Source: a bacterium
Lineage (GTDB): Bacteria > Patescibacteriota > Minisyncoccia > UBA6257 > GWB1-50-10
Reading direction: 5' to 3'
Assembly: GCA_021815205.1 (NCBI GenBank)
Contig: JAKAHD010000001.1
Span: 89,247-153,246, forward strand
Length of the DNA stretch: 64,000 nucleotides
In this document: one piece after another, positions 1-64,000 of the stretch
How the letters are laid out: every line of letters starts with the position of its first letter
Numbering within the stretch: position 1 is the stretch's first letter
Program-made: the position numbers and the translations under genes
The notes under the pieces: generated by a model
Database searches by the model: none
What the model saw: only the letters and a program-made list of their open reading frames with translations
Told to the model about the DNA's origin: nothing

Positions 1-2
1 GA

Positions 3-431
3 AAAGATAAGTTCTTACATCTCGCACGGGAAAAAGAAAGAGGGATTGGAATGACAGGGACGCGTATCTATGATGCGTCGGGCCTCGACGATTCGAACAC
101 GACGACCGCGCGCGATATGTTTTTGCTCCTCAAGTATCTCGTAGCGCACCACCCCGATATCTTGAGTTGGACGCGGCTCACGTCGCTTATCGTACAGCCC
201 CTGAATACCGATCGCTCGCACATCGTATCGAACATCGACGCGCTTTCCTCTCGCCCCGATTTTCTTGGGGGGAAGACGGGAACCTCTCCCAAGGCGCAAG
301 AGAATTTCGCGGGTATCTTTTCGTTTCACAACGCGCGGACGGCGCTCGTCATACTCGGTACGCCCGATCGCGTGAAGGAGACGGATAATATGCTCAAGTG
401 GATAAACAGTGCGTACACATTCGGTAATTAA
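3..431 (+). CDS. D-alanyl-D-alanine carboxypeptidase-like serine peptidase (PBP5/S11-like), C-terminal part; 5' end lies outside window
   Basis: Open frame runs to window start. KTG motif (FLGGKTGTS) is followed by AGIFS...ALVILG, typical of serine DD-peptidases. TTARDM...L motif present. Sits next to cell-wall genes. Confidence 0.5.
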   Translation, partial: KDKFLHLAREKERGIGMTGTRIYDASGLDDSNTTTARDMFLLLKYLVAHHPDILSWTRLTSLIVQPLNTDRSHIVSNIDALSSRPDFLGGKTGTSPKAQENFAGIFSFHNARTALVILGTPDRVKETDNMLKWINSAYTFGN

Positions 432-554
432 GTCATTTGCATCCCGCAAAAAGCGGATGCGTAATTGGTAATTAGGTTGTTCGTTCGGTTCATGACGACC
501 TAATTTCCATGAATTACTACCAATTTCTTCGCGGTGGTATAATGTAACAGATCT

Positions 555-1601
555 ATGGCTGTTTTCGCCGCAACCCGTGTCCTTATTATGTTTGCGCTCT
601 CATTCGTGGTGGCGCTTTTTATCACTCCGCTTGTGTTTCGTCTCCTTGATCGTTTCAATCTCCGGAAGAACAACATTCGCGACAAAGAGAGCGCGCCGGT
701 CTTCTACGTGTACCATAAGGATAAGGCGAACACTCCCACGATGGGAGGGATAATTATCTGGGCCACGGTTATCGGGCTCGCGATCATCTTTCTTGTGTTA
801 GGGGGTCTCTTCGACGGATTCGCGAGTTATCTGAACTTCGTGAACCGCTCGGAGACGTATCTTCCGCTTGCGGCGCTCCTCCTCGCCGCGATCGTTGGGC
901 TCGTGGACGACATGATGGGTATTCGCGGGAAGGGGCCTCACGGCGGGGGACTGCGGATGAAGTACAAGATACTTTTGTATACCGCGGTCGCCCTGATCGG
1001 CGCGTGGTGGTTTTATTTCCGCCTCGGATGGAACACGCTCTACGTGCCGTTCGTTGGCACATTCGATATCGGCGGGTGGTACATCCCGTTCTTCCTTTTC
1101 GTGCTCGTCGCGAGCGCTTTTTCCGCGAATGAGACGGACGGACTCGACGGTCTTGCGGGCGGCATCCTCCTCCTCTCTTTCGGAGCCCTCACCGTCGTCT
1201 CGTTCGTATTGCACCGTTATGATCTCGCGGTGATGGAGGCAGCGATCTTAGGATCGCTCCTCGCGTTTCTTTGGTTCAATATTCATCCGGCGAGATTCTT
1301 CATGGGGGACACGGGCTCGATGTCCTTAGGTATCACGCTCGGGATTATCGCGATGCTTACGAACACGGCGCTTTTTCTTCCGTTTTTCGCTTTCGTGCTG
1401 GTGCTCGAATCGACATCCGTGATCATCCAGGTGATGGGGAAAAAATTTCTGAAGCGGAAACTGTTCCACTCGACCCCCATTCACCATCACTTCCAGGCGC
1501 TCGGCTGGCCCGAAAGCCAGATCACGATGCGGTTCTGGATTATCGGCGCCTTAATGACGGTCTTTGGGCTCGTGCTGTTCTTCTTGGCGCATTTCGCGTA
1601 G
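555..1601 (+). CDS. mraY: phospho-N-acetylmuramoyl-pentapeptide transferase
   Basis: 348 aa polytopic membrane protein with NETDGLDGLAGG, MGDTGS and HHHF motifs characteristic of MraY. Extended -10 'tggtataat' lies about 20 nt upstream. Confidence 0.9.
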   Translation: MAVFAATRVLIMFALSFVVALFITPLVFRLLDRFNLRKNNIRDKESAPVFYVYHKDKANTPTMGGIIIWATVIGLAIIFLVLGGLFDGFASYLNFVNRSETYLPLAALLLAAIVGLVDDMMGIRGKGPHGGGLRMKYKILLYTAVALIGAWWFYFRLGWNTLYVPFVGTFDIGGWYIPFFLFVLVASAFSANETDGLDGLAGGILLLSFGALTVVSFVLHRYDLAVMEAAILGSLLAFLWFNIHPARFFMGDTGSMSLGITLGIIAMLTNTALFLPFFAFVLVLESTSVIIQVMGKKFLKRKLFHSTPIHHHFQALGWPESQITMRFWIIGALMTVFGLVLFFLAHFA

Positions 1602-1605
1602 TTAG

Positions 1606-1696
1606 CTACGAAATACGAATTTTGTACGAATATACGAAAACGAATAGAATACATGAAGAATTATTCGTATATTCGTAATCAATTCGTAATTCGTAG
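1606..1696 (+). repeat. hairpin-rich leader repeat (family R3) copy 1, immediately 5' of the amidohydrolase start codon
   Basis: Nested inverted repeats 'ctacgaaatacgaatt...tacgaatatacgaaaa...ttcgtatattcgta...aattcgtaattcgtag', followed by 'agagaaattccATG'. Related copies at 13065-13177 and 57443-57546. Confidence 0.7.
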
Positions 1697-1705
1697 AGAA
1701 ATTCC

Positions 1706-3175
1706 ATGAGTATTCTCATTAAAAATGGAACGGTCTATGACGGCACGGGCGCGCCGCCGCAGAAGATGGATATCTTGATCCGCGAAGCGCGGATCGTCCG
1801 TTGCGGAACGCTCTCCAAGGATAGCGCGGAGACGCTTCTTGACGCGACGGGAGCGATCGTAGCGCCCGGATGTATTGATACGGTGTCCGGCGAAGGAGTG
1901 CACGGCGGTTTTGATCCGGACGCGGATACAAAACTCCTCGAGAAGGGAGTCACAACAATCCTTGGTGGGGTAAGCGGCATTTCTTCCGTCCCGTTCTCTT
2001 CGAGGACGGGATCATTGATGCGGGAGTGGAGCGCGGAGCGGCGTTGGAACGTGCATTGGAACAGCGTGCGAGAGTTTCTCCGCGTGCTCGAGAGGCGCCC
2101 CCATACGCTGAATTTCGGAACGTTCGTCGGTCTCGGGACGCTTCGGAGCGCCTGCGGCGTACCGTATGGAAACGACATGACGTTTCGCGAGCTCGAATCG
2201 GCAACGGCGTTACTGCGCAGGAGTCTTGCGGAAGGAGCCTTCGGCCTTTCAGCCCATCTCTCCATGCCGCATTCCGAGACGATTGCATTTCACGAACTAG
2301 TGCGACTTTTCAAGGTGGTTGCGGAAAAAAAAGGAACAGGTATCCTTGAGGCGCGTTTCCCCGACAAGGGCGCAATTCCGGCGCTCGAAGAGTTTTTCGA
2401 TCTCGCGCGTTCGTCCCATGCGCGCGTCGTCCTCCATAACGCGCAATCGCTCTTCGGAGGGAACGACAAAGAGGAGGCGCTTGCGTTCCTTGAACGCGAG
2501 ACGGCGAACCTCGATGCGTATTTTGATACCGTTCCTTTTCCTTCCCTGCGGCTTCCGCTTACGGCATTTCTGCCCCGGTGGCTCCGCGAAGGGAATCGCG
2601 CGGCAATGGAAGCGGCGATGCGGGAGCGGCACGGAAAAGAACGCCTGCTTGCGCATTTCAAGAACACGATGAAAGGGAAAGGTGAGAAGCTTGTGATCGC
2701 GGATGTGCCGCCCCCGCTCAGTTTTCTTCGCGGTACGACGCTCGCCGCTTTTGCGGAGCACCACGGCGTTTCGCTTCAAAGAGCCCTGTATCTTTTCATG
2801 CGTCTTACGAGATTTCGCGCGCATCTACTCGTACCACAACCGCACACGCGAATCTTCGAGGCATTGCTCGCGAATCCGCATGGAATAGTGACGGGGGATT
2901 TTAAGGCGCTTCTTGCTCGTGCGGCAGACGACGAACGCGTGCCGCTTGAGAAGTGGATAAGGAAGATGACGGGACTGCCCGCGGAGAAGTTTCGTATCCC
3001 GAAGCGGGGAGTCCTCAAAGAGGGGAACTTCGCGGATATCGTGGTGCTCCGCGATGCGAAGCCGGAGACGGTGATCGTGAACGGTGTGCAGACGGTCCGC
3101 GATGGAGTGTCGCTTCACGGCAGGTACGCTGGGCGTGTACTCGCGCGCGAGGCGCAGAGCGGTAACATACAATGA
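1706..3175 (+). CDS. amidohydrolase-family protein (D-aminoacylase-like); metal-binding HxH appears degenerate
   Basis: N-terminus (ILIKNGTVYDGTGAPP...IREARIV...LDATGAIVAPGCIDT) and C-terminus (KEGNFADIVVL) resemble the amidohydrolase/D-aminoacylase fold. The expected 'HxH' is replaced by 'TVSGEG'. Confidence 0.45.
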   Translation: MSILIKNGTVYDGTGAPPQKMDILIREARIVRCGTLSKDSAETLLDATGAIVAPGCIDTVSGEGVHGGFDPDADTKLLEKGVTTILGGVSGISSVPFSSRTGSLMREWSAERRWNVHWNSVREFLRVLERRPHTLNFGTFVGLGTLRSACGVPYGNDMTFRELESATALLRRSLAEGAFGLSAHLSMPHSETIAFHELVRLFKVVAEKKGTGILEARFPDKGAIPALEEFFDLARSSHARVVLHNAQSLFGGNDKEEALAFLERETANLDAYFDTVPFPSLRLPLTAFLPRWLREGNRAAMEAAMRERHGKERLLAHFKNTMKGKGEKLVIADVPPPLSFLRGTTLAAFAEHHGVSLQRALYLFMRLTRFRAHLLVPQPHTRIFEALLANPHGIVTGDFKALLARAADDERVPLEKWIRKMTGLPAEKFRIPKRGVLKEGNFADIVVLRDAKPETVIVNGVQTVRDGVSLHGRYAGRVLAREAQSGNIQ

Positions 3176-4278
3176 ACATGAAATTCAAAGCGCGCAAGGG
3201 GAACCCCGATTACGTATTCATCGCGTTTCTTGTTATCCTCGTCGTGTTCGGGCTCGTGATGCTCATGAGCGCCTCATCCGATCTTGGGAGAGCAAATTTC
3301 GGCGACAGTTTTTATTTTCTGAAACATCAGATCTTCTACGGGCTCATTCCGGGGATCATCGGTTTCTTTTTCGCGTATTTCTTTGAGTATCGGATATGGG
3401 AGAAGATAAGCCTCCCCGCACTGCTCGTGAGTATCCTTTTTCTTCTTCTTGTATTCAGTCCTCTGGGATTTCGCGCCCTGGGCGCCGAACGGTGGGTCTC
3501 GATCGGCGGCATACAGTTCCAGCCCGGCGAGCTTGTGAAACTCACCTTCATCGTGTACATGGCGGCGTGGATGGGAAAGAAAAGAGCGCGGGGGAAAAAA
3601 CTGGGTGAAGGATTCTTGCCGATGCTCATGCTCCTCGGCGCGGTATTGGTGCCGCTTGTGCTGCAGCCCGCGACGACCACGGCGGGCCTTATTTTTGCGT
3701 CCGTGCTCACCATGTACTTTATGAGCGGCGCGCGCGTGAAGTACGTTGCCGCGACGATCGCGCTTGCCGCGGTCGGGTTCGTATCACTCGTTATGATTAC
3801 GCCGTATCGCATGGAGCGTATTTTAGGATTTATTCATCCGCAGGCGGATCCGCTCGGGAAGACCTACCAGATCAATCAGACGCTCATGGCAGTCGGATCG
3901 GGAGGCGTGTGGGGCGTAGGGTACGGCCGTTCGACCACGAAGCTCGGCGCTCTTCCCGAACCGATGGGGGATTCCATCTTCGCCGTGATCGGCGAGGAGC
4001 TCGGTTTCGCGGGATCTATAGCGCTCATCCTTTTCTTTTTACTCTTCGTATGGCGGGCGTTCATAATCGCAAAGAAGACCTCCGACGGCTTCGCGCGGCT
4101 TATGGTTGTGGGATTTGGAACGCTTATCGGCATTCAGGCGTTCGTGCATATCGGCGCGAATACCGGAGTGATTCCGCTTACCGGCGTACCGCTTCCTTTC
4201 ATCAGTTACGGCGGTACGGCGCTTGCGGTTTTTTTGACCATGAGCGGCATTATTGCTACGATTTCGAGAGGAAGATGA
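3172..4278 (+). CDS. ftsW: SEDS-family peptidoglycan glycosyltransferase FtsW
   Basis: 368 aa, about 10 TM helices, FtsW/RodA/SpoVE signature regions (PEPMGDSIFAVIGEELGF, SYGGTA). Position between mraY and murG supports ftsW. Confidence 0.8.
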   Translation: MNMKFKARKGNPDYVFIAFLVILVVFGLVMLMSASSDLGRANFGDSFYFLKHQIFYGLIPGIIGFFFAYFFEYRIWEKISLPALLVSILFLLLVFSPLGFRALGAERWVSIGGIQFQPGELVKLTFIVYMAAWMGKKRARGKKLGEGFLPMLMLLGAVLVPLVLQPATTTAGLIFASVLTMYFMSGARVKYVAATIALAAVGFVSLVMITPYRMERILGFIHPQADPLGKTYQINQTLMAVGSGGVWGVGYGRSTTKLGALPEPMGDSIFAVIGEELGFAGSIALILFFLLFVWRAFIIAKKTSDGFARLMVVGFGTLIGIQAFVHIGANTGVIPLTGVPLPFISYGGTALAVFLTMSGIIATISRGR

Positions 4279-4282
4279 AACG

Positions 4283-4375
4283 AAATCCTAAATTCGAAAT
4301 CCTAAATCCTAAACAAATTCAAAACACGTGTTTCAGTCATTGTGATTTTGTATTTCGGTCATTATTTAGGATTTG
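4283..4375 (+). repeat. MITE-like intergenic element (family R2) copy 1
   Basis: Terminal inverted repeats 'aaatcctaaa...tttaggattt' with internal palindrome 'aaaacacgtgtttc'. A second copy lies at 36346-36522. Confidence 0.6.
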
Positions 4376-4489
4376 GTGTTTGAAATTTGAAATTTTTATT
4401 CAAGTCCAAATGGAGTAATTTTGAAATTTAAAATTAAAAGACATTTAAAATTGATTAAAAATTTAAAATTGTGAATTAAAAATTAATAT

Positions 4490-5620
4490 ATGATAAAAAG
4501 GATTGTGTTAACAGGCGGGGGAAGCGGGGGGCACGTGTTCCCGCTCGTTGCCGTCGCGGAGGAGCTTAAGAAGATCCCCGCGGACCTCGAACTGCATTAT
4601 GTGGGTCCAAAAAGTCCCTTGAACCAGGAGTTTCTGGAGCGAGATATTCCCGTCCGCACCATCTTGGGAAGCAAGATCAGGCGATATCTTTCTTTCGGGA
4701 CTATTGTTGATATTCCGAAATTTTTTATAAGTCTCCTGCAGGCGCTCTTTTACCTCTACCGCATCATGCCGGATGCGGTGTTCTCGAAGGGCGGTACGGG
4801 TGCGTTTCCCGTGGTCTTCGCCGCGTGGTGCTACCGGATTCCCGTTGTGATTCATGAGTCGGATTCGGTTCCTGGTCTCCAGAATCGTCTTTCCGGAACA
4901 TTCGCGAAAAAGATCTGCATCTCATTCTCCGGCGCCGCGGATTATTTTAAGAAAGAGAAGCTTGTGTTCACGGGGAATCCGATTCGTGAAGCGTTGTTGC
5001 ACATGGCAGAAGCGCAGATGCCGCACGAGAAGGTAGCGATCGGGTTCAAGGACGAGGCGCCGCTTCTTTTCATCGTGAGCGGATCGCAGGGCGCCGCGCG
5101 CATCAACCGTTTTCTATTTGATAATTTCGAGCTCCTTCTTCAAGAGTTCCAGATATACCATCAGGTCGGTCCTTCGAATACAGAAGATGCCGAGTTTTTT
5201 GCCGCATCCGCACTGCAATCCTTCGACGAGAACATGAAGCGGCGTTACAAGATGGCGGGGTTTCTTTCGCTTCGCGAAATGCAAGCCGCGTACGCCGCCG
5301 CCGATATCGTGCTTTCGAGGGCGGGCGCGAGTGGCATCTTCGAGATTGCGGCGTTTGGAAAGCCCTCACTACTCATTCCACTCCAAGGATCGGCGAATGA
5401 TCATCAGCGGCTCAATGCGTATGAGTATGCGAAAGGAGGCGCTGCGGTTGTCGTTGAGGAATCGAACCTTACGCCGCACGTCGTTGTGGATCAGGCGGTT
5501 CGTATTCTGAAGGATAAGAACCTTTACGGATCCATGAGTGCGGCCGCGAAGGCGTTCTCGAAGCCCGATGCCGCGAAGATGATTGCGCGGGAGCTTACCA
5601 CACTGCTTCGTCTGGCATAA
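4490..5620 (+). CDS. murG: UDP-N-acetylglucosamine--N-acetylmuramyl-(pentapeptide) pyrophosphoryl-undecaprenol N-acetylglucosamine transferase
   Basis: 376 aa with N-terminal LTGGGSGGHVFPLVAVAEEL G-loop, GT28 architecture, dcw context. Confidence 0.9.
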   Translation: MIKRIVLTGGGSGGHVFPLVAVAEELKKIPADLELHYVGPKSPLNQEFLERDIPVRTILGSKIRRYLSFGTIVDIPKFFISLLQALFYLYRIMPDAVFSKGGTGAFPVVFAAWCYRIPVVIHESDSVPGLQNRLSGTFAKKICISFSGAADYFKKEKLVFTGNPIREALLHMAEAQMPHEKVAIGFKDEAPLLFIVSGSQGAARINRFLFDNFELLLQEFQIYHQVGPSNTEDAEFFAASALQSFDENMKRRYKMAGFLSLREMQAAYAAADIVLSRAGASGIFEIAAFGKPSLLIPLQGSANDHQRLNAYEYAKGGAAVVVEESNLTPHVVVDQAVRILKDKNLYGSMSAAAKAFSKPDAAKMIARELTTLLRLA

Positions 5621-5648
5621 AAGCCGCAGGGTGCCCTATAATAGGAGC

Positions 5649-7058
5649 ATGCCGATACGCGTGCGCTTTGCTCCGTCTCCCACAGGTCCTTTCAGCTTCG
5701 GGAACGCGAGAACGGCGCTTTTTAACTGGCTTTTTGCCCGCCACGAGGGGGGTAAGTTTTTGATTCGCATCGAGGATACGGACAAGGAGCGTTCAGAGAA
5801 AACCCACGAAGCGAATCTCCTTATGACGCTCGAGTGGCTCGGCATCACGCCGGACGAAACGATAGTGCGTCAGAGTGAGCGCGGCGCGGTCTACGAATCG
5901 TATCTTAAGAAACTTCTCGAGGAGAAAAAAGCGTACTATTGCTTCTGTACGCCCGAAGAGCTGGAGGCGGAGCGGCAGGCGCAGTTGAGCCAAGGGCTTC
6001 CTCCGCGCTACCGCGGAACGTGCAGGGCACTCTCGGACGAAGCGATCGCGGAGCGCCTCAAAAAGGGGAGCGGAGTGATCCGTTTCAAGATGCCGGAGAG
6101 TACCGTGTCGTTTCAGGACATAGTGCACGGAAAAGCGTCCTTCGATGGGTCGCTTTTCGGCGACTTCATTATCGCGAAGGGATGCCGCGAACCGCTCTAT
6201 AATTTCGCGGTTGTTGTGGACGACTACGAGATGAAGATCACGCATGTGATCCGCGGCGACGATCATTTTTCGAATACACCGAAGCAGATCGCGATTCAAG
6301 ACGCCCTCGGATTTCCGCACGTGCATTACGCACACCTTCCGCTTATTTTGGGGAGTGACCATAAGAAACTCTCGAAGCGCTATCTTGAAACCTCGATCTA
6401 CGAATATAAGGAAAAAGGATACCTCGCCTCCGCGGTCGTGAACTTCCTCGCGCTCTTGGGGTGGCACCCCGAAGAGGATCGCGAGGTGTTGACCATCGAA
6501 GATCTTGTAAGGGAGTTCGATCTGAGACGCGTGCAAAAATCGGGAGGCGTGTTCAATCCCGAAAAACTCGAGTGGCTGAACGCGCAACACATAAAGAGGA
6601 TGCCGACGCCCGCGCTCGCGGAGCTTGTGGCGCCCTTTATTTCCGAATCCTGGCGGGCGAACGGAGAGATGCTCCTTCGCGTGGTGAACGTCGAGAAGGA
6701 GCGCTTGAAGCATCTCTCGGATCTCCCGATGCTCGCGGGATTCTTTTTCGAGCTTCCGGAATACGACGCGAAGCTTCTTATCTGGAACAGCACGCCGCCC
6801 GCCGCGATTCTCGACAATCTGCATTTTACGCTGGATGTGATGCAAGAGATTCCTCCTTCCGAGTTTGAGAAGGGCACGATTGAACAGTATGTCATGACGG
6901 TTGCCGAGAAGCGCGGCAGGGGAGAGGTCTTGTGGCCCCTGAGAGTCGCACTTTCGGGGAAAGAAAGTTCGCCCGGCCCATTTGAGATTATGGAAGTGTT
7001 AGGTAAGGAAGAGTCATTGAGAAGAATTGAGCGTGCGATTCAAAAAATGGAAGCGTGA
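5649..7058 (+). CDS. gltX: glutamyl-tRNA synthetase
   Basis: Start moved to the ATG giving MPIRVRFAPSPTGPFSFGNARTALFNW (class I HIGH region). KLSKR (KMSKS) motif and C-terminal anticodon-binding region are present. Confidence 0.9.
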   Translation: MPIRVRFAPSPTGPFSFGNARTALFNWLFARHEGGKFLIRIEDTDKERSEKTHEANLLMTLEWLGITPDETIVRQSERGAVYESYLKKLLEEKKAYYCFCTPEELEAERQAQLSQGLPPRYRGTCRALSDEAIAERLKKGSGVIRFKMPESTVSFQDIVHGKASFDGSLFGDFIIAKGCREPLYNFAVVVDDYEMKITHVIRGDDHFSNTPKQIAIQDALGFPHVHYAHLPLILGSDHKKLSKRYLETSIYEYKEKGYLASAVVNFLALLGWHPEEDREVLTIEDLVREFDLRRVQKSGGVFNPEKLEWLNAQHIKRMPTPALAELVAPFISESWRANGEMLLRVVNVEKERLKHLSDLPMLAGFFFELPEYDAKLLIWNSTPPAAILDNLHFTLDVMQEIPPSEFEKGTIEQYVMTVAEKRGRGEVLWPLRVALSGKESSPGPFEIMEVLGKEESLRRIERAIQKMEA

Positions 7059-7175
7059 AAATCCTTCGTATGCGGGAGCAAGGGCACGGGTCCCGGCGTG
7101 AATCTCTTGTGCACAGTCATTGCGTGCATTGATTCCGGGCAGTGCTACAGTATATACAGGGAGAACAAACGGCGT

Positions 7176-7598
7176 ATGAGAAAAATTACTCTTATTCTGC
7201 TTGTTGCCTCGTTTTTCATCCCGCTTATAGGGAGCGCGCAACAGGCGCAGACCGTGCAGAACGCGCAGGGGATTCAAAACTTGAATCCAAGCGCCCTCGT
7301 ACCGGTTCAGGATCTTATGAATCTTCTTAATAAGGCAAAGAGCTATGTGCCGCTTCTGAACGTTGCACAGGGCCGGCACACCGTTCAGGCGCCCGCACCT
7401 GCCGCCATCCCTTCTATCGCCGCATTTGATCTTTCAACGCTTACCAATGCGTGGAGTTCGGCGAACGCATGGTCCGAGGCGAATCTCGGAGTGAGTCTTA
7501 CGAGCATCGCGACCACCGTAATGAACTTTATGATGTGGATATGGGGACTCGTGTGGAAGCTCCTTCAATTTGGGTTGTCGCATATTCAATTCACGTAA
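7176..7598 (+). CDS. hypothetical secreted protein with C-terminal hydrophobic segment
   Basis: Start at the internal ATG gives signal peptide MRKITLILLVASFFIPLIGSAQQ. Q/N/A-rich sequence follows, and a hydrophobic tail MNFMMWIWGLVWKLL. Confidence 0.4.
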   Translation: MRKITLILLVASFFIPLIGSAQQAQTVQNAQGIQNLNPSALVPVQDLMNLLNKAKSYVPLLNVAQGRHTVQAPAPAAIPSIAAFDLSTLTNAWSSANAWSEANLGVSLTSIATTVMNFMMWIWGLVWKLLQFGLSHIQFT

Positions 7599-7788
7599 GG
7601 AATATGAAGAAGATAATTCTTCTTTCTCTAATCCTCGTCTTCCTTTTGGATGGCAACATTTGACGATGGAAATGGAAACACTGCGAGATGTTACGTAAGC
7701 TGGCCTGGATATACTGGACACGCAAGAACATCATTCTATCACGTGGGAGATATAATAGGATCAACAACTACAGTTCCAAAATTCTAAT

Positions 7789-8135
7789 ATGCTTTGGTTT
7801 CTCGCAATAATCGCGGTGGGAATGTTGTTATTAAGTAATCCGAAAAACAGTATTTCTTCACTTGCTCAAGCAGAACGCTCTGTTGGGAAAATTATTCTTA
7901 TAATAACTATAGGATTACCTCTTTTAGTTATCCCTCTTTATTTCATTGCCCCTTCTTTGTTTTACTAATGATAGCGCGTCTTCTTCTTTCATTCGGGATA
8001 TTTGCACTTATCACTTATATAGGATATAAGCGCGGGAAACCTGTCTCGTATAAAGAGTATGCGATATTCATGCTCGCGCTTTTGTGTGCGCTTACGGTTT
8101 TTGTGGCTTCTCTTGCACTCCTCGGATGGTGGTAG
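7789..8135 (+). CDS. two tandem small hydrophobic ORFs (59 aa and about 55 aa, the second starting at the first's stop 'TAATG')
   Basis: Read directly: MLWFLAIIAVGMLLLSNPKN...FIAPSLFY* and MIARLLLSFGIFALITYIGYKRGKP...LALLGWW*. Both are below the 60-aa ORF track cutoff. Each has two predicted TM helices. Confidence 0.2.
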
Positions 8136-8150
8136 TTTCTAAAAGTTTAG

Positions 8151-8270
8151 GAAGGGGAGGGTGTTATGACGCGTCATAACACCCCTTAGTAGACCCCCAC
8201 ACCTATACTAGGTTGTGGTGGTAAACCAGTGCCATTAAGATTATTAGTCTACCAATGGCGTATATAAGAG
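8151..8270. repeat. intergenic conserved element (family R1) copy A, containing a perfect 24-bp palindrome GGTGTTATGACGCGTCATAACACC
   Basis: Palindrome at 8159-8182 followed by 'cccacacctatactaggttgtggtggtaaaccagtgccattaagattattagtctacc'. The same about 110-bp element, with a 100-bp insertion, occurs at 48408-48600. Confidence 0.7.
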
Positions 8271-8312
8271 TTGCGGATGTTGCATTGCAAGATTGAATTT
8301 GCGGTATTTTTA

Positions 8313-8347
8313 TTTGACAATTTAGTGTAAGAGTTGTTACTATATTT
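8313..8347 (+). promoter_or_regulatory. candidate sigma70-type promoter for the 8394 gene
   Basis: TTGACA at 8313, then a 17-18 nt spacer and TACTAT. GGAGGA Shine-Dalgarno lies 4 nt before the ATG at 8394. Confidence 0.4.
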
Positions 8348-8393
8348 CTCAAGTTTTAGTTTGCATTTTTAAAAATAAACCCATGGAGGATGT

Positions 8394-8783
8394 ATGGGAT
8401 CCCGAACAAAAAAGCGGTTGGTGCTATTATTGTTAATAATACTAGTTGCCGTAAGCGAAGTAATATTGGCCATAAGAACCATATGGCATGTAAGCTGGTG
8501 TACAGAAATATTTTCCGTGGCCTATAGCACGATAATGTTTATAATCGGGGTTGTGTCATGGATGCTTGTGGCGTCGCATTATTGGTTAGGACAATACAAG
8601 TGTATTGATCGTATGAGGTTTTTTACTGTGTTACTGGTAATCATCGCGATAGTGCTCAGCAGTACAGGAAGGATACTGCCATTTTATGTGGCTTTGGTAC
8701 TCAACGCGCTTTTATGGATAATTTTTTCCATAAAGTTCTTTTTTGAGCTTGTATGGAATTCCAGGGGAGATTGGAGCAAATAG
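8394..8783 (+). CDS. hypothetical 4-TM membrane protein
   Basis: 129 aa, four hydrophobic helices, good RBS. No recognisable family. Confidence 0.5.
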   Translation: MGSRTKKRLVLLLLIILVAVSEVILAIRTIWHVSWCTEIFSVAYSTIMFIIGVVSWMLVASHYWLGQYKCIDRMRFFTVLLVIIAIVLSSTGRILPFYVALVLNALLWIIFSIKFFFELVWNSRGDWSK

Positions 8784-9011
8784 TTTTAGCCCGGTTCTTA
8801 ATTGTAAGGGACCGGGCACATTATTTTCTGGATTAAGAAGTCCACGAGATTCAACCTCCTTGCGCCAGTATCATTATGTCGGGAAATGTACCTTGTGCGA
8901 CAGATACAGATACCTCTAGGCCGCGCTTCTTTTCAACTCCCCCGCATCGTTCATGAGCAGTGTACGCAACCACTTCGCTTTTTTCGTTTCTTCTGCGATA
9001 ATACGAAAGAT

Positions 9012-10418
9012 ATGCGCGTCCATCCCCATACTCCTGTATTTGGAGACGTATCGAAAGACAGGTCCGTACACTTTGTCGGTATCGGAGGTATTGGCGTAAG
9101 TTCACTCGCCCGTTGGTTTCTCGCTCAAAAATGGGCTGTTTCTGGCTCTGATATCGTGAAGGGTGAAATTACCAAGGATCTCGAAAAACAGGGCTTAAAA
9201 GTCAAAATAGGGCATAAGAAGGGCAATATAGGCCCAAAAACGGGTCTTGTGGTGTATAGTAACGCCATAAGAAGCGACAACCCAGAGGTTATTGAGGCAA
9301 GGCGTCGGGGCATTCCCACGCTCTCCTATCCCGAGGCATTGGGGGCGCTCACCAGGGAGTATACGGCAATTACCGTCTCCGGCGCTCACGGGAAGAGTAC
9401 AACAACGTCGCTTCTTTCGCTTGTGCTTATCAAGGCGGGAATGGATCCGACGGTCATTGTGGGAACGAAGCTTAAAGAGTTCGTTCCGCCCGCTCGTGGA
9501 AGTAATTTCCGATTCGGCAAGAGCGAGTATCTTGTGCTCGAGGCCGACGAATGGAAGGCAGCGTTCCTCCACTACTCCCCTTCTCTTGCCATTATTACAA
9601 ACATCGATAAGGAACATTTGGATTTCTATAAAAACCTTTCGAATATAAAGAAAACGTTTCTGCGATTCATTGGAAACGTGCGGTCGGGCGGCGTGCTTGT
9701 CGTGAATCGCGATAGTAAGGAGCTTTACGGATTGCGCCCGCGCATCATGAAGATCGCGAGGGCGCATCGCCTGAAGGTTATGTGGTATTCGGTCGCCGGC
9801 TCCCCCACCGCTTTTACGCGGAAGGTAAGAGCGAATTTCTCGATTCCCGGGGCGCACAATATTTCAAATGCATGTGCGGTGTATACGCTCGCGCATCATC
9901 TGAAGATCAGAGATGAGGTTATTTTTTCCGCGTTAAAGCGTTATCGCGGCGCATGGCGCCGTTTTGAATATCGCGGTGTATTAAAAATTTCAAATTTCAA
10001 ATTAAAAATTTATGATGATTACGCGCACCACCCGACGGAGATCAAGGTGACGCTCCAGGCATTCAGGGAGAAATTTCCCAAATCACATCTTATCTGCGTC
10101 TTCGAGCCGCATCAGGCGAAGCGGCTGAGGTCGCTCTTTAGAGAGTTCGCTGGCGCGTTCAAGGGCGCGGATACGTTGATCCTTCTTCCCATTTATAGAG
10201 TGGCGGGGCGCGACAGAATCAATCCCCGCTATACCTCGGAGGCGCTCGCGAAAAAGATAAAGGGAGCAACGTATCTCCATAATAAAAAAAATTTACTGCA
10301 TGCGATTCGCGCTGTCATATCTAAAAATTTCAAATTTCAAATTTCAAATTACGTCGTGATCATGATGGGTGCCGGCACCATCGTCGAGGAAACGGACAAG
10401 CTTTTGCGAAACGAATGA
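9012..10418 (+). CDS. murC: UDP-N-acetylmuramate--L-alanine ligase
   Basis: Start moved to MRVHPHTP... before VHFVGIGGIGVSSLARW. GAHGKSTTTS P-loop, DDYAHHPTE and Mur ligase C-terminal domain are present. Two in-frame AT-rich 'aaatttcaaattt' microsatellite insertions at about 9975-10020 and 10325-10350. Confidence 0.85.
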   Translation: MRVHPHTPVFGDVSKDRSVHFVGIGGIGVSSLARWFLAQKWAVSGSDIVKGEITKDLEKQGLKVKIGHKKGNIGPKTGLVVYSNAIRSDNPEVIEARRRGIPTLSYPEALGALTREYTAITVSGAHGKSTTTSLLSLVLIKAGMDPTVIVGTKLKEFVPPARGSNFRFGKSEYLVLEADEWKAAFLHYSPSLAIITNIDKEHLDFYKNLSNIKKTFLRFIGNVRSGGVLVVNRDSKELYGLRPRIMKIARAHRLKVMWYSVAGSPTAFTRKVRANFSIPGAHNISNACAVYTLAHHLKIRDEVIFSALKRYRGAWRRFEYRGVLKISNFKLKIYDDYAHHPTEIKVTLQAFREKFPKSHLICVFEPHQAKRLRSLFREFAGAFKGADTLILLPIYRVAGRDRINPRYTSEALAKKIKGATYLHNKKNLLHAIRAVISKNFKFQISNYVVIMMGAGTIVEETDKLLRNE

Positions 10419-10494
10419 CTAATATCTAATTGCTCTAATTTCTAATGTGGCGTTTAGGTTAATTAGGAATTAGGTTAATTGGAAATTTGAACAG

Positions 10495-11259
10495 ATGAAC
10501 ACCTTTTCCACTCCCGAGGAGTTCAAGGAAACCTGCGGTTACGAGATCGACGGTTTCTGGTATCCGCGCGTGACAAAAATCGTCGAGATCAAGGCGAAGC
10601 CGGCGCTCTACCGCTTTTATGCGGCCTTAAAGAACTTCGACGAGGGGGAGCGGATCAAACAGAACTCCGCCGAGGAGGGCACCTTAATCCACGAGACAGT
10701 GGAGGCACTGCTTCTTGGAGAACGTCCTCTCATCCCCCCCTCCGTCGATTCTTCCATCAAGGCGTTTCTTGAGTTTGCGGAGAAGACGCATATCCGCGTC
10801 GAGAAAGAGTTCGTCGAGCGGCGGCTTGTGAACTTCGAAGAGCGCTACGCGGGTACGCTTGATGCAATCGCCTTGATCGACGGCAAGGTGGGAATCTTGG
10901 ATATCAAGACCTCGCAGGAAATCTATCGCGACTATAATCTCCAGACCTCCGCATATGTCGCCGCGATGAAGGACATCGTGCCGGAGCTCGAGACGAGGTG
11001 GATCCTGCGGATCGATCAAATGCGGCACTGCGACCGGTGCGGGAGCATCCTGCGGAGCAAGGGCGGAAGGGATAAGGTGCGCCTCAATTGGCGGAATTAC
11101 AACTCGAAAACATGTATGCACGAGTGGGGACCGCTTGAGGGGGAGGTAGAGTTTAAAGAGTTCCCCGCGTGGCACGACGACTACCACGCCTTCCTCGGCG
11201 CGAAGAAGTTATGGGAATGGGAGCACGCCGATTGGCTGAAGAAGGTGGGGTACCTTTAG
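10495..11259 (+). CDS. PD-(D/E)XK nuclease superfamily protein (RecB/Cas4-like fold) with four cysteines
   Basis: Motifs GTLDAIALIDGKVGILDIKTSQ (D...D-x-K) and QTSAY (QhxxY) typical of RecB-family nucleases. One N-terminal Cys (ETCGYE) plus C-terminal HCDRCG...C. No CRISPR array nearby. Confidence 0.55.
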   Translation: MNTFSTPEEFKETCGYEIDGFWYPRVTKIVEIKAKPALYRFYAALKNFDEGERIKQNSAEEGTLIHETVEALLLGERPLIPPSVDSSIKAFLEFAEKTHIRVEKEFVERRLVNFEERYAGTLDAIALIDGKVGILDIKTSQEIYRDYNLQTSAYVAAMKDIVPELETRWILRIDQMRHCDRCGSILRSKGGRDKVRLNWRNYNSKTCMHEWGPLEGEVEFKEFPAWHDDYHAFLGAKKLWEWEHADWLKKVGYL

Positions 11260-11336
11260 AGGTCATGGTGTAGCAATATTGAAGCCGTGCGAATCTTTGA
11301 TTCGCACGGCTTTGTTTCGTTAAAAACTTCTCCTTC

Positions 11337-11756
11337 TTATGAAAAGAAAGCAATAAGAATAATAAGAAGAAATATGAGGAGTACCCCCACCATCGTGGGC
11401 AAACGCCTCATTCTCCGCTCATGAGAGAGTTTCTTTAATGCGGCTTTTTTCTCGAGATCACTCTGCATTTGTCCTCCTCGAATTGCTCCGAGAAAAAGAA
11501 AGAGCGACTCGATGAGCCATAGCAATATGATGTCCATCGGTGTGAAGTCCACCATCTTTCCTATTATGATGATGGATATCCCCAATGAACAGGCAACCGC
11601 AATCAGTCCGCCGACGCGCACGCCGCCTCTTCTTAGGAAAGATCCAATTAAGAAGAGGATATACGACACAAATATCCCGATCCCCAAAACACTCCAGTTT
11701 TCCATAACCCACCTCCTTATGTTATTTTGAAGTTTCTTTGTATTTTGTAGTATCAC
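11337..11756 (-). CDS. hypothetical membrane protein (3-4 TM)
   Basis: 139 aa hydrophobic ORF. No family recognised. Confidence 0.4.
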   Translation of the reverse strand: MILQNTKKLQNNIRRWVMENWSVLGIGIFVSYILFLIGSFLRRGGVRVGGLIAVACSLGISIIIIGKMVDFTPMDIILLWLIESLFLFLGAIRGGQMQSDLEKKAALKKLSHERRMRRLPTMVGVLLIFLLIILIAFFS

Positions 11757-12000
11757 AATCTTTGCCTCGCGGTCAATAGTACCCGATACGTTAAGGACTG
11801 TGCGTCTCGATTATGATCGGCGTCTGGTTTTTCTCCTGTCCTACCAGAAAACCGACCCCAAAGCTTGCGAGGACGAGGAGCGCGAGCCCACCCCAGAAGA
11901 GAATCCATAGGCGGCGGTATTTTGCCCACTGTACGATATTCTTAATTATTGACATATTTTTGATTGTTCTATACTATTATACAAAAGTCTAAGGTGTTAT

Positions 12001-12100
12001 CCCGCAGCTATTTTACTATTCGACTCGTATCTCTGTGGGAGGATAGTGGTAAATATCTAACCGAGGAGCGGGTTCGAATCTACAGTAAAATAGTGCGGGA
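12001..12100 (+). ncRNA. candidate structured RNA/leader upstream of rpmA (unclassified)
   Basis: A 16-bp closing helix (cccgca-g-ctattttact / agtaaaatag-tgcggg) encloses about 65 nt with internal attcga/tcgaat pairing and a tRNA T-loop-like GGGTTCGAATC. The 11964-12197 ORF looks spurious. Class not determined. Confidence 0.25.
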
Positions 12101-12160
12101 CGCTCATGATTGTAACGAAATTTTTTCGCTCACAATCGTGAGCTTAAAATTTCGACAATC

Positions 12161-12445
12161 ATGGCGCATACTAAAGCGAAAGGATCAACTAAGTTAGGAC
12201 GAGAATCAGAGTCCAAACGGCTTGGCGTGAAGCTTTTTGACGGTGAGACGGCGAAACCGGGCGATATCCTAATCCGGCAACGCGGCACAAAGTACTACCC
12301 CGGTGTGAACGTGCGCCGCGGCGGCGATGACACGCTCTACGCGGTACAGCACGGTACGGTAAAGTTTACGAAGAAGAAGAAAGAGAATTTCAACGGTTCT
12401 ACGAGAAAAGTGAGTGTGGTGAACGTCCTCGAAAAAACCTCCTAA
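12161..12445 (+). CDS. rpmA: 50S ribosomal protein L27
   Basis: [24 protein letters not shown]...[11 protein letters not shown] matches the L27 family almost motif-for-motif. Confidence 0.92.
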
Positions 12446-12469
12446 TTATCGGGAGGTTTTCTTTTATTC
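12437..12469 (+). terminator. rho-independent terminator after rpmA (possibly bidirectional)
   Basis: Stem cctcc/ggagg with 9-nt loop, flanked by aaaaaa upstream and ttttcttttatt downstream. A second 13-bp perfect hairpin (ccaaatgaaaatg/cattttcatttgg) lies at 12485-12515. Confidence 0.55.
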
Positions 12470-12618
12470 CGACGAGCGAGAGAGCCAAATGAAAATGGAT
12501 ACATTTTCATTTGGGCCGAGCGATGTCGGAACAAAGGTTGAATACCTCGCGGCGTGCCGCGAGGGCGGACGAGCGAAGCGAGTTCCGCGAATACCGCGGG
12601 GCTTGCCCCGCGGAACCT

Positions 12619-13056
12619 TTATTCCGGTTCGACTTGGATATTAATCTCGGTTCGTACGCCTTCGCCGAAGTTGATGGCGACCGGATGAGTGCCGAGTGTT
12701 TTGATCGGCCGATCGAGCTCCGCATGTGCGTTTAAAATCCCCCGCTCCCCGAGCTTTTTCTCGATGTCATTCTTCGTGACCGAGCCGAATACGGATTCGT
12801 GCGCTCCCGTCTTTACCGTAAAGGAGAATGTTTTTCCCTGGATTGTCTTCGCTTGCTCCTGGAGTTTCGATAGAAGCGCATGATGCGCCGCTTCGTGTTC
12901 CGCTCTCTGCCTTTCGAGCTTTACGAGCGCATCTTTCGTCGCGGGTATCGCAAGTTTTTTCGGGATGAGGGCGTTCCTCGCATAGCCGTCCGAGACGTGC
13001 TTCACCTCGGATTTTTTCCCGACACCGCGGACATCCCGAAGGAGAATGACTTGCAT
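12619..13056 (-). CDS. rplI: 50S ribosomal protein L9
   Basis: MQVILLRDVRGVGKKSEVKHVSDGYARNALIPKKLAIPATK matches the L9 N-domain. 145 aa. Confidence 0.9.
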   Translation of the reverse strand: MQVILLRDVRGVGKKSEVKHVSDGYARNALIPKKLAIPATKDALVKLERQRAEHEAAHHALLSKLQEQAKTIQGKTFSFTVKTGAHESVFGSVTKNDIEKKLGERGILNAHAELDRPIKTLGTHPVAINFGEGVRTEINIQVEPE

Positions 13057-13064
13057 GTATTTCT

Positions 13065-13177
13065 CTACGAATTACGAATTGAGTACGAATATACGAAAAC
13101 GAAGAGATTTTTCACTGCGTTCAGAATGACACAAAAGGTACAAATTCGTATATTCGTAAGTCATTCGTATTTCGTAG
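13065..13177 (-). repeat. hairpin-rich leader repeat (family R3) copy 2, 8 nt upstream of the rplI start codon
   Basis: Read in gene orientation: 'gctacgaaatacgaat...tacgaatatacgaa...ttcgtatattcgta...aattcgtaattcgtagagaaatacATG'. Confidence 0.7.
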
Positions 13178-14395
13178 CTATTTCGCCATCTCTTGCTTAA
13201 TGATCTCTATCGCCTTATCGTACTGGGGATCTTTTCCTTCTTTTGTATTCTGATCCGTAATTGGCACTTGTATGTCGGGCTGAAGCCCAATCTTATTAAT
13301 GGTATGTCCGTCTGGTGTGAGCCATTCGGCGATCGAGACCTTCAAGGATGATCCGTCTTTCAGTGTTTGCACCTCCTGCACACTCCCCTTCCCGAACGTT
13401 TTTTCTCCAATGAGTTTGATGCTCCGATCGTCGCGAAGCGCTCCCGAGAGAATCTCGGAGGCAGACGCCGAACCTCCGTCAATAAGAACCACGACCGGCA
13501 TGTGCGTGAGCGCCGCATTCCCATTCGCCCGAAGGATGTTCTCGTCTCCCGAACGGAGCTTCTCCTTCACAACCACGTCTCCTCTCGGCAGGAACCATCC
13601 CGCGATATCCGTTGCTACCTCAAGGAAACCTCCCGGATCGCCTCGGAGATCAAGTACCACCCCGCGCGCTCCCTGGAGCAGCGCCGAGAGCGCCGCTTCG
13701 TAGAAGAGCGATGAGGCGTTCGCGCTGAAGTTATAGAGTTGAATGTAGGCGATGTTGCCGTTTACCATCTTCCAGTCAAGTGTCGGAATATGGATGGTCT
13801 TGCGGGTAATGTCGAATTCTTTCGCCGCCTTCCATCCGTTCCGCATAACCATAAGTTTCACCTTAGTGTCAATTGGGCCTCGGATGAGATTCACCGCTTC
13901 GTCTACACTCAAGTCGCTCGTTACGATCGTGTCGTCAATCTTCAGGATCTGATCGCCCGTCTTGAGCCCCGCCTTTTCCGCAGGATTCCCCTTGATGGGA
14001 GCAATCACCGTGAGTTGATTGTTTCGTATACCGATCTCGGCGCCGATACCTCCGAAGCTGCCGCTCAGATCTTCGTTGAATTTTTTCGCGTTGCTCGGCG
14101 TGAAGAACACGGTGTACGGATCGCCCGTTGACTGCACCGCTCCTTTGATCGCGCCGTACACGATGTCCTGATCGCTTATTTTATGTATCCCATAGTAATT
14201 ATCCTTCAGTGCTTTCACCGCATCCCAGAACAAGGAGAAGTCGGCGTTCTGCAGTAAGCTGTTTTGAACCCCGTTCGTTGCCGTCGATGCGGCGTCCTTC
14301 ACGGAACCGATCTTGTACCCGCCGTAGAACGTAGCGGCCAGAAGGATGATTGCAACGCCGATCGCGGCGATTCTTTTCCTTGAGAAAAAACCCAT
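13178..14395 (-). CDS. ctp: carboxy-terminal processing protease (peptidase S41)
   Basis: Signal anchor, PDZ region (GGIGAEIGI...KGNPAEKAGLKTGDQILKIDD), S41 catalytic region (VLIDGGSASASEILSGAL...GEKTFGKGSVQ). Confidence 0.85.
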   Translation of the reverse strand: MGFFSRKRIAAIGVAIILLAATFYGGYKIGSVKDAASTATNGVQNSLLQNADFSLFWDAVKALKDNYYGIHKISDQDIVYGAIKGAVQSTGDPYTVFFTPSNAKKFNEDLSGSFGGIGAEIGIRNNQLTVIAPIKGNPAEKAGLKTGDQILKIDDTIVTSDLSVDEAVNLIRGPIDTKVKLMVMRNGWKAAKEFDITRKTIHIPTLDWKMVNGNIAYIQLYNFSANASSLFYEAALSALLQGARGVVLDLRGDPGGFLEVATDIAGWFLPRGDVVVKEKLRSGDENILRANGNAALTHMPVVVLIDGGSASASEILSGALRDDRSIKLIGEKTFGKGSVQEVQTLKDGSSLKVSIAEWLTPDGHTINKIGLQPDIQVPITDQNTKEGKDPQYDKAIEIIKQEMAK

Positions 14396-14520
14396 ACGTC
14401 TATTTAAGAGGAAATCGAGTGAAAAGGCAATTACGATTCTCTGTTGGCATTTTACGATAGTTTAACATAGAATATGAAGGTGAGAGCTTGAGTAATTAGG
14501 CGGTAACTAGGTTGTAATTA

Positions 14521-14625
14521 ACGGTAATTACGTTGTTCGTGCAATGAATTTCTACTTCATTTCTACTTCATTTCTACTTCATTTCTACTTAATTACTACT
14601 TAATTACTACTTCATTTCCATTAAT
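14521..14625. repeat. tandem microsatellite repeats
   Basis: 'catttctactt' x4 then 'aattactactt' x2, preceded by 'taattaggcgg/taactaggttg/taattaacgg/taattacgttg' iterations. Confidence 0.8.
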
Positions 14626-14653
14626 TACTCAATGTTGTTCAAATTTTCTTCAT

Positions 14654-14950
14654 ATGTCAGGGAAAAACACCGCAGATGGAAAGAGTGAAAATTACCTCGC
14701 CTCTCTGAAGCGGCGGGGAAAAGAAAGCCACGTATACAGGAGATATCAGATGACGGGCTTGATGCTCTCCGAGATCTTGCATGATAGTGCCCACAAGGCG
14801 CTCTATATCAAGCTTGCGAAAGAGCACAATGAAGAGAAGCTTCTACGGCTTGCAAAGGATATCGCGGAGAAAAAGAACGTGAGAAACAAAGGAGCGTATT
14901 TTATGAGGGTATGGTTCGATGGAGAGAAAAATTCTGCGCATCACCAATAA
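14654..14950 (+). CDS. hypothetical protein
   Basis: 98 aa ORF overlapping the def start by 32 nt. Basic/charged, no family recognised. Confidence 0.3.
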   Translation: MSGKNTADGKSENYLASLKRRGKESHVYRRYQMTGLMLSEILHDSAHKALYIKLAKEHNEEKLLRLAKDIAEKKNVRNKGAYFMRVWFDGEKNSAHHQ

Positions 14951-15419
14951 GGAGGAGGATTTGTGTTTGCGGAAGAAAACGATTCCGTATGATTTCGCCG
15001 CACATTCCCTCAAGGAAACGCAGGCGTTCGTGAGATCAATGCGGGAGGTGATGAAACGCGCGGACGGCGTCGGACTTTCGGCGAATCAGATCGGGCTTCC
15101 CTATCGCGTCTTTGTGGCACAAGTGCCGGACAGTCAGGGAGCACAGAAGTTCTACGCGGTCTTTAATCCGGAGATCGTGAAGCGGTCGAAAGAAACGGAG
15201 GCTCTCGAAGAAGGGTGCTTGAGCGTACCAAATACGTTCGGTTCCGTCGATCGGCATTACCGCGTGACGCTCACTGGATTCGATGCGCGCGGCAAGAAGC
15301 TCAAAATCAACGCGTGGGGACTCCTCGCGAGAGTGTTCCAGCACGAGGTGGATCACCTGGACGGGAAGGTGTTTGTGGATAAGGCGAAGATAGTGCACGA
15401 AGTCGGCGAGGATGGCTAA
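14919..15419 (+). CDS. def: peptide deformylase
   Basis: Motifs GVGLSANQIG, EGCLSVP and QHEVDHLDG (HExxH). Confidence 0.9.
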   Translation: MERKILRITNKEEDLCLRKKTIPYDFAAHSLKETQAFVRSMREVMKRADGVGLSANQIGLPYRVFVAQVPDSQGAQKFYAVFNPEIVKRSKETEALEEGCLSVPNTFGSVDRHYRVTLTGFDARGKKLKINAWGLLARVFQHEVDHLDGKVFVDKAKIVHEVGEDG

Positions 15420-15519
15420 TTTTTAATTTACAATTTTAAATGAATCAATTTTTAAAAATTAAAACATTACTACATTGAGTATTGAATGAAAATTTCAAAT
15501 TAAAAATTTAAGAATTAAA

Positions 15520-16365
15520 ATGAATTATGTATTTTTCGGCACTCCGCGTTTTGCGGAGATCGTCTTCCAGAAACTCATCGAGGGCGGCATGCCGCCGTCT
15601 CTTGTGGTCACGAACCCCGACCGTCCCGTAGGAAGGAAGCAAATAATAACTCCTTCGCCGGTGAAGGCGCTCGCCGGACGATACGCGATACCCCTTTTGC
15701 AGCCAGAAGATATTAAAAATTTTGTCCCTACGGGACATCTCCCGGAGGGAGACAAATTGCATTTCGCCATTCTCGCCTCATACGGCAAGATTATCCCGAA
15801 GGAGATCATCGGCCTCTTTCCAAGAGGGATTGTGGTGGTGCACCCCTCCCTTCTCCCGAAATATCGCGGCGCGACACCGATTCAATCCGCGCTTCTCGCG
15901 GGAGACGAGGAAACGGGCGTGAGTCTTATCCGCATGGACGAGAAAGTGGATCATGGGCCGATTATCGCGGAACGCGAATTGAATAAGGAATTAGGAATTA
16001 TGAGTTATGAATCTCTGCACGACGCACTCGCCAAACTGAGCGGCGAACTTCTCCTTGAAACAATTCCCGAATATCTTGCGGGAACAATAACACCGCGGGA
16101 GCAGAATCATGCGGAGGCGACATTCACGAGAAAATTTTCCGCGGACGATGCGTTCGTGGGCGAAGAAGAATTACACAAAGCGGAGACGGCGGGCGGTGAA
16201 ACTGCAGTAACAATAGATCGGATGATCCGCGCGCTGAATCCCGAACCGGGAGTATGGACGCTTCGCGGAGGAAAACGAATCAAGCTCCTTGAGGCGGAGC
16301 TTGTCGAAGGAAAATTAAAACTGAAGAAGATTCAGGAGGAAGGAAAAACCCCAAGAGCGGTCTAA
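15520..16365 (+). CDS. fmt: methionyl-tRNA formyltransferase
   Basis: N-terminal formyltransferase domain (VFFGTP...VVTNPDRPVGRK, HPSLLPKYRGATPIQSALL) plus C-terminal domain. Adjacent to def. Confidence 0.9.
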   Translation: MNYVFFGTPRFAEIVFQKLIEGGMPPSLVVTNPDRPVGRKQIITPSPVKALAGRYAIPLLQPEDIKNFVPTGHLPEGDKLHFAILASYGKIIPKEIIGLFPRGIVVVHPSLLPKYRGATPIQSALLAGDEETGVSLIRMDEKVDHGPIIAERELNKELGIMSYESLHDALAKLSGELLLETIPEYLAGTITPREQNHAEATFTRKFSADDAFVGEEELHKAETAGGETAVTIDRMIRALNPEPGVWTLRGGKRIKLLEAELVEGKLKLKKIQEEGKTPRAV

Positions 16366-16492
16366 TTTCTTAATTATCGTGGTCGCGGTGCGTTAGGTTG
16401 TAATGAGTTGATATACCGATGAAGGGCGACGGAATTGCCGATCGATGCATGTGTGGGGTTTGCACGATCAGGGTCGTTTCTTGTACGTTTCC

Positions 16493-16888
16493 TTACTGGC
16501 GGGACACAAAAGAAAAGAGCAGGGCCCTTATTTCTTCCCGAAACGGCAACGAGCCGAGTCTCTCGATTGGCACCCATTCGAGTTCGTAAAAATTTTCCGG
16601 CGAGTTCCGCTCCGCTTCGGGGCCGCCGAGCTTTGGAGTGCCGACCCATGATTCAGCAACGTAGAACGATTCCGATGCATCGTTCGCGGCGAGCGATCCG
16701 ATCTTCTCGCCGAGCACGATGTCGAGACTTGTTTCTTCCCTAAGCTCCCGTACCGCGGCGTATTCCTCGGTTTCGCCTTCTTCCACCCCTCCCCCGGGAA
16801 CGGCATAATATTCTTTACCGTGTTTGCGGCGGTGAAGGAGCAGTACGTTTTTCCCGTCGAACACAAATACCGCAACGCGTTGTCTCAT
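16493..16888 (-). CDS. NUDIX hydrolase
   Basis: Nudix box GGGVEEGETEEYAAVRELREETSLD. Confidence 0.75.
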   Translation of the reverse strand: MRQRVAVFVFDGKNVLLLHRRKHGKEYYAVPGGGVEEGETEEYAAVRELREETSLDIVLGEKIGSLAANDASESFYVAESWVGTPKLGGPEAERNSPENFYELEWVPIERLGSLPFREEIRALLFSFVSRQ

Positions 16889-16924
16889 AAAGATGTGCCC
16901 TTCTCTGTTTCTTCGCTGCCAAAT

Positions 16925-17533
16925 TCAACTATGGGTTGACTCTGGAATCAATTGCCTTCGGAAATAGCAAATAAAGAGAAGTGCGATATTAGCTGATGTT
17001 ATCGCGGCTAGATACGTAACCGTCAATGCATTATATTCTTTTAGCGCCGATATCGCAAAAATATTTGACGCTGAAAATAACATCCAAGAAATTAAAGTTT
17101 CACTCCACGGCTCCTCATATGACTTTCTAAAACTTGGAACATACCCGATTACGTCGATTGCGGAAACCATGAGCACGGAAATAAGAGGTTGATGTAATTG
17201 CCACCACACCACAATTGCGGCCAAGGCCGCAATCAAGATAACCATATCGCTTTTGGTGATATTTTTTGTTCCATACTTTAGCGAAAATAAAAAAACCGCG
17301 ATTACAAAAAGAGTTCCAACCGTTAACTCTAACGCACCCCACCCTCCGCCGCCATACCAAATTCCAAAGACCGCAGTTCCTTGAGTAATCGCCCAGATAA
17401 GCCACGTATAAACGTGAGGCTTTGTTTTTAATGAAAAGGTGTCTTTAAAATACAGGAGGAAAGCAACAATTCCGATAAGCGTGGCAACTAGGGTAAGAAT
17501 TATCTTTATATCCATGACTATTTTCGCCGCCAA
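16925..17533 (-). CDS. hypothetical polytopic membrane protein
   Basis: 202 aa, about 6 TM helices, no recognisable family. Confidence 0.45.
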   Translation of the reverse strand: MAAKIVMDIKIILTLVATLIGIVAFLLYFKDTFSLKTKPHVYTWLIWAITQGTAVFGIWYGGGGWGALELTVGTLFVIAVFLFSLKYGTKNITKSDMVILIAALAAIVVWWQLHQPLISVLMVSAIDVIGYVPSFRKSYEEPWSETLISWMLFSASNIFAISALKEYNALTVTYLAAITSANIALLFICYFRRQLIPESTHS

Positions 17534-17536
17534 CTA

Positions 17537-18157
17537 TTAATTTTGAACTTTCACAAAATAGCAGAGCCAATTTGTTTTTTGCCTATCATGTTCGGTGTGT
17601 GTACTCATTCTAACAACCGAAAAGCCATTTTGTTCAAGTAGATTTTTGAATTCATCCTGAGTATAGAATGAAAAATAACGACTTATGCCTCCATACTTAT
17701 TTTCATCTATCATTCCTTCGTCCATTCCATTTTTTTCTTTGACCGAGATAAAACCGATGCCGCCGTTTTTAGTAATTCGCTTTGCTTCCTGTAAAACTCC
17801 AGCGACATCGTTTTTGGGAATGTGCAGAAAACTGGCGGCCGCCCAAAATCCGTCAAATTCTTCGTCTGGGAAGATGGTTTTGCCAAAATCCATTTTTTGA
17901 AATTTTCCTTTTGGCACCCGCTCGCTTGCTACTTTCAACATTCCATCCGAAGCGTCTATACCCGTGTAGTCAAAACCGTTTTCCACAAAAACGGCGGCAT
18001 CTCGTCCGGCTCCACAGCCGAGGTCAATAACTTTTTTGCCACTGGTCATGCTTTTATAAAAATCAAACTCATCAACCCAAAAGTGATCAAAATGGCCCGC
18101 ACTGTAGCCAAAAGCAATTTTGTCGTAGGTTTCGGTTGTTTTCTGCTTGAAGTCCAT
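17537..18157 (-). CDS. class I SAM-dependent methyltransferase
   Basis: Motif I VIDLGCGAGRDA and post-I acidic residue. 206 aa. Confidence 0.75.
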   Translation of the reverse strand: MDFKQKTTETYDKIAFGYSAGHFDHFWVDEFDFYKSMTSGKKVIDLGCGAGRDAAVFVENGFDYTGIDASDGMLKVASERVPKGKFQKMDFGKTIFPDEEFDGFWAAASFLHIPKNDVAGVLQEAKRITKNGGIGFISVKEKNGMDEGMIDENKYGGISRYFSFYTQDEFKNLLEQNGFSVVRMSTHTEHDRQKTNWLCYFVKVQN

Positions 18158-18214
18158 AATTATTTTTCTGTCGGCTCAAACTGGATAATTTGAAAGCCCT
18201 ATTTCTCTACATTT

Positions 18215-18955
18215 TTATCCAAGAGTTACCAGCCCCATTCCCCCATCAATAGTAAGAACCTCGCCGCACATAGCATCATTCTTTATAAGGAAAATTATTG
18301 CATCAGCAATTTCTTCGGGTTGTATCATCCTCCTTATGAGATGAACCTGTCCTAATTCTTCTTGTTCTTTTATGTCAGGATTGCCCCACATAGGAGTTGC
18401 GACGCGTCCTGGTGCAACAGCGTTAACAAGTATCTTGGGAGCGAGGTCTTTAGCCAAGTTCTTAGTGTAATTTTCAAGTGCAGCCTTAAAAGCAGAATAA
18501 GCGGCCGCCGATGGCCTGCCATACCCAAGTCGCCCATGAATTGAGGAAACATTTACGATTTTTCCTTCTTGCATTAAGGGCAGAGAGTGTTTAGTTACCA
18601 TTACAGCACTCAAAAAATTATTTCGGAAAACATTTTCAAATGCCTCAACATTTATTGAATTATCGTTTTCATCAAAAATTCCTGCGTTATTGACGAGTAT
18701 ATCCAAATGAGAAAATTCTTGTTTTACCTCTTGGCACATTTCGGATACCTCTTTATCGTTAGATACATCAGCACGAACAAGTATATTGCCCTTAGAGTAA
18801 CGATTACACTCGTCTAGGACTTCTTGTGCCGCTTTAGTGTCCGATTTGAAATTGATTGCGACCGAACAACCCTCTTTCGCCAAAGCAATAGCGGTTGCCC
18901 GCCCGATACCTTTTGAAGCCCCTGTTATGAGAATTTTCTTATCTTTTAGATTCAT
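18215..18955 (-). CDS. SDR-family oxidoreductase (FabG-like)
   Basis: TGASKGIGRATA Rossmann motif, NNAG, catalytic YSAFKAA (YxxxK). Confidence 0.8.
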   Translation of the reverse strand: MNLKDKKILITGASKGIGRATAIALAKEGCSVAINFKSDTKAAQEVLDECNRYSKGNILVRADVSNDKEVSEMCQEVKQEFSHLDILVNNAGIFDENDNSINVEAFENVFRNNFLSAVMVTKHSLPLMQEGKIVNVSSIHGRLGYGRPSAAAYSAFKAALENYTKNLAKDLAPKILVNAVAPGRVATPMWGNPDIKEQEELGQVHLIRRMIQPEEIADAIIFLIKNDAMCGEVLTIDGGMGLVTLG

Positions 18956-19057
18956 AGATTATTTCAAAACACCATATCTTTACCTAGCCGTTCCGAAATT
19001 TTATTCTCCTTCGCCCGAATACCTCGCCTTGTAATTATTCATATTTTAGCACTTTGT

Positions 19058-19098
19058 TATATTTACCTCCACACCTAAGCCTGAGGTGTGGAGGTAAA
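19058..19098 (-). terminator. long hairpin downstream of copA (candidate terminator)
   Basis: 'atttacctccacacc-taagcctga-ggtgtggaggtaaat', about 15-bp stem. No strong U-tract. Arms resemble hairpins at 28696-28736. Confidence 0.35.
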
Positions 19099-19155
19099 TA
19101 GGCACTATTTTCCTGCCCGCCGACCTGTCCGCCAAAGTTTTGACATCGGCGGAAA

Positions 19156-21342
19156 CTATTCGCGCAGGCGGGGTTCGACGCGTTTAAGGAGCACGGCGTT
19201 CGTGGCCACAATAATGGAAGAAGCGGACATAAGGAGCGCGGCGATCTCCGGCCGCAAGGTCCAGCCAAGGGGGTGGTAGAACACTCCAGCAGCAACGGGA
19301 ATGGCCAGCATGTTATAAATCGCTGCCCAAAAAAGATTTTGCTTCATTTTAACGACCGTCGCCTTGCTCAAACGAATCGCGGCTACGATGTCGAATGGAT
19401 CAGATTTCATGAGGACGATGTTCCCGGTTTCAATCGCAACGTCGGTGCCCGCGCCGATCGCGATGCCGATATCGGCTTGCGCCAAGGCGGGCGCATCGTT
19501 CACGCCGTCGCCCACCATTGCTACGAACTTCTTCTCGTCCTGCAGTTTTTTTACGTAACTCGCCTTGTCCTCTGGGAGCACTTCCGCGAACACACGGTCG
19601 ATGCCGAGCTCTTTGCTCACCGCTTCCGCAACTTTTGCGTGGTCGCCGGTGATCATCACAACTTCGATGCCCATATTTTTCAATTCCTCGATGCTCTTTT
19701 TCGCGCTCGGGCGCACCGTATCCGCGACCGCGATGACGCCGGCAATCTTGCCATCAATGGCGAGCATGCTCAAGGTTTTGCCCTCTCCCGCGAGCCGGTC
19801 GATCGTCGCCCGGGCGGTTTCAAGATTTACACCGCTCGCATTCATAAGCTTCTCGTTGCCCGCAAGGATGCGTTTACCGTCGATCACGGCCTTTAAACCA
19901 TATCCAGCAACCGATTCGAACTGCGAGGACTTGACAAGCCGAATGTTTTTATTTGCCGCCTCATCGACGATGGCTTTTGCGATCGGGTGGTTCGAGCCGA
20001 TTTCGATGCTCGCCTCATATTTCAAAATTTCTTCTTCCTTCACGCTATTCAAGGGCGCGATATCAGTCACCTTCGGCTTGCCGAGGGTTAACGTTCCCGT
20101 CTTGTCCAGCACGATCGCCGTAAGACGGGAGGTATTTTCGAGTGTTGCTGCGTCCTTAATTAAAATGTTGTGCTTTGCGCCGATGCCGGTGCCGACTGCT
20201 ACCGCCGTCGGTGTGGCAAGCCCCAAGGCGTCGGGACATGCAATAACGACTGTTGCCACGGCAAAGGTTAACGCGGTAAGCAAGTTCGCACTGCCGATAA
20301 AATACCAACCGAGGAATGCGGCGATGCCGGAACCAATCGCAACAATCACCAGCCGTCCCGCCCAAATATCAGCAATGCGCTGACCGGGAGCTTTGGAATT
20401 CTGGGCGGTCTCCACCATTTTGATGATTTGGGCAAGCACGGTTTCCGAGCCGACTTGTGTGGCTTTGAATTGAATCGTGCCGGTGAGATTGACCGAACCG
20501 CCCACCACCTTGTCGCCGATCGTCTTTGAGATCGGTATAGATTCGCCCGTCACCAACGATTCGTCAATTGATGTTTCGCCCGAGGATATTTCGCCGTCCA
20601 CCGGAACCTTGTCGCCGGGTCGGAGTACCACACTATCGCCATGAATAATTTCCGCGCTCGGAATAGTAATCTCTTTGCCGTCCCGAATCACATTTGCTTT
20701 GGGCGGCACTAGATCAAAGAGGGCGCGCAAGGCATCCGAGGTGCCGCGGCGTGATTTCATCTCCATCCAGTGGCCAAACAAGACGAACGTAACCAAGAGC
20801 GCAGCGGCTTCAAAAAATGTTTCTTCGCCGCCGACGAGTGTGAGTAGAACGCTGAAAAGATAGGCCGCCAAAACGCCGGTCGCGATTAAGACCGCCATAT
20901 TAAGCTTCTTTGCTTTGAGCGAGTAGTAGGTGCCGGTAATAAAGATTGAACCAGTCCAAAAAACGATTGGTGTCGTGAGAATTAAGAGCAACCAATTGAT
21001 TGGAATGGGGGTTGGCAAATGTAACTTAAAAATAGTTGTGCCAACCGGCGAATACAGGAAAATAGGAACGGAGAGGAAAAGTGAAATGAAAAACCGGCGG
21101 CGCATATCCCTTTCCATCTGTTTGGCGATTGCTGGGTTGGTCATGGCCGCTTCATGATCGGTATGGCTCATTTTTTGCATGTTGTGACCAGTATGAGCAT
21201 CAACTTCCATCGGAATTAAATCCATACCACATCCGGGGCATTTGCCGGGCGCATTTTTAATGACTTCCGGGTGCATGGGGCAGGTGTAGAGAGTTTCTTT
21301 TGAATTGTGGTGATTATGGTTATTCATATTATTTATTTTCAA
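19156..21342 (-). CDS. copA: heavy-metal (Cu+-type) translocating P1B-type ATPase with a CPD transmembrane motif
   Basis: DKTGTLT, MVGDGVNDAPAL, TGES, and the Cu(I)-class TM signatures YN (AAIYNML) and MSASS. The TM6 motif reads IACPDALGLATP (codons tgt ccc gac), not CPC. N-terminal CPMHPEV...CPGCGM Cys4 metal-binding motif. Confidence 0.85.
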   Translation of the reverse strand: MKINNMNNHNHHNSKETLYTCPMHPEVIKNAPGKCPGCGMDLIPMEVDAHTGHNMQKMSHTDHEAAMTNPAIAKQMERDMRRRFFISLFLSVPIFLYSPVGTTIFKLHLPTPIPINWLLLILTTPIVFWTGSIFITGTYYSLKAKKLNMAVLIATGVLAAYLFSVLLTLVGGEETFFEAAALLVTFVLFGHWMEMKSRRGTSDALRALFDLVPPKANVIRDGKEITIPSAEIIHGDSVVLRPGDKVPVDGEISSGETSIDESLVTGESIPISKTIGDKVVGGSVNLTGTIQFKATQVGSETVLAQIIKMVETAQNSKAPGQRIADIWAGRLVIVAIGSGIAAFLGWYFIGSANLLTALTFAVATVVIACPDALGLATPTAVAVGTGIGAKHNILIKDAATLENTSRLTAIVLDKTGTLTLGKPKVTDIAPLNSVKEEEILKYEASIEIGSNHPIAKAIVDEAANKNIRLVKSSQFESVAGYGLKAVIDGKRILAGNEKLMNASGVNLETARATIDRLAGEGKTLSMLAIDGKIAGVIAVADTVRPSAKKSIEELKNMGIEVVMITGDHAKVAEAVSKELGIDRVFAEVLPEDKASYVKKLQDEKKFVAMVGDGVNDAPALAQADIGIAIGAGTDVAIETGNIVLMKSDPFDIVAAIRLSKATVVKMKQNLFWAAIYNMLAIPVAAGVFYHPLGWTLRPEIAALLMSASSIIVATNAVLLKRVEPRLRE

Positions 21343-21535
21343 TAGCTTGGTTTGTGATCTCTAAATTGCAACCGTGATGTTCTTTGCACCATGTTTCGCA
21401 CTTTTTCGCTTGCGTTTTCTCTTTATAATGCAAACCGCACTCTGGACACTTATGTGATTCCTCCTCGACTTTTTCGTTATGATTTTTGTGATCCATATAA
21501 TTTATATTTGTTTTACAGATTTTAACTTTTTCCAA
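21329..21535 (-). CDS. small zinc-ribbon protein (novel family) overlapping the copA start
   Basis: HKCPECGLHYKEKTQAKKCETWCKEHHGCNLEITNQA is homologous to the N-terminus of the 49345-51162 protein (YQCEACGFQY...KCEAWCKEHKSCNTEITAHA). Confidence 0.5.
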   Translation of the reverse strand: MEKVKICKTNINYMDHKNHNEKVEEESHKCPECGLHYKEKTQAKKCETWCKEHHGCNLEITNQAIENK

Positions 21536-22227
21536 GTAAGATGTTCGTAAATACTCGACCAGATAAAACCAAAGCTGAAAGCGAATAAAAGTTCTTCTAA
21601 TGGAATTCCTAATATCAAAATACCCGAGATAGCCTTGAGGTTCCAGACCTGTTCCACATACCCAGGATAAAGAGCAATGAGCGTTAAGAAATATACAAAA
21701 TAAATCCCTAAGAATATAAAAGCGCTTGCGATCATTTTCTTTTTAAGATCAGGTCTGCAATACCAAGAGAAAAAGCCGCCGACAAGCATTGCTATAATTG
21801 CCGAATAGATAGGATTAAGCGAAGTTGTAAAAAAGATCACAAAAAAGATAAATGGGGACGAGAGAATAGAGAGCAAGTGGTAGTTGTGGTGGATCAAATG
21901 ACGTTCATATGTTTCTATTCGCTCATGCGAAGTGCGATGGATACACTCATAGATCGCTACCGCGATACCACCGATAGCAAAAGAGAAAATGAAACTTTCA
22001 ATATCAAAACCAGTTCGGTGAGCTAAGTCAAAAAGTGATGGTGGATTCCAGTAGGTTGGAACAAAAAGTGGCTCTGTAAATCCAAAAAGTGCAGTCCATA
22101 AGCTCACCCAAAGCATTTCTTTTTTACTCTCTCTGTTTTTTAGAAGTACGTAAATAACTACCCAGATTGCAACAAGGATTAAGCTCCATAAAAACCAAGC
22201 AAGTTGTGGTTCGTGTGTTGAGTTCAT
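21502..22227 (-). CDS. hypothetical polytopic membrane protein
   Basis: 241 aa, 6-7 TM helices, overlaps neighbours (operon). Confidence 0.45.
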   Translation of the reverse strand: MNSTHEPQLAWFLWSLILVAIWVVIYVLLKNRESKKEMLWVSLWTALFGFTEPLFVPTYWNPPSLFDLAHRTGFDIESFIFSFAIGGIAVAIYECIHRTSHERIETYERHLIHHNYHLLSILSSPFIFFVIFFTTSLNPIYSAIIAMLVGGFFSWYCRPDLKKKMIASAFIFLGIYFVYFLTLIALYPGYVEQVWNLKAISGILILGIPLEELLFAFSFGFIWSSIYEHLTWKKLKSVKQI

Positions 22228-22595
22228 ACGTTTTTAGTTAGATATTTCTCGCCAAAGACAAGAGCAAGTGCCATAAACAAAAGTCCGGAATGCTCAAGCG
22301 CATCGAAAGGACTTGCAATAACGATCATGACGCCGACAAGCCAGATAAACGCCCATAAGCCCACACGACGTGTAGTAATACCAAAAAAGAGGAGCAAAGC
22401 GACGATACCGTCGTTCAAACCGATCACAAACGGCACAAATAGCTCCGGGCGGATTGGCAATAGAGGCAAGATAAACGAGTTGTTTATCAGCTCGATGAAT
22501 TCCGATGGTGCAAAAAACGCCGTTAGAGAATTAGCAAGGAAGATGACGCCTAAGCCAAAGCGAATCAAGAAGTTATAATTTAGAAATTTATTCAC
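22224..22595 (-). CDS. DoxX-like membrane protein
   Basis: 123 aa, 4 TM helices. The FGLGVIFLANSLTAFFAP pattern resembles the DoxX family. Confidence 0.4.
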   Translation of the reverse strand: MNKFLNYNFLIRFGLGVIFLANSLTAFFAPSEFIELINNSFILPLLPIRPELFVPFVIGLNDGIVALLLFFGITTRRVGLWAFIWLVGVMIVIASPFDALEHSGLLFMALALVFGEKYLTKNV

Positions 22596-22596
22596 G

Positions 22597-23127
22597 TTAT
22601 TTCAAACCCCATTTGAAAGATCGTTCTGGAATGCCGCCAATATCTTTGATTTTAAGTTCGACGGTTTGAGGCATTGGTTGGATTGCGTTAAAAATCAACA
22701 CTCCCTCCCGATGGTGGCCGCCGGGCCCGGCACCCTCCCAAGACAGGGGCTTATACACGTTACCTTTATCATCGACCAGCGTCACGATTTGTACAGGATC
22801 TTGATCAAGTTCGACCGAATGTGTGTTCATACCAATATCAAATTTCCACTCCGTCGATTGTGATGAAAGATTAAGCGGCGTAACTACGACGGTAACATTT
22901 GCTTGCTCGTCAGTCCTCGTCTCCCATTTTTGTTTCACGCCTGATGTTGAAGAGTTGTCTTGGGGCGGACGAGAGCTGGGTTTAGGATTATACAAGACCA
23001 GAGAAACTCCCACGAACACCAATGCCAATACGGATATTGTGATTACTTTTTTATTCATCCCGTTAGGGGTTCCCATGATTGATTTTTTGAGATATTGGTA
23101 ATTGCGACTATTTTTCAATTTTTCCAC
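22597..23127 (-). CDS. hypothetical secreted/membrane-anchored protein
   Basis: The track start is GTG. The likely start is the internal ATG (MNKKVITISVLALVFVGVSLVLY signal anchor), preceded by 'cccctaacggg'. Confidence 0.45.
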   Translation of the reverse strand: MEKLKNSRNYQYLKKSIMGTPNGMNKKVITISVLALVFVGVSLVLYNPKPSSRPPQDNSSTSGVKQKWETRTDEQANVTVVVTPLNLSSQSTEWKFDIGMNTHSVELDQDPVQIVTLVDDKGNVYKPLSWEGAGPGGHHREGVLIFNAIQPMPQTVELKIKDIGGIPERSFKWGLK

Positions 23128-23603
23128 CCGTCAGAGTTTTTTAGGTTTCTCACAGAGGCGGATCCGTCTCGGGCGGAGCATTTGATGATTTTATTGCTGA
23201 TAAATAAAATGCCGAATATGTTAAACGCAAGACCGATCCAGAAAATCTTGACTTGATATTGAGCTACAAACGTAGCAAGCCCCGTAACTCCGAGAATGGG
23301 AACCACATTCACAAGATAATGAGCGCAACAGGAAATCATAGAGGCCGTCGAAGTCGTACCTGATACGCCGACAACCTTGCTCATGCCAAGCCCCCCATGC
23401 ACTAAGGCCCTAAGATGCTGATATAAACCGATCTGAACACCGAAACCAATCGCCAAGCTCGTGATGAAATACCAGTATGTGCCGAATTGATCTTGAGCAA
23501 AGCTCCATCCGGAGACGAGCGTCAAGACCGCGAAGTACACACCAAGCAAGATCGCACTTGCAAGTGTCCCATATAATATTGCCTTTGCGTAAGTGTTTGT
23601 CAT
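23115..23603 (-). CDS. hypothetical membrane protein
   Basis: 162 aa, about 4 TM helices. Confidence 0.4.
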   Translation of the reverse strand: MTNTYAKAILYGTLASAILLGVYFAVLTLVSGWSFAQDQFGTYWYFITSLAIGFGVQIGLYQHLRALVHGGLGMSKVVGVSGTTSTASMISCCAHYLVNVVPILGVTGLATFVAQYQVKIFWIGLAFNIFGILFISNKIIKCSARDGSASVRNLKNSDGWKN

Positions 23604-23605
23604 GG

Positions 23606-23917
23606 TTACTTTTTGATATAGCTTTCCGGGTCTTTCTCAAACTGACTCCGGCAATGATCCGAACAAAAGACATACTCCTTGTCTTTGTAGGTGAAGGTAA
23701 TGCTGTCGCTTGCCCGCATACCGCACACCGGATCCCGCAAAAGCTTCTTTGATGGGATTTTTTTGAATTTGTTGAAGAATGATGTAAGCATAGATTTATC
23801 CCCCACACCTCCTGAGGGGTTTAGTGCCTTAATGGCAACACCCATGGCCGGGATGATCTTTTTTGTTTTTGCCATCTTTATCTTCGCCCTCTCCATTGGT
23901 AACCGATTTTTCCTCAT
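23606..23917 (-). CDS. YHS (TRASH-like) domain protein; start uncertain
   Basis: DPVCGMRASDSITFTYKDKEYVFCSDHCRSQFEKDP is the YHS metal-binding signature. An internal start (MLTSFF..., about 23791) would remove the overlap with the next gene. Confidence 0.6.
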   Translation of the reverse strand: MRKNRLPMERAKIKMAKTKKIIPAMGVAIKALNPSGGVGDKSMLTSFFNKFKKIPSKKLLRDPVCGMRASDSITFTYKDKEYVFCSDHCRSQFEKDPESYIKK

Positions 23918-24158
23918 CGGAATGTTTATGCGATCGACCCATCATAAAGAAGTGGGCTATGACCATTATGGCAACTCCACCGATAATGACCCACGTCGGA
24001 GCCCCAAATGCTCTGCCTCCGAGTCCGAGAATGACGATTAACAATAAGGGCGCCACACAGCACACCATCATTGTCCACATCATCCAATTCCCGTCTTTTT
24101 GATCGTGATTATGCATGGCGATTAATAGTTTAATAATAACCAGATTATCAACCCTCAC
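23829..24158 (-). CDS. DUF2933-like small membrane protein with C-terminal HGCCH
   Basis: VCCVAPLLLIVILGLGG helix pair and C-terminal HPGHGCCH. Confidence 0.4.
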   Translation of the reverse strand: MRVDNLVIIKLLIAMHNHDQKDGNWMMWTMMVCCVAPLLLIVILGLGGRAFGAPTWVIIGGVAIMVIAHFFMMGRSHKHSDEEKSVTNGEGEDKDGKNKKDHPGHGCCH

Positions 24159-24360
24159 GTTCTAACTGCCTGCGATACAAGGCGCATACTCCGGCCGAGA
24201 TGGAGATGAGAGTAAGCACAATTGCGTCATTGAAGCAGTGCTGTTGCGTGAAGCCGAAAATGGTGCCGTTCTGTCCGGCAAGCCACGCCCCAATGAGCGC
24301 AAGTACCCCCCAAATACCAGTAACAATCGAGACCCCGTGAATGAATGTGGATTTTTTCAT
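24148..24360 (-). CDS. small 2-TM membrane protein
   Basis: 70 aa hydrophobic ORF in operon. Confidence 0.3.
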   Translation of the reverse strand: MKKSTFIHGVSIVTGIWGVLALIGAWLAGQNGTIFGFTQQHCFNDAIVLTLISISAGVCALYRRQLEREG

Positions 24361-24366
24361 AGGTTT

Positions 24367-24648
24367 TTATTTATTGGAAAGGGTATATATCCTGATCAAT
24401 TCTTTAATTGCTTTTTGATCTTCACTTTTGCTCTGCATTTGATGTTTGACATGCGAGCGCAAGTGATTTTCAAGAAGAAAGCCGTCAAGACTCTTAAGCG
24501 ACCTTTGAATGGAGAGGGATTGTTCCAACAGCGTTGGGCAATACACCTCTTTCTCAATGGCCTTAATAAGACCATCAAACTGACCGCGAAGAATCCTCGC
24601 CCGATGGAGGGCGCGTCCTTTTATTTTCTGATCTACTCCGTGTTGCAT
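24367..24648 (-). CDS. CsoR/RcnR/FrmR-family metal-sensing transcriptional repressor
   Basis: 93 aa all-helical DUF156-type sequence. Ligand fingerprint positions read His3-Cys37-His62-His66 (MQH..., VYCPTLL, ENHLRSHV). Confidence 0.7.
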   Translation of the reverse strand: MQHGVDQKIKGRALHRARILRGQFDGLIKAIEKEVYCPTLLEQSLSIQRSLKSLDGFLLENHLRSHVKHQMQSKSEDQKAIKELIRIYTLSNK

Positions 24649-24690
24649 GTAGGTAACGCATTAGTGATTTTATCGACCTCTCTAGGTAGG

Positions 24691-24735
24691 GTATACCCCT
24701 ATGCCCTATTTGTCAAATCGTGCTTGTGGATAATC
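24691..24735 (-). promoter_or_regulatory. candidate promoter/operator of the csoR-like operon, shared with 28313-28368
   Basis: 'gtatacccctatgccctatttgtcaa-N12-ttgtggataa'. In gene orientation it contains TTGACA (-35-like) followed by a GC box 'aatagggcataggggtata'. Near-identical 45-bp motif at 28313-28368. Confidence 0.45.
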
Positions 24736-25710
24736 TTATATGCCACACCCGTCCTGCTGGCGCTGTGGCGCTGGGGCTGTTCCACCTGTATCTACACCGC
24801 ATCCGCTCCCGCCTCTCTCTTGTCGCGTTTGGGGGACTTGAGCGGCAATTCTTGCAAATCCGGAACCGCTTGAATATTCCGCGCTAAGAAGCATTTGCGG
24901 AGTTACACTTTTTACATCAATACCTTTTATTTTTAGGTATTGTGCAATGGTCTCGTATTGATCCGGGAACCAGGCTCTGTTGGCCGTTATGGCCGCATTC
25001 CACATCTCTTCCCCTGTTCTCCCTTGCGATGCCAGGTATTCAAGAAGCCCGAGCATTGCCATGCCGTGATTGCAATCCGGGAAATACGTTGAATTATTGC
25101 AGCAGGGCCGGTAAATTCCTTTCGCGATCTTCTCCACAAGCGCCTGCTGATCTGACGTGAGAGGGGCCAAGGCGTGCTTGTCGTAGTGATCCATCACCGA
25201 CCCCGTAGTAACCGTCCAACCGCCGACCGATGCCATGTTGGTCGGTCCGCCGTAGCGCACGTCCATAATCGGGCCGGTCTCCAAAACCGGGTTTTTATTT
25301 GCCAGACCATAAGCCCAGAGCAAGTTCAGCTCTGTCACTTGAGAAAGCTTGGCGGGATTGATAGTGCCATTCGCAATCAAGGCGGCAAGCATTTTCTTTT
25401 CTGTTTCTAAGGGCAGGATTTTTCCTCCGTCAACCAGGGTTGCCTGGCCGTTTTGCGAAGCCGCATTTTCTGCCGTCTGCGTCTCCGGGGAGCGATTCTC
25501 GTTGTTATAGATCATAGCTCCCGCAAGCATGGCTCCCGCAATGACAATGGCAATCGGGATCATATATCTGTTGCCGAACTCTTTAGGTTTCTCCTGTCTT
25601 GATCCCTCCTGTATCTCGTATTCCGTTTCGTGTTCCGTCCCATTAGAAATTTTCGTATCGGTGAGATTTTCATTTTTTTTCTTATCCATATTTTTATACC
25701 CGTTACCCAT
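24736..25710 (-). CDS. secreted/membrane-anchored protein carrying a novel Cys-rich domain (YRPCCNNSTYFPDCNHG ... GGSGCGV C-terminus)
   Basis: TM/signal MIPIAIVIAGAMLAGAMIY, then an about 250-aa domain homologous to the C-terminal domain of the 49345-51162 protein. Start may be the internal MDKKK. Confidence 0.6.
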   Translation of the reverse strand: MGNGYKNMDKKKNENLTDTKISNGTEHETEYEIQEGSRQEKPKEFGNRYMIPIAIVIAGAMLAGAMIYNNENRSPETQTAENAASQNGQATLVDGGKILPLETEKKMLAALIANGTINPAKLSQVTELNLLWAYGLANKNPVLETGPIMDVRYGGPTNMASVGGWTVTTGSVMDHYDKHALAPLTSDQQALVEKIAKGIYRPCCNNSTYFPDCNHGMAMLGLLEYLASQGRTGEEMWNAAITANRAWFPDQYETIAQYLKIKGIDVKSVTPQMLLSAEYSSGSGFARIAAQVPQTRQERGGSGCGVDTGGTAPAPQRQQDGCGI

Positions 25711-25721
25711 TCAGTATTGAT

Positions 25722-25790
25722 TGGATTTCTAACGGGACAAGTGTTTTTATCCCGTGAGAAGCAGGTCGCAATGCGACCGCGACTTCTCAT
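25722..25790. promoter_or_regulatory. inverted-repeat element in the 5' region of the 24736-25710 gene
   Basis: 'ttctaacggga-N13-tcccgtgagaa' (11-bp half sites, 1 mismatch), then hairpin 'gagaagcaggtcgcaatgcgaccgcgacttctc'. Shares 'agaagcaggtcgc' and 'ttctaacggg' with 27651-27775. Confidence 0.4.
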
Positions 25791-25795
25791 TGGGG

Positions 25796-26041
25796 TTATT
25801 TCTTACAACAATCCGTTAACTTGCTAATAATTTCTTCAATTGACTTTTTTTCGAGAGAACGCTTAGAAGATACGGAAAATCCAACCGCTCTCAACTTCCT
25901 TATTGTTTCTCTTACCCCCAACGATCTCACCTCGTTGAGAATAAGGCGACGCTGTTCGCATTTTTCACAGTGAGGTATATGAAGCGCCTTCGCAATCTTC
26001 CTCACCGTATCGCCGAGTCTAAGTTGCCGTTTCTTGCCCAT
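25796..26041 (-). CDS. small hypothetical protein with CxxC and C-terminal CC
   Basis: 81 aa: HCEKCEQRR...DCCKK. Basic, possibly nucleic-acid or metal binding. Confidence 0.35.
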   Translation of the reverse strand: MGKKRQLRLGDTVRKIAKALHIPHCEKCEQRRLILNEVRSLGVRETIRKLRAVGFSVSSKRSLEKKSIEEIISKLTDCCKK

Positions 26042-26042
26042 G

Positions 26043-26708
26043 TTATTGTTTGCTTAATTCCTGAATTTTACCGAAGAGCATGTCATTCGCTATTGCCATG
26101 TTCGGGTCATCGAATACGAATCTCACCATCCCCTCTTTATCAACCACGATATAGGTATGGCCTGGCAGTGAGCCGCGATGCATTGAGGAATTTGTAGTCA
26201 ACATGCCAAGCTCTCTCGAGGCGTTCGCACCTCCGTCAAACATGGTGGTTGCCTTCGCAAGCTCCGGCATCTTGGCTATTGCCGTCTGCCAGTCTCTCGC
26301 GGAATCGGTTACAACGGATATTGCTTGAATCTCTCCGCTCTTGAATCTTTGGTCGCTCCCGAATGATGCCATCTGATTCCAGCACGCCGGATAACACATA
26401 AGGCCCTCGTTGAAGAACAGAACGGTGTATTTGCCTCTGAAGTCTGCCGAGGTGTATATTTTTCCATCCTTATCAGTCAGTTGGATATTTGGCAATGGTT
26501 TTCCTATAAGGGAATTCAGTTGCTCGGTATTGGGGGCCCCCGGCGATCCATGCATGGTATCAGTGGCGGATGTTTGATTGGCGTTTTGCGGCGAACTCTT
26601 CATAAGGAGATATCCCAAGCTCAGCGCCACGACCGCAATGATGGTGATCGTGAGCCAAGGAGTTTTTTGATTGTAGTTATTTTTATTCATCCCGTTAGAA
26701 GTTTTCAT
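26043..26708 (-). CDS. secreted thioredoxin-fold protein with CxxxC motif (Sco/redoxin-like)
   Basis: Signal anchor. FRGKYTVLFFNEGLMCYPAC resembles the Trx-fold active-site region, with CxxxC spacing as in Sco1/SenC. The likely start MNKNNYNQKTPW... is preceded by 'acttctaacggg'. Confidence 0.5.
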   Translation of the reverse strand: MKTSNGMNKNNYNQKTPWLTITIIAVVALSLGYLLMKSSPQNANQTSATDTMHGSPGAPNTEQLNSLIGKPLPNIQLTDKDGKIYTSADFRGKYTVLFFNEGLMCYPACWNQMASFGSDQRFKSGEIQAISVVTDSARDWQTAIAKMPELAKATTMFDGGANASRELGMLTTNSSMHRGSLPGHTYIVVDKEGMVRFVFDDPNMAIANDMLFGKIQELSKQ

Positions 26709-26796
26709 GATTATTTTTTTGTTTTTTTATTTTGGCTAGCGAAGAGCGAAATGAAAATTTATTTCCATTTCGTCCGAGCGAAGACGAAACAAAAGA

Positions 26797-27648
26797 CTAT
26801 TGTCTTTTATATTGTTTAATGAACACATACGAAACGTACGCGACTATTCCAATGAAGAGAAGCGCCCAAACGTATTCCGGAATCAACGTTACCAATCCGT
26901 TGATTGCGTCCAAGAACTTGGCATTCCACAGATTTATTTGCAATTGATACTCCGAATGTACGAATAACGTATTGCTGAACGCCAAATACGTTATGTAGCC
27001 GCCCATCAAGAGAAATATCAATCCGGAAATGAGCTCCGAGACGGTAATGTGCCAGCTCCAGCTCCCGATTCTCATCCCCACCGTTTTCTTGGCGTTCGTG
27101 AATCGTTCTGTCAGATTTACTTTGTCGAGGAACGCCGCAATGATAAAGAGCGGCAGGGTCATACCTACGACATAGGCCAAGGTATACAACGCGCCCCACA
27201 GAATGGTGCCGCTTGCAACGGACAGCGCGAGCACACCGGCGAGCACCGGCGCACAGCAGGTAGTGGCAATAGCCGAGAAGATACCGAGAATATAGATCGA
27301 GGACACATGCCGCTTCATGCCGTCACGAACGGAGGTCGGGGTGGTGAACTTCTTGCCAAAGAGCATTGAGAGTCCCAACGCCATCAGGAAAATTCCGCCA
27401 ACGGTGAAAATTATGTTGTGGTATTTACTGAACAACTGTGCCAAGAAAGAGGCTCCAAGTCCGATTGGCAAGAAGACCGTCGCTACTCCCAAGAAGAAGA
27501 CAAAAGTCATGAAGAATATTTTGTATTTTTCTTTGAAGATGTTTCCCAAGTAGGACGGTAAGAGGACGGTAATACAGCATGGGGCAAAGAGCGCGGCAAC
27601 CCCCGCCACGAACGCCGCTATGAGTGATGTCCCTACAAGTAATTCCAT
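26797..27648 (-). CDS. DsbD/CcdA-like transmembrane thiol-disulfide transfer protein
   Basis: 283 aa, about 8 TM helices, paired membrane cysteines (FAPCCITVLLPSYLG and IATTCCAPVLAG). Start codon directly preceded by 'gcgacctgcttctaacgga'. Confidence 0.5.
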   Translation of the reverse strand: MELLVGTSLIAAFVAGVAALFAPCCITVLLPSYLGNIFKEKYKIFFMTFVFFLGVATVFLPIGLGASFLAQLFSKYHNIIFTVGGIFLMALGLSMLFGKKFTTPTSVRDGMKRHVSSIYILGIFSAIATTCCAPVLAGVLALSVASGTILWGALYTLAYVVGMTLPLFIIAAFLDKVNLTERFTNAKKTVGMRIGSWSWHITVSELISGLIFLLMGGYITYLAFSNTLFVHSEYQLQINLWNAKFLDAINGLVTLIPEYVWALLFIGIVAYVSYVFIKQYKRQ

Positions 27649-27650
27649 TC

Positions 27651-27775
27651 CGTTAGAAGCAGGTCGCGATCAGCCGACCCTGCTTAATGATTAAGTTTGT
27701 GGATTCTCGACCCGCTTTCATATCGACGTTCTTTCTCTTTAGAGAAATCGTGATCGCGGCTTCTAACGGGATCCA
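27651..27775. repeat. MITE-like element with about 18-bp inverted ends between ccdA-like gene and upstream gene
   Basis: Left arm 'ccgttagaagcaggtcgcgatc', right arm 'gatcgcggcttctaacggg'. Internal hairpin aagcagg/cctgctt. Confidence 0.5.
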
Positions 27776-27885
27776 TATAGTTTTTTGCATAGGTATTATT
27801 TGATGCGAGTTAGTGAATAACAAAAATATCCTTTTTGAGAGGATATTGAAACAGCACGAAAAAGCGTATCGCTTAATGCGTGCTG

Positions 27886-28296
27886 TTAGTGCAAAGAGGG
27901 ACTAAGCTCAAATAGAGAAAGCCACGAGGTAATTTTCTGCTCACCGCCTAAAGAGTGAAGCGTCCCCTCTCGCCGCCGCTCTTGCAATAGTTCCGGTTTC
28001 GGAAGCAGTACATTTTTATACCATAGAACTATCGAAACCGAAGCAAGAAGCAGGGACACGATCAATGAAAGCCAGCCGGAGATCGGCGGCACCACGGTTG
28101 TCGTAAGCGTTTGAAAAGCGGAGACATGATGCAAAGTCATGTCCATGATGCTTGCGGGACAGGCCGTTCCGTCTATGGCCGAGGCAATACAACCGTCGCT
28201 TGAGCCACCCATCATCGCATGCTCAAAAAGCGAAAAACCAAAAACACCTATTCCGACAAAGCTCATTATTAGGAGTAGTGACGCAAGATATTTCAT
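27886..28296 (-). CDS. hypothetical membrane/secreted Cys-containing protein (first gene of second metal operon)
   Basis: 136 aa. N-terminal TM, central Cys/His cluster (DGCIASAIDGTACPASIMDMTLHH), C-terminal TM. Confidence 0.4.
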   Translation of the reverse strand: MKYLASLLLIMSFVGIGVFGFSLFEHAMMGGSSDGCIASAIDGTACPASIMDMTLHHVSAFQTLTTTVVPPISGWLSLIVSLLLASVSIVLWYKNVLLPKPELLQERRREGTLHSLGGEQKITSWLSLFELSPSLH

Positions 28297-28312
28297 GGGA
28301 TTACAAGATGAA

Positions 28313-28368
28313 TATATACCCCCATACCCTATTGGTCAAGTTAAACCATTGTGGATAACAACAAGGCA
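28313..28368 (-). promoter_or_regulatory. candidate promoter/operator of second metal operon (paralogous to 24691-24735)
   Basis: 'atatacccccataccctattggtcaa-N12-ttgtggataa'. In gene orientation TTGACC...gggggTATATA then ATG 17 nt later. Confidence 0.45.
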
Positions 28369-28384
28369 AGGAAAGATTATTAAC

Positions 28385-28420
28385 GCTTTTGCATTTGCTG
28401 CGGGACTTGGATTCGAACGT
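28385..28420 (-). repeat. direct duplicate of tRNA-Gln 3' end plus 15-nt downstream flank (att-like)
   Basis: 'cgcttttgcatttgctgcgggacttggattcgaac' is identical at 28385-28420 and 28563-28598. The first copy lacks the rest of the tRNA. Confidence 0.7.
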
Positions 28421-28576
28421 CGTCCGCCTAAGGCGGACTCCTTGAAACCCATCGGTTTCAATACTTCCGCCACGGGGAAACTCCCGTTTCCCCGACCCCT
28501 TTCCCGGTTCGAATCCACGCCCAAGAAATGCTAAAGCGATATACCTTTTGAGTATAGTATATCGCTTTTGCATTTG

Positions 28577-28647
28577 CTGCGGGACTTGGATTCGAACCAA
28601 GATGACATGATTCAGAGTCATGTATCCTACCATTAGATGATCCCGCA
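28577..28647 (-). tRNA. tRNA-Gln (anticodon CUG)
   Basis: Cloverleaf reads UGCGGGA/UCCCGCA acceptor with U1-A72 and G73 (as in bacterial tRNA-Gln). D-arm AUCU-AAUGGUA-GGAU, anticodon arm CAUGA-CUCUGAA-UCAUG, T-arm CUUGG-UUCGAAU-CCAAG. No encoded CCA. Confidence 0.8.
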
Positions 28648-28689
28648 AGTGCGGACTTATCATATCAAGGAAGAAGAGACGATTCAACT

Positions 28690-28770
28690 CGAAATGTAAA
28701 CCCCCACACCATAAGCATAAGCCTATGGTGTGGGGGTAAACCGCCGTCAGTTGCTTGACGGCGGAGATTT
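28690..28770 (-). terminator. tandem hairpins downstream of the Cys-repeat protein gene
   Basis: 17-bp stem 'taaacccccacaccata...tatggtgtgggggttta' and 10-bp GC stem 'ccgccgtcag-ttgc-ttgacggcgg' with adjacent T-run. Confidence 0.45.
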
Positions 28771-28777
28771 TGGTGGG

Positions 28778-30568
28778 TTATTGGGTGAGAATGTTTCCTA
28801 GGCTTTGCGCGAATGTCCGGAATGCGCCTAAGAGGTTTCCTCCAGAAGATGGCGCAGGAGACGGCGGCGTCATGCCGGCCGGAGGCATCTGGTTCATTGG
28901 CGGTATCTGACTTGCGGGCGGTTGTCCTTGCGGAGGCATCTGCCCCTGCGGAGGTTGTCCGTCTGAAGGAAGTTTTCCGTTCGGCGGGAATCGTCCCTGA
29001 AACTCTTGCATCATCTTTCGCAGATTGCTCTCATCGCCTTGACCCCCCCGATGATTATCTTTACCATCTTGCGGCATCATCTGAAGTTGTTGTTGATTTT
29101 GAAACTGCCCTCGCTCACCGCCCTGCCCTTCGAAGGGCGGCATCTGGCCTTGATTAGGTTGTCCGTTTGGCGGCATTTGTCCGCCAGGGAGGTTGCCTTC
29201 CTGCCCATTCATCATTGGACCGCCATTCGGAAACTTCCCATTCGGCATCTGCCCCTTAAAGGGAATCCCTTCAGGGGTAAGCTGACCTCCTCCTTGTTGC
29301 TCCCCTTGATGCATCTGCCGTATTGTTCCGGGACCTCCCTCTCCTTGCGCGCCTTGAGGAGGTATCATCTGCTCAAAACATTGGCGCATTTTTTCGCCGA
29401 TGCCCTGCGACGCCATCATCGTGCCGCTTTCCAGTTTTTGCATTATGTCGCTTCCCAACGCGTTCTTGAGGCAGTCGAGTACCGCAGGCGGCGCCTGTTC
29501 GAGTGATTGCCGCATCATCTGTCTTCCCTGTTCCATCTTCCGAAGGTCTTCCGGCGGTATCATGCCGTTATCCTTCGCAAACTGGAAACAGGTTTGTTGG
29601 TTTTGAGGATCCTTGCAAAACGTCTCGCACGCGTCTTTGCCGACACATCCGCCCGGACCCTTCCCTCCCGTCTTTTGCGCCATCTCGGCATCCTTTTCCG
29701 TCATGAAGCCCGCGGCCACCGCGAATTTCGTACACTCGTTCACGTGCGCGGGGTCGGCGCAATATTGATCACACGCTTCCTTCCCTTGGCACGCAGGCGG
29801 CTTCACGCCCGCCTGGAGCGCCTTCATCATTCCCTGCGACTGCTCCGCTTCCTTCGGCGTCATAAACCCAGCCTCTTTCGCGAACGTTATGCACTGGAGC
29901 ATGTGGTCGGCCGATGCGCTACAGTAGGTGTTGCACGAATCGCGTCCTCGACAGGGCGGCGGCGTAATACCCTTGTCAATCGCCGTAAGCACTTTCTCGG
30001 CGTTCTGGAGTTCTTCTCCTTTTAAAAATCCTGCCGCCTTGCCGAATGTGATGCACTCCTTCATGTGCGAAGGCTCGCTGCAATAGGTATCGCACGCGTC
30101 TTTGCTCTTGCACGCGGGCGGCTTCACGCCGCTTGCGATCGCCGCTTGTATCCGTTTTGCCTGCTCGAGCCCGCCGGGCGGCGTGATGCCCGTCTTCTCC
30201 GCAAACGCAAGGCATTCATTGATGTGATCAATGTTCGAACAATATGTCTTGCAGGAACCGAGGGACGTGCACCCGCCGGGACCCTGGAGCGATTTCCGCG
30301 CAAGCTCCTCGGCGACGTTCACCTCGTGCTCCGACATTAAGTTGTGGGCCTTCGCAAACGCAAGACACGCATCTGTGTGCGAGGCATCCGCGCAGTATGT
30401 TCTGCATGAGTCTTTACTCGAACAATTTCCGAGCTCGGCAATCGGATATTGGAGCGAGGCGAAAGGATTCGGTCCTGCAACCGTTTGCGCCCGAGCGATG
30501 TGCATGATCACGCCCGCGATCGTTATCCCTGTAGCAAGAATGGCGACCGTGAATAATTTCGTTCTCAT
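28778..30568 (-). CDS. secreted protein with six tandem Cys4(His) repeats and a Met/Gln/Pro/Gly-rich C-terminal tail (novel; putative metal-binding)
   Basis: Signal peptide. Six about 45-50-aa repeats of C-x2-[KR][DE][SA]C-x-[TQ][YF]C-x3-H-x3-C-x2-FA-x2-G. Then about 250 aa of low complexity with MM/MPP/QMPP motifs. Confidence 0.6.
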   Translation of the reverse strand: MRTKLFTVAILATGITIAGVIMHIARAQTVAGPNPFASLQYPIAELGNCSSKDSCRTYCADASHTDACLAFAKAHNLMSEHEVNVAEELARKSLQGPGGCTSLGSCKTYCSNIDHINECLAFAEKTGITPPGGLEQAKRIQAAIASGVKPPACKSKDACDTYCSEPSHMKECITFGKAAGFLKGEELQNAEKVLTAIDKGITPPPCRGRDSCNTYCSASADHMLQCITFAKEAGFMTPKEAEQSQGMMKALQAGVKPPACQGKEACDQYCADPAHVNECTKFAVAAGFMTEKDAEMAQKTGGKGPGGCVGKDACETFCKDPQNQQTCFQFAKDNGMIPPEDLRKMEQGRQMMRQSLEQAPPAVLDCLKNALGSDIMQKLESGTMMASQGIGEKMRQCFEQMIPPQGAQGEGGPGTIRQMHQGEQQGGGQLTPEGIPFKGQMPNGKFPNGGPMMNGQEGNLPGGQMPPNGQPNQGQMPPFEGQGGERGQFQNQQQLQMMPQDGKDNHRGGQGDESNLRKMMQEFQGRFPPNGKLPSDGQPPQGQMPPQGQPPASQIPPMNQMPPAGMTPPSPAPSSGGNLLGAFRTFAQSLGNILTQ

Positions 30569-30570
30569 GG

Positions 30571-30840
30571 TTATTGGAAAGGATTGGTTTTTACCGACTG
30601 AAGCGGATTGGCATTTTCCGCCGGATTCACATTTGGCTGGTTTTGGAGGGGAGAGGTTACGTCACCGAACGAGGGAACGGCCGCTTGCGCCGCGCGCTGT
30701 ACTGCCGCGGATTCCGATGATGTGGCGGGCGGCGAAGACGCGGGTTTTTCCCCGGTCCCCGTCTTTGTTGCGAAATACCACGCGATGAGCGCCGCTACGA
30801 CAATGGTCACTCCCGCGGAAATAAGGGCTTTTTTGTTCAT
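30571..30840 (-). CDS. small secreted/anchored disordered protein
   Basis: 89 aa. Signal anchor then P/S/A/Q/N-rich tail. Sits 3 nt upstream of the Cys-repeat gene. Confidence 0.4.
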   Translation of the reverse strand: MNKKALISAGVTIVVAALIAWYFATKTGTGEKPASSPPATSSESAAVQRAAQAAVPSFGDVTSPLQNQPNVNPAENANPLQSVKTNPFQ

Positions 30841-30890
30841 GGAAGTTCTTATGCTTATTATACCATATCGTTCTTGTGCTACTACTATGC

Positions 30891-30920
30891 GAAGTTGAAC
30901 CTCCGCGGAGGTTCAACTTC
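30891..30920. promoter_or_regulatory. perfect 30-bp palindrome in divergent intergenic region (candidate operator)
   Basis: 'gaagttgaacctccgcggaggttcaacttc' is its own reverse complement. Lies between minus-strand 30840 start and plus-strand 30970 start. Confidence 0.5.
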
Positions 30921-30969
30921 CCACAGGTACTTCAGGAAACTTATATCAAGTTTCGGTATACTATATACT

Positions 30970-31410
30970 ATGAAGCAGTACACAGGCATCGCGATAAGCC
31001 TAGCAGGAGCCGCGGCGCTTGTTGCGGTTCTTTTCTCCATGGGGGTCCTTCGCGAAGAGAAGAAAGAAACCGAAGCGGTCACATCAACGCCGCCCGTATC
31101 GGAAGCAATGAATCCGAACCTCTCACAATCGGGAGGTCTCTCCCATGTGTATTCCACGCAGTACGAAATTACCGAAGCCGATATGGGGAAGACCTTTGTG
31201 TATCCGCTCACTTCCCGTTTCTCGGTGATGTTGGACGGCACGAAGTATGCGCCGCAGAATCTCCATTGCGATAAAGAAGGGATTCTTGGTTCCATCTCAA
31301 ATATCCCCTCGGTTGCGCCGTCGCGTTTCGCAAAGCGATTCGAGGCGGTTGCGCGGGGACTCTGTACGCTTATTGACGGTGATTTCAGCGTGAAGATTCG
31401 CGTCGAGTGA
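30970..31410 (+). CDS. hypothetical secreted/membrane-anchored protein
   Basis: Start at internal ATG (MKQYTGIAISLAGAAALVAVLF signal anchor). 146 aa. Confidence 0.4.
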   Translation: MKQYTGIAISLAGAAALVAVLFSMGVLREEKKETEAVTSTPPVSEAMNPNLSQSGGLSHVYSTQYEITEADMGKTFVYPLTSRFSVMLDGTKYAPQNLHCDKEGILGSISNIPSVAPSRFAKRFEAVARGLCTLIDGDFSVKIRVE

Positions 31411-32662
31411 GGAATGATTGCGCTCTGACTTTTTTATGGTACGCGATCGCAAAGCGATGCGCTTCGTCACGCACGCGGATCAGCGTCGCTTCGTCCGCGA
31501 ATCCGGGGATCGCGCCGAAGAAGTCGTTTCTTTTTCTTTCGGGACCCTTTGCGATCCCCACCACGGGAATCTTCAGTTTTGTTTCCCGAAGTACCTCCCG
31601 TGCGGCACGCACCTGCTCCGCTCCCCCGTCGACGAGAACGAGATCCGGAAGCGGCCAGCCGTCCCGGTCGTCGTGCACGAACCTGCGTCTCATGATCTCT
31701 TTGAGCATCCCGACATCATTCGGCGTCTTGAGTGTCCGTATTTTGAACCTCCTGTACCATCGTTTGGCGGGCTTTCTGTCCTCGAAGACCGCCATCGATC
31801 CCACTGCCGAGGTTCCCGATAGATTCGAGATATCAAACCCCTCTATGCGATAATTTTTAATTTTTAATTTAAAGTTTTTAATTTCCGGTTCTTTAATGAG
31901 GGCGACATCTTGAATGTGCTGGAGGGCGAAGAGATTCCTTTTTATCCTTTCCGCCTTCTCGAACTCGAGATCTTTTGCCGCCGTCCGCATTTCCCTCTTG
32001 AGATTCTTTATAATCCTCTCTTTTTTCCCTTCGAAAAACAGTTTTAAATTCCTAACGGTCTTCAGGTACTCGCTCCTCTGACCGGCATTGACGCACAGTT
32101 CCGGACAGAGGTCTATCTGCGCGTCGAAGCACGGCGTTCCTCTTCCGATATCTCTTGAGGGGTGTGTGTTCCATGGAAAAATCCTGCGGAGAATTTTGAG
32201 TGCTTCGCGCACGCTCGAAGCAGAAGTAAACGGCCCATACCGCGTTCCCGCACATTTTGTTTTTCCGCGCACAAGAAGCACTCTCGGAAATTTCTCCTTC
32301 GTAATCTCGACATAGAGGAAGCTTGTGTCATCTTTCTCGCGGATATTGAACGGCGGAAGATATTGTTTGATAAGGCGCGCCTCAAGCATCAGCGCCTCAA
32401 TCGCGGTACCGGTTTTTTTGTAGTCTATCTTTTGTATCTTGCGTACGAGCTCTTCGATGCGGGAGTCATACCTGCCCTCCGAAGCCTTGGCGAGGGAAGG
32501 AGGACGCAAGAAATAACTCGAAACTCTCCGTTTCAAGTTTCCCGCTTTACCGACGTAGAGAACGTTCCCGTGCCCATCCTTCATGAGGTATACGCCGGGA
32601 GTATCCGGGAGATTCTTGTAGTACGCGGCGCGATCCTGGTTTTTATTCTTACCGGTTCGCAT
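31385..32662 (-). CDS. uvrC: excinuclease ABC subunit C (short form lacking C-terminal HhH region)
   Basis: N-terminal GIY-YIG (GVYLMKDGHGNVLYVGKAGNLKRRVSSYF), UvrBC-interaction and RNase H-like endonuclease regions. 425 aa versus about 600 typical. Confidence 0.75.
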   Translation of the reverse strand: MRTGKNKNQDRAAYYKNLPDTPGVYLMKDGHGNVLYVGKAGNLKRRVSSYFLRPPSLAKASEGRYDSRIEELVRKIQKIDYKKTGTAIEALMLEARLIKQYLPPFNIREKDDTSFLYVEITKEKFPRVLLVRGKTKCAGTRYGPFTSASSVREALKILRRIFPWNTHPSRDIGRGTPCFDAQIDLCPELCVNAGQRSEYLKTVRNLKLFFEGKKERIIKNLKREMRTAAKDLEFEKAERIKRNLFALQHIQDVALIKEPEIKNFKLKIKNYRIEGFDISNLSGTSAVGSMAVFEDRKPAKRWYRRFKIRTLKTPNDVGMLKEIMRRRFVHDDRDGWPLPDLVLVDGGAEQVRAAREVLRETKLKIPVVGIAKGPERKRNDFFGAIPGFADEATLIRVRDEAHRFAIAYHKKVRAQSFLTRRESSR

Positions 32663-33527
32663 CGAAGAGAAAGTCCGTGATCTTTTGTAGTGGAGTCCGT
32701 ACGGGTTTCGGATATCCCGCGCCGTTTCTGATCTGTGTTACGTAGTATGCCGCCTCCGCCGTTCCAAGTTGGATGAGATCTTCCGCTTCAGGAAAATCCG
32801 CCCAGTGGTACTTCGCGACCGGAGGATGCAGTACGATATCGGCTTTTTCGAGCACATGGCGCGCAATCTGGAACTCGAGCGCGGGAAGCACGTCCGCGAT
32901 AAGTGACTTGATGCCGTGGATGCTTATCGTCTCTTCGGAGATGTCGGGCCATTCTTTCGAAACGTCAACCGCGATCACGAACTCTGCTCCCATGTCGCGC
33001 ACGACGTCCGCCGGCACGGGGTCCACAAGTCCTCCATCCGCAAGCAGGCGTCCTCCCACGGGAACCGGTGCGAATAATATCGGCAGTGCGGCCGACGCCT
33101 GGATTGCGGTGGTGAGCAGCCCTTTCTTAAGAATTACGGTTTCGCCGTTTTTTACGTCCGTCGCGATGGCGCTGAACGGGATTGTGCATTTCTCGATTGA
33201 AATGCCCTTGATGTGCGACTTCAGCATCTCAATCACGGGCCGCGTGTCGCGGAAAGGCGACTCCGCCTTCTTGTGCGCCCTGAGAAGTTTGCGCACGGGA
33301 AGCATATCCTTCTCCTTCACACTCAGAAAGAGTTTTTCAAGCGTGTCGATATCCTTCGTTGCCGCATAGAATCCGCCGATTAAGGCGCCCATACTGGTGC
33401 CTGCAATGTAGTCAATTTGAATCTCCGCGTCCCGCAACGCCTTGATGACGCCGATGTGCGCGAGTCCTCTCGCTCCCCCGCCTCCAAGGGCAAGCCCGAT
33501 TGTTTTTTTCTTCTGACGTGGTGCCAT
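32649..33527 (-). CDS. patatin-like phospholipase
   Basis: GGGARG oxyanion motif, GTSMG (GxSxG) nucleophile elbow, DGG catalytic Asp motif. Overlaps uvrC start by 14 nt. Confidence 0.8.
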   Translation of the reverse strand: MAPRQKKKTIGLALGGGGARGLAHIGVIKALRDAEIQIDYIAGTSMGALIGGFYAATKDIDTLEKLFLSVKEKDMLPVRKLLRAHKKAESPFRDTRPVIEMLKSHIKGISIEKCTIPFSAIATDVKNGETVILKKGLLTTAIQASAALPILFAPVPVGGRLLADGGLVDPVPADVVRDMGAEFVIAVDVSKEWPDISEETISIHGIKSLIADVLPALEFQIARHVLEKADIVLHPPVAKYHWADFPEAEDLIQLGTAEAAYYVTQIRNGAGYPKPVRTPLQKITDFLFDANR

Positions 33528-33732
33528 TCTTTTTATTGGCGCAGTGTAGCGAGTGAAATGTGAAAGCGAAGCTTTTGCGTTTCAGGAGCACACAAGCCAA
33601 GAAGGGGTTCACTACCCCGCGGTCGGCTACCCTTCATTTTAGAACGAAAATGTTTTTTATCAAAATATAGACGGAACGCTGGTCTATTAGTAGATGGATG
33701 TCTTTATGATCATCATATCCTTCAAACAAGAG

Positions 33733-33780
33733 GGTGCTATGCCATAGCATAGCACCTGTTACTCCGCGCATTTTTTCTTA
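33733..33780. terminator. hairpin plus T-tract between uvrA and patatin gene (bidirectional terminator candidate)
   Basis: 10-bp stem ggtgctatgc/gcatagcacc with loop 'cata', followed by 'cattttttctt' on plus and 'ctcttgtttg' on minus. Confidence 0.45.
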
Positions 33781-33815
33781 AGCAAAGAGAATCTCCCCTG
33801 TCCGTAAGGAAAGGG

Positions 33816-36338
33816 TTACTTTAAGATTTTCCTCAAATACTCTCCCGTAAAGCTCCCCGCTTTCCGCGCCACTTCCTCGGGTGTTCCGGTCGCAACGATG
33901 TATCCTCCCTTCTCTCCTCCCTCGGGGCCGAGGTCGATCACCCAGTCCGCGGTTTTGATGACATCGAGATTGTGTTCGATCACGACTACCGTGTTGCCGC
34001 GGTCCACGAGGCGGTTTAGTACGTCCAGAAGATTCTGCACGTCCGCGAAATGAAGCCCCGTCGTGGGCTCGTCCAGAAGGTAGAGGGTATTCCGCGTGTC
34101 CCGTTTTCCGAGCTCCGCGCCGAGCTTTACGCGCTGGGCTTCGCCGCCCGAGAGCGTCGTTGCCGATTGCCCGAGCTCGAGGTAGCCGAGTCCCACCTCG
34201 TCCAGGATTTTCAGGCGATCATAGAGCCATGGGATATCCTCGTAAAACTTCACCGCTTCCTCAATCGTCATCTTCAAGATCTCGTAGATGTTCTTTCCTT
34301 TATATTTTACTTCGAGCGTTTCGCGGTCAAAACGTTTCCCATGACACACGTCGCACTCCACGTAGACCGTGGGGAGGAAGTGCATCTCGATCGCGATCGA
34401 TCCGTGCCCCTCGCAGTTTTCACAGCGCCCCCCTTTCACGTTGAAGCTGAAGCGCCCGGGCTTGTAGCCCCTAACGCGCGCGTCCTCGGTCGAGGAAAAA
34501 AGCTCGCGGATAAAAGTCCATGCGCCGACGTACGTCGCGGGATTCGAACGCGGCGTGCGCCCGATCGGCGACTGGTCAATATTGATGATGCGATTTACAT
34601 ATTCGGTGCCCGTGATCGATTTGTGCGTCCCCGCTTTGTAATTCGCGCCGTTGTAGGTATTGGCGAGCGATTTATAAAGCACATCATAAAGCAGTGTGCT
34701 CTTTCCCGAGCCCGAGACGCCCGTGATCGCCGTGAAGCGCTTCAGGGGAATGTCGATGTCTATGTTCTTGAGGTTATTCGCCGTGACTCCTCTGATTTTC
34801 AGATGTTCCCTGTCCTTCGTTACTTTTCTCCGTTCCTTCGGCACCTTGATAAATCGTTTTCCGCGCAAGTATTCGAGCGTGAGCGAATCTTTCTTCATAT
34901 CTTTAAATATCTCCGGCACTTTTCCCTCCGCGATTATTTTCCCGCCGTGCACCCCCGCCGCCGGACCGATATCCACGAGATAGTCCGCGGCGCGGATCGT
35001 GTCTTCGTCGTGTTCCACGACGATAATGGTGTTGCCGAGATCGCGGAGATCATGGAGCGTTTTAATGAGCTTCGCGTTGTCGCGCTGGTGGAGACCGATC
35101 GTGGGTTCGTCGAGAATATAAAGCGTACCTACGAGGCGCGAGCCGATCTGCGAAGCAAGGCGGATGCGCTGAGATTCTCCTCCCGAGAGCGTTCCCGCCC
35201 TTCGATCGAGCGTGAGGTACTCGAGCCCCACGTCGATCATAAACTGAAGGCGGCTTTTTATCTCCTTCAAGGGAATTTCCGCGATCTCCGCAAGATTTTT
35301 TTTCTTCGCGAGTTTTTCCCGCACCTTCGTGAAGAACGCGAATGCGTCATCAATCGAGAGTTTGGTGACGGAAGCGATATTTTTGTGTTCCACGAGTACG
35401 TTCAAGCTCTCTTCCTTGAGGCGCTTTCCTGCGCATATGGGGCAGAGTTTTTCAGACCAAATGCTTTCGGTGCCGAGGCCGTGGCACTCGGAGCATGCGC
35501 CGTAAGGACTGTTGAATGAAAAGAGGCGCGGCTCAATCTCGGGAAAGGAGAAGCCGTCCCTGGGGCAGGTGTACTGCGCGGAGAGCGAGGTTTCATCTTT
35601 CGTAATGATCGACACCACATCGTGGCCGTACTTCAAGGCGGTTTCGATGGACTCGGCAAGTCGTGCGCGATTGTCCTTTTCTTTAAAATCGATTCCAGCC
35701 GGCATGCGATCTATTACAAGCTCGATCGTGTGCTGTTTGTATCTCGAAAGATTGATACGTTCGCGGAGACTCATGAACTTCCCGTCAATCCGCACCTCCG
35801 AGAACCCCGCGTTCAGAAAGTCATAGAGCATCTGGTAGTACTCCCCCTTCCTGCCGCGCACGACAGGTGCGAGGATCACGATGTTCCTTTTTTCTTTATT
35901 CTCGTTCGAGATTTGGATTACCACATCCACGATCTCCTCATTCGTCATCTTCCTAATCTCATTTCCGCACCGCGGGCAATACGGCGTTCCCGCTCGCGCG
36001 AAGAGCACGCGGAGATAATCGTAGATTTCCGTGATGGTCGCGACTGTGGAGCGCGGGTTCGCCGAGTGGTGCTTCTGATCGATCGAAATCGCGGGAGAAA
36101 GCCCCTCAATTTCGTCCACGTCGGGCTTATCAAGCTTTCCTAAGAATTGCCTCGCGTACGCCGAAAGTGATTCGATGTAACGGCGCTGACCCTCGGCGAA
36201 GATCGTGTCGAATGCAAGGGACGATTTCCCCGATCCGGAAAGCCCCGTGAACACGATCATTTTATCGCGGGGAAGCTCGAGGTTAATGTTCTTGAGATTA
36301 TGCTCGCGAGCACCCCTGATGATGATTTTGTCCCGCAT
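33816..36338 (-). CDS. uvrA: excinuclease ABC subunit A
   Basis: Two ABC ATPase modules ([27 protein letters not shown]; LSGGE signatures) and Zn-finger Cys clusters. Start moved from the track's TTG to ATG at 36338 ([18 protein letters not shown]). Confidence 0.9.
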
Positions 36339-36345
36339 GGTCTTC

Positions 36346-36522
36346 AAATCCTAAATTCTAAGCACTAAATCCTAAACAAATTCTGTCCCTTTGGTCATCC
36401 CTACGGGAGATGTCCCGGAGGGACAGACATCTCCCGCAGGGAGACAAATAACCAAAACCCAAAATTCAAAACACGCGTTTTGGTCATTTGGATTTTGTAT
36501 TTTTGTCATTATTTAGGATTTA
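36346..36522 (+). repeat. MITE-like intergenic element (family R2) copy 2, abutting the uvrA start
   Basis: Same 'aaatcctaaa...aaaacacgcgtttt...gtcattatttaggattt' architecture as 4283-4375, with an extra imperfect palindrome (gggagatgtccc...gggacagacatctccc) inserted. Confidence 0.6.
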
Positions 36523-36687
36523 GATGATATTGGAATTTAGAATTTCGCTTATGTATACGCAAACACTCCCCCGCCTTTATGCTATGGGGGGTGGTGTAGT
36601 GAAGATACTCCTCCCTTTATCTCCCTGTCAAACAACAATCATCAATTAGAAAAAGAAAAGGATGCATTATAAAAGCGGGGAAGAGCG

Positions 36688-36720
36688 GCCTCGCCTGCCT
36701 GCGCAGGCAGGCGGCCTTGG
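36688..36720 (-). terminator. GC-rich palindrome downstream of uvrB (candidate terminator)
   Basis: 'ggcctcgcctgcctgcgcaggcaggcggcc' near-perfect palindrome. On the minus strand it is followed by 'cttccccgcttttat'. Confidence 0.35.
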
Positions 36721-36751
36721 AGCGCACACTCTTATAATACATTCTTTTCGT

Positions 36752-38971
36752 TTAAGATTTTCTTGTTTTTTCTCTCAGTATTTTTATCTCATCCCGCAGA
36801 ATCGCCGCAAGTTCGAAGTCGAGCGCGTTCGCCGCTTCTTTCATTTCTTTTTCCTTCTCCTTGACGAACTGCTCCAAACTCTTCTTCGATTTCGGCAGTA
36901 CCTTCGTTTCGAGCGTGAGGATTTTTTCTACAGGGAGAATGTCTTTGATCTCTTTCTCAATCGTTTTCGGAGTGATGTGATGCCTTGTATTGTACGCGAG
37001 CTGGAGTCTCCTGCGACGTTCCGTCTCCATAACGGCGCGCTGTACCGATCCCGTGATCGTATCCGCATAAAGAAGCACTTCTCCTCCCACGTTCCGCGCC
37101 GCCCTTCCGATCGTCTGAATGAGCGATGTTTCGCTTCGGAGGAACCCTTCTTTGTCGGCGTCGAGGATTGCGACCAAAGACACCTCGGGAAGATCAAGCC
37201 CTTCGCGCAAAAGATTCACGCCCACGAGGACGTCGAATCCGCCGTTTGAAGATCCTCTTCTGAGATTGGTAAGAATCTTGATGCGGTCGAGCGTCTTCAC
37301 GTCGCTATGGAGATACGTCACCTTGATTTTTGCCTCCTCGAGGAAACTTGCGAGATCCTCGGCCATACGTTTTGTAAGCGTCGTGACCAAGACGCGCTCC
37401 TTTTTCTTCACGCGCTCTCGTATGCGCGGTAGAAGATCATCAATCTGCCCCATGACTGGACGGATCGTAACCTTGGGATCGACGAGTCCCGTGGGGCGGA
37501 TGATCTGCTCTACTACTCCCGGTAATCGCGGACTTTTGCCCCCATGCCAGAACGCCCCGAGCGTAAGCCCGTGGTGTGGGGGTTTGCTGAACGCGCGCTG
37601 AAAATCGCGGCCGCTCTTTTCCGCGCCGTTCCGCATTTTGTCCGTGTGAGTCTGTGCAAAATGTGCAACGCTTTTGGCGGACATTTTAATTTCAAATGCT
37701 CCCGGCGTCGCCGAGGTATAAATCGTCTGGCCCGTGCGTTCCTTAAATTCTTTGAATTTCAGAGGACGATTATCCGCGGCCGAGGGAAGGCGGAACCCGT
37801 ACTCGATCAATGTCTTTTTTCGTGATGCATCTCCGTGATACATTCCCTGGAGCTGCGGTATCGTCACGTGCGATTCATCTATTATGGTTAAGAAGTCTGG
37901 CTTCGCCAGACTCGCTGATTGTCCATGATTTTCAAGTTGATTGCCGCTCACATTATTACGCCAGAAGTAATCCAATAAGGTGGCGGGCGGCTCGCCCGGT
38001 TTTCTTCCGGAGAGATGGCGGGAGTAATTTTCGATGCCGTGGCAATATCCCACTTCGCGGATCATCGCCATGTCCGCTTTTGTTCTTCGTTCGAGGCGCT
38101 CCGCTTCAAGGAACTTCTTCTCTTTTTCGAATTGTTTGAGCTGTGCTTTGAGTTCTTCCCGGATCGCGTGGAGTGCACCCTTGCGGTCTTCGGGCGGGGT
38201 GATGAAATGCTTCGCGGGCGCGATGTAGATCTCCGGCAGTGCCGGCGTTTTTCCTGCCTGCCCAGGCAGGCCCGGGCGGAACCCTTGCACGGGGTCAACT
38301 TCATAGATGTTCTGGATCGTATCGTTTTTCGTTTCGAAAGTGTAGATCACCTCCCTGTCGGGTGGCATGATCTCCCAGTGGTCGCCGCGGAGGCGGAACG
38401 TAGCGCGTTTCAGATCGGAGTTCGTGCGCGCGAACTGGAGTTCGACGAGTTTCCTCGAAAACTCGCTCCTGCTTACCCGATCCCCCGGCTTCAAGTGAAA
38501 AATATTTTTTGCATATAATTCGGGGCTCCCCAATCCGTAGATGCAAGAGACGGAGGCGACGACAATCACATCCTTCCGCGTAAGAAGCGCCGCGGTCGCC
38601 GCATGGCGGAGCTTGTCAATCTCGTCGTTCACCATCGCCTCTTTTCCGATGTAGGTATCGCTTGAGGGAAGGTATGCCTCGGGCTGGTAGTAGTCGTAGT
38701 ACGAGACAAAATAATTTACCGAGTTGTGCGGAAAAAGCTCGCGGAACTCATTTGTAAGCTGGGCGGCCAAGGTCTTATTGTGCGCGATCACCAGCGTCGG
38801 TTTTCCAACGCTCTGGATCACATTTGCAATTGAAAATGTCTTCCCCGATCCTGTAACCCCGAGGAGCGTCTGGTCGCGGTATCCTTTCCGGATGCCATCC
38901 GTGAGCGCCTTGATAGCCCTCGGCTGATCACCCGCGGGTTTGTTCTTTGAAGTGAGGTTAAATACGTTCAT
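36752..38971 (-). CDS. uvrB: excinuclease ABC subunit B
   Basis: Start moved to MNVFNLTSKNKPAGDQPRAIKAL. Helicase motifs (GVTGSGKT, DESH), beta-hairpin region, C-terminal UVR domain (ELAAILRDEI). Contains short in-frame low-complexity insertions whose DNA resembles intergenic palindromes (37551-37590, 38225-38290). Confidence 0.9.
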   Translation of the reverse strand: MNVFNLTSKNKPAGDQPRAIKALTDGIRKGYRDQTLLGVTGSGKTFSIANVIQSVGKPTLVIAHNKTLAAQLTNEFRELFPHNSVNYFVSYYDYYQPEAYLPSSDTYIGKEAMVNDEIDKLRHAATAALLTRKDVIVVASVSCIYGLGSPELYAKNIFHLKPGDRVSRSEFSRKLVELQFARTNSDLKRATFRLRGDHWEIMPPDREVIYTFETKNDTIQNIYEVDPVQGFRPGLPGQAGKTPALPEIYIAPAKHFITPPEDRKGALHAIREELKAQLKQFEKEKKFLEAERLERRTKADMAMIREVGYCHGIENYSRHLSGRKPGEPPATLLDYFWRNNVSGNQLENHGQSASLAKPDFLTIIDESHVTIPQLQGMYHGDASRKKTLIEYGFRLPSAADNRPLKFKEFKERTGQTIYTSATPGAFEIKMSAKSVAHFAQTHTDKMRNGAEKSGRDFQRAFSKPPHHGLTLGAFWHGGKSPRLPGVVEQIIRPTGLVDPKVTIRPVMGQIDDLLPRIRERVKKKERVLVTTLTKRMAEDLASFLEEAKIKVTYLHSDVKTLDRIKILTNLRRGSSNGGFDVLVGVNLLREGLDLPEVSLVAILDADKEGFLRSETSLIQTIGRAARNVGGEVLLYADTITGSVQRAVMETERRRRLQLAYNTRHHITPKTIEKEIKDILPVEKILTLETKVLPKSKKSLEQFVKEKEKEMKEAANALDFELAAILRDEIKILREKTRKS

Positions 38972-38995
38972 GCAAGCGTTGTAAGAGAGATCCAA

Positions 38996-39026
38996 CCTCC
39001 CTGAGGAGGTTGGACCTCCTTAATTA
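38996..39026 (-). terminator. hairpin between giant ORF stop and uvrB start
   Basis: 'ccaacctcc-ctgag-gaggttgg' 8-bp stem. Arms resemble the 30891-30920 palindrome. Confidence 0.3.
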
Positions 39027-39034
39027 AGGAGAGG

Positions 39035-42000
39035 TTACCGCAAATCTTTCGGCAGTATCTTCTTATCGATGATGTCGCCGTAATTCTGCGCGATGACATT
39101 AAGCTGTATTTTTATCCGACGCAGAAGCCCGTCGGCGTGTTTCGTCTCGAACGGGTTCGCGCGCATCTTTTCGTATATGCCGATATTATGCGTGAGTTTC
39201 TTTCCCTCCATAATCGCATTTCCCCTTAGGAGATCCAGCTTCTTGCCGTGCGAGTTTGCGTATGCCACAAGCTTTGATTCGAAGTCCTTTGAGAAATATT
39301 CCCCTCCTTTGATCCCGCCTCCTGGCCGGGTTTCAGCGAGCGACTTCGCGATCTCGTGATGCGGCGCGGTGTGAGCGCTTTGCGTATTTTCCTTCATCGT
39401 CTGGAATATATGATCGGCGGTTCCCCCGCGTGGTATCATTGTTGTTCCTTTGGGAACCACCTCTTCAAATCCGGTCGAGTGTATGTGGCGGGGTGTCATG
39501 TGAAATATCTCCCGTAATGGCTGTGATTCCTCGATCCCCTTCGCCTCGATTCCCTCAAGTACCTTCTCCGGCGGCTGGTCGTGGAGCACTGATGCACGAA
39601 GCCATCCCGGCACGTGCCCCTTCTTTTTGAGGATAATGTCATACAGCGCGGCATCACTTTTCGCTTCACGACTTGTATCAATAAGCTCGAAGTGGCCCCC
39701 GTGTCCTCCCGCGTGAGGCACGTATGCCACCTTATCGCCCTCGACGACAAGTCCCATCCTGGAGAGCGGCACCAATTTTCCATCGGGAGTCCTGAAGACG
39801 GAATGCGGGTCGCTCCACGCTTTTTCAAAATCAACGTGATTCTTTTTCGCGAGTTCCCGCGCCGAGTTCCATATATTCCCGCCCTTCCCGATCGTGGCCT
39901 CGAGATTCGTCGGCGCGTTCGGCGCGGGGGAAGAAATGATTTCTGTTGGTGTGTTACCACCGGTTTTAGGAAGGGGCACCACCCCCTTCAAGGTGTTTTG
40001 TATGCCTCGTGTCGTGTCGGGTACTTCCTGAAATTGAGAGGGGAGGCGAACGGTGTCTTGAGGCGCGGGGGTATTTTTGATGGACACGTAAGGAGTTTTA
40101 TTGTGAACAACGGTATAGTCTGGAGCAAAAGGATTTCCGGATGTTTTTAGTGCGGGAGCGTGAGACACCTGCTGCTGGGGTAACACGTGGTCCGTATGCG
40201 GCACGGTTTCAGTACCTCCTCCACGCCACCATTGATTGATCTCGCCGCCCAGGAATGCGAGGCCCGCTCCAAGCGCCGCGCCCTTCAGCGTTTCTTTCCA
40301 TACGTGCTTTGTTCGTGCGGTATCGGTATGCCCCGCTTTTCTCCGGAGCACTGACGCAAGCCGTTCTTTTATTTTTTCGTTCACCTCTTTATCTCCCATT
40401 TGGACTGCTACTTCTCCTTCCGCGAGCTTCGAAAGCAGTTCGTATTGTTCGGAGAGTTGCGCGTCTTTTCCGGAAAAACCGACGAGCCGATTATCAAGCA
40501 CGTATCTCGTGTAATACAAGCGCTGGTCGAGTATATTCAGTAAGTGAGCTCTTTCTTTCTCGTCTGTTGCCATATTGATGCGCTCGATTGTTTTTTCTAT
40601 TTTTTCCGCGAGCGTGTTCGCTTCTACATACGCTTTTCCCGCGAGGATTGTTTCTCCGCTGTACTTTCCGCTTTTTATTCTTTCCGCCGCTTGTATTTTC
40701 TGTTTTTCCGTGTTGCCGCTCATTTTTTCCATGAGCGCGCTCTTCTTTCCTAACTTTGCGGCTCGGAACTCTTCGTTAAGATTCTCCACCGCTCGCTTTC
40801 TCGCCATAAATCCCCCGCTTCCCGCGGCGACGAGCGGCGCGGCGAATACACCGAGCGCTCCCGCAAGCGCGGCGCGTCCGCCGTAACCTAACGCCATATA
40901 CCCGCCGCGTTCGAGGGTGGTGTTCTTGAGCGCTTTCGTCCAAAACGGTTTTGAAGTAATTTTATTCAACTCTTCTTCCACTTTTGGATTCTCGCTGAAG
41001 AACTGATTCATTCGCACCCTTTTATCAATCCTCATCATCTCGAGAAGCGTCTCCCTTGTGTACTCGTCCCGCCATGAAGCCTTCTCAAAGTCCATTCTCC
41101 TTAAGATCCCCCCTTTTTTGATAGTCATGAGGTCATCCAGCGCGGTGGCATACTCGTTTTCAAGAAGATTATTTGCGATATCAAGTTTCAATCCCCTTCC
41201 TGCGTTTCTCGTATCCCCTTCCGCGAGGCGTCGCGCCACGTCGTTAAAGCGATCCACCACGGCTTGTTCCTGCTCTGTCAATCCTTCCATTCTTCCGGCG
41301 TAATCTATCACAAGGACTGATTTTGGTCCCTTTGCGAGTCTCTTTGCTAAGCGAGCTTTTTCTATGAGTGTTCTGCTTCCTTCTCCCGAGCGGAGGGTGC
41401 GGCTCAACACTTCGTCGCGTTTCTCAAAATGCGCGTCAATGCCGCTCTCCTTCGTCATTCTCGTGAGGTCTTCAAGCGTTCTTAGATTTGCTTCCTTGTC
41501 TCGCGCCTTCGCCGTCCTCACAACCTCCTTCTCGGTTTCTGCGAGGTAGAAATTTTTAAGAATGCTTCGTACGACTTTTGGGAAGAACGACGCCTTTGCG
41601 GTTTCCTCCTTGTATTGTTTCGCCGCTTCCACCTTCGTGTGCATCAACGCCATGCTTTCCATATTCTGAAGTACGAGCCGCCGCTGTCCCTCGGAGAGCG
41701 ATGCGTATCCCTCAATGGCGTTCAATTCCTCTTCCTTGATGCCGAAGATTTTTTCAAAACCCGCCGTTGTTGCTTTTTCGGGATCTTCCGGCGTTTTTTC
41801 TTGCCTCTCTTTTTGTTTCGATTTTTTCTTTTCTTTTATCTCATGAGAAGCAGAAAGCCCCGTGGCGAACGCGGGGTTTACTGCCTCGTGTGAGCTTTTC
41901 ACGGGATTTATTTCCCTGAATTTCGCTTCGGTTGCCTCGTCTTTATTAAATGATTTCTTATATATCCCCCCGTCTTCGGGTATGATGACAGCCGCCTTTT

Positions 42001-42568
42001 TTCTCCTGAATTTTTTTACCTTTTGTCTCTCTGTTTGTAGGAGAATTTCTTTTGCTTTATCAACCGCTTTCTCAATGTTCTGTTCCCTCCTTTTTTCTGC
42101 ATCCTCCGTTCGTTCTTGTTCAAACGGATTCATTTTTTCATGAGTCGAGGTGTCTTCATGCACCTTCGTGTTTTGTGTTGCTTTTCCTTCTTCTCCCTTT
42201 TCCCCCTCCCCTTCCTTAAACTTCAAAAATCTTCCATCCGCATACTTCTTTGCGTACATCCTCCCGTGTTCCCAGAACTCGGTGTTCCCCTCGGAGTCGT
42301 TTATTTTCCCATTCTTCAATATTTCTTTTGTTTTTTCTTGCTCCGCTGTTTTCTCTTGCGTCGCCTCGTGCAGTACCGCTCCCAAATCCTCAAGCGTGAG
42401 CGAGGTCGTTCCTTTCTTCTTTTTCGCGATCTCCCGCGCGCGGATTATCATGTCGTCGCTTTCGGGCAAGGCATGTTCCGGCGTTTTCGGGGTTTCCGGC
42501 GTTTGTTCCGCCGGATTGTTCTTGAATTCTTCTTCCGATTGACCCGCGAGAGGGTTTTCTATAGACAT
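39035..42568 (-). CDS. giant hypothetical protein (1177 aa) with charged N-terminal half, two central TM helices and a large C-terminal region
   Basis: Single uninterrupted ORF. E/K-rich coiled-coil-like N-terminal 550 aa. Gly/Ala-rich hydrophobic segments (GGYMALGYGGRAALAGALGVFAAPLVAAGSGGF and GAALGAGLAFLGG). No recognisable catalytic motifs. Confidence 0.5.
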   Translation of the reverse strand: MSIENPLAGQSEEEFKNNPAEQTPETPKTPEHALPESDDMIIRAREIAKKKKGTTSLTLEDLGAVLHEATQEKTAEQEKTKEILKNGKINDSEGNTEFWEHGRMYAKKYADGRFLKFKEGEGEKGEEGKATQNTKVHEDTSTHEKMNPFEQERTEDAEKRREQNIEKAVDKAKEILLQTERQKVKKFRRKKAAVIIPEDGGIYKKSFNKDEATEAKFREINPVKSSHEAVNPAFATGLSASHEIKEKKKSKQKERQEKTPEDPEKATTAGFEKIFGIKEEELNAIEGYASLSEGQRRLVLQNMESMALMHTKVEAAKQYKEETAKASFFPKVVRSILKNFYLAETEKEVVRTAKARDKEANLRTLEDLTRMTKESGIDAHFEKRDEVLSRTLRSGEGSRTLIEKARLAKRLAKGPKSVLVIDYAGRMEGLTEQEQAVVDRFNDVARRLAEGDTRNAGRGLKLDIANNLLENEYATALDDLMTIKKGGILRRMDFEKASWRDEYTRETLLEMMRIDKRVRMNQFFSENPKVEEELNKITSKPFWTKALKNTTLERGGYMALGYGGRAALAGALGVFAAPLVAAGSGGFMARKRAVENLNEEFRAAKLGKKSALMEKMSGNTEKQKIQAAERIKSGKYSGETILAGKAYVEANTLAEKIEKTIERINMATDEKERAHLLNILDQRLYYTRYVLDNRLVGFSGKDAQLSEQYELLSKLAEGEVAVQMGDKEVNEKIKERLASVLRRKAGHTDTARTKHVWKETLKGAALGAGLAFLGGEINQWWRGGGTETVPHTDHVLPQQQVSHAPALKTSGNPFAPDYTVVHNKTPYVSIKNTPAPQDTVRLPSQFQEVPDTTRGIQNTLKGVVPLPKTGGNTPTEIISSPAPNAPTNLEATIGKGGNIWNSARELAKKNHVDFEKAWSDPHSVFRTPDGKLVPLSRMGLVVEGDKVAYVPHAGGHGGHFELIDTSREAKSDAALYDIILKKKGHVPGWLRASVLHDQPPEKVLEGIEAKGIEESQPLREIFHMTPRHIHSTGFEEVVPKGTTMIPRGGTADHIFQTMKENTQSAHTAPHHEIAKSLAETRPGGGIKGGEYFSKDFESKLVAYANSHGKKLDLLRGNAIMEGKKLTHNIGIYEKMRANPFETKHADGLLRRIKIQLNVIAQNYGDIIDKKILPKDLR

Positions 42569-42705
42569 GTAAATATTATAGCATTCTTACCCCTCTGTTG
42601 TGTTGAGATATTATAACACATGTGCTTGAAAAAAGCAACAAAAAAACACCCATGCGCGCATGAGTGTTTTTTGCAGTAAGGGGATAAAGAAAGATTAGGT
42701 GTCCC

Positions 42706-43038
42706 TTATTCTACTCCATTAAACTGACGATCAACGTTCACCCCCGCCTGATCCTGGTGCCCGCCGCCGGGGAGGTTTTCATTTGCCTCAATGCCGCTTT
42801 TTGTTTCTACGCCGCCCTCTTTCCCTAGTGCGGATTCGGGTGTGCCGCTCTCTTCGGGCTTGCCGCTCTCTTTGTCTATTCCAAAATTATCTTGTCTGCC
42901 AGACTGTGTCTGAATCTGTGCGGGCTGGCTTGCGGCGGCGTTCTGCTGGGCGTGCGCCTGAAGTCCTATCGCGCCGGCGCCGCCGAGCACGAGTGACAAC
43001 ACCGCAAGGAGAGACGCTGTTTTTTTATTCCACTGCAT
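42706..43038 (-). CDS. small secreted disordered protein
   Basis: Signal peptide then Q/A/G/E-rich sequence. 110 aa. Confidence 0.35.
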   Translation of the reverse strand: MQWNKKTASLLAVLSLVLGGAGAIGLQAHAQQNAAASQPAQIQTQSGRQDNFGIDKESGKPEESGTPESALGKEGGVETKSGIEANENLPGGGHQDQAGVNVDRQFNGVE

Positions 43039-43204
43039 AATGTGGTTCCTTAATTTTTTTGAGTATTCTTACTCAAAGTCCAGGCCGACCTTTATCATCA
43101 TTATTCCTGAACTTCCCCAGTATATACAGTGGGGATGAAAAAAATATGAAGTAGAAACACTGCGGCTCTCACCGCAGTGTGTGCATCGTCAACTCTATTT
43201 GGAA

Positions 43205-43750
43205 TTACTGGATGCTATAGCTTATCCTTTTCGCTTTTTCCCCGTTCACGTAGAAATTGAGCGTGTAATTGCCGGTTTTGCGCGTCTGTCCAGGTTTCAG
43301 CGTCCAATCAAAGTGGAAATACTGCACGCCATCTTTGGTGGGATGCGAGACCTTTGAATCCACATACTTGCCCGCATAGTAGCGGACGTAGGACAGTTCT
43401 GTGCGCTGGGTTGCATTCTGGAGCGACAACACTGCGTAGATTACCGGATCGGCAGAAGAAAATACGGTCTTGGGCGCGACTGCCGCCCCGCGTGCGGTGA
43501 TACTCCTACTCATCGCAACGTTCGTAATCGTCGCTACGGTGCCGGGCTGTGATTTCAGGGCGATCTTTTGGGAGGGTGTAACGGTTGATGTGGGTAGCGC
43601 AGGCATTGATCCGAGAGGCGCCGTGAGTGGAGGCGAAATCGGAGCTTTGGTACTCAGAGTCGATACCGAGGGATATCGGGTCGCAAGATAAAAAATACCT
43701 CCTATTGCAACGAGTACGATTGCTATAACGCCGATTACTTTTGCGTTCAT
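43205..43750 (-). CDS. hypothetical secreted/anchored protein
   Basis: Signal anchor MNAKVIGVIAIVLVAIGGIF. 181 aa with beta-rich C-terminal half. Confidence 0.4.
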   Translation of the reverse strand: MNAKVIGVIAIVLVAIGGIFYLATRYPSVSTLSTKAPISPPLTAPLGSMPALPTSTVTPSQKIALKSQPGTVATITNVAMSRSITARGAAVAPKTVFSSADPVIYAVLSLQNATQRTELSYVRYYAGKYVDSKVSHPTKDGVQYFHFDWTLKPGQTRKTGNYTLNFYVNGEKAKRISYSIQ

Positions 43751-43815
43751 TTAAGATATTACTGGATAGAATTGTTTATTCTTACACCGCAGGTATACAC
43801 CAGGGATGTGGAAGT

Positions 43816-44262
43816 TTAGTCACCCTCACCACTACCGGTTGACGATGCGTCGGACTCATGGTTTTCAGTTGATGATGTCGAGCGATTCCCGCTTTCTTGA
43901 TCATTCTGGCCGCCTTCTGTTTCTATTTCTACCTCATTCTCAATCTCTTGCTCGATCTCCAGTTCCGGTTTCTCTCCGTCAATCACCTGATGATCCCCGT
44001 ACTGGTCCCCCGCCTTTTCGTTTTCTTCGTCATCTATTTCACGCTGATTATTCTGGGCGACTTTATCGTTCACGATCTGCTGTTTTCCATCTTCTACGTC
44101 TTTCTGAAAGTCTGATTGGCTTTGACTGTTGGCTTGGGACGGCGTTGTTGAAGTTTGCGCGCGTGCTGATACAACCCCCCTTCCAGTAAATAGTGCAATG
44201 GCTACTACAGAGATAATGGCGAAAGAGGATCGAGAGAAGGTACATTTCGTTGGTTGTAGCAT
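43816..44262 (-). CDS. small secreted acidic protein
   Basis: Signal peptide. Asp/Glu/Gln-rich (DDEENEKAGDQYGDHQVIDGEKPELEIEQEIENE). Confidence 0.35.
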   Translation of the reverse strand: MLQPTKCTFSRSSFAIISVVAIALFTGRGVVSARAQTSTTPSQANSQSQSDFQKDVEDGKQQIVNDKVAQNNQREIDDEENEKAGDQYGDHQVIDGEKPELEIEQEIENEVEIETEGGQNDQESGNRSTSSTENHESDASSTGSGEGD

Positions 44263-44332
44263 CCTTTCATTGTACCATAAGGAGCTCTTTTCTGTGCAAC
44301 GTTATCCACATGAAGTTATTCATCCCCGCACC

Positions 44333-45865
44333 CTATTCACCGATATTCAGCGCCATTCGTGTGTTGGGGCCGACATATCCGGTTGCTTCGATACCGTGCG
44401 CCGTTTGATATGCCTTGACGGCCGACTCTGTAAGAGGGCCGTAAAATCCGGTGATTGTCCCCGAATAAAATCCCCGCGAGGATAATTTCTCCTGCAGTGC
44501 GGTCACTTCCGCGTCCTGTGATCCGATGTTCAGAAATTCGGTGAAGGTATATGCAGGGCTCGCGCTCGTACTTGTAGTGGCGGTTGTAGTAGGATTGGCG
44601 TTGAGGTTGTTCAGGGCAGGCGCGCGTGTACCCATACTTGCGGCGAGCCGAGACAAGGTGTTCGCCATGGACTGAACTTGCGTTACGATCTGCGACAACT
44701 GGTTTTGTATAGATTGGATCGCCGAAAGCAAACTGCTTGCGGATGCTGGGGAGGCGGTCGGAACAAGGGTCCCGCTCACCGTCGCGTAAAGCGTATTGCA
44801 CCCGCTCCCCGAGGCACACACCGTGATCGCGTCTGATCCCGCGCTCTCCCCGTAGAGCACGAGCGAATTGCCGTTCACACTCGCTTGAGCGATTGCGCTG
44901 TTCGCATTTGAAGAAACATAATAGCTTGATCCGCCCGAAAGTGAGAGGTTGAAACTTTGACCAATCGTGAGCGCGGGGTTTACGACGCCAAACATCACGT
45001 TCCCTGTGGAACTCGAAGCACCAACTGTCGCATAGATCGAACCACAACCATTCGAAGCCGAACAGACGGTGATCATGTCGGAGCCGTTTCCTATGCCGGA
45101 TATCGTAACCACGTTGCCGCTCAAGGTCTGTGCCGCCACGCTTGGGTTGGAGTTGCCGGTCACGTAATATCCCGATCCTCCCGAAATGGTAACGGTGATG
45201 GTCTGACCGAGCGCGATATTCGGATTGGAAGTACTGAAATAGAGCGACCCGCTCGTGGGATTATTATTCACCGTAACATAGAGTGTGCCGCAATTCGAGG
45301 CGGTCCCCGTGTAGCAGATTGTTGCGGTGGCTGACCCCGTTTGATTCCCCCGCACGGTGATCTGCGTTCCGTTTGTCTGCATCGAGACGGCGGAAGGGTT
45401 GGAGTTCGTCGCCGTATACACCGGAGCGGAACTTCCCTGTGAATACAGCGTCACTGACTGCCCGATACCGAGCGTGACGCTCGTCTGGCTTAGGGTCGGC
45501 GTTCCCGTCGGCGCGGGCCATACTTGCATTGCCGACTGCTGACCGTTCACGATGACATACGCGGATTGTCCTGTGTTGATTCCGTATGAAGATGCGCTAA
45601 TGTTCATTGAGAAGTACCCGCTCGAGTTCGTCGTGCCGAGCGTTACCGTCCGCATCCCAGACCCACTCGCAACGTTGTAATAGAAGACAACGCTCGCATT
45701 CGGGTCTCCAAAGACGCTCACGAGTGCCGAATCGCCGCCGGCACTTGAAAGTGAGAGTGTGGGCGTCATTGCCGCGCGAGCGCCTGTTGCCGCAAAAAGA
45801 CCGATGCCGCTCAAGCCCATTACGAAGAGAGCCGTAATTGTCCAAAATCGTCCCATTGCATACAA
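44333..45865 (-). CDS. secreted repeat protein with C-terminal peptidoglycan-binding (PG_binding_1-like) domain
   Basis: Signal peptide. Three or four about 65-aa Gly/Ser/Thr-rich beta repeats each ending ...ITVC-x3-GCG/N-x-[IL]YATV. C-terminal FTEFLNIGSQDAEVTALQEKLSSRGFYSGTITGFYGPLTESAVKAYQ. Confidence 0.55.
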   Translation of the reverse strand: MYAMGRFWTITALFVMGLSGIGLFAATGARAAMTPTLSLSSAGGDSALVSVFGDPNASVVFYYNVASGSGMRTVTLGTTNSSGYFSMNISASSYGINTGQSAYVIVNGQQSAMQVWPAPTGTPTLSQTSVTLGIGQSVTLYSQGSSAPVYTATNSNPSAVSMQTNGTQITVRGNQTGSATATICYTGTASNCGTLYVTVNNNPTSGSLYFSTSNPNIALGQTITVTISGGSGYYVTGNSNPSVAAQTLSGNVVTISGIGNGSDMITVCSASNGCGSIYATVGASSSTGNVMFGVVNPALTIGQSFNLSLSGGSSYYVSSNANSAIAQASVNGNSLVLYGESAGSDAITVCASGSGCNTLYATVSGTLVPTASPASASSLLSAIQSIQNQLSQIVTQVQSMANTLSRLAASMGTRAPALNNLNANPTTTATTSTSASPAYTFTEFLNIGSQDAEVTALQEKLSSRGFYSGTITGFYGPLTESAVKAYQTAHGIEATGYVGPNTRMALNIGE

Positions 45866-45958
45866 ATGTAGAGAGCGAAGATGAAATCAATATGAACCCC
45901 GTTACCCCCCTTTCTTTCCTGCGTTAAGGCCAGAGTTTTGGGGAATAACGGGGTGAAG

Positions 45959-46984
45959 TTACATCACAGCGGGGAAGGTAATGATCACGAGCGTCCCCTT
46001 CCCCGGTTCGCTTTCAATGTGAATGGCGCCATGATGCGTATGCGCGATTTCTTGAGCGATCGCTAGCCCCAAGCCGGTTCCACCGCCCTGCTCCCGCGCC
46101 TTATCGGCTCGATACAGACGCTCATACACATGCGGGAGGTCTTCTTTTGCTATTCCTATCCCCGTGTCGTGAACGCGAATCATTATTTTTCCGTCATGTG
46201 TGTAGACCGCAACCCGAACATATCCATTGGCGGGAGTGAAATGAAGCGCGTTGCTTATAATATTCATTATAAGCCGCTCTAAGGCGCCGGCTTCCCCGTA
46301 CATCCATGCGGTATCGGAACGTTCAATGGAGAGCTGAACATTGCGCTCCGTCGCAATACCCTGCATTTTTGTTACCACCTCCTCAACGAGTTTGGCTACG
46401 TTGATTTTTAGAAAAGAACGAGTTGTTTCCCCGCTCTCTAACTTTGAGAGCGTCAGCAAGTCCTCGGTCAGTTTGGTCATCGATTGCACTTCATTGATGG
46501 CGCCCGCAATACGCATGCGTCCTTTTTCGTTGTTCCATTCCTTTTCCCGCAATGCCACCTCTAGATTGGTTCGTATTACCGCAAGCGGCGTGCGGAGTTC
46601 GTGCGATGCGTCAGCGGTAAATTGCTTTTGTTGTTCCATCGCGTGTTGAATGGGTTTTAACGTCTTCCCCGCCAGAAAATAACTAAAGCCGCCTAAGACA
46701 AGCAGCACCAATGCGTCGATAAAAAATATACTGGTTTGCAGCTCATCCGTTGTTTTTGTAATAACTAGTTCTTGGGTTTGTTCGCTTGAAAAGTTGCCCT
46801 CAAGATTATTCCGAACATTTTTGGCGAGCGCGTAGTAGAGTGTTACGCTAAACGCGACTAATATGACGGCAATAATACCGACATAGAGACCGGTAAGTTT
46901 CAGACGAGCGCGTTGCAACACACTATGCCTTGAGGCGGTAGCCCACTCCGCGAATGGTTTCCAATACTTTTTCATTGTTGCCAT
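45959..46984 (-). CDS. sensor histidine kinase
   Basis: Two TM helices, H-box ASHELRTPL, N/G1/G2 boxes (GTGLGLAIAQ). Confidence 0.8.
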   Translation of the reverse strand: MATMKKYWKPFAEWATASRHSVLQRARLKLTGLYVGIIAVILVAFSVTLYYALAKNVRNNLEGNFSSEQTQELVITKTTDELQTSIFFIDALVLLVLGGFSYFLAGKTLKPIQHAMEQQKQFTADASHELRTPLAVIRTNLEVALREKEWNNEKGRMRIAGAINEVQSMTKLTEDLLTLSKLESGETTRSFLKINVAKLVEEVVTKMQGIATERNVQLSIERSDTAWMYGEAGALERLIMNIISNALHFTPANGYVRVAVYTHDGKIMIRVHDTGIGIAKEDLPHVYERLYRADKAREQGGGTGLGLAIAQEIAHTHHGAIHIESEPGKGTLVIITFPAVM

Positions 46985-47597
46985 GCGCTATTTTCTTGCG
47001 CAGATTTTTTATATGCACGTCGACCGTGTTGCTCATAGCGTTCGCGGCAAAATCCCACGCATGGTCATACAACTCATCGCGGGTTACCACCTTGTTGGGG
47101 TGGCGCATCAGATATTCCAATACCATAAACTCTTTGAGTGTGAGCGGAACTTCCTTCCCGGCGCATGTTACTCTTCTTGTTCCTGTATGTAAAGTAATGT
47201 CCTTGATGGTGAACTCATCCGGTACCATTGCGGCGGGGCGACGCAGGAGCGCGCGAATTCGGGCCGTCAGCTCATCAAATGAAAATGGCTTTATCAAATA
47301 ATCGTCCGCGCCGCAGTCAAGCCCCACAATGGTATCTTCGGTCGTGTCTTTCGCTGTGAGCATGAGTACTGGAATGGTAATATTGGCATTGCGCCAATCT
47401 TTACAGACGGATATGCCGTCCTTTTTTGGAAGCATGATATCTAGAATCACCGCATCGTAATCATGCATCCCGAACCCAATTCGTCGTGCGCCGCTTTCGC
47501 CGTCTAAGACGTAATCGGCGGCATATCCTTCTTGTACTAATCCCTGCTGTATTCCCGAGGCCAGTGTTTCGTTGTCTTCTATGATTAAGATTTTCAT
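46923..47597 (-). CDS. OmpR-family response regulator
   Basis: Start moved to MKILIIEDNE. Receiver domain (D...DIMLPKKDG), winged-helix C-terminus. Overlaps the kinase gene. Confidence 0.85.
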   Translation of the reverse strand: MKILIIEDNETLASGIQQGLVQEGYAADYVLDGESGARRIGFGMHDYDAVILDIMLPKKDGISVCKDWRNANITIPVLMLTAKDTTEDTIVGLDCGADDYLIKPFSFDELTARIRALLRRPAAMVPDEFTIKDITLHTGTRRVTCAGKEVPLTLKEFMVLEYLMRHPNKVVTRDELYDHAWDFAANAMSNTVDVHIKNLRKKIAHGNNEKVLETIRGVGYRLKA

Positions 47598-47628
47598 GGG
47601 TGTAGCATACACAATGAAGATGAAGCTT

Positions 47629-48249
47629 TCATGAAGATTGTTTCGCGGACGATCGAGAATATTTGACAATAATTCTAGTAAGAATGACCGCAACAATGAC
47701 CGCGAGAATAAAAATGCCGGCTCTCGTTGACCATGCCTCGATGACCCGCAACGCGCCGCCAAAGAAATAACCAAGAAACAAGTGCGCCGTTGCCCACAGA
47801 AAACCGCTCACGAGATTCCAGAGCAGGAACTGCCACTTGTTCATCTTTGAAAGACCGGCAATAAAAGGGATGATCGGTCGAAGCGGTCCGATGAATCTGC
47901 CCAAGAACACGCTCTTGCCGCCGTGCGTTTTGAAGAACCGCTCTCCTTTTTCCAAGTGCGCCCGCTTAAGCCATCGGTTTTCTTCCTTGAAGAACCTCGT
48001 TCCTTTCGTCCCAAGCCAGTAACTCAAGTTGTCGCCCAGTATCGCGCCTATTGCCGCGAACCAGATCAGATCGCCGAGATCAAGATAACCCCGGGAGGAG
48101 AGGAAACCCGCGAGGGTCACAAGGATCGCGCCCGGCACCACCGATCCGACAAATGCGAGCGACTCGGTGAGCGCGACGAGCAACACGAGCCAATACCCAA
48201 ACACGCCGAGGTGCTGGAGTGCGGGGAGTATTGAATTAATCGCGTTCAT
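47629..48249 (-). CDS. DedA/SNARE-associated family membrane protein
   Basis: VTLAGFLSSRGYLDL...AIGAILGDNLSYWLGTKG signature region. 206 aa. Confidence 0.75.
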   Translation of the reverse strand: MNAINSILPALQHLGVFGYWLVLLVALTESLAFVGSVVPGAILVTLAGFLSSRGYLDLGDLIWFAAIGAILGDNLSYWLGTKGTRFFKEENRWLKRAHLEKGERFFKTHGGKSVFLGRFIGPLRPIIPFIAGLSKMNKWQFLLWNLVSGFLWATAHLFLGYFFGGALRVIEAWSTRAGIFILAVIVAVILTRIIVKYSRSSAKQSS

Positions 48250-48407
48250 TGGTGTAGTTATTGTACCAAGTTAGAACCTGTTTCCAAAATCCATAACAGA
48301 AGACGGATTTTTGCGGGACATATTCTGCGGGGGGTAGGATCCCGGATGAATTTAGGATACGGCACCGTGTGCGGTGCCGTATCTTCGTTTAAGGAGGATT
48401 GGGAAGA

Positions 48408-48600
48408 GAGGTGTTATGACGCGTCATAACACCCTTTGTAATTCTATGCCAAGTTATAACGCCATGGCATTATAACTTGGTATATAACCTTCTTACTAAC
48501 TTATGTGACGATCGTCACATAAGTTAGTAACCCTCACGCCTATACTAGGTTGTGGGGGCAGACCGGCGCCATTAAGGTTATTAGTCTACCGAACGGTGCA
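48408..48600. repeat. intergenic conserved element (family R1) copy B with two extra long palindromes
   Basis: Same GGTGTTATGACGCGTCATAACACC palindrome and 'cctatactaggttgtggggg...gccattaaggttattagtctacc' tail as 8151-8270. Inserted 38-bp perfect palindrome 'ttactaacttatgtgacgatcgtcacataagttagtaa' and near-palindrome 'ccaagttataacgccatggcattataacttgg'. Confidence 0.7.
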
Positions 48601-48728
48601 TGAAGATTACAGGTGCTGCACTTCAAAGTTGCATTCGCCTTTGTTGTTGATGATGAAAACGGAGATTTTATGGTAAAATCAAGCTATGTTCAGGGTGTAT
48701 AAGAATCTTTCAGAGAACCTCGTAATTT

Positions 48729-49361
48729 TTGTCTTCGCCTCGTTCGCTGACAAAAACTTCTAACGGAGTGAATAAAAAATTACCAACCGCAATTATTATC
48801 CTTGCTGGTATCGTTTTGGGATACCTCTTTATCTCAAGTTCGCAACAGTTCAAGTTTGGACAACCGAAAGAACAAACACACAGCGGAATAGTAAATGAAG
48901 CATTGGCGGCCAAGTTTGATTACTTAAGCAAAAACGGAAATTCATCTTGTTCAGCAGTGTTTCGCGATTCTATCGCCTCAAAATCAGATGGCGCCCGACT
49001 ACAAGGTTCATGCTGCAGCCCCATGAGCATGCACCGCTATCGCGAGCAAGTCGAAGCGCTTAAAAGATACAGCAATATTAAAGAAATCCCTCCCGACCCT
49101 TACGACATTCAGGCCGGACTTGCCAAAATACTCATGTCCCATTATGGCGACGAGCTCTCGCCGGAACAGCAAAAGGTCTACGACTACGCCATGCAAAACT
49201 CAAGCGAGAAAGGGCCGTGCTGCTGCAAATGCTGGCGGTGGAATACGTATGGCGGTTTAGCAAAAATACTTATTACAAGATATAGCTTCACTGGCGAGCA
49301 AGTAACCGAAGTGTGGAATTTATCCGACGGCTGCGGCGGCGACAGTGAGCATCATCACTAA
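48729..49361 (+). CDS. Cys-rich hypothetical secreted protein
   Basis: Track start is TTG. A GTG preceded by 'cttctaacgga' (VNKKLPTAIIILAGIVLGYLF) is a plausible start. Cys clusters SSCSAV, GSCCSPMSMH, GPCCCKCWRW, DGCGGDSEHHH. Overlaps next gene by 17 nt. Confidence 0.45.
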   Translation: MSSPRSLTKTSNGVNKKLPTAIIILAGIVLGYLFISSSQQFKFGQPKEQTHSGIVNEALAAKFDYLSKNGNSSCSAVFRDSIASKSDGARLQGSCCSPMSMHRYREQVEALKRYSNIKEIPPDPYDIQAGLAKILMSHYGDELSPEQQKVYDYAMQNSSEKGPCCCKCWRWNTYGGLAKILITRYSFTGEQVTEVWNLSDGCGGDSEHHH

Positions 49362-51162
49362 TATGACAAAGGTGATTCAAAAAGAAGACAAAAAATTATA
49401 TCAATGTGAAGCGTGCGGCTTCCAGTATACAGATGATTCGACCTCGCTCATCACAGGGAAAGAGTGGGCGGAAAAATGCGAAGCGTGGTGCAAAGAACAC
49501 AAGAGTTGCAATACTGAGATAACTGCGCATGCCGTTCCACAAGACAGCGAACCTGAAAAAAGCGAGCTTAACGCCGTTCAAAGCAAAACATCAGAGGCGT
49601 CTGCCGATCCGCTTGCGGGTAGAACTTCTAACAGGGTCAAGCCGGAAGACGTTAAGTTTCTGGCCCGTTCGATAAGCTCAAAGCCGGCTTTGAGTCGTAT
49701 CGAAGGGATGACAAGATTTTTCTACGGTCTTGTCGGCATCGCCTCATCCCTTGCCTTTTTTCTTATCTTGTACTGGGCATTACGACTTGATTCAACAATC
49801 ACGAACATAATCGCCAACACCTACAGCACCCCGCTCTACTTCTGGCCGTACGTTACTCTGACGCTCGGCGCGATTGTGCTCTTTGGCGTCAATGTTTCTC
49901 TCCTTGTATATCGCTGGAGAAAGTTCGGACCGCCACGATTCAAAACAGAAGCCGGCGGCGGAGCAGGAACACTTTTCGGCATTGCGGCCTCTGCGTGTCC
50001 TGTTTGCGGGTCAACCCTGCTTTCGGTAATTGGCATTGCCGGAGGGCTTGCCGCATTTCCGCTTGGCGGGCTTGAACTTAAAGCATTGTCTTTTGGATTT
50101 ATGGTATTGCCAATTTGGCTAATAAGAAAGGACTTGTCCGCCAAGGCCTCAGTGTCGGCGGGAGCCTCGGCACAGGCGGGCGAAAGCGGCATATGTCCTC
50201 TCCCAAGAGACCACCGCTTCAAAGAATCTGATCGGCCGTGGCTTTTAGCGCTTCTCGCCTTGGTAATTGTTTTGTCGCTTATTAGCTGGAATTGGCTTAA
50301 GACCGAGCCGATTATCGCCAAAGCCCTTGCTCAAAACCGCATCTTGGACTCAAGCTACAACGCAAACATTTCGGCGAAAGGAGATAAACTCATTAATGAA
50401 GTAGTTGCGCAGGTTCTACCGGAGAAAGGGTTCCAAAGTAAAATCGCGCTCGGCGATAGCGTCCTGAAATTGGTGCAAAACGGCGTGATTGATCGAGATA
50501 AGTTCCTCGCGATTTATGAAGATCGCGGCGGTCTGCCCGATGCGCTAAAAAATGTGCTTGATAGCCCCTCGACAAAACCAATTCTCCTTACTCGCGAGAA
50601 TGCAAACTACTATATAAATCTCATGTGGCCGTTGGGGCTTGCAAACTACATGTCGTCTAACAAGAAAAGCCCTATTAGTGGTAAGTCGCTCTTTCACTTT
50701 GCTTCGACTGGCGGCTGGAACTTGGGAAAAGAAGAAAACGGCGGCGCGTACTTCAACAAATTTAAGATTGCTAAACTAACACCGGAGCAAGAGGCGCTGG
50801 TCACGAAAATCGCCCAAAGTACCTATCGCCCCTGCTGTAATAACTCAACGTTCTTTCAGGATTGCAATCATGGCTCGGCTCTCTTGGGACTTTTGCAACT
50901 CGGCGCGTCCCAAGGTTTAACTGAAGATGAACTCTATCGTGAGGCGCTTGCATTCAATTCGTTTTGGTTTCCTCAAAACTACGTTCAGACCGCGCTCTAT
51001 TTCAAAGCGACGAAAGGCACTGATTGGAATGAGATTGATCCAAAAATGGTGATGGGAAAAGATTTTTCTTCCGCGAGCGGTTGGTATACCAACATTGACG
51101 CGGAAGTGAAACGGCTCGGCCTTGTTCCACAGCAAGAAGGCGGCGCAGGTTGCGGAGTATAA
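49345..51162 (+). CDS. fusion protein: N-terminal zinc ribbon, 4-TM region with membrane CPVCG, C-terminal novel 'PCCNNSTFFQDCNHG...GCGV' domain
   Basis: N-terminus homologous to the 21329-21535 protein. C-terminal about 300 aa homologous to the 24736-25710 protein (shared LW..GLAN, GGW, YRPCCNNST[YF]F.DCNHG.A.LGLL, SQG, WFP, GG.GCGV). Confidence 0.6.
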   Translation: MSIITNMTKVIQKEDKKLYQCEACGFQYTDDSTSLITGKEWAEKCEAWCKEHKSCNTEITAHAVPQDSEPEKSELNAVQSKTSEASADPLAGRTSNRVKPEDVKFLARSISSKPALSRIEGMTRFFYGLVGIASSLAFFLILYWALRLDSTITNIIANTYSTPLYFWPYVTLTLGAIVLFGVNVSLLVYRWRKFGPPRFKTEAGGGAGTLFGIAASACPVCGSTLLSVIGIAGGLAAFPLGGLELKALSFGFMVLPIWLIRKDLSAKASVSAGASAQAGESGICPLPRDHRFKESDRPWLLALLALVIVLSLISWNWLKTEPIIAKALAQNRILDSSYNANISAKGDKLINEVVAQVLPEKGFQSKIALGDSVLKLVQNGVIDRDKFLAIYEDRGGLPDALKNVLDSPSTKPILLTRENANYYINLMWPLGLANYMSSNKKSPISGKSLFHFASTGGWNLGKEENGGAYFNKFKIAKLTPEQEALVTKIAQSTYRPCCNNSTFFQDCNHGSALLGLLQLGASQGLTEDELYREALAFNSFWFPQNYVQTALYFKATKGTDWNEIDPKMVMGKDFSSASGWYTNIDAEVKRLGLVPQQEGGAGCGV

Positions 51163-51272
51163 CCCCGCCTCCGGAGGACGCGGCGGAAAGAGGGAACAAG
51201 TTATACCCCACGAATAACTCCTATTCACAAACAGAGAACAAAAACACCATCCTTGATGAGTGGTGTTTTATC

Positions 51273-51345
51273 TGGTGCGGGATACGGGAATCGAACCCGT
51301 GCCTCAACCTTGGGAAGGTCGCATCCTACCACTAAACTAATCCCG
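51273..51345 (-). tRNA. tRNA-Gly (anticodon CCC), CCA encoded
   Basis: Acceptor GCGGGAU/AUCCCGC, T-arm ACGGG-UUCGAUU-CCCGU, anticodon arm CGACC-UUCCCAA-GGUUG, 3' ACCA present. D-stem weak (wobble pairs). Confidence 0.65.
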
Positions 51346-51413
51346 CCTACATTTGCCCCGGCAAACTTCGGCGGGCAAGCCCGCAAAGATGACCGGAGTT
51401 GAACGAATGTATC

Positions 51414-51722
51414 TTATTTCTTGGTGCTTGTTGATGAGCTTGCGGTGCTTGATGAAAGTCCGGGGACGACAATAATAAGCTTTTCGCCCGGCGCGACGTA
51501 GTTCGTTTGCGATTTAAGCTCGTTCACCAGATTCTGCGGATTTTGGTAATATTCTATCTTGTTTTGGAGTTCATGGTTCTGATCCTCGAGTTCTTTGAGT
51601 TGCTGTTCCATGGTCCCCGTGTGAGCTTCGAGGCCGCGCTTCGAGTTTTCGAGTCCTACCAACCCTCCTACGAGGAGGAGCACCACAATGACGAAGAGAA
51701 TAGGTCTCCATGCCCGCATCAT
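51414..51722 (-). CDS. FtsB/DivIC-like septum formation initiator (TM + coiled coil)
   Basis: 102 aa. N-terminal TM (ILFVIVVLLLVGGLVGL), then heptad-like LEAHTGTMEQQLKELEDQNHELQNKIEYYQN. Confidence 0.4.
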   Translation of the reverse strand: MMRAWRPILFVIVVLLLVGGLVGLENSKRGLEAHTGTMEQQLKELEDQNHELQNKIEYYQNPQNLVNELKSQTNYVAPGEKLIIVVPGLSSSTASSSTSTKK

Positions 51723-51828
51723 GTGTATTATACATCAATTGACTTTAGAAGCAGATCACGCCGATGAAACGCAGATGAACGCAGACGTAACCTCTGGTTC
51801 ATTTGTGTCGTTTCTATGTTGGTTATCT

Positions 51829-54138
51829 CTATTTTTTGAGAAGTTCTTTGAATAGATGCGGCGGGATGCGGACGTGTGCGCGTGCCTTGAGGCGCTCCTT
51901 CCCTTTTTTCTGCTTCTGCCACAGCTTCATTTTTCTCGTCCGGTCCCCTCCGTTTTTCCCAAAGTTGCCGAGTTCTTTCCGGAGCGCGGGGATGTCTTCG
52001 CGTGCGATCACTTTTCCGTGGTCCTTCGCCTGAATCGGCTGAGCGAACTGCTGTTGCGGGAGCGTCTTCTTCAGGCGCTCGACGAGCTCACGCGCTTCGT
52101 ATTGCAGCGTGCTCTTCGGAAAGAAGCGCGAGAGCCCCGGGATGATTTCTCCCGCAATCGCGATGTCGATCTTTACGATGTCGGCCTTCATGTAGTCCGC
52201 GAGCTCATAACTGAACGAAGCGTAGCCGGCGGTCGCGGATTTCAACTGGTCGTCAAAATCACTTACGAGTTCCGCAAGCGGCATGATTGCCTTGATTTCT
52301 GTTTGGTTTTGGAACGTCTCCGTCATGATGTTCGAGAATCTGAATTTGTTCTGGAGCGGGTAGATATTATTCAGAAATTCCGGCGAGGTGAGGATTACAA
52401 TCTTCACCATCGGTTCCCAAATCGCTTCGTATTCTTCAGGGATTTCTTCGGGCTTCACAATCTCGATCCACCCCCCTCTAGTTTTCACTTTATAAAGCAC
52501 CGAAGGAAATGTACTCACGGTCGTAACATGGAATTCGCGCCGGAGGCGTTCCGCGGTAATCTCGAAGTGAAGGTGCCCCAGGAATCCGACCTTAAATCCC
52601 CGCCCCAAGACCTCGTTCTGGTCCGGTTCGATATGGAGTGCCGAGTCATTGAGCCGCAGTTTATCGAAGCTTCGCTTCAGAAGATCATACTCGTCGTTGT
52701 CCTCCGGGTAAAAGGACACGAACACAACCGGTTGCGGCTCTTGGTAGCCGTGCAGCGCAAACGTTTTTGGATTCTGGCATTTGGATTTTGAGCTTACTAT
52801 CGTGTCCCCTATCTTCACGAGCGCAATATCCTTGATGCCGGTCGCGATGTACCCGATCTCTCCCGTTCCGAGTTTCTGTGTCGCGGTCAAGGGCGGAGCA
52901 AAAAAACCAACTTCCTTTATCTTCGAGGAAGCGCCGGATGCCGCAAGCGTAATAATGTCCGTTCCGTTTACCGTGCCTTCGAAGACGCGCACCGACGCGA
53001 TCACCCCCTTGTGATCGTCGTAGAAGGAATCGAAAATGAGTGCCCGCGCTGGGGCCGCCGATACTCGCTGATTTTGAGCTGATGCACGCTGATCCGTTTC
53101 TATCTCGACCGGTGAAGGTATTCGTTCAATGATTACTCGAAGCAGATCAGAAACCCCTTCTCCCGTTTTTGCGGAGACCATCATTATTTCATCGTCGGAT
53201 ATGTTCAGAAGTTCCGCGACCTCGTGCCGGATGCGCGCAAGCCCCTCCGTGTCTCCCCGCGCTTCGAGAATATCGATCTTATTTACCGCGCCGATGATCG
53301 TAAGTCCCGCACTGCGCGCCAAGTGAAGGTTTGCAAGGGTCTGTGCCTGGATTCCTTGGGTTGCGTCCACAAGGAGAATACCGCCCTCGACGGCCGCCAA
53401 GGCGCGCGACACCTCGTACGAGAAATCGGAGTGCCCCGGAGTATCAATCAAGTTGAGGATATATTCCTCAACTTGCGCGGAAGGTCGCGGAAGGGACGCG
53501 GAATCGCGCGGAATTTCACGGGCTGTGTCGTATACGACTCTTTGTATGTCGAGAGTCTTCGTTCCGAAATTAATGAGTAGCGCAAGTTTGTAGTCTGACC
53601 CCTTGAGATAGCTCCATAGCTGTTCTGTCTGTGGGCGGCCTATTTCCGGTAATGCTTTCAGCTCGATAAGTATTTTCTCTTCAATTATAAAATCCGGTTG
53701 GTAGGAACCGATTTTCTTGCCGTCGTAAAAAATTCCAATGTTTTTTTCGCTTTCGAACCGCAGGTTTCTCTTCTTGAATTCTTCTGCCAGGGCATTATGA
53801 TAGACGATCTCTTTATGTCCTAGACCTAGCCTTTTTCTTACCTCGAAAGCGGCGCCGCGTATTTCATAGGTAATGGTTTCGTATAGTAATTTACTTTCTG
53901 CGTCATTCCGCGTATCATTCTGCGTCATTCTGCGGTGAGGATGATAACGCATCCTCACAGGGGCCATTTTAATGGTGATCCCCCGCTCCCGTTCGAGTTC
54001 AAGCTGATCAAGATATTGTTCCTGCATGTGGCGCGTATCCACCGTGCCCGTAATTTCAAGGAACCGATCCGCGAGGGTTGACTTCCCGTGATCGATATGG
54101 GCGATGATGCAGAAATTTCTGATGTAGACTTCGTTCAT
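51829..54138 (-). CDS. lepA: translation elongation factor 4 (LepA) carrying an in-frame about 158-aa GxxExxY/PD-(D/E)XK-domain insertion in the G domain
   Basis: NFCIIAHIDHGKSTL, ERERGITIK, DTPGH, NKID and LepA C-terminal domain are all present. 769 aa versus about 600 typical. The extra segment lies between ITIKMAPVRMRY and EEYILNLIDTPGH. Confidence 0.85.
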   Translation of the reverse strand: MNEVYIRNFCIIAHIDHGKSTLADRFLEITGTVDTRHMQEQYLDQLELERERGITIKMAPVRMRYHPHRRMTQNDTRNDAESKLLYETITYEIRGAAFEVRKRLGLGHKEIVYHNALAEEFKKRNLRFESEKNIGIFYDGKKIGSYQPDFIIEEKILIELKALPEIGRPQTEQLWSYLKGSDYKLALLINFGTKTLDIQRVVYDTAREIPRDSASLPRPSAQVEEYILNLIDTPGHSDFSYEVSRALAAVEGGILLVDATQGIQAQTLANLHLARSAGLTIIGAVNKIDILEARGDTEGLARIRHEVAELLNISDDEIMMVSAKTGEGVSDLLRVIIERIPSPVEIETDQRASAQNQRVSAAPARALIFDSFYDDHKGVIASVRVFEGTVNGTDIITLAASGASSKIKEVGFFAPPLTATQKLGTGEIGYIATGIKDIALVKIGDTIVSSKSKCQNPKTFALHGYQEPQPVVFVSFYPEDNDEYDLLKRSFDKLRLNDSALHIEPDQNEVLGRGFKVGFLGHLHFEITAERLRREFHVTTVSTFPSVLYKVKTRGGWIEIVKPEEIPEEYEAIWEPMVKIVILTSPEFLNNIYPLQNKFRFSNIMTETFQNQTEIKAIMPLAELVSDFDDQLKSATAGYASFSYELADYMKADIVKIDIAIAGEIIPGLSRFFPKSTLQYEARELVERLKKTLPQQQFAQPIQAKDHGKVIAREDIPALRKELGNFGKNGGDRTRKMKLWQKQKKGKERLKARAHVRIPPHLFKELLKK
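53470..53960 (-). mobile_element. inserted element inside lepA encoding a GxxExxY (23S rRNA IVS-protein-like) domain, with inverted-repeat ends
   Basis: Insert encodes ...YEIRGAAFEVRKRLGLGHKEIVYHNALAEEFKKRNLRFESEKNIGIFYDGKKIGSYQPDFIIEEKILIELKAL. Low-coordinate end has 'cgcggaa' x4 (53475-53520). High-coordinate end has 'tcattc(c/t)gcg' x3 plus an 8-bp hairpin gtgaggat/atcctcac at 53935-53958. The ends are mutually inverted (cgcggaat / attccgcg). Confidence 0.45.
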
Positions 54139-54179
54139 ATTATTTTGAAATCAAAATCTCTGATGCTCAGTCAAAGCAG

Positions 54180-56291
54180 TTATTCCTGCCGTGTTGGTTG
54201 CGCCTCAAGCGTGAGCGTGAGTAGTATCCGCTTATCCGGATCGTTCGTGTCGTAGGTAAAGACGGAACTCTTGGATTCCGCCCAATAGTATTTGAAAGGC
54301 GCATTGATGACAAGATGAAGCGAGTTTTGTACTCCCGATTGACGCTCGAAAATGAAAGTGTATACCTGTCCCGGCGCGAGTGCGGGAAGATTGGTGTAAG
54401 AGGTCTGATAGCGGAGCTGCATCGTCTTCGACTGTCCCGCGGGAGTCTGAAGCCACGCGGCGAACACATTCTTTCCAAACTCGTTCCTTTGCCACGCCTT
54501 GAAATTCGTGAGGTATACCTCCTTCTCTGTTGCGGCGAGATCCGGGTTTGTTGTGTAACTCGAGCGGGTGTACTCAAGCGTGGAGTTCACCGTCCTTGCG
54601 TCATTTCCTTGAATACTCACGAGCGATGTGCCGGGTTCCGTGAAGACCTGCAGAAAATCTTTGTTCACCACCCGATACCATGGATCTTTCTGGGTGTTGC
54701 CGCTATGGGTTCTTGTGATGTTTACACTCGTAAACGTATTCCCGTTCGTATCAAGATCCACCTTCGCACTGACGCTTTCCCCGATGAACGCATCGGTTTT
54801 TCCTCCAGCGACGTTCGCGTTCACGACCGCAAGATACGAACCCCAGAAGTTGTCGGGGAGTGAGTAGACCGAACCGTCGAGGTTATGTGACGTAAGGAAA
54901 TCGGAGAGCGTCGCATCCTTCGCGTAGTACATAATGTCTTTTTTCTGCACCGCTTCTTTTATCTTTTGGAAGAGTTGATTTCTTCCTTCGGAAGAGAGAT
55001 CATTCAGCTTCTGGAGCAGGATCGGCGCGAGCACTTTGAGTATCTTCTTCGGCTGGCCCGCCTTTTTATCCGCTCCCGCCTCGACTTCCCGTTGTACCTC
55101 AGGAAGGAAGTTATCGCTCGTAATGGTTATACCGTATTCGGGAAGCGGAATGGGGCCTGTCACGTCGAGGAGGGATTGCACGACGTTGATATTGAGGGCG
55201 ATCGCCATATCGAACGTTTCGTTACGATCCGAGTACATCTTCGATGCCTCGAGGAAGTGCACGATCGTCTTTGCGGAAGTCGGAAAATCAAAGAACCAGT
55301 TCGCGTCGCGCGCTCCCCAGTTGCGCGTGACGCCCTGCAATTGTTCCGGAGGAATCACCTTGAGGTCGAGCTGTCCGTCGGGATCGTAAATATCCCGCAC
55401 GTCTATGTTTGTCATCTGTCCTCCCGAGACCGTGATATCGGCATAACTCCCCACAAAACCGCCTCCCGGGCGGATCTCGGAGGGATTTTGGAAGAGAAGC
55501 ACTATATGGTGATCCCCCGGCGCTTGAAACCACGCGAGGAGACTTCCTAAGGCGCTGTCCCAACTGTAGAGCTCGGCGCTGTATTTCAGGTACTCCCCTC
55601 CGATCGCGGTATCAACTGACTGGAATGACGAGGAAAGGTTTTTAAGATTCGAGGTGGTATTTTTAATGTCGAGCGTCTCGGTATTGATCTGTTGGATGAG
55701 AGTATGGAGGGAAGAGAGCGCCGCAATAAGCGACTTTCCGTCGTGTACGAAGTATCCGAAGCCGTTTGTCTGGAGATCCTGGAGCCCCTGGCTCAGTTGA
55801 AGGAACTGGAGGTTCAGCGAGGTGATTTTCCCAAGAAACCCCATCCCCTGTTGGACGACGGGAACAATATTCCCCACGACATCAAAGATGGTTTGTCCGA
55901 CGCCGTTCCGCACCATGGAGTTGATGTTTCCGAGCGCTTCCTTGTTTTTCTCGAGATACGCGGATGCGGCTTGAGGTTCGAGATTTTTGAGCGCGGTTGC
56001 GGACGCGAGAAAATTTTTCATAATGGACGAGCTTGTGTCGGCGACGCTCGCCTTAATGGTCCTCAAGTTGTTTACGAGAAGGAGCACGAAGAGCACGACC
56101 CCGACAAGGAGGAGCCCGAATATGCCTATGAGCGCCCGTTTCAGAATCACAAATCGGGGCGGTGCAGCTTCCGGCACGTGCGCGAGGTTCACCGTACCGA
56201 ACTTATTGAGCCGCTCGTAGTTGAAGTTTGGGTTCCTCACGTCGACGAGGATCGGGTCGATGTTCTTTTTTGGTACTGACTTCTTTTCCAT
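54180..56291 (-). CDS. large membrane-anchored protein, DUF4012-like, associated with glycosyltransferase cluster
   Basis: 703 aa. Single N-terminal TM (LIGIFGLLLVGVVLFVLLLV) then large extracytoplasmic domain. Family assignment from overall architecture and context only. Confidence 0.35.
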   Translation of the reverse strand: MEKKSVPKKNIDPILVDVRNPNFNYERLNKFGTVNLAHVPEAAPPRFVILKRALIGIFGLLLVGVVLFVLLLVNNLRTIKASVADTSSSIMKNFLASATALKNLEPQAASAYLEKNKEALGNINSMVRNGVGQTIFDVVGNIVPVVQQGMGFLGKITSLNLQFLQLSQGLQDLQTNGFGYFVHDGKSLIAALSSLHTLIQQINTETLDIKNTTSNLKNLSSSFQSVDTAIGGEYLKYSAELYSWDSALGSLLAWFQAPGDHHIVLLFQNPSEIRPGGGFVGSYADITVSGGQMTNIDVRDIYDPDGQLDLKVIPPEQLQGVTRNWGARDANWFFDFPTSAKTIVHFLEASKMYSDRNETFDMAIALNINVVQSLLDVTGPIPLPEYGITITSDNFLPEVQREVEAGADKKAGQPKKILKVLAPILLQKLNDLSSEGRNQLFQKIKEAVQKKDIMYYAKDATLSDFLTSHNLDGSVYSLPDNFWGSYLAVVNANVAGGKTDAFIGESVSAKVDLDTNGNTFTSVNITRTHSGNTQKDPWYRVVNKDFLQVFTEPGTSLVSIQGNDARTVNSTLEYTRSSYTTNPDLAATEKEVYLTNFKAWQRNEFGKNVFAAWLQTPAGQSKTMQLRYQTSYTNLPALAPGQVYTFIFERQSGVQNSLHLVINAPFKYYWAESKSSVFTYDTNDPDKRILLTLTLEAQPTRQE

Positions 56292-56294
56292 ACG

Positions 56295-57434
56295 TTATGC
56301 GCGCTGTGCGATCGATGCAAATAGCTTCATATACTGCGCGGCGCTTTTTCTCCAGTCGAACCGCGCCGCATTTTCCTTCCCTTTCCGTATGAACGATGCG
56401 CGGAGTGCGGGGTGTTCGAGGAACGCCTCAATTGCGTCGGCGAGCTCGCGCACATTCCAGGGATTTACAAGGAGCGCGCTTCCGCCGAGTATTTCTGGAA
56501 GTGAGGTGCGGTTTGAAGCGATGACGGGCGTGCCGCACGCCTGGGCCTCGAGCGGAGGAAATCCGAACCCTTCAAAGAAGGAAGGGTAGACGAATGCCTC
56601 GGCTCTGCGGTAGAGGAGGCGCATCACTTCGGGGTCCGCTTTTCCCCAGAAGATGATGGCGTTCGAGTAGGGCGACCGCGCTGCCTCTTTGAAAATTGTA
56701 GCATAGAGCCATCCCGGCGATCCCGCGAGTACGAGCGAGAGATCCTTGTTGTTCGGCGATTGTTTGAGGAGAGAAAATGCCCGTATGATCGCGATGATGT
56801 TCTTTCTCGGTTCAATCGTGCCGGAGTACAACAGGAAGCGCTCGGGCAGCCGTAGCGCATCCCGCGCCGCCGTGTTTGTATGGCTTGTTTCGAGGTACAA
56901 AGGATCAATTCCAGAGTAGATTCTCGTGATCTTCTCTTCAGGTATTTTGAAGGTATCAACGAGCGTTTCTTTTGTGAAGTCGGAGACGGCGACGAGATGC
57001 CCCGCGGTACGTATCTGCTCCGCGTAGTTCTGTCTCCAATGCCACAGGCGTTCGCGCGAAGAGAAGAACTCCGGGTAGTGGAATGAAATATCGTGAATCG
57101 TAAGGACGCGGCGTTTCGGGTTCCGAAACGAAAGAATATTGATGTTGGGACTCCAGAATACATCGGAGGGAAATAGTGCGTCAATCTTCGGAGCCGCAAG
57201 AAAGAGGTTTAGAAAATCGAATATCCTGTTCGGTATCCTGAAATTCGCCGAGTGCATATTCCCCGGGCCCTCCGGAGCGCACATCTCTTTTTTTCTTCTG
57301 AACCCGTTCGCAAAAAGGAGATACCGGTGTTCCGGATAATCCTCGATGAGACGTTCGGTAAGAAGTCTTGTATATTCGGAGATTCCGGAGAACGTATCGG
57401 GTTTCCATCCCCGTGTGTCAATGAAGATATTCAT
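56295..57434 (-). CDS. family 4 (GT-B) glycosyltransferase
   Basis: E-x7-E region EGFGFPPLEAQACGTPVIASN. Start moved to MNIFIDTRGWKP. The track's longer N-terminus is translated from the R3 repeat. Confidence 0.8.
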   Translation of the reverse strand: MNIFIDTRGWKPDTFSGISEYTRLLTERLIEDYPEHRYLLFANGFRRKKEMCAPEGPGNMHSANFRIPNRIFDFLNLFLAAPKIDALFPSDVFWSPNINILSFRNPKRRVLTIHDISFHYPEFFSSRERLWHWRQNYAEQIRTAGHLVAVSDFTKETLVDTFKIPEEKITRIYSGIDPLYLETSHTNTAARDALRLPERFLLYSGTIEPRKNIIAIIRAFSLLKQSPNNKDLSLVLAGSPGWLYATIFKEAARSPYSNAIIFWGKADPEVMRLLYRRAEAFVYPSFFEGFGFPPLEAQACGTPVIASNRTSLPEILGGSALLVNPWNVRELADAIEAFLEHPALRASFIRKGKENAARFDWRKSAAQYMKLFASIAQRA

Positions 57435-57442
57435 GTATTTCT

Positions 57443-57546
57443 CTACGAAGTACGAATTGCTTACGAATATACGAAAAAAAACGTACAACTCGCAACTTAC
57501 AGCTTAATGAGCGGATTCGTATATTCGCGTAAAATTCGTATTTCGT
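57443..57546 (-). repeat. hairpin-rich leader repeat (family R3) copy 3, 8 nt upstream of the GT4 start codon
   Basis: Gene orientation: 'gctacgaaatacgaatt-ttacgaatatacgaat...ttttcgtatattcgtaagcaattcgtacttcgtagagaaatacATG'. Confidence 0.7.
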
Positions 57547-57696
57547 AGCATGGCATAGTTTTTACCCTCCTCCGCGAGCGAAAGCGAGTAGAGAAAGTCA
57601 TGCCCGTAACCCCCCCACATCAGAGAATGCCCCGCGCGTGATCCCATGGTGTGGAGGTAAAGTCGCGGGGCTCCACATTGCATTTTTGGAACGTTT

Positions 57697-58794
57697 CTAT
57701 AGTGTAAGCCCATACTTGGCGAGCATGCCGAGAAAATTTTTTTTAAATTCTTCCTTCGAGAATCGTTGTGCCGATTTTGCGATCGCGCGCCGATCGAACG
57801 AATGGAATTCCAGCTCCTTCACGGCGGCAACGATCGCTTCGGGCGTTTGTTCCCGGAACAAAAGCCCCGTTTTCTTATGCGTAACGATTTCTCTCGCGCC
57901 CCCTTGGGCGAACGCGATGACGGGCGTGCCGCACGCCTGCGCTTCCGCGGCGACAAGCCCGAAATCCTCGATCTGGGGAAAGATAAACGCCTTGGCGTTG
58001 CTGTAAAGAAGCCGCAGTTCGTCGTCGCTCGCCGACTCTATGAATTCTATGAGCGGCGATCGTACGAGCTTCTTAAGCTTTGCGAGTTCCGGTCCCCGTC
58101 CCGCAATCTTCAGGGGCTTCTGAAGCTGATTCATGGCGGCAATCCCGAGATCGAATCCTTTGTAATAGAGAAGCCTTCCCGCCATAAGATAATACTCCTT
58201 CTTTCCCGATTCCGGCTCCGGATAGAACATGTCGGTGTCGACGGGAGGATATACCGTAATCGCGTCTCTTCCGTAATACGCTCTCACCTTCTCGGCGATG
58301 AAGTTCGAGTTTGCAATGAAGAGATTTACCTTTTGCGCCGCGTTCCTGTCCCATTTCTTGAGCCACTTCGCGATGGGGTATGCGATAAGATTCGAGAGCG
58401 CCTTCGGAGAAAAGCGGAGATTCTTCAGATAATCGATCTCCCACGCGTAGCGGAGCGGGCTATGGCAGTAGCTTATGTGATAAGGCGCCCGTACCCGGAA
58501 CCCCTTGGCATATCCCGCGGTCGAGGAGATCACGAGGTCGTATTCCTGTTTCGGGTGAATGGACGACGCGGCGAAAGGCATGAGTGGTATGAAGAGCCGA
58601 TGATGTTTCCGTACCCACGGGATGTCGAGAAAGCTCGATCCGCGGATGTTTCTTTCAAAGATCCCTTTTGTTTTCCCCCTATCGTAAAGAAGCGTATAAA
58701 GATCGGCGCGAGGAAAAATCTCGATCAAGGATTTCAATACCCGTTCCGCTCCTCCGAACTGATTTAAGTAATCATGGAGTATGGCAACTCTCAT
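57697..58794 (-). CDS. family 4 (GT-B) glycosyltransferase
   Basis: EDFGLVAAEAQACGTPVIAFAQGGAREIV. Start moved to MRVAILHDYLNQFGGAERV. Confidence 0.8.
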   Translation of the reverse strand: MRVAILHDYLNQFGGAERVLKSLIEIFPRADLYTLLYDRGKTKGIFERNIRGSSFLDIPWVRKHHRLFIPLMPFAASSIHPKQEYDLVISSTAGYAKGFRVRAPYHISYCHSPLRYAWEIDYLKNLRFSPKALSNLIAYPIAKWLKKWDRNAAQKVNLFIANSNFIAEKVRAYYGRDAITVYPPVDTDMFYPEPESGKKEYYLMAGRLLYYKGFDLGIAAMNQLQKPLKIAGRGPELAKLKKLVRSPLIEFIESASDDELRLLYSNAKAFIFPQIEDFGLVAAEAQACGTPVIAFAQGGAREIVTHKKTGLLFREQTPEAIVAAVKELEFHSFDRRAIAKSAQRFSKEEFKKNFLGMLAKYGLTL

Positions 58795-59010
58795 TACCTC
58801 AATTTTACACTGAAAATCTCTATTATTCCAAATGAAGAGAGTTCTCCTCCCGAGCGTATATTGCTCAAGCATGTCACACGCTTCCCGCGCGAGCCACGTT
58901 GCCGAGCCAGGCCCCTCGCCGATAGGCGCGCAGGGTGGCGAGGAGTGAGCGAGCAAGGAAGAAGCGTGATGCGCGATGCACGTATACGCGAGGGAGGAGA
59001 ACTCTTATTC

Positions 59011-59613
59011 TTACACCCCCGTCGGGTCGGAGAAGAATATAAGAAACGTCTTGAGGAGAATTTTCAGATCGAATGAGATGGATTGGTGTTCGAGATAGTA
59101 TCTGTCGAACCCAATCTCTTGCTCAAACGGAAGGAGGGATGCGCCGCGTATCTGGGAGAGGCCAGTCAACCCCCCCCTCGCAAGGGTAACGTCTTTGAAT
59201 TCGGAAGGATAACGTGCTACCTCCTCCGGCTCGTGAGGCCGGGGTCCCACGAGCGCAAGCCGCCCCTGGAGCACGTTCACGATTTGCGGGAACTCGTCGA
59301 TCCTGAACTTGCGGAACCACTTACCCACCCGCGTGATGCGCGGGTCATTCGCCATTTTGAAGAGCGGTCCGTCATTCCGCTCGTTCTGGGAGAGAAGCTC
59401 ATGTTTCATTGCGTGGGCGTTCCGCACCATACTGCGGAATTTGTATACCTTCACGATCTTTCCTTCACTCACGCGGTCGAGCGCTACGAATACGGGAAAG
59501 CCGCTCTCGAGGACGATTGCGAGAGCTATGAACGGATAGAACGGGAGAGAGATGAGGAAGAAAATCGTTCCGAGAGCGATATCAAAGAGGCGTTTGGAGA
59601 GAGGATAGGACAT
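59011..59613 (-). CDS. bacterial sugar-phosphate transferase (WbaP/WcaJ C-terminal domain type), polyprenyl-phosphate hexose-1-phosphate transferase
   Basis: One TM then PF02397-like region (...RIDEFPQIVNVLQGRLALVGPRPHEPEEV...). Confidence 0.8.
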   Translation of the reverse strand: MSYPLSKRLFDIALGTIFFLISLPFYPFIALAIVLESGFPVFVALDRVSEGKIVKVYKFRSMVRNAHAMKHELLSQNERNDGPLFKMANDPRITRVGKWFRKFRIDEFPQIVNVLQGRLALVGPRPHEPEEVARYPSEFKDVTLARGGLTGLSQIRGASLLPFEQEIGFDRYYLEHQSISFDLKILLKTFLIFFSDPTGV

Positions 59614-59747
59614 GCCTAAAATTTTAAATTTATAATTACCTAATTTTTAATTCACAATTTTAAATTTTTAATCAATTTTAAATGCGTTCTAATTTTAAAT
59701 TTCAAAATTATTTCATTTCGATTTGAATAAAAATTTCAAATTAAAAA

Positions 59748-60419
59748 TTATTTTATGACCATGGTAAATTCTCCTCTCCCCTTCTCTCCTTTGAAATACT
59801 CCTGTGCCTCGCGCACGGTGCCGTGCCAGACCTCTTCGTGTAATTTCGTGAGTTCTTTCCCCACGATAAGACGCTGATCCGCTCCGAATGTTTTCTTGAT
59901 ACTCTCGAAAGTTTTTTGGAGCCGGTGCGGCGATTCGTAGAGCACGATGGGGCGGATGATAATTTTGCAAAGTTTTTTAAAGAATGTTGCTCTCCCTTTT
60001 TTGTGCGGCGGGTAGCCGACGAACGTAAACTCATTCGCGTGGATGCCTGATACGGAGAGAAGCGTCGCGATGGCCGACGGTCCCGGGATCGGTATGATGC
60101 TTATCTCCGGATGGCGTTCGCGAAGATACGCCACGAGCTTCGCGCCGGGATCCGCGATTCCCGGCGTACCCGCGTCGCTTACGAATGCGGCGCTTTTCCC
60201 TTCATCAAGAAAATCGGCCACCCTTTTATAGAATGATTCCGCCGCGTACTCGTCCGCGCGCCATGCGGGCCTTTGAAGTCCGAGATGGTTCAAGATTTTT
60301 CTTGCAACGCGCGTATCCTCGGCGAGTACAAGATCAACCTCCTTCAAGGTCTCGATCGCGCGGAGCGTGAGATCGTTCAGGTTCCCGATCGGTGTGGCGA
60401 CGATGTAAAGGGTAGGCAT
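59748..60419 (-). CDS. rsmI: 16S rRNA (cytidine1402-2'-O)-methyltransferase
   Basis: MPTLYIVATPIGNLNDLTLRAIETLKEVDLVLAEDTR tetrapyrrole-methylase-fold N-terminus typical of RsmI. Confidence 0.85.
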   Translation of the reverse strand: MPTLYIVATPIGNLNDLTLRAIETLKEVDLVLAEDTRVARKILNHLGLQRPAWRADEYAAESFYKRVADFLDEGKSAAFVSDAGTPGIADPGAKLVAYLRERHPEISIIPIPGPSAIATLLSVSGIHANEFTFVGYPPHKKGRATFFKKLCKIIIRPIVLYESPHRLQKTFESIKKTFGADQRLIVGKELTKLHEEVWHGTVREAQEYFKGEKGRGEFTMVIK

Positions 60420-60512
60420 GAAAAGAAATTTGAAATTTGAAATTTTTAATTTTAAATCAATTCTAATTTTTTCAATTTAAAATTCAATTAAAATTTAGAA
60501 CTTGAAATTTTC

Positions 60513-62501
60513 TCATTTAATACCAAACTCCCGTAAAAATGCCTCGTTCGACGGTTCACGGCCGAGGAAATTTTTGATGAGATTTATCGCTTCCTCGCTT
60601 GATCCTTTCTCGAGCACTTTGTTCCTGTAATCCATTCCGATCGTTCCGCTCAGTATACCCTCGCTCCTGAACCGTGTGAACATGTCGGCGGCGTACACCT
60701 TTGACCACATATAGCCGTAGTAGCCGGCGTCGTATCCCACGAGATGCCCGAACCCCGCCGGAAAAATTGCGTCGTCGGGAAGCGTGACGCCGAGATACCG
60801 CGCGAAGATCTCGTTATATAACGCCGCGGGGTCATCGTGCTCGGTATGCTCCATATGCAGGCGCAGATCGAATATGCCGAATACAAGCTGGCGCATTGTG
60901 ATATACCCTTCCATGTAGTGCTCGGTTTTTTTCAGGTTCTCAATCATGGCGTCCGAGAGTGCTTCGCCGGTTTTATAGTGGCGCGAGAGCATACGGAGCA
61001 CTTCCGCATCCCATCCCCAGTATTCGAACATCTGGGACGGCGCCTCGACGAAGTCGCGTTCGACCCGCGTGCCCGATTGCGATCCGTACGTTGCCGCAGT
61101 CAACGAGTGGTGCATCACATGGCCGAACTCGTGGAAGAAGGTGAGTACTTCGTTGTGATCCAAGAGTGAAGGGTTTTCTTCCGTGGGCTTGTTGAAGTTT
61201 GCGACCATGACGCAGAGTGGCGCGACATACCCCTCCCCTTCTTCAGGAAGCGTTTTTCTTCCATGAATGATCGGAAACATTGCGGCATGTCCGTATTTTC
61301 CCTCGCGTGGATAGAGGTCGAGAATAAACTGCGCAATACAATCTCCTCCCGCATCTTCGACGCGGTAAAGTTCCGCATCCTCGTGCCACAAAGGATATCC
61401 CTCACCCCGCACGAAGCGTACCGAAAAAAGTGTTTCATAGCTTCTGAATACGGCATCTTTGACCGACGCGAATGGGAAATACTCCCGCATTTTTTCTTTA
61501 TCGATCTTCATGGAACTCTTCCGTAATTGGTTCAGGTAGTACGGAATGTCATAGTATGCGAGCGCCTCCGTATTTGAGCCGAGTATCCTCCGTTTTTCTT
61601 CAGCAAGCGCGTGGAGATCTCTCCTCACGAGCGGAGCGATTTTCTCCGCGAGTGAGTTGAGGAATTCTTTTGCGGTCTTCGCGTGTTTTGCCATCCGTGT
61701 CTCGATCCTGAAGTCCGCGTGGTTCGCGTACCCGAGAAGTTCCGCGTTGCGTTTCCTGTACCAGAGTATTTTTTTGAGTATCGCGATGTTTTTTACCCCG
61801 CCCTTCTTGAGATTTTTATCAAAGAGCTCTTTGCGTTTCGCGGCATGCGCCGCGTTCTCGACGAACGGGAAGTAATCGGGATACTTGAGCGTCACGATAT
61901 AGTTTTTTTTGTCGTCCCGCGCAAGCCCCTTCAAGTACTGTTCCGGTAGTCCCTCGGTCTCTTCGGGCGCGACGAGGATGGCATCGTTATACTCGTTAAT
62001 ATTCTTAAGGAATTGCGTCTCGAGTCCGGTGAGCTCCTTGTAGTTTTCCTTGAGTTCCTTTCGTTTCGCTTCGTCGAGTTCGAATCCCATGCGTTTCATA
62101 TCGCGGAGCATGTCATCGAAGAGCTTCTTATCTGCTCCCTCGAGAACCCGCTTTCTCGCGGCATACGCCTTGAGCGCCTCATAGATCTTTTCGTCGTACT
62201 CAATATCAATCATCGTTTTCTGGATATCTTCGATCGCGACGCGCGCCGCATCCCGCACCTTCGGGTCGGGGCTCACATTCATGAGCACGTCGATGGCATT
62301 TATAACTCTCTCATTTTTGTAGTCGGAGGATTCGATCGCGAATACGGTATTCTCGAACGTTCTTTCGGACTCCGGGATTTCTTTGATTGCTTCGTAGCAC
62401 CCGCGTTTCTCCGCGAGAATGTCCGCGGGCATTTTTGTGATGGTCGCGGCGTCCCACCGCGTCCAGCGGAAATCTTCGGGAGTGTATTCCGTTCTTTTCA
62501 T
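60513..62501 (-). CDS. pepF: M3-family oligoendopeptidase (PepF-like)
   Basis: 662 aa, zinc motif HEFGHVMHH with downstream Glu, M3 overall length. Confidence 0.8.
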   Translation of the reverse strand: MKRTEYTPEDFRWTRWDAATITKMPADILAEKRGCYEAIKEIPESERTFENTVFAIESSDYKNERVINAIDVLMNVSPDPKVRDAARVAIEDIQKTMIDIEYDEKIYEALKAYAARKRVLEGADKKLFDDMLRDMKRMGFELDEAKRKELKENYKELTGLETQFLKNINEYNDAILVAPEETEGLPEQYLKGLARDDKKNYIVTLKYPDYFPFVENAAHAAKRKELFDKNLKKGGVKNIAILKKILWYRKRNAELLGYANHADFRIETRMAKHAKTAKEFLNSLAEKIAPLVRRDLHALAEEKRRILGSNTEALAYYDIPYYLNQLRKSSMKIDKEKMREYFPFASVKDAVFRSYETLFSVRFVRGEGYPLWHEDAELYRVEDAGGDCIAQFILDLYPREGKYGHAAMFPIIHGRKTLPEEGEGYVAPLCVMVANFNKPTEENPSLLDHNEVLTFFHEFGHVMHHSLTAATYGSQSGTRVERDFVEAPSQMFEYWGWDAEVLRMLSRHYKTGEALSDAMIENLKKTEHYMEGYITMRQLVFGIFDLRLHMEHTEHDDPAALYNEIFARYLGVTLPDDAIFPAGFGHLVGYDAGYYGYMWSKVYAADMFTRFRSEGILSGTIGMDYRNKVLEKGSSEEAINLIKNFLGREPSNEAFLREFGIK

Positions 62502-62526
62502 TGTTCTTATTTTAGCGCACTATGCC

Positions 62527-63084
62527 CTACGGAAGCACGTTCGTTTCCTCAAGTTGGTGCGCAAGGATCGTGTCATGTTCGCCGAAAAGGAACCTCCCCT
62601 TGAATCTTTTCCCCGCAAGAAAAAGCGGAAGCCAATGAATGTCGTCGGGCCACATCGTGTCATAGGGGATTTCATCAACGGAAAACCATTGAGGTTTCAT
62701 CTCCTCGCTCTCTTCCGGAGTTCCGGTAAAACCGCGTACTTGAAAGACGTGAACCTCGAGTATTCCCGCATTCTTCTGCCCGCTTTGGGGGGAGAATTCA
62801 AATTCGATCACCCCCCTCTTCTCGATGTCGTGGGCGGTAATACCGGTCTCTTCGAATATTTCTCTTTTTGCCGCGCTCTCGATCGTTTCTCCTTCTTTGA
62901 GTTTTCCGCCGAATCCGTTCCATCGTCCCGCGCCGAAGCCGCGTTTCTTCATTCCGAGGAGAATGCGCGGAGGATCATAAATAATACAAAGCGTGAGCGG
63001 TCTTTTTATCGGCATATTTGTGTAGCATGTGTTCTCATTCGTGACATCTGCGTTATTTAAAGAAGGTCTTGAATACCCTATCAA
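62527..63084 (-). CDS. NUDIX hydrolase
   Basis: GFGGKLKEGETIESAAKREIFEETGI Nudix box. Confidence 0.7.
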   Translation of the reverse strand: MIGYSRPSLNNADVTNENTCYTNMPIKRPLTLCIIYDPPRILLGMKKRGFGAGRWNGFGGKLKEGETIESAAKREIFEETGITAHDIEKRGVIEFEFSPQSGQKNAGILEVHVFQVRGFTGTPEESEEMKPQWFSVDEIPYDTMWPDDIHWLPLFLAGKRFKGRFLFGEHDTILAHQLEETNVLP

Positions 63085-63523
63085 ATCCAGGCAAGAGCTT
63101 CAATCTTTTCACTTCCTTCGGGGTGGTCCATATATATTTTTTCGCTTCCCAGTCGAGCTTTATCTTGTCCGTAGTTATGGTGACCATGACAGGATGTACG
63201 ACCCATGTCTTTTTATATTTCGGTTCTTCCTGGTCGAATGGCGCACCGCGTACTATTGTTTTTACTTTATTCCTCGGAACGCTGAGTTCTTCTCTTAATT
63301 CTTCGTATACCTTTTCCTCGAGGCTCTTTGCGTCATCCAGAAATCCCGAAATGCCGTTCCAGCATTCCGGATAGAAGTGCAAATTTTCATTCCTCCAGAC
63401 GAGAAGTATTTTGCCCTTGTATTTCACTATGGAATTCACAACCGGCGTCCAGCGGATATTCCGGTAATCCGCTTGCCCCGGCTTCGGCTTGAATTTCGGC
63501 TCCTTAAATTTTTTTTGTTCCAT
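63053..63523 (-). CDS. NUDIX-like hydrolase
   Basis: GFLDDAKSLEEKVYEELREELSV degenerate Nudix box. 156 aa. Confidence 0.5.
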   Translation of the reverse strand: MEQKKFKEPKFKPKPGQADYRNIRWTPVVNSIVKYKGKILLVWRNENLHFYPECWNGISGFLDDAKSLEEKVYEELREELSVPRNKVKTIVRGAPFDQEEPKYKKTWVVHPVMVTITTDKIKLDWEAKKYIWTTPKEVKRLKLLPGFDRVFKTFFK

Positions 63524-63689
63524 GTTTATACTTATTCAAACTTCCGCACCATGAGCAATACCATGCGCGTTTCGTTTTCGGTGCGTCGCCCACCGTCCAC
63601 CACTTGCCGCACTTCCCGCAATTGAAATGATGTAGCAGTTCGATGAACCTACGCCCGCTTTTTGATTTTTGTGTTTTTGCGGTTTGCAT
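63504..63689 (-). CDS. small zinc-ribbon protein (tentative)
   Basis: MQTAKTQKSKSGRRFIELLHHFNCGKCGKWW...YCSWCGS has two CxxC pairs. Overlaps both neighbours, start uncertain. Confidence 0.25.
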   Translation of the reverse strand: MQTAKTQKSKSGRRFIELLHHFNCGKCGKWWTVGDAPKTKRAWYCSWCGSLNKYKHGTKKI

Positions 63690-63987
63690 GATGCGCGTAC
63701 GCGGCGAGAAGCCACGAGCTTGATTGGACCTTTCCGCCTTTCCCCACATTGAAGATTATCTGAATGCCGAGCTTCTTGCATGTCTGTATGTCTTTATAGA
63801 GAGAAGATTTTGGATCGGCGGCATCTTTCTCATCTCTATCACCCCCATTCGCGAAAAGAGTGGGTCGAAGTTTCAGGAGATCCCTGGAGACGCTCATATC
63901 TTTCGGGTTTTTCGAATGGGACGAAATTATCACCTTATCGACACCCCCGATTGCCTCAATGAGTTCCTTTCGTTCCTTGTCGGGCAT
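63649..63987 (-). CDS. nucleotidyltransferase (cytidylyl/adenylyltransferase)-like protein, C-terminal part; N-terminus probably outside window
   Basis: C-terminal region ...LKLRPTLFANGGDRDEKD...IIFNVGKGG resembles the end of the cytidylyltransferase fold. ORF abuts window edge. Confidence 0.35.
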   Translation of the reverse strand: MPDKERKELIEAIGGVDKVIISSHSKNPKDMSVSRDLLKLRPTLFANGGDRDEKDAADPKSSLYKDIQTCKKLGIQIIFNVGKGGKVQSSSWLLAAYAHHANRKNTKIKKRA

Positions 63988-64000
63988 GAAGATGATTCCC

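Follow-up and report, generated by a model that had tools for sequence, protein, structure and literature searches.

Introduction

Integrative elements of tRNA/tmRNA genes and the CIMEs of Streptococcus ICEs insert into tRNA/tmRNA 3′ ends or protein-gene ends, where they supply a replacement gene end that keeps the gene intact and leave the native end as a direct repeat. They accrete in tandem by repeated insertion and have non-autonomous derivatives. IS200/IS605 elements and PATEs bear strand-specific hairpins that suggest single-stranded DNA (ssDNA), and small non-autonomous forms are known. The target or cleavage site of IS200/IS605 is paired by a guide of 4–5 nt, fixed for each IS and located just 5′ of a hairpin, and gene ends are neither carried nor duplicated. 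One-strand hairpins with Watson–Crick covariation rather than a conserved sequence are also typical of integron attC, CTX-phage attP, the G4 origin and ssiA; a hairpin stem of CTX phage mimics the chromosomal target, and GNA/GNRA mini-hairpins are found in phage ssDNA origins (PMC13037366). MITEs, REPINs, Correia elements and Rickettsia palindromic elements are small structured non-coding repeats of compact genomes, which sometimes lie within genes. Group I/II introns (IGS/EBS) and the IS110 bridge RNA place a conserved scaffold beside a variable complement of the insertion site, the target apparently being chosen by base pairing.

The element described here lies directly behind a tRNA-Gln gene in the window, which denotes the whole 64-kb stretch of DNA that was analyzed. 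It resembles these systems in most of the traits listed above and differs from each in others. Compared with the integrative elements and CIMEs, it is 10–100 times smaller and non-coding, one core occurs at dozens of unrelated targets instead of one attB, and it is a hairpin-rich sequence with strand-asymmetric loops and a target-matched inverted segment, with no integrase in any member. Its target-complementary segment also lies just 5′ of a hairpin (H3), but unlike the IS200/IS605 guides it spans 8–20 nt and differs from target to target; gene ends are present twice, and no TnpA/TnpB gene was seen among the neighboring ORFs of the 120 listed loci. The attC core sites R″ (RYYYAAC) and R′ (GTTRRRY) are absent, and the targets are neither dif nor attI; the end sequences GAAC/GTTC are confined to tRNA T-loop targets and absent at protein-gene targets. 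The other folded ssDNA sites are further set apart by IntI, Xer dependence or a Rep gene, none of which is shown by this family, and ssDNA replicons are all far larger than the element. In contrast to MITEs and their kin, the family has no element-specific terminal inverted repeats, its copy number is apparently low, and its flanking repeats end exactly at the gene end and may differ at synonymous sites, so that they are not short target-site duplications. Finally, it has neither intron catalytic domains (no Rfam match) nor an IS110 recombinase, its scaffold is not evidenced as RNA here, and the gene end is duplicated rather than spliced.

Results and Discussion

The tRNA-Gln Locus and Its 35-nt Repeat

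A 35-mer, CGCTTTTGCATTTGCTGCGGGACTTGGATTCGAAC, was found in two exact copies in the window at 28384–28418 and 28563–28597 (+ strand), with 0 matches across 100 dinucleotide-preserving shuffles. The identity reaches 38 nt if one mismatch is allowed. Since the tRNA-Gln gene occupies 28576–28647 (−), the repeat consists of the final 22 nt of this tRNA, from the T-loop to the 3′ end, followed by 13 nt of flank. A sequence-only reading of the same DNA had already reported the direct repeat of the tRNA-Gln 3′ end, which is indeed exact; its coordinates were off by one, and its 15 nt of flank are reduced to 13. It had also proposed looking for the 35-mer elsewhere, and the window gave no third copy, even with 3 mismatches or with either half searched alone. 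The three hairpins it had described between the copies were recovered at 28422–28438, 28442–28461 and 28473–28494 (fold z = −8.7 versus shuffles). The T-loop-like GGTTCGAATCC is present as well (28506–28516), but it is actually part of a third copy of this tRNA 3′ end and flank, inverted and diverged (28506–28544), which had been missed. This inverted copy pairs with the real tRNA 3′ end to give a hairpin of approximately 40 bp with a 12-nt loop (DNA fold z = −8.8), or alternatively with the distal repeat copy, thereby enclosing the three hairpins. The parts of the locus are as follows.

28576–28647 (−): tRNA-Gln(CUG), intact, CCA not encoded (ARAGORN; Rfam RF00005, 60.6 bits, E = 5.8e-12)
28563–28597 (−): left repeat copy, made up of 22 nt of tRNA (T-loop through discriminator plus one base) and the 13 nt that open the spacer (exact 35-mer)
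28526–28575 (−): spacer hairpin S directly after the tRNA, with a 19-bp stem (28557–28575 with 28526–28544) and a 12-nt loop (28545–28556) (inverted repeat 95% complementary; fold z = −8.8)
28506–28525 (−): inverted complement of the T-loop, the T-stem 3′ strand and a portion of the acceptor strand, adjoining the core on its 5′ side (inverted repeats; folds)
28436–28507 (−): conserved 72-nt core, composed of a purine tract with GGGGTC, hairpin H3 (28473–28494, GGGA loop), GTGGCGGAAG and hairpin H2 (28442–28461) (model R1, 93.8 bits, E about 3e-25)
28419–28438 (−): variable third hairpin (GTCCGCC/GGCGGAC, 28422–28438) and CGAC, which join the core to the right copy (fold)
28384–28418 (−): right repeat copy, the displaced tRNA 3′ end (22 nt) with the same 13 nt that open the spacer (exact 35-mer)

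This element is a canonical, high-scoring member of the family described below, with a size of approximately 180 bases and no coding content. By analogy with other members, its left copy would be an element-borne gene end that completes tRNA-Gln. The inverted segment at 28506–28525 is able to pair with either repeat copy. A terminator consensus scan reported no terminator at 28526–28575; the equivalent spacers elsewhere consist of a clear A-tract, hairpin and T-tract. The position of the variable hairpin is occupied in other members by a hairpin of differing sequence, often a GCGAAGC mini-hairpin. The right copy in the window has no CCA and continues into the first 13 nt of the spacer, not into native flank. 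Such a repeat, running 13 nt beyond the tRNA end, occurs in 1 of the 40 tRNA-associated members, the window being the outlier at +13. Because the right copy carries 13 nt of spacer, and the arrays at locus L238 repeat the gene end, spacer, inverted segment and core, a former tandem pair is suggested for the window. The right copy is thus probably the opening part of a second tandem unit that was cut off at 28383/28384, at the edge of the low-GC metal gene region.

When the inter-repeat segment was searched against Rfam 15, just the tRNA itself and a chance miRNA match (E = 0.72) were obtained at E ≤ 1 within 27000–30000. A second tRNA, pseudo-tRNA, suppressor tRNA or tmRNA between the copies was also considered and gained no ARAGORN or Rfam support on either strand. 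Two overlapping ORFs at 28139–28534 (+) and 28301–28687 (−) were treated as spurious.

A Family Defined by a Conserved Core

Metagenomes were scanned with the core pattern GGGGTCGGG-N12-14-CCCGTGKNGGAA, which yielded at least 120 loci; the core is also present in 3 GTDB Patescibacteria genomes. Since the exact core pattern served to retrieve the metagenome set, GGGGTC and GTGKNGGAA are invariant by construction, while hairpin H2 lies wholly outside the retrieval pattern. A covariance model, R1, was seeded with 15 ungapped cores, and it was used solely for search and alignment because three of the seed rows were hand-adjusted. The structure was set by hand, followed by realignment to the model and pair counting; RNAalifold applied to a MAFFT alignment mis-registered H2. 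Within the window, R1 gave the one strong match listed above, the next best (16.4 bits) overlapping the same element. Altogether it gave 109 matches in 100 sources, 8 of which hold two copies within a few kb, and 4 matches in the 681 kb surrounding 100 other tRNA-Gln loci. One copy in the 64-kb window and 4 in 681 kb around tRNA-Gln loci indicate a per-genome copy number that is low for a transposon. Members are non-coding and measure about 130–250 bp, occasionally 1.6 kb. The cores of 6 loci had no Rfam match at the gathering threshold, and a full-text literature search found no description of equivalent elements. The family is widespread in Patescibacteria and, as far as the literature search went, undescribed.

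The core hairpins show strict Watson–Crick covariation. In the realigned core set 96.7% of the cells are paired, as compared with 79.1% in shuffles, and none of 500 shuffles reached this value. Compensatory changes were observed for 14 of the 16 core pairs, the double-change cells number 247, and the signal collapses in slid controls. Wobble-type pairs in H3 and H2 are rare and near-symmetric between the strands (G·U 25 vs. A·C 21), and the helix between inverted segment and gene end contains 15 G·T and 6 A·C. The loops are one-sided: the four-base loop of H3 is GNRA in 49 of 69 cases, with 0 GNRA on the opposite strand, and GCGAAGC was counted 37 times on the element strand, against 0 on its complement. 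GCGNAGC forms an extraordinarily stable mini-hairpin as DNA and a much less stable one as RNA, and ssDNA priming sites that include the G4 origin and ssiA are known to bear it (PMC13037366). These one-sided GNRA and GCGAAGC loops, together with Watson–Crick covariation and rare, near-symmetric wobbles, circumstantially suggest that the element strand folds as single-stranded DNA.

Shared Architecture and Range of Targets

The same architecture recurs at many targets. The order in every informative case is an intact gene end, a spacer, the inverted complement of the start of the gene end, the core, a second copy of the gene end, and the native flank. A repeat was called at 87 of 126 core occurrences, 60 of which passed the filters for a genuine flanking repeat. 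Its length ranges from 12 to 73 nt overall; tRNA targets have repeats of 14–28 nt, and those of protein genes reach 73 nt. The commonest length on tRNAs is 15 nt (positions 59–73), or 18 nt with CCA, and the left copy stops ≤2 nt from the tRNA end in 33 of the 40 tRNA-associated units. The spacer usually starts with an A-run, and in other members it comprises a terminator-like A-tract, hairpin and T-tract. The inverted segment varies to match the gene end upstream of it, with a mean helix of 14 bp (58 helices; compared against shuffled controls). In 51 of 60 units the left copy, with bases upstream of the repeat counted in, is a better partner for this segment than the right one. This complement of the local target gene, which varies with the target, is the sole end-related inverted repeat; element-specific terminal inverted repeats were not found, and neither was a short target-site duplication of fixed length, the repeats instead spanning 12–73 nt and ending at the gene end. 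Tandem arrays were observed at L238, L053 and L152, the period at L238 being gene end, spacer, inverted segment and core.

ARAGORN placed a same-strand tRNA 12–90 nt upstream of the core at 67 of the 120 listed loci. These tRNAs represent more than 30 anticodon types among the listed loci and cover Gln, Arg, Ala, Gly, Leu, Tyr, Val, Glu, His, Ile, Lys, Thr, Asp, Ser, Asn and Pro. A same-strand protein-gene 3′ end is the target at 19 loci, and an opposite-strand protein-gene 5′ end at 10 (dnaK, fusA, rplK, a GTPase and others); protein-gene targets include dnaK, fusA, rplK, rplL and rpsI. The remaining listed loci comprise 12 near contig edges and 12 unclear ones, a few of which adjoin tmRNA-like ends. 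No motif is common to the targets, and on the element strand the gene body invariably lies to the 5′ side. With respect to GC skew, the orientation was positive in 27 of 38 tRNA cases and 4 of 7 5′-end cases, which gives no clear replication-strand rule.

Insertion at tRNA-Gln and Foreign Gene Ends

The 22-nt 3′ end of tRNA-Gln is common to more than 119 Patescibacteria species genomes, about 15 of which have a second copy of it 65–350 nt downstream. The inner hairpins of the window's element are present in L052 and L053, with compensatory changes. The conserved native flank directly follows a single tRNA-Gln where the insert is absent (L039, L085, L035, L096 and L042), and follows the last copy where an insert is present, as in L053 (+338 nt), L079 (+202), L060 (+682) and L222 (+1587). 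The family thus exhibits presence/absence polymorphism at tRNA-Gln across Patescibacteria. A stable, fixed feature of the tRNA-Gln locus, which the sequence-only reading had set against an indel polymorphism, is not what these genomes contain, as the native flank stands after the tRNA or after the last copy, depending on the genome. CCA is encoded by 36 of 99 single-copy tRNA-Gln genes and by 1 of 16 functional copies at filled sites, and this scarcity at filled sites fits a left copy supplied by the element. Of the two proteins neighboring the window's element, one of 136 aa is carried by same-strain contigs only, and the other, of 596 aa, has its nearest homologues at ≤58% identity without synteny.

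The origin of the two copies could be traced at protein genes. At L124, where the target is the start of dnaK, the copies differ at 9 of 18 codons (7 synonymous, 2 non-synonymous), and at L137 they differ at 10 of 15 codons (9 synonymous, 1 non-synonymous); in both, one non-synonymous difference is the junction codon. The copy attached to the gene body at L137, on the element side, is AT-rich, and the gene body and the displaced copy are GC-rich. As the differences are almost all synonymous, both copies descend from functional genes of different lineages, with the element bringing in the foreign gene end, and the codon comparison shows that two gene-end copies can have such separate origins. 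The join between the copies falls in a short segment common to both, which is the segment matched by the inverted complement.

Neighboring Genes

The proteins encoded in the window point to Patescibacteria. To the left of the locus lies a lower-GC copper/metal cluster (19156–28296) that encodes a P-type ATPase, CsoR, a YHS-domain protein, DsbD and a redoxin. It had been suggested that an integration at the tRNA delivered this adjacent metal island. The island lies outside the repeat pair, and no repeat copy was found at its far end, which speaks against this suggestion. The statement that no integrase is present holds for the surveyed part of the window (13–36 kb, with annotated genes at 13–31 kb). 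Clustering of 378 neighboring ORFs from the 120 listed loci yielded no recurrent transposase, recombinase or reverse transcriptase; the ORF clusters beside the elements are housekeeping genes alone, the commonest being EF-G at 5 loci. A search for larger autonomous versions, with distal repeats ≤4 kb upstream, retrieved L222 alone, a 1.6-kb relative with two ORFs and no Pfam domain. Phage and circular sequences, which had been proposed as a place to look for the inter-repeat segment, were also unproductive: IMG/VR had no match for the tRNA 3′ end or the core pattern, and phage/plasmid collections had no blastn match.

Proposed Mode of Insertion

We consider it likely that the 35-nt copies flank one member of a small non-coding insertion-element family that lodges in gene ends. 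From 5′ to 3′, such an element comprises its own copy of the last 15–75 nt of the target gene, by which the gene stays intact; a spacer that mostly takes the form of a terminator-like hairpin; 8–20 nt complementary to the start of the gene end; and the conserved core, with two hairpins of invariant position and optional variable hairpins. Because the element would sit inside the target gene end, the native end would be pushed downstream and left as the second copy with its native flank. Entry may proceed by recombination in the short segment that is common to the element-borne and chromosomal gene ends and matched by the inverted complement. The intermediate would probably be folded ssDNA of the element strand, of which a hairpin stem may mimic the target or guide the element to it, and a protein whose gene lies elsewhere may use the core as its module for recognition or priming. 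Against this explanation, neither a circular nor an excised form of the element was seen.

A bolder reading, possible but in our judgment rather doubtful, is that these are programmable guide-bearing elements, in which a conserved ssDNA scaffold of ~70 nt and a target-pairing segment of 8–20 nt would direct a host or helper enzyme to any matching sequence. If so, carriage of the displaced gene piece would allow the element to persist in tiny genomes, and the family would represent a new class of nucleic-acid-guided insertion system in Patescibacteria.

Alternative Explanations

The core might instead be a structured non-coding RNA gene, that is, a small RNA co-transcribed and processed like tRNAs, with the repeat as a functional part of the RNA. 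The multi-helix junction, the conserved purine-rich joining strands and the one-strand GNRA tetraloops would suit an RNA, and 70% of the copies lie directly after a tRNA/tmRNA gene in the same orientation. Cores without flanking repeats were also found in the spacers between two tRNA genes (L147 and L205), and the slight G·T excess over A·C in the helix of inverted segment and gene end points the same way. We nonetheless regard this explanation as unlikely. The same architecture occurs at protein-gene ends, including opposite-strand 5′ ends, where a tRNA-like helix would be senseless, and the tRNA and the core usually have a terminator-like hairpin between them. G·U is not commoner than A·C in the two core hairpins, the GCGAAGC mini-hairpins favor DNA, there is no Rfam match, and the synonymous divergence of the copies is explained by insertion alone. 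In this reading the inverted segment and the tRNA 3′ copy would make up a tRNA-like acceptor/T-arm minihelix that provides signals for RNase P, RNase Z or the CCA-adding enzyme. An RNA role could hold in addition to mobility.

A product of reverse transcription is still less probable. The core RNA would be reverse transcribed, the enzyme would switch to a mature tRNA or mRNA 3′ end as its template, and the cDNA would be inserted at the homologous gene. This would account for left copies that end exactly at the mature tRNA 3′ end and for spacers that usually open with an A-run. The modification m1A58 blocks reverse transcriptase copying in retroviral primer tRNAs, and the commonest tRNA repeat of 15 nt (59–73), or 18 nt with CCA, is the span that a reverse transcriptase would copy before this block. 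However, a repeat start at 59/60 may merely mark the end of the core motif GTGAGAT or of the T-loop copy. Most left copies are without the CCA expected from a mature tRNA template, opposite-strand gene 5′ ends are also targeted although no mRNA 3′ end exists there, the repeats on protein genes reach 73 nt, and there is no recurrent reverse transcriptase gene nearby.

The classical view of such a locus, in which a tyrosine- or serine-integrase element, maybe the carrier of the island, entered tRNA-Gln and was later lost to leave attL and attR 144 bp apart, appears highly improbable. A tRNA 3′ end is a classical attB, the repeat spans the T-loop to the 3′ end, and the GC content falls to the left of the locus; moreover, large serine recombinase genes abut tRNA-Gln in other Patescibacteria (L090, L093, L106 and L118). 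Those loci are without the core, whereas the DNA between the repeats in the window is a conserved covarying core known at more than 30 other, unrelated targets. As stated above, the surveyed part of the window has no integrase and the far side of the island no repeat copy; integrases are likewise lacking near the ~120 listed members. The label “att-like scar or mini-element” given to this locus earlier is therefore retained in its second half, for a conserved family that occupies many gene ends and is polymorphic at tRNA-Gln, and not as an integrase scar; a signature of site-specific integration by an integrase element is accordingly not supported.

A local replication error, in which two template switches at palindromes made a direct–inverted–direct triplication with no mobile element, would reproduce the order of the copies with hairpin turns between them, as in fold-back or inverted triplication, but it can practically be discarded since the second turn is the same 72-nt conserved sequence at ≥120 unrelated loci and the synonymous divergence of the copies would be unaccounted for.

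Implications

The lodging of a small insertion element in gene ends bears on several questions. The streamlined genomes of Patescibacteria would host a selfish element whose harm is avoided by a replacement gene end and a terminator or upstream region. If the complementary segment sets the target, the family would offer a natural model of DNA insertion that is guided and yet has no protein gene linked to it. It would also explain partial copies of tRNA 3′ ends, which island-prediction tools would take for att sites of islands since lost, and model R1 may serve as a marker for horizontal exchange between lineages at conserved genes.

Other Inserts at the tRNA-Gln 3′ End

Several other inserts were found at the same position. 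A second core type follows tRNA-Gln in L111, L079 and L067, a cassette with an 80-aa GIY-YIG ORF is located there in other genomes, including two exact tandem copies in L060, and pseudo-tRNA copies without a D-arm follow the gene in L064 and L101. The large serine recombinase genes noted above likewise abut tRNA-Gln, and the domains were confirmed for the L093 protein. Since different inserts occupy the same place in other genomes, the 3′ end of tRNA-Gln is a hot spot for insertions in general.

Size and placement of the element

Across the family of loci carrying the hairpin core (the conserved 72-nt two-hairpin part of the element), the repeat, namely the displaced second copy of the gene end, most commonly spans 15 nt on tRNAs (positions 59-73), or 18 nt when CCA is included. 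The same span, positions 59-73, is the stretch of a primer tRNA that is copied by reverse transcriptase before m1A58. This match may be fortuitous, or it may hint at an RNA step.

Two of the compared loci (L-numbers) contained the following features:

L222, 1535-3200: 1.6-kb version of the element with two ORFs (136 and 207 aa)
L130, 476-739: group I intron (RF00028, 82.7 bits) interrupting a tRNA gene on the opposite strand

Both ORFs of L222 are located between tRNA-Gln and the succession of inverted segment (the stretch complementary to the gene end), core, and repeat, which indicates that the spacer of the element is able to hold cargo; neither ORF exhibited a Pfam domain. The L130 intron lies about 160 nt from a hairpin element. 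Copies of the core were also observed in the tRNA-Ile/tRNA-Ala spacer of L147 and the tRNA-Lys/tRNA-Leu spacer of L205, where no recognisable flanking repeat or inverted segment was found.

Other sequences at the tRNA-Gln 3' end

A second conserved core of different sequence, with the motif order …TTGGATTCGAAAGNCGGA…CGGGGTCGNGA…CTTAG…GTGACCGAAT…, was observed downstream of tRNA-Gln in L111, L079, and L067. It has the same layout as the element, consisting of an inverted segment, the core, and a tRNA 3' copy, and three different units are arranged in tandem in L067.

Large serine recombinase genes were located directly after tRNA-Gln on the opposite strand in L090, L093, L106, and L118, all of which lack the hairpin core. 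Their C-terminal ends abut the tRNA-Gln 3' end, and the L093 protein contains Resolvase, Recombinase, and Zn_ribbon_recom domains. Another occupant, found in L060 and L065, is a cassette with an 80-aa GIY-YIG nuclease ORF, which has tRNA-Gln on one side and a copy of the tRNA-Gln 3' end on the other.

L060, about 3325-4010: two exact tandem copies of the GIY-YIG cassette (341-bp period), each terminating in a small hairpin and the tRNA 3' end

Pseudo-tRNA-Gln copies were identified in L064 and L101. Their anticodon and T-arms are retained along with the 3' end, and a common sequence, TTTGGCGGGGTGAAGTAG, takes the place of the 5' part and D-arm.

In many Patescibacteria, conserved unannotated blocks such as GGTTATCGCGCACGAGACGCGTCGA and GGCATACCTGCTGAGAGCAGTATTCAAGA directly follow the native tRNA-Gln end (L039, L085, L035, L096, L053, L079, and L222). 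These blocks gave no match in Rfam, and they may represent a small RNA or a regulatory site.

Surroundings of tRNA-Gln in the window

19156-28296: copper/metal-handling gene cluster, left of tRNA-Gln
28700-28764: pair of terminator-like hairpins arranged back to back, one with a 17-bp stem (minus strand) and the other with a 10-bp stem (plus strand)
28880-29320: CGGAGGCATCTG together with related units of 48 nt, forming short imperfect direct repeats within the gene of a 596-aa protein

The hairpins separate the 596-aa gene from the tRNA-Gln promoter region. This Pro/Gln/Gly-rich protein, which includes repeated Cys-containing modules, had no match in Pfam and is widespread in Patescibacteria (1869 homologues, E <= 1e-10). 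The metal cluster encodes a P-type ATPase with HMBD, a CsoR-type repressor, a YHS protein, a DsbD-like protein, and a redoxin, and its GC content is 0.44-0.47 versus 0.53 in the DNA right of the tRNA. The cumulative GC skew of the window switches direction near 15 kb.

Follow-up and report, generated by a model that had tools for sequence, protein, structure and literature searches.

What do the two adjacent, Cys-rich open reading frames at 48729–51162 encode, and do their products act together? We examined this locus within the 64-kb stretch of DNA as a whole (the window), and found that the two proteins, here P210 and p605, represent an unannotated unit, common in the Candidate Phyla Radiation (CPR), that most likely passes mercury or copper ions from cysteine to cysteine across the membrane. 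Mechanical ORF calling returned 48729..49361 (210 aa, TTG start) and 49345..51162 (605 aa, GTG start). The ORFs exist as the preliminary description had given them, but the 17-nt overlap that it reported requires the GTG at 49345. A public protein identical to p605 (P0001) has 599 aa and p605 homologues begin M[TV]K..., so the start is placed at the ATG at 49363 (p605 gene, likely 49363..51162, + strand, 599 aa), which leaves a 1-nt gap after the P210 stop. Most P210 homologues start with MNKK..., corresponding to the GTG at 48768, and the TTG at 48729 falls within a remnant ORF of another gene family; the likely P210 gene is 48768..49361 (+ strand, GTG start, about 197 aa). We detected at least 2005 P210 homologues with eight invariant Cys residues, which answers the earlier concern that the 210-aa ORF might prove non-coding for want of conservation in relatives. 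P210 and p605 are real, conserved genes, and the two-gene unit proposed from the sequence is a conserved, tightly coupled pair.

The locus would form a short operon, running from a promoter near 48647–48679 through a remnant leader ORF to P210 and p605. The putative promoter element (48647..48679, + strand) has an extended -10, TGgTAAAAT, at 48671–48679, 6 nt before the ATG at 48686; its sequence is conserved with three related loci (L087, L088 and L089), and a consensus scan had missed it because its -35 is poorly spaced. The ORF starting at this ATG spans 25 codons and a stop (MFRVYKNLSENLVIFVFASFADKNF; 48686..48763, + strand). According to its alignment with L088 (310–672), it derives from an 'MSGCPF' family gene, which precedes P210 in 19 related loci, by an internal deletion that spared the N-terminus and the final codons, and 4 nt separate its stop from the GTG at 48768. 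An intact paralogue was found in the main island of the window (27886..28296, - strand; HMM E = 3e-8). No intrinsic terminator was found 3' of p605, and the sole Rfam match on 47500–52000 was a tRNA (51276–51346, - strand); thus, no riboswitch or sRNA of a known family precedes the pair.

Further upstream, four palindromes lie within 175 bp. The 24-bp, 38-bp and 32-bp palindromes reported previously were all recovered, together with an additional 28-bp hairpin (48356..48383) that has 12-nt arms and a 4-nt loop (GATACGGCACCG-TGTG-CGGTGCCGTATC) and is not followed by a good T-run. The 24-bp perfect palindrome GGTGTTATGACGCGTCATAACACC (48410..48433) is identical to 8160–8183, the 32-bp one is the core of a 46-bp near-palindrome (48442..48487, 87%), and the 38-bp perfect palindrome (48493..48530) is the longest perfect one found in the window. 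A search for perfect inverted repeats across the window gave 39 matches (about 20 distinct palindromes) at a minimum arm length of 9 nt, compared with 1.45 in shuffled sequence, and 16 compared with 0 at a minimum of 12 nt. The palindromes belong to a repeat with two copies. In copy A (8157..8253, + strand), which lies about 140 nt 5' of a gene for a 129-aa membrane protein, the 24-bp palindrome is directly joined to a segment shared with copy B (48524..48591, + strand; 87% to 8186–8253), and copy B corresponds to copy A plus an insertion of about 90 bp bearing the 46-bp and 38-bp palindromes. The shared segment holds an imperfect inverted repeat, CACnCCTA-TAC-TAGGTTGTG. A putative RNA structure in the repeat was considered, for which the two copies offer a single compensatory pair.

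Such a cluster could consist of operators that put the P210-p605 pair under a local regulator, either the CsoR-like protein or the OmpR-type response regulator. Its location between divergent transcription units is typical of operators, and the 24-bp palindrome recurs 5' of a second gene; we nevertheless consider this reading unlikely. The palindromes are absent upstream of the module in L087–L090, and a scan of metagenome contigs for the 17-nt repeat motif CCTATACTAGGTTGTGG gave four chance matches only, without flanking similarity, so the palindrome-rich region did not stand as a conserved control region. The 46-bp and 38-bp palindromes sit on the insertion relative to copy A, and the cluster is located about 140–260 bp 5' of the conserved promoter-like element. 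OmpR-type regulators, moreover, normally bind direct repeats. The divergent neighbours themselves were identified correctly in the preliminary description (DedA/VTT, an OmpR-type response regulator and a HisKA kinase), but among about 77 related loci none had a two-component system near the module and two had DedA; control by the adjacent two-component system as a conserved feature was rejected on this basis. The palindromes are part of a lineage-specific repeat upstream of the conserved promoter-like element, and a palindromic repeat of the miniature-element type would account for them no less well than operators would.

P210 is predicted to be a signal-anchored, outward-facing, helical and Cys-rich protein, with its membrane anchor at about 48786–48833. 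We located all the Cys clusters that had drawn attention to it: SSCS (48942–48953), GSCCSPMSMH (49005–49034), GPCCCKCWRW (49212–49241) and DGCGGDSEHHH (49326–49358). The invariant Cys residues are C74, C95, C96, C164–166, C168 and C202, and M99, H102 and H208 are also invariant (210-aa numbering). The protein was predicted as all-helical, without CxxC, its structure model was poor (pLDDT 61), and no HMA match was found in it by Pfam and NCBIfam scans.

p605 is a fusion of a zinc ribbon, a membrane block with a CxxC motif and an external C-terminal domain, and its AF2 model was good (pLDDT 81.5). The Cys-rich, zinc-ribbon-like domain (49399..49512, + strand) carries five Cys arranged as CxxC ... 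C-x3-C-x6-C and is missing in part of the p605 homologues shown. The membrane block comprises TM1–TM4 (49684..50154, + strand); TM3 holds the invariant ASACPVCGS, with the Cys codons of CPVC at 49996–49998 and 50005–50007, and FPLxGLELK (50056–50082) forms an invariant external loop. This block is homologous to stand-alone small 4-TM proteins (hhalign 98%, E = 2e-13). It is followed by a linker and TM5 (50155..50301, + strand) with the family consensus C-x4-5-C-P-x-P-x-D, of which the window copy retains the second Cys only (50194–50196), since the in-frame insert VSAGASAQAGES takes the place of the first. The C-terminal domain of about 260 aa (50374..51159, + strand) is alpha/beta, with pLDDT mostly above 90, and includes the invariant RPCCNNSTFFQDCNHG (50827–50874; family motif RPCCNNSTxxQDCNHG) and a flexible tail with an invariant Cys (51151–51153). 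According to a positive-inside analysis of the AF2 helices, the zinc ribbon and the linker are cytoplasmic, and P210 and the C-terminal domain face outward. Elsewhere, the C-terminal domain is fused to HMA, cupredoxin, rhodanese (three times) and DsbC_N.

Pfam and NCBIfam scans of P210, p605 and their paralogues gave no real match, profile searches of PDB sequences with both proteins returned nothing, and Foldseek searches of the PDB with the two models gave none with E < 0.1. The novelty claimed earlier was thus confirmed in the sense of zero Pfam, NCBIfam or PDB match. The named homologues are all 'hypothetical', with no Pfam domains on record. The names 'US12 family' and 'DUF805/YhaH', found on two homologues without a Pfam domain on record, were set aside; Pfam scans of the window p605 and ten membrane-block-only homologues gave no family matching either name.

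The locus had also been regarded as paralogous to part of the main island. Three elements do have paralogues there, namely the zinc ribbon, the C-terminal domain and the remnant upstream ORF, whereas none exists for P210 or the membrane block. The zinc-ribbon paralogue is a small ORF (21341..21475, - strand) ending at the start of a CopA-type P1B-ATPase gene (19156–21342), and the C-terminal-domain paralogue (24736..25710, - strand) consists of a signal anchor and the domain, with 43% identity. The island also contains CcdA-like and TlpA-like genes. No MerA was found in the window; the nearby candidate partners in this genome are CsoR and the CopA-type ATPase.

Relatives of P210 and p605 number in the thousands, nearly all on contigs labelled CPR or Patescibacteria. 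For p605 we recovered at least 312 homologues among the 8000 candidates sharing most words, which were the only ones scored, and 1572 representative clusters for its domains. A gene for a membrane block with CxxC was present on the same strand within 1.5 kb of P210 in 62 out of 80 loci, and in 48 of those 62 the two were about 100 nt or less apart, or overlapped. The paired loci included 31 large blocks downstream of P210 and small 4-TM proteins upstream (26) or downstream (3) of it; in L051 and L068, the small membrane protein and P210 were fused as one ORF. The block exists in three divergent versions, all of which keep the in-membrane CxxC and the cytoplasmic Cys motifs. The other 18 loci had P210 without a membrane-block partner, some of them at contig ends.

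The most frequent neighbours over 77 loci were DsbA-like genes (29 loci), followed by ArsR/SmtB (16), P1B-ATPase (16), MerA (15), multicopper oxidase (10) and CsoR (7); CcdA/DsbD_2, TlpA-like and glutaredoxin-like genes also recurred near the module. Two operon arrangements were recurrent: ArsR–P210–p605-like–MerA, and DsbA-like–small membrane protein–P210, with CsoR–CopA–multicopper oxidase in some cases. The former, with or without the p605-like gene, was seen in L009, L011, L013, L015, L017, L027 and L061. The MerA proteins of related operons are genuine (TIGR02053, 522 and 471 bits against a cutoff of 454) and bear GGTCVNVGCVPSK and a C-terminal SCC. MerT, MerP and MerC queries on these operons gave no clear canonical transporter, the sole match being an HMA-type ORF about 1 kb downstream of merA in L015. 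The locus had been described as a possibly metal- or redox-responsive unit; a metal or thiol role is strongly suggested by the recurring MerA, ArsR/SmtB, CsoR, CopA-type ATPase, multicopper oxidase and DsbA-like neighbours.

We compared the module with the known mercury transporters. The predicted layout of the p605 family resembles that of MerT, in which a Cys pair lies within a membrane helix and is succeeded by another helix, a pair of cytoplasmic Cys (ACKPGEVCAIP in MerT, DCxxGxCPxP in the family) and a third helix. As with MerT/MerP, an outward-facing Cys protein is encoded alongside, and Microgenomates-labelled relatives place the pair between a metal-sensing regulator and a true merA. 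The two differ in the first motif, a vicinal CC in MerT and an invariant CxxC (CPVC, CAAC or CASC) in the topologically corresponding helix of the family; in the architecture of p605, which has five helices together with a zinc ribbon on the cytoplasmic side and an external domain of 260 aa; and in the regulator, which is ArsR-type rather than the MerR of MerT/MerP operons. There is no merA in the window. The second Cys pair is C-x4-5-C-P-x-P in the family and a C-terminal CxxC in the small variants, with one Cys in the window copy. Pfam MerT (PF02411) gave no match at E <= 5 to p605 or its membrane block. A third small-TM variant (L032) reached 21.8 bits (E = 2e-4, profile 7–76) and an L079 protein 21.1 bits, and all similarity to MerT falls below Pfam thresholds (gathering score 32.9 bits). 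By hhalign to the MerT profile, the small membrane proteins gave 48–54%, with a score of 32 against 15 ± 4 (maximum 27.5) for locally shuffled MerT, and the p605 block 6%; phmmer gave E = 0.002. These comparisons suggest a weak, colinear resemblance of the membrane block to MerT (TM Cys, TM2, cytoplasmic Cys), below family thresholds and transitive in the case of p605.

MerP has an HMA ferredoxin-like fold with GMTCxxC, whereas P210 has a predicted all-helical Cys8 domain of about 160 aa; membership of P210 in MerP/HMA was rejected, as it is predicted to be all-helical and lacks both CxxC and an HMA match. The small partners resemble MerC in their four helices, their GCAAC-type CxxC within a helix and their C-terminal cytoplasmic Cys or CxxC (MerC itself has GCAAC in TM1 and C-x4-C near the C-terminus), but their CxxC lies in TM3. 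Membership in MerC (PF03203) was rejected as well: neither p605 nor the small membrane proteins matched the Pfam model, and hhalign gave about 20%, on the GCAAC motif only. DsbD, CcdA and ScsB-ScsC, including the copper-tolerance Scs, share with the module membrane-embedded Cys linked to outward-facing thiol proteins, and DsbA-like, TlpA-like, CcdA and copper-resistance genes occur in its neighbourhood. However, DsbD/CcdA carry one essential Cys in each of two pseudo-symmetric helices, whereas the two Cys of the module form a CxxC within one helix, and P210 is not thioredoxin-like; with no match to PF02683 or PF13386 and both Cys in one helix, this membership was also rejected. Pfam gave no match to VKOR or DsbB, which are four-helix quinone-dependent oxidoreductases with a Cys pair in a loop and a CxxC, and L090 has a separate VKOR gene. 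The closest functional analogues of the zinc ribbon would be the cytoplasmic metallochaperones CopZ and NmerA. It is likewise small, cytoplasmic and rich in Cys, and occurs either in one protein with the membrane block or as a small gene directly adjoining that of a CopA-type ATPase, but its fold is zinc-ribbon-like with five Cys and no Pfam match, and not an HMA domain.

Based on these motifs and contexts, we estimate at about 50% the probability that the module is a thiol relay for Hg(II) and/or Cu(I), analogous to MerP/MerT and encoded in a short operon; that the proteins bind metal, which way it passes and which ion is carried are inferred. P210, held by one N-terminal helix and facing outward, would capture the metal with its eight Cys (CC, CCCxC and singles) and its His-rich tail, and hand it to the CPVC pair within TM3 of p605, from which it would move to the cytoplasmic linker cysteine(s) after TM4 and then to the five-Cys zinc ribbon. 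TM3, TM4, the Cys linker and TM5 would correspond to the MerT order of TM1 Cys pair, TM2, cytoplasmic Cys pair and TM3, and the external C-terminal domain (CC...C-x-H and the tail Cys) may provide a second outward thiol or metal site. MerA would be the cytoplasmic sink in relatives. In the window, with no MerA and with CsoR and the CopA-type ATPase nearby, copper or general soft-metal buffering is more likely. The zinc-ribbon paralogue that abuts the CopA-type ATPase gene speaks for the relay. Against it stand the loss of one of the two linker Cys in the window p605, the lack of an obvious sink for toxic-metal import in a window without MerA, the 18 P210 loci without a block partner, the poor P210 model and the lack of a Pfam MerT, MerC or DsbD match for p605, while the DsbA-like genes in 29 of the 77 loci and the DsbA-like/VKOR/rhodanese operon of L090 fit a redox role equally.

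Such a redox role would make the module a transmembrane thiol-disulfide relay, functionally like DsbD/CcdA/ScsB or DsbB/VKOR, in which CPVC would carry reducing or oxidising equivalents across the membrane, connecting the zinc ribbon and linker in the cytoplasm with P210 and the C-terminal domain outside, so that envelope thiols are kept or repaired when copper or mercury causes stress. In many of the 29 loci the DsbA-like gene (CPFC; Thioredoxin_4/DSBA) lies directly 5' of the small membrane protein and P210, and the recurrent CcdA/DsbD_2, TlpA-like and glutaredoxin-like genes, the fusions of the C-terminal domain to DsbC_N and rhodanese, the L090 operon, which is divergent from the pair, and the CcdA-like and TlpA-like genes of the main island point the same way. 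We regard it as rather improbable all the same, since P210 has neither CxxC nor a thioredoxin-like fold and its CC, CCCxC and His tail resemble metal sites more, Pfam DsbD_TM, DsbB and VKOR gave zero matches, the fixed place between an ArsR-type regulator and MerA suits metal delivery better, and CPR genomes already have VKOR with a DsbA-like gene, as in L090. An envelope metal buffer or chaperone that moves no metal across the membrane appears less probable still: P210 and the C-terminal domain would keep Cu(I) or Hg(II) sequestered outside, or load or unload CopA, multicopper oxidase or other cuproproteins, with the membrane block as an anchor or scaffold only. The richness of the outward-facing domains in Cys and His, the association with CopA, CsoR and multicopper oxidase, the absence of MerA from the window and the P210 loci lacking a block partner agree with it, these including L010 (ArsR-P210-MerA) and L056, which has a proteobacterial-type copper cluster. 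If the block were a mere anchor, however, it would be hard to explain why its three divergent versions all retain the CxxC within the membrane and the Cys motifs on the cytoplasmic side; many members also have a cytoplasmic zinc ribbon.

MerA has been described in CPR bacteria, and known transport genes tend to be missing from ArsR-type mer operons (PMC8261052, PMC3466566). Our literature search found no mercury transporter described for CPR and no description of the P210 or p605 families there. In relatives, the module occupies the position where known mercury transporter genes would be, and the thiol-relay reading makes the P210-p605 pair a concrete, cloneable candidate for the missing mercury-transport step in CPR. 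It is possible, and we propose it more tentatively than the relay at this locus, that P210 and the CxxC membrane block, with or without the C-terminal domain, constitute a hitherto unrecognised, CPR-wide Hg(II)/Cu(I) thiol-relay transporter family, a stand-in for MerT/MerP in those ArsR-type mer operons that seem to have no transporter. The family would bring with it a new Cys-rich, chaperone-like zinc ribbon of the cytoplasm and two new metal- or thiol-binding folds, the helical Cys8 domain and the CC...C-H domain. The module also points to unannotated envelope proteins, thousands of sequences without a Pfam or PDB relative. If the proposal is true, it would add a new branch or analogue of MerT-type thiol relays, define new metal-binding domains and allow metal-resistance islands to be better annotated across a large and little-understood section of the bacterial tree.

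The preliminary description had proposed a two-gene unit made of a 210-aa cysteine-cluster protein (P210; 48729-49361, +) and a 605-aa fusion protein (p605; first called at 49345-51162, +), and we located both ORFs and the four Cys clusters there. Neither protein matched Pfam, NCBIfam or PDB sequences, and Foldseek searches of both against PDB found nothing. P210 is a real gene, conserved in relatives, with at least 2005 homologues (56-76% identity) and invariant C74, C95, C96, C164-166, C168, C202, M99, H102 and H208. In its AF2 model an all-helical domain follows a membrane helix at the N-terminus, confidence being low precisely at the Cys segments, and charge distribution placed the protein outside the cell.

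A scan of species-representative genomes recovered 269 stretches encoding a P210 relative, and 80 loci were analysed; the informatively labelled contigs belonged to Microgenomates and Parcubacteria lineages. A gene with the CxxC membrane block (the four-helix part of p605) was found on the same strand within 1.5 kb of P210 in 62 of the 80 loci, and 48 of these 62 genes lay within ~100 nt of P210 or overlapped it. The partners were large blocks downstream of P210 (31) or small proteins of four transmembrane helices (26 upstream, 3 downstream), and two loci, L051 and L068, had the small membrane protein and P210 joined in one ORF. The proposed pairing was borne out: P210-p605 is a true two-gene module, widespread and lacking annotation. 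The small membrane proteins carried the motif GIGCAACGS...LPLRGGEFG and a C-terminal Cys, while a third membrane-protein variant combined GTATCASC with a C-terminal CxxC; by hhalign (98% and 98.7%), both small types are homologues of the p605 block.

Three operon types recurred: ArsR/SmtB, P210, p605-like, MerA; MSGCPF, P210, (VNG protein), p605-like, SANGG protein; and (MSGCPF), DsbA-like, small membrane protein, P210, VNG protein, (CsoR, CopA-type ATPase, multicopper oxidase). Scores of the MerA genes exceeded the TIGR02053 equivalog cutoff, and their products had both the redox-active CxxxxC and a vicinal Cys pair at the C-terminus. Three further unannotated families recurred beside the module, VNG in 26 loci, MSGCPF in 19 and SANGG in 6, none with a Pfam or NCBIfam match (e.g. 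L003 6452-6988; L042 5472-5903 and 9526-10116), and a GDCCVxC (seleno)protein domain gene was present in 3 related loci. The window locus is of the minimal type, P210 and p605 only. The divergent dedA and two-component system described beside it were found (DedA/VTT, OmpR-type regulator, HisKA kinase); DedA recurred in two related loci, and relatives of the kinase or regulator in none. In the close relative L090, a DsbA-like/VKOR/rhodanese operon (449-2262, -) diverged from the P210-p605 pair, with start codons ~24 bp apart. Two P210 relatives were on contigs labelled Betaproteobacteria and Casimicrobiaceae (L056, L081), reflecting either horizontal transfer or mis-binning; in L056 the gene, which had no membrane-block partner, lay within a copper cluster of high GC content and proteobacterial appearance (DsbA-like, TlpA-like, Sco-like, multicopper oxidase, CcdA).

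The 17-nt overlap claimed for the two genes did not stand: p605 starts at ATG 49363, 1 nt past the P210 stop, and not at GTG 49345, because the identical public protein has 599 aa and homologues begin with M[TV]K. Most P210 homologues begin with MNKK, in alignment with GTG 48768 and the ATG used by the closest relatives. Public gene calls for this genome (L001 5661-5999, L002 523-861; same sequence as the window) cut P210 to 112 aa at an internal ATG, leaving off the membrane anchor as well as the first three of the invariant Cys, despite homologues aligning across ~94% of the full length. Just upstream, a remnant ORF of 25 codons (48686-48763; MFRVYKNLSENLVIFVFASFADKNF*) derived from the MSGCPF family, which precedes P210 in 19 related loci; it kept the N-terminus and last codons of that gene, which indicates a putative in-frame internal deletion. 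A conserved extended -10 element (TGgTAAAAT, 48671-48679), aligned with the same element in L087-L089, lay 6 nt before the remnant ATG, suggesting a leaderless or near-leaderless transcript. P210 also appeared leaderless in L090, with TGGTATATT 7 nt before its ATG.

The palindrome-rich control region described upstream of P210 was upheld in part. The palindromes were present: perfect ones of 24 bp (48410-48433) and 38 bp (48493-48530; no longer perfect one was found in the window), one of 46 bp with 87% identity (48442-48487) and a 28-bp hairpin (48356-48383). Palindromes were far more frequent in the window than in shuffles, with 39 hits for arms of at least 9 nt (1.45 in shuffles) and 16 for arms of at least 12 nt (0 in shuffles); other long perfect palindromes or hairpins were one of 30 bp, perfect, at 30891-30920 and two with 13-14-nt arms at 11282-11312 and 12485-12514. 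The 24-bp palindrome and its adjoining ~68-nt segment had a second copy at 8157-8253, from which the copy upstream of P210 differed by a ~90-bp insertion bearing the 46-bp and 38-bp palindromes. The cluster was missing from relatives, and searches of metagenome contigs for a motif of the repeat gave chance matches only. It is lineage-specific, is partly carried on an insertion, lies upstream of the conserved promoter-like element, and had no tie to the conserved biology of the module; operators may lie within it, or it may represent a palindromic repeat element.

At its N-terminus p605 (AF2 pLDDT 81.5) has an optional part that resembles a zinc ribbon and contains 5 Cys. Four helices follow, the third bearing the invariant ASACPVCGS and the external loop after it the invariant FPLxGLELK; next come a cytoplasmic linker (consensus C-x4-5-C-P-x-P), of which the window copy has lost one Cys, and a fifth helix, and last an alpha/beta domain of ~260 aa, in which RPCCNNSTxxQDCNHG is invariant and whose disordered tail ends in Cys-Gly-X. 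By charge distribution, ribbon and linker were assigned to the inside of the cell and the C-terminal domain to the outside. An exhaustive profile search gave 1572 representative clusters, most of them the C-terminal domain after a single anchor and some the membrane block alone; since both occur separately, p605 is indeed a fusion protein. Occasional fusions joined the C-terminal domain to rhodanese (three cases), HMA, cupredoxin or DsbC_N. Three short in-frame inserts without counterpart in most homologues (49432-49458, DDSTSLITG; 49663-49710, ARSISSKPALSRIEGM, with an 18-bp perfect palindrome at 49677-49694; 50152-50187, VSAGASAQAGES) resembled others at the same or other positions in P210 and p605 homologues (LPAEASAQAG, ALRQAQGGEQSRT, PKESLRDPTGQ), and may be in-frame miniature repeat insertions.

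The paralogy to the main island held for the C-terminal domain (24736-25710, -), the zinc ribbon (21341-21475, -) and the MSGCPF remnant (intact at 27886-28296, -); P210 and the membrane block had no paralogue in the window. The small ORF of the zinc-ribbon paralogue ends where a CopA-type P1B-ATPase gene (19156-21342) starts, a position that suggests a chaperone role like that of CopZ; L019, L036 and L059 also had the ribbon as a small free-standing gene. A 596-aa secreted protein (28778-30568, -), with about seven repeats of C-x5-C-x3-C-x7-8-C, a Met/Gln/Pro/Gly-rich tail and no Pfam or NCBIfam match, is probably another metal-binding envelope protein of the island. Separately, LepA (EF4; 51829-54138, -) is lengthened to 769 aa by a PD-(D/E)XK_3 (GxxExxY-type) nuclease-like domain that interrupts its GTPase domain in frame (roughly 53460-53945; precomputed Pfam order GTP_EFTU, PDDEXK_3, GTP_EFTU).

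We compared the membrane proteins with real MerT and MerC sequences from annotated plasmids. MerC membership was rejected, the likeness (~20%) being confined to the GCAAC motif. MerT was colinear with the small membrane proteins from the helix that bears the Cys, through the one after it, to the cytoplasmic Cys (hhalign 48-54%, score 32; locally shuffled MerT 15 +/- 4, maximum 27.5; reversed MerT 14-21), with a phmmer E of 0.002 among 4048 ORFs and a Pfam MerT score of 21.8 bits (E = 2e-4), under the 32.9-bit cutoff. p605 had no detectable similarity to MerT (6%), yet the alignment was still colinear, pairing ASACPVCGS with ASACCLGP of MerT and DCxxGxCPxP with ACKPGEVCAIP. Given the sub-cutoff score and the 6% for p605, membership in MerT is not established; MerT is a strong working analogy. 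A 127-aa membrane protein with GVCPLCW directly upstream of merA (L041 1616-1999) gave a sub-threshold Pfam MerC match (18.3 bits, E = 0.0035), and more than one divergent type of transporter may thus exist among CPR mer operons.

The link of the module to Hg/Cu resistance islands is well supported, and a MerT-like mechanism is plausible. The most economical reading is a cysteine relay for thiophilic metals, in which the outward-facing Cys8 protein P210 and the C-terminal domain would hand a metal ion to the in-membrane CxxC, from which it would pass to cysteines on the cytoplasmic side and to the zinc ribbon; MerA would act as the sink in loci that have it, and the Cu(I) homeostasis machinery (CsoR, CopA) in the others. 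According to the literature, MerA occurs in CPR, and ArsR-type mer operons tend to be without known transporters (PMC8261052, PMC3466566). Counting against the metal relay are the absence of MerA from the window, the lost linker Cys of the window copy and the sub-threshold MerT similarity. Its main rival is a thiol-disulfide relay, for which the DsbA-like, CcdA, TlpA and rhodanese genes often found nearby speak, and a third option is metal sequestration or chaperoning with no transport. The metal-relay hypothesis can be tested directly and would close a gap in the metal biology of CPR.

What the first reader, a model, noticed from the sequence alone, without database searches (positions are those of the whole stretch)
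53470..53960. In-frame insertion of a GxxExxY / PD-(D/E)XK (23S IVS-protein-like) domain inside the LepA GTPase, flanked by inverted repeats
LepA is otherwise complete. It carries about 158 extra residues between the RGITIK strand and DTPGH. The insert matches the GxxExxY family (YEIRGAAFEVRKRLGLGHKEIVYHNALAEEF...DFIIEEKILIELKAL), the proteins usually encoded in 23S rRNA intervening sequences. At the DNA level the insert is bounded by 'cgcggaa' x4 at one end and 'tcattcYgcg' x3 plus an 8-bp hairpin at the other, and the ends are mutually inverted. No intein splice-junction residues are evident, and the reading frame is maintained, so the domain is presumably displayed on the G domain of an essential translation factor. 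Both a mobile-element origin and a functional role would be unusual.
Basis: partly seen in the sequence, partly recalled or inferred. Interest (0 to 1): 0.8.

Follow-up and report, generated by a model that had tools for sequence, protein, structure and literature searches.

The report
Nuclease cassette nested in-frame in LepA
The translation factor LepA of this candidate-phyla-radiation bacterium carries, in frame in a surface loop, a complete and conserved nuclease domain flanked by hairpin-forming repeats, and the same cassette sits in frame in at least ten other protein families, so it looks like an undescribed non-splicing, intein-like selfish element.

Summary
lepA (51829-54138, minus strand, 769 aa) contains a full-length GxxExxY / PD-(D/E)XK domain (aa 82-207). 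It lies between strands beta2 and beta3 of the G domain, in frame, with no intein, intron or Rfam signature.

The flanks are inverted arrays of ACGC(A/G)GA(A/C) units spaced 10-12 nt apart. Each junction also forms a hairpin that pairs element sequence with the adjacent host codons.

This is not a one-off. Among 80 Patescibacteria genomes the same cassette is in frame in LepA (43), RecG (30-31), LeuRS (5) and one other gene. Metagenomic proteins show it inside GatB, RtcB, asparagine synthase, transketolase, a P-type ATPase and glycosyltransferases.

Catalytic residues are invariant. The domain is more conserved than LepA (67% against 49%). Junction hairpins covary with the host's synonymous codon choice.

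The distribution is patchy: the nearest LepA orthologues (81% identity) lack the cassette. Hairpins-only and arms-only alleles exist at the same site.

Best reading: a translated, non-splicing selfish nuclease cassette with palindromic arms. The mobility mechanism is inferred, not shown. The "23S IVS protein" label is not supported. I found no published description.

The parts
51829..54138 (-). lepA (EF4), 769 aa, host gene. All LepA domains are present.
   Evidence: TIGR01393 scores 639.7 bits (cutoff 533.9). GTP_EFTU, EF-G_D2, EFG_III, EFG_C and LepA_C all match.
53467..53943 (-). Whole insert relative to a naive allele (aa 66-224). In sense orientation it reads: element half of hairpin H1, 5' arm, nuclease ORF, 3' arm, element half of hairpin H3.
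   Evidence: comparison with insert-free orthologue L091, which is identical up to CGT TAT and resumes at TAT..CTG AAC. Searches give the sequence.
53935..53958 (-). Junction hairpin H1 (sense: GTGAGGATG-cgttat-CATCCTCAC). Host V-R-M codons pair with element-coded H-P-H.
   Evidence: I10; MFE structure; present in most LepA loci; own partner 9.4/12 against 7.4/12 swapped, 0 of 2000 permutations.
53896..53934 (-). 5' arm (sense: CGCAGAATGA CGCAGAATGATA CGCGGAATGA CGCAGAA). It encodes RRMTQNDTRNDAE, predicted to be a disordered linker.
   Evidence: unit ACGC(A/G)GA(A/C), spacing 10-12 nt; pLDDT below 50 for aa 69-82.
53518..53895 (-). GxxExxY / PD-(D/E)XK nuclease domain, aa 82-207. It has no start or stop codon of its own. 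Motif residues are G107, E110, Y113, P148-D149, E159 and K161.
   Evidence: these residues are invariant in 27 LepA-borne copies. AF2 pLDDT 93.8. PD-(D/E)XK fold neighbours.
53476..53517 (-). 3' arm (sense: TTCCGCG x4, spaced 10-11 nt), complementary to the 5' arm. It encodes EIPRDSASLPRPSA, predicted to be a disordered linker.
   Evidence: pLDDT below 50 for aa 208-225.
53449..53475 (-). Junction hairpin H3 (sense: CAAGTTGAGGA-atata-TCCTCAACTTG). Element-coded Q-V-E pairs with host I-L-N-L codons.
   Evidence: (I6); own partner 11.0/12 against 8.9/12 swapped, 0 of 2000 permutations, 27 distinct host halves.
53056..53088 (-). Second, ORF-less arm-like array inside lepA. Four direct ATC(A/G)GC(G/T) units at 10-11 nt spacing encode TDQRASAQNQRVSA in the G-domain/domain II linker.
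   Evidence: Relatives have similar peptides at this site (L090 'RESAPSQRESA').

Best explanation
This is a selfish cassette, now or formerly mobile, made of a GxxExxY PD-(D/E)XK nuclease ORF between two inverted arrays of short GC-rich units. It sits in frame at the tip of the beta2-beta3 hairpin of the LepA G domain.

The cassette has no start, stop or promoter of its own, so it is expressed only by read-through translation of lepA. The repeat arms are translated into low-complexity flexible linkers. These let the nuclease fold as an independent domain hanging off an otherwise intact LepA. Functionally this is like an intein with a homing endonuclease that never splices.

At the nucleic-acid level the two arms pair with each other. 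Each junction forms a hairpin between element sequence and the neighbouring host codons, giving a three-helix junction. I infer that this structure is the cis-acting site on which the encoded structure-specific nuclease acts, in single-stranded or cruciform DNA, to spread or retain the cassette.

Shown: the anatomy, in-frame nesting in many hosts, purifying selection on the nuclease, covariation of arms and junction hairpins, and a patchy distribution with intermediate alleles.

Inferred: translation of the fusion, nuclease activity, and the mobility mechanism.
For: 1. A full-length nuclease domain lies in frame between LepA model positions 63 and 64.

2. A DNA-level scan that is independent of gene calling kept 80 loci, and in all of them the frame runs from host N-part through both arms into host C-part. 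By my classification they are LepA 43, RecG 30 (plus one truncated by Ns), LeuRS 5 and one other. The window's own lepA was added to these for the analyses. LepA inserts have 21 different lengths although the repeat period is 10-12 nt.

3. Twenty long proteins that carry the domain internally belong to GatB, LeuRS, RtcB, RecG, Wzy_C, asparagine synthase, transketolase, P-type ATPase and GT1/GT4 families (two had no other Pfam match).

4. GxxExxY, PD and ExK residues are invariant in 27 copies. Domain identity is 67% against 49% for the host LepA C-terminal 420 aa. Third codon positions are near saturation in both, so this reflects old, strong purifying selection.

5. The arms are complementary in 78 loci: mean duplex energy -57 against -36 kcal/mol for shuffled flanks, median z -4.5. 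The MFE fold of the window RNA is H1 / arm stem / H3 with no unpaired bases between helices.

6. Junction hairpins covary with host synonymous codons. For example AAC pairs with GTT (Val) and AAT with ATT (Ile); GTG, GTC and GTT pair with CAC, GAC and AAC (His, Asp, Asn). Own-versus-swapped tests give 0 of 2000 permutations at both junctions. The hairpins are significantly stronger than control windows in the same genes for LepA at both junctions, RecG at the 5' junction and LeuRS at the 3' junction.

7. The AF2 model has a confident domain and disordered linkers at the beta2/beta3 tip.

8. Free-standing relatives have their own ATG and stop and are flanked by the same kind of inverted unit arrays.

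9. The distribution is patchy. The nearest LepA orthologues (80-81% identity) lack the cassette, while carriers are 61-68% identical. A naive allele, a hairpins-only allele, arms-only alleles and the full allele all occur at the same loop.

10. Domain GC is about 11 points below host GC but tracks it, r = 0.79.
Against: There is no direct evidence of translation, nuclease activity or movement.

Synonymous sites are near saturation between copies, so no recent transfer is visible. Long vertical persistence with such strong conservation also fits domestication.

Domain clades follow the host gene (76 of 81 nearest neighbours share it). Jumps between genes are therefore rare.

Junction hairpins are not universal. 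The RecG 3' and LeuRS 5' junctions are not significantly structured.

No classical target-site duplication or transposase is present.

One locus (L004) has an in-frame TAA at the 3' junction. It arises from a C-to-A change that also breaks a hairpin pair. It may be a sequencing error or a pseudogene.

Only one copy of this cassette family lies in the 64-kb window.
Confidence: 0.6

Rival explanations
1. Domesticated module. The nuclease domain is now a functional accessory of the host proteins, for example a defence or nucleic-acid quality-control activity tethered to abundant housekeeping proteins. It is retained for the cell's benefit and is no longer selfish.
For: The domain is more conserved than LepA itself, and synonymous sites are near saturation. 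Catalytic residues are invariant. Copies form clades specific to each host gene. Domain GC tracks host GC.
Against: The same cassette sits in at least 10 functionally unrelated proteins, including glycosyltransferases, GatB, RtcB, transketolase and a P-type ATPase. The nearest LepA relatives do without it. Selection on arm and junction palindromes at the nucleic-acid level has no obvious role for a protein module. Free-standing copies with the same arms exist. There is no match to known defence families.
Confidence: 0.17
2. RNA-level removal or bypass. The arms and junction hairpins form a processing or bypass signal, so that mature LepA lacks the insert. This could resemble a 23S IVS, an archaeal-type intron resealed by RtcB, or a translational hop. 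Only a fraction of ribosomes would read through to make the nuclease.
For: A compact three-helix junction is conserved with covariation. The architecture of a stem with an ORF in the loop resembles rRNA IVSs. The PD-(D/E)XK superfamily includes RNA splicing endonucleases, which appear as weak fold neighbours. L004 and L003 carry in-frame stops inside palindromic inserts.
Against: All 80 scanned loci, across all the host genes, keep the frame and lack stops through the 3' arm into the host C-part. That is unnecessary if the insert were removed. There is no Rfam intron or other RNA family match, even at E <= 1. The L004 stop is a single point change that also breaks the hairpin. Religation of mRNA is not known in bacteria (general knowledge).
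Confidence: 0.1
3. Intein. The insert is spliced out of the protein after translation.
For: It is an in-frame insertion between conserved motifs of conserved proteins, it carries a nuclease, and its distribution is patchy.
Against: There is no Hint/intein domain hit. Junction residues are not C/S/T...HN|C/S/T. The flanks are low-complexity, vary in length and are dictated by DNA palindromes. The nuclease fold fills the whole structured part of the insert.
Confidence: 0.02
4. Assembly or binning artefact, or a chimera.
For: None. Many homologous fragments end at contig edges near the repeats, which shows that the repeats do disturb assembly.
Against: The identical protein is on 13 contigs from different samples and assemblers. 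The same architecture is found in 80 species-level genomes.
Confidence: 0.01

Closest known systems
Inteins carrying homing endonucleases
   Same: A selfish in-frame insertion between conserved motifs of conserved housekeeping proteins. It carries a nuclease, always occupies the same site in a given host gene, and is patchily distributed among relatives.
   Different: It has no Hint splicing domain or splice-junction residues, so the insert must stay in the protein. The nuclease is PD-(D/E)XK rather than LAGLIDADG or HNH. The flanks are DNA palindromes translated into linkers.
ShiLan-type non-splicing insertion in a phage DNA methylase (PMC11855218)
   Same: An insertion read in frame with the host gene without stops. 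It is neither an intein nor an intron, it is nuclease-associated, and it is predicted to loop out of the host fold.
   Different: In ShiLan the HNH nuclease is encoded out of frame with its own GTG and TAA. Here the nuclease is itself in the host frame with no start or stop. ShiLan has no palindromic arms or junction hairpins, and it is a phage rather than a CPR chromosomal element.
Rickettsia palindromic elements and other intragenic MITEs (PMC10969869)
   Same: Palindromic repeat elements inserted in frame into unrelated housekeeping genes and tolerated as surface peptides. Arms-only mini versions exist here too.
   Different: RPEs carry no enzyme. Here an autonomous form carries a conserved nuclease. 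The arms are arrays of 6-7-nt units with a period of about 10.5 nt. The junctions copy the host flank in inverted orientation.
REP / RAYT (REPIN) systems
   Same: An enzyme gene flanked by inverted arrays of its presumed cognate short repeats, plus ORF-less repeat doublets elsewhere. Unit sequences differ between enzyme clades.
   Different: RAYTs are HUH/Y1 transposases and are intergenic. This enzyme is a PD-(D/E)XK nuclease and is nested inside coding sequences.
23S rRNA intervening sequences with an ORF (e.g. the Coxiella S23p IVS, abstract of PMC4990558 as listed)
   Same: A long stem formed by inverted flanks with an ORF in the loop, inserted into an essential, conserved gene.
   Different: The host here is an mRNA. 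The IVS protein family PF05635 does not match. RNase III excision would destroy the message. The frame is conserved.
PD-(D/E)XK nucleases with solved structures: Cas4 SSO0001, lambda/LHK exonucleases, Hjc-like resolvase ST1444, T7 endonuclease I
   Same: A shared catalytic core and fold (TM about 0.5). There is a weak profile match of the PD...ExK core to T7 endonuclease I (E = 0.05, Phage_endo_I below cutoff).
   Different: No close homologue has been solved. The similarity does not identify a subfamily or a substrate.

Membership tests
GxxExxY / PDDEXK_3 (TIGR04256, PF13366) | HMM score above the curated cutoff over the full profile length | tested here: met
   PF13366: 112-116 bits (cutoff 22), profile positions 2-116 of 117. 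TIGR04256: 117-120 bits (cutoff 35).
GxxExxY / PDDEXK_3 (TIGR04256, PF13366) | GxxExxY motif plus the PD...(D/E)xK catalytic residues | tested here: met
   G107, E110, Y113; P148-D149; E159-L-K161. All are invariant in 27 LepA-borne copies.
GxxExxY / PDDEXK_3 (TIGR04256, PF13366) | PD-(D/E)XK alpha/beta fold | tested here: met
   AF2 pLDDT 93.8. Foldseek top hits are all PD-(D/E)XK nucleases.
LepA / EF4 (TIGR01393) | Equivalog HMM above cutoff, with all five domains including LepA_C | tested here: met
   639.7 bits against a cutoff of 533.9. GTP_EFTU, D2, EFG_III, EFG_C and LepA_C are all found.
Intein | Hint splicing domain, an N-terminal Cys/Ser, and a C-terminal His-Asn followed by Cys/Ser/Thr | tested here: not met
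   No Hint/intein Pfam hit. The insert starts with H66-P67 and ends at E224|Y225. The flanks are variable repeats.
23S rRNA IVS protein (PF05635, 23S_rRNA_IVP) | Match to PF05635 / the four-helix-bundle fold | tested here: not met
   Only PF13366 matches the insert. The predicted fold is alpha/beta.
23S rRNA IVS element | Located inside an rRNA gene helix | tested here: not met
   No rRNA in the window. The host is lepA. The closest free-standing relatives lie between protein genes.
Group I / group II intron | Match to intron covariance models | tested here: not met
   No Rfam hit at gathering threshold over the window, nor at E <= 1 over 53300-54150.
Homing endonuclease element (functional class) | Same insertion site across lineages, with patchy presence among close relatives | tested here: met
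   Same site in 43 scanned LepA genomes, about 30 RecG and 5 LeuRS. The nearest LepA orthologues are empty.
Homing endonuclease element (functional class) | The nuclease cleaves the cassette-less allele and is copied in by repair | not testable with these tools
   This needs biochemistry or genetics. Domain and host identities correlate only weakly (Mantel r = 0.22), but no recent transfer is visible.
In-frame palindromic MITE (RPE-like) | A palindromic element inserted in frame in unrelated ORFs, with ORF-less copies | tested here: met
   Arms complementary. At least 10 host families. Arms-only alleles L088 and P0392.
In-frame palindromic MITE (RPE-like) | Many copies within one genome | tested here: inconclusive
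   There is one nuclease-bearing copy (tblastn), and the CGCGGAA / TCATTCYGCG unit clusters occur only in lepA, apart from a second arm-like array at 53056-53088. The rest of the genome is not available.
REP/RAYT-type system | HUH (Y1) transposase flanked by inverted cognate repeats | tested here: not met
   The flank anatomy is analogous, but the enzyme is PD-(D/E)XK, not HUH.

The most novel reading that the evidence does not exclude
GxxExxY cassettes are a previously unrecognised class of mobile element that is abundant in CPR bacteria. A structure-specific PD-(D/E)XK nuclease has no expression signals of its own and is made only as an internal domain of the invaded protein. It moves, or is retained, through hairpin or cruciform DNA intermediates that generate or require inverted copies of the host flank at both junctions. 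It may also be the trans-acting enzyme behind the many ORF-less in-frame palindromic mini-inserts in CPR genes, as RAYTs are for REPINs. An even bolder variant is that the conserved three-helix RNA junction lets some transcripts or ribosomes skip the insert.
Probability: 0.35. Interest if true: 0.9.

Novelty: new variant of a known kind. Interest (0 to 1): 0.8.

Why it matters
First, it would add a third way for a nuclease-bearing selfish element to live inside an essential gene, alongside self-splicing introns and inteins. This way involves no splicing at all. The element stays in frame, lands in a surface loop, and uses translated palindromic arms as linkers.

Second, it gives a function-linked context to GxxExxY / PF13366, a very large family listed as function unknown (18,224 representative proteins at E <= 1e-3; 'Unknown' in PMC3424549).

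Third, it offers a candidate enzyme for the spread of in-frame palindromic elements of the RPE type. In my understanding, how those elements spread is unresolved.

Fourth, the junction palindromes force amino acids on the protein according to the neighbour's synonymous codons. This is a clear case of nucleic-acid structure overriding protein sequence.

Fifth, there are practical consequences. The repeats break assemblies: many of the related lepA fragments found are partial and some stop at the insert. Some of these split or fused genes carry the source annotation 'GxxExxY protein'.

Tried and rejected
- Intein: rejected. No Hint domain and the wrong junction residues.
- Known intron or RNA family: nothing in Rfam, even at E <= 1.
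- 23S IVS protein family: PF05635 does not match. Free-standing relatives are not in rRNA.
- Defence-system or phage families: no PADLOC or PHROGs hit.
- Recent horizontal transfer as the reason the domain is more conserved than its host: rejected, because third codon positions are near saturation in the domain too.
- The L004 stop codon as a forced product of the palindrome or as evidence for bypass: rejected. It is a C-to-A change that also breaks a pair.
- Target-site duplication (the TGAGGAT direct repeat at both junctions, D15): judged by eye against one other locus, L008, the register of similarity was not the same. An inverted copy of the adjacent flank explains the data better (9 of 9 against 7 of 9). 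This was not tested statistically.
- Sequence search of solved structures: only marginal hits, T7 endonuclease I at E = 0.05. I treat this as a lead, not a result.
- Literature: searches for GxxExxY, PDDEXK_3, in-frame palindromic insertions in CPR, and Patescibacteria protein insertions found no description of this arrangement.
Full report
**1. Observation**

The window is about 50% GC and looks like a Parcubacteria/Paceibacteria (CPR) genome, judging by the relatives of its genes. It encodes lepA on the minus strand at 51829-54138, a single 769-aa ORF. The protein passes the LepA equivalog model: TIGR01393 scores 639.7 bits against a cutoff of 533.9. The match is split at model position 63/64. 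A full-length PF13366 / TIGR04256 (GxxExxY, PD-(D/E)XK) domain fills the gap, at aa 88-202 and E about 1e-32 to 1e-34.

- four CGCGGAA at 53476-53513;
- three TCATTCYGCG at 53903-53934, mutually inverted with the first set;
- a 9-bp hairpin at 53935-53958.

The identical protein is encoded on 13 contigs from different samples, so this is not an assembly artefact.

**2. Anatomy**

On the sense strand the order is:
- host ...P-V-R-M-R-Y;
- hairpin H1 (GTGAGGATG / CATCCTCAC);
- a 5' arm of about four CGC(A/G)GAATGA units;
- the nuclease ORF (aa 82-207), with no start or stop of its own;
- a 3' arm of four TTCCGCG units;
- hairpin H3 (CAAGTTGAGGA / TCCTCAACTTG);
- host Y-I-L-N-L-I-D-T-P-G-H.

RNAfold of the region gives exactly H1, arm stem and H3, with no unpaired base between the helices.

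AlphaFold2 places the insert at the tip of the beta2 (57-65) / beta3 (226-232) hairpin of the G domain. The nuclease domain has pLDDT above 90. The arm-encoded peptides (aa 69-82 and 208-225) have pLDDT below 50. The domain alone models at pLDDT 93.8, and its structural neighbours are all PD-(D/E)XK nucleases: Cas4 SSO0001, LHK and lambda exonucleases, and an Hjc-like resolvase, with TM about 0.5. A profile search of solved structures gives only a marginal match of the PD...ExK core to T7 endonuclease I, E = 0.05.

**3. It is a family, not a curiosity**

At least 23 metagenomic LepA fragments that are 56-70% identical carry the insert at the same site.

I then ran a DNA-level scan of one genome per species with an alignment of the domain alone. 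It found 412 loci. The best 80 are mostly labelled Patescibacteria; a few records carry other labels, such as Gammaproteobacteria, Bdellovibrionales and Nanoarchaeota.

Extending the frame from the domain in both directions shows the domain nested in frame in several genes:
- LepA, 43 loci;
- RecG, 30 loci plus one truncated by Ns, between motif II (DEQHRFGV.QR) and motif III (MTATPIPRTLAL);
- LeuRS, 5 loci, between NWIGKS... and EVFTTRPDT;
- one further gene.

In every one of the 80 loci the frame runs through both arms into the host's C-terminal part.

A search of 1.8 billion representative proteins found 18,224 family members at E <= 1e-3. Pfam scans of 20 long ones show the domain nested in GatB, LeuRS, RtcB, RecG, a Wzy_C ligase, asparagine synthase, transketolase, a P-type ATPase and many GT1/GT4 glycosyltransferases; two had no other Pfam match.

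The closest free-standing relatives are about 140 aa and about 50% identical. They lie between ordinary genes, have their own ATG and stop, and are also bracketed by inverted arrays of 6-nt units: CGCTGA in one and ACGGAC in another.

**4. Selection at two levels**

*Protein level.* The GxxExxY, PD and ExK residues are invariant in 27 LepA-borne copies. Among 39 LepA loci the domain is 67% identical on average, against 49% for the following 420 aa of LepA. Identities of domain and host correlate only weakly (Mantel r = 0.22, 7 of 2000 permutations). Third codon positions are near saturation in both. The high conservation therefore reflects strong, old purifying selection rather than recent transfer.

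*Nucleic-acid level.* Each arm carries about three ACGC(A/G)GA(A/C) units spaced 10-12 nt apart. The two arms are complementary in 78 loci: -57 against -36 kcal/mol for shuffled flanks, median z -4.5.

The junction hairpins are the most striking feature. The element-side half is the reverse complement of the adjacent host codons and follows their synonymous choices. At H3, host Asn AAC pairs with GTT (Val) and AAT with ATT (Ile); Leu TTG or CTG pairs with CAA or CAG. At H1, host Val GTG, GTC or GTT gives His, Asp or Asn, and Arg AGG, AGA or CGC gives Pro, Ser or Ala.

Complementarity with a locus's own partner is 11.0/12 against 8.9/12 when partners are swapped between loci (3' junction), and 9.4 against 7.4 (5' junction). 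Both give 0 of 2000 permutations.

The same logic is visible in LeuRS (ACCTC/GAGGT against ACTTC/GAAGT) and at the RecG 5' junction. Against control windows from the same genes, the hairpins are significant for LepA at both junctions, RecG at 5' and LeuRS at 3'. They are not significant for RecG at 3' or LeuRS at 5'.

Because synonymous sites are near saturation, this pairing must be either continuously selected or repeatedly regenerated.

**5. Gain and loss**

I searched with a LepA from which the insert had been removed. The nearest orthologues (P0304-P0307, 80-81% identical, 607-608 aa) lack the domain. Carriers are more distant, at 61-68%.

The same loop shows an allele series:
- a naive allele (L091, 'RYELGQERYE', identical DNA up to CGT TAT);
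- a hairpins-only allele (L090, 'TYHSENSKFI', with H1 and H3 abutting and no arms or ORF);
- arms-only mini-elements (L088, which folds into the same three-helix shape at -52.9 kcal/mol, and by its loop peptide P0392);
- the full cassette.

By eye, roughly 20 of the 119 nearest LepAs carry other, AT-rich repeat-like mini-inserts in this loop, judged from their peptides only. Most of them end in ...SEY before ILNL, a codon pattern that can form an H3-type junction palindrome.

Domain GC is about 11 points below host GC (GC3 0.28 against 0.43) but tracks it, r = 0.79.

**6. Interpretation**

The consistent frame despite 21 insert lengths built from 10-12-nt units, the lack of any start or stop, and the intact host C-terminal parts argue that the fusion is what is translated. 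They also argue that LepA functions with the domain displayed on a tolerant loop.

Several things mark the cassette as a selfish element rather than a designed accessory domain:
- it is promiscuous across unrelated host proteins;
- free-standing copies have the same arms;
- ORF-less derivatives exist;
- it is patchily distributed;
- its GC is low.

I infer that the arm stem and junction hairpins are the cis sites used by the encoded nuclease. The nuclease is probably structure-specific, in the way junction- or hairpin-cutting PD-(D/E)XK enzymes are. This step is not shown.

Rival readings are domestication (about 0.17), RNA-level removal or bypass (about 0.10), an intein (about 0.02) and an artefact (about 0.01). 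Two loci with in-frame stops inside palindromic inserts (L004 TAA, L003 TGA) keep the RNA or bypass idea alive. The L004 stop, however, is a point change that also breaks the hairpin.

**7. Comparison with known systems and novelty**

The cassette behaves like an intein with a homing endonuclease, but it fails every intein criterion. It resembles Rickettsia palindromic elements in being an in-frame palindromic insertion (PMC10969869), but it carries an enzyme. It resembles the ShiLan non-splicing insertion in a phage methylase (PMC11855218), but there the HNH is out of frame and there are no arms. Its layout, with an enzyme between inverted cognate repeats, recalls REP/RAYT (a comparison from my own knowledge), but the enzyme class differs.

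The '23S IVS protein' label is not supported:
- PF05635 does not match;
- the window has no rRNA;
- a CPR rRNA-insertion survey reports LAGLIDADG, GIY-YIG and 23S_rRNA_IVP ORFs and does not mention PDDEXK_3 (PMC11270868).

PF13366 is listed as function unknown (PMC3424549). 'GxxExxY' appears only incidentally in three papers of the library, and I found no description of this arrangement.

I rate it a new variant of a known kind, namely in-frame selfish insertions. There is a real chance, about 0.35, that it is a new class of mobile element.

Noticed in passing
window 1606-1696, 13065-13177, 57443-57548: Three copies of an intergenic palindromic element of about 90-110 nt. Each is built from TACGAA(T) units in inverted arrays with 7-11-nt spacing and folds at -35 to -40 kcal/mol. 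Two of them directly abut the identical string CATGTATTTCTC, which could be a minus-strand gene start. The architecture matches the cassette arms, but the unit differs and there is no ORF.
   Followed up: partly
window 4276-4470, 15418-15508, 59641-59754, 60422-60457: AT-rich inverted-repeat elements (units such as AAATTTGAAATT and TAAATCC). They look related to the AT-rich in-frame mini-inserts (peptides like EIRNSKFEI) seen in the LepA loop of other CPR genomes.
   Followed up: no
window 53056-53088 (-), lepA aa 353-366: A second small insert in lepA. Four direct ATC(A/G)GC(G/T) units at 10-11-nt spacing, a one-sided arm with no inverted partner, encode TDQRASAQNQRVSA in the linker before domain II. 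Close relatives have similar peptides there (L090 RESAPSQRESA).
   Followed up: partly
L004 4660-4700; L003 5530-5560; L089 2011-2094: Related MAGs have lepA interrupted in three ways: an in-frame TAA in the H3 hairpin (L004), an in-frame TGA inside another small palindromic insert (TCCGCC...GGCGGA, L003), and a frameshift (L089). These could be sequencing errors, decay or recoding; which is unresolved.
   Followed up: partly
proteins P0305-P0422, LepA beta2-beta3 loop: This loop is a hotspot. By eye, roughly 20 of the 119 nearest LepA representatives carry 10-60-aa inserts with repeat-like peptides of other, AT-rich types. Most end in ...SEY before ILNL, a codon pattern that can form a junction palindrome with the ILN codons. 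The DNA of these was not examined.
   Followed up: partly
proteins P0180, P0183, P0188 and others: Many proteins of about 260-275 aa consist of two tandem GxxExxY domains. The family also counts 18,224 representatives at E <= 1e-3, so it is very large for a family of unknown function.
   Followed up: no
protein P0164: One host of the nested cassette is RtcB, the RNA ligase that seals archaeal-type introns. This is a curious coincidence given the RNA-processing rival hypothesis.
   Followed up: no
window 54180-56291 (-) and loci L001, L003, L090, L091: A DUF4012 protein of about 660-700 aa lies upstream of lepA on the same strand in the window and in L001, L090 and L091. In L003 a MurJ gene lies between the two. 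A DivIC-like gene follows lepA in the loci that extend that far. Local synteny is therefore conserved whether or not lepA carries the cassette.
   Followed up: no
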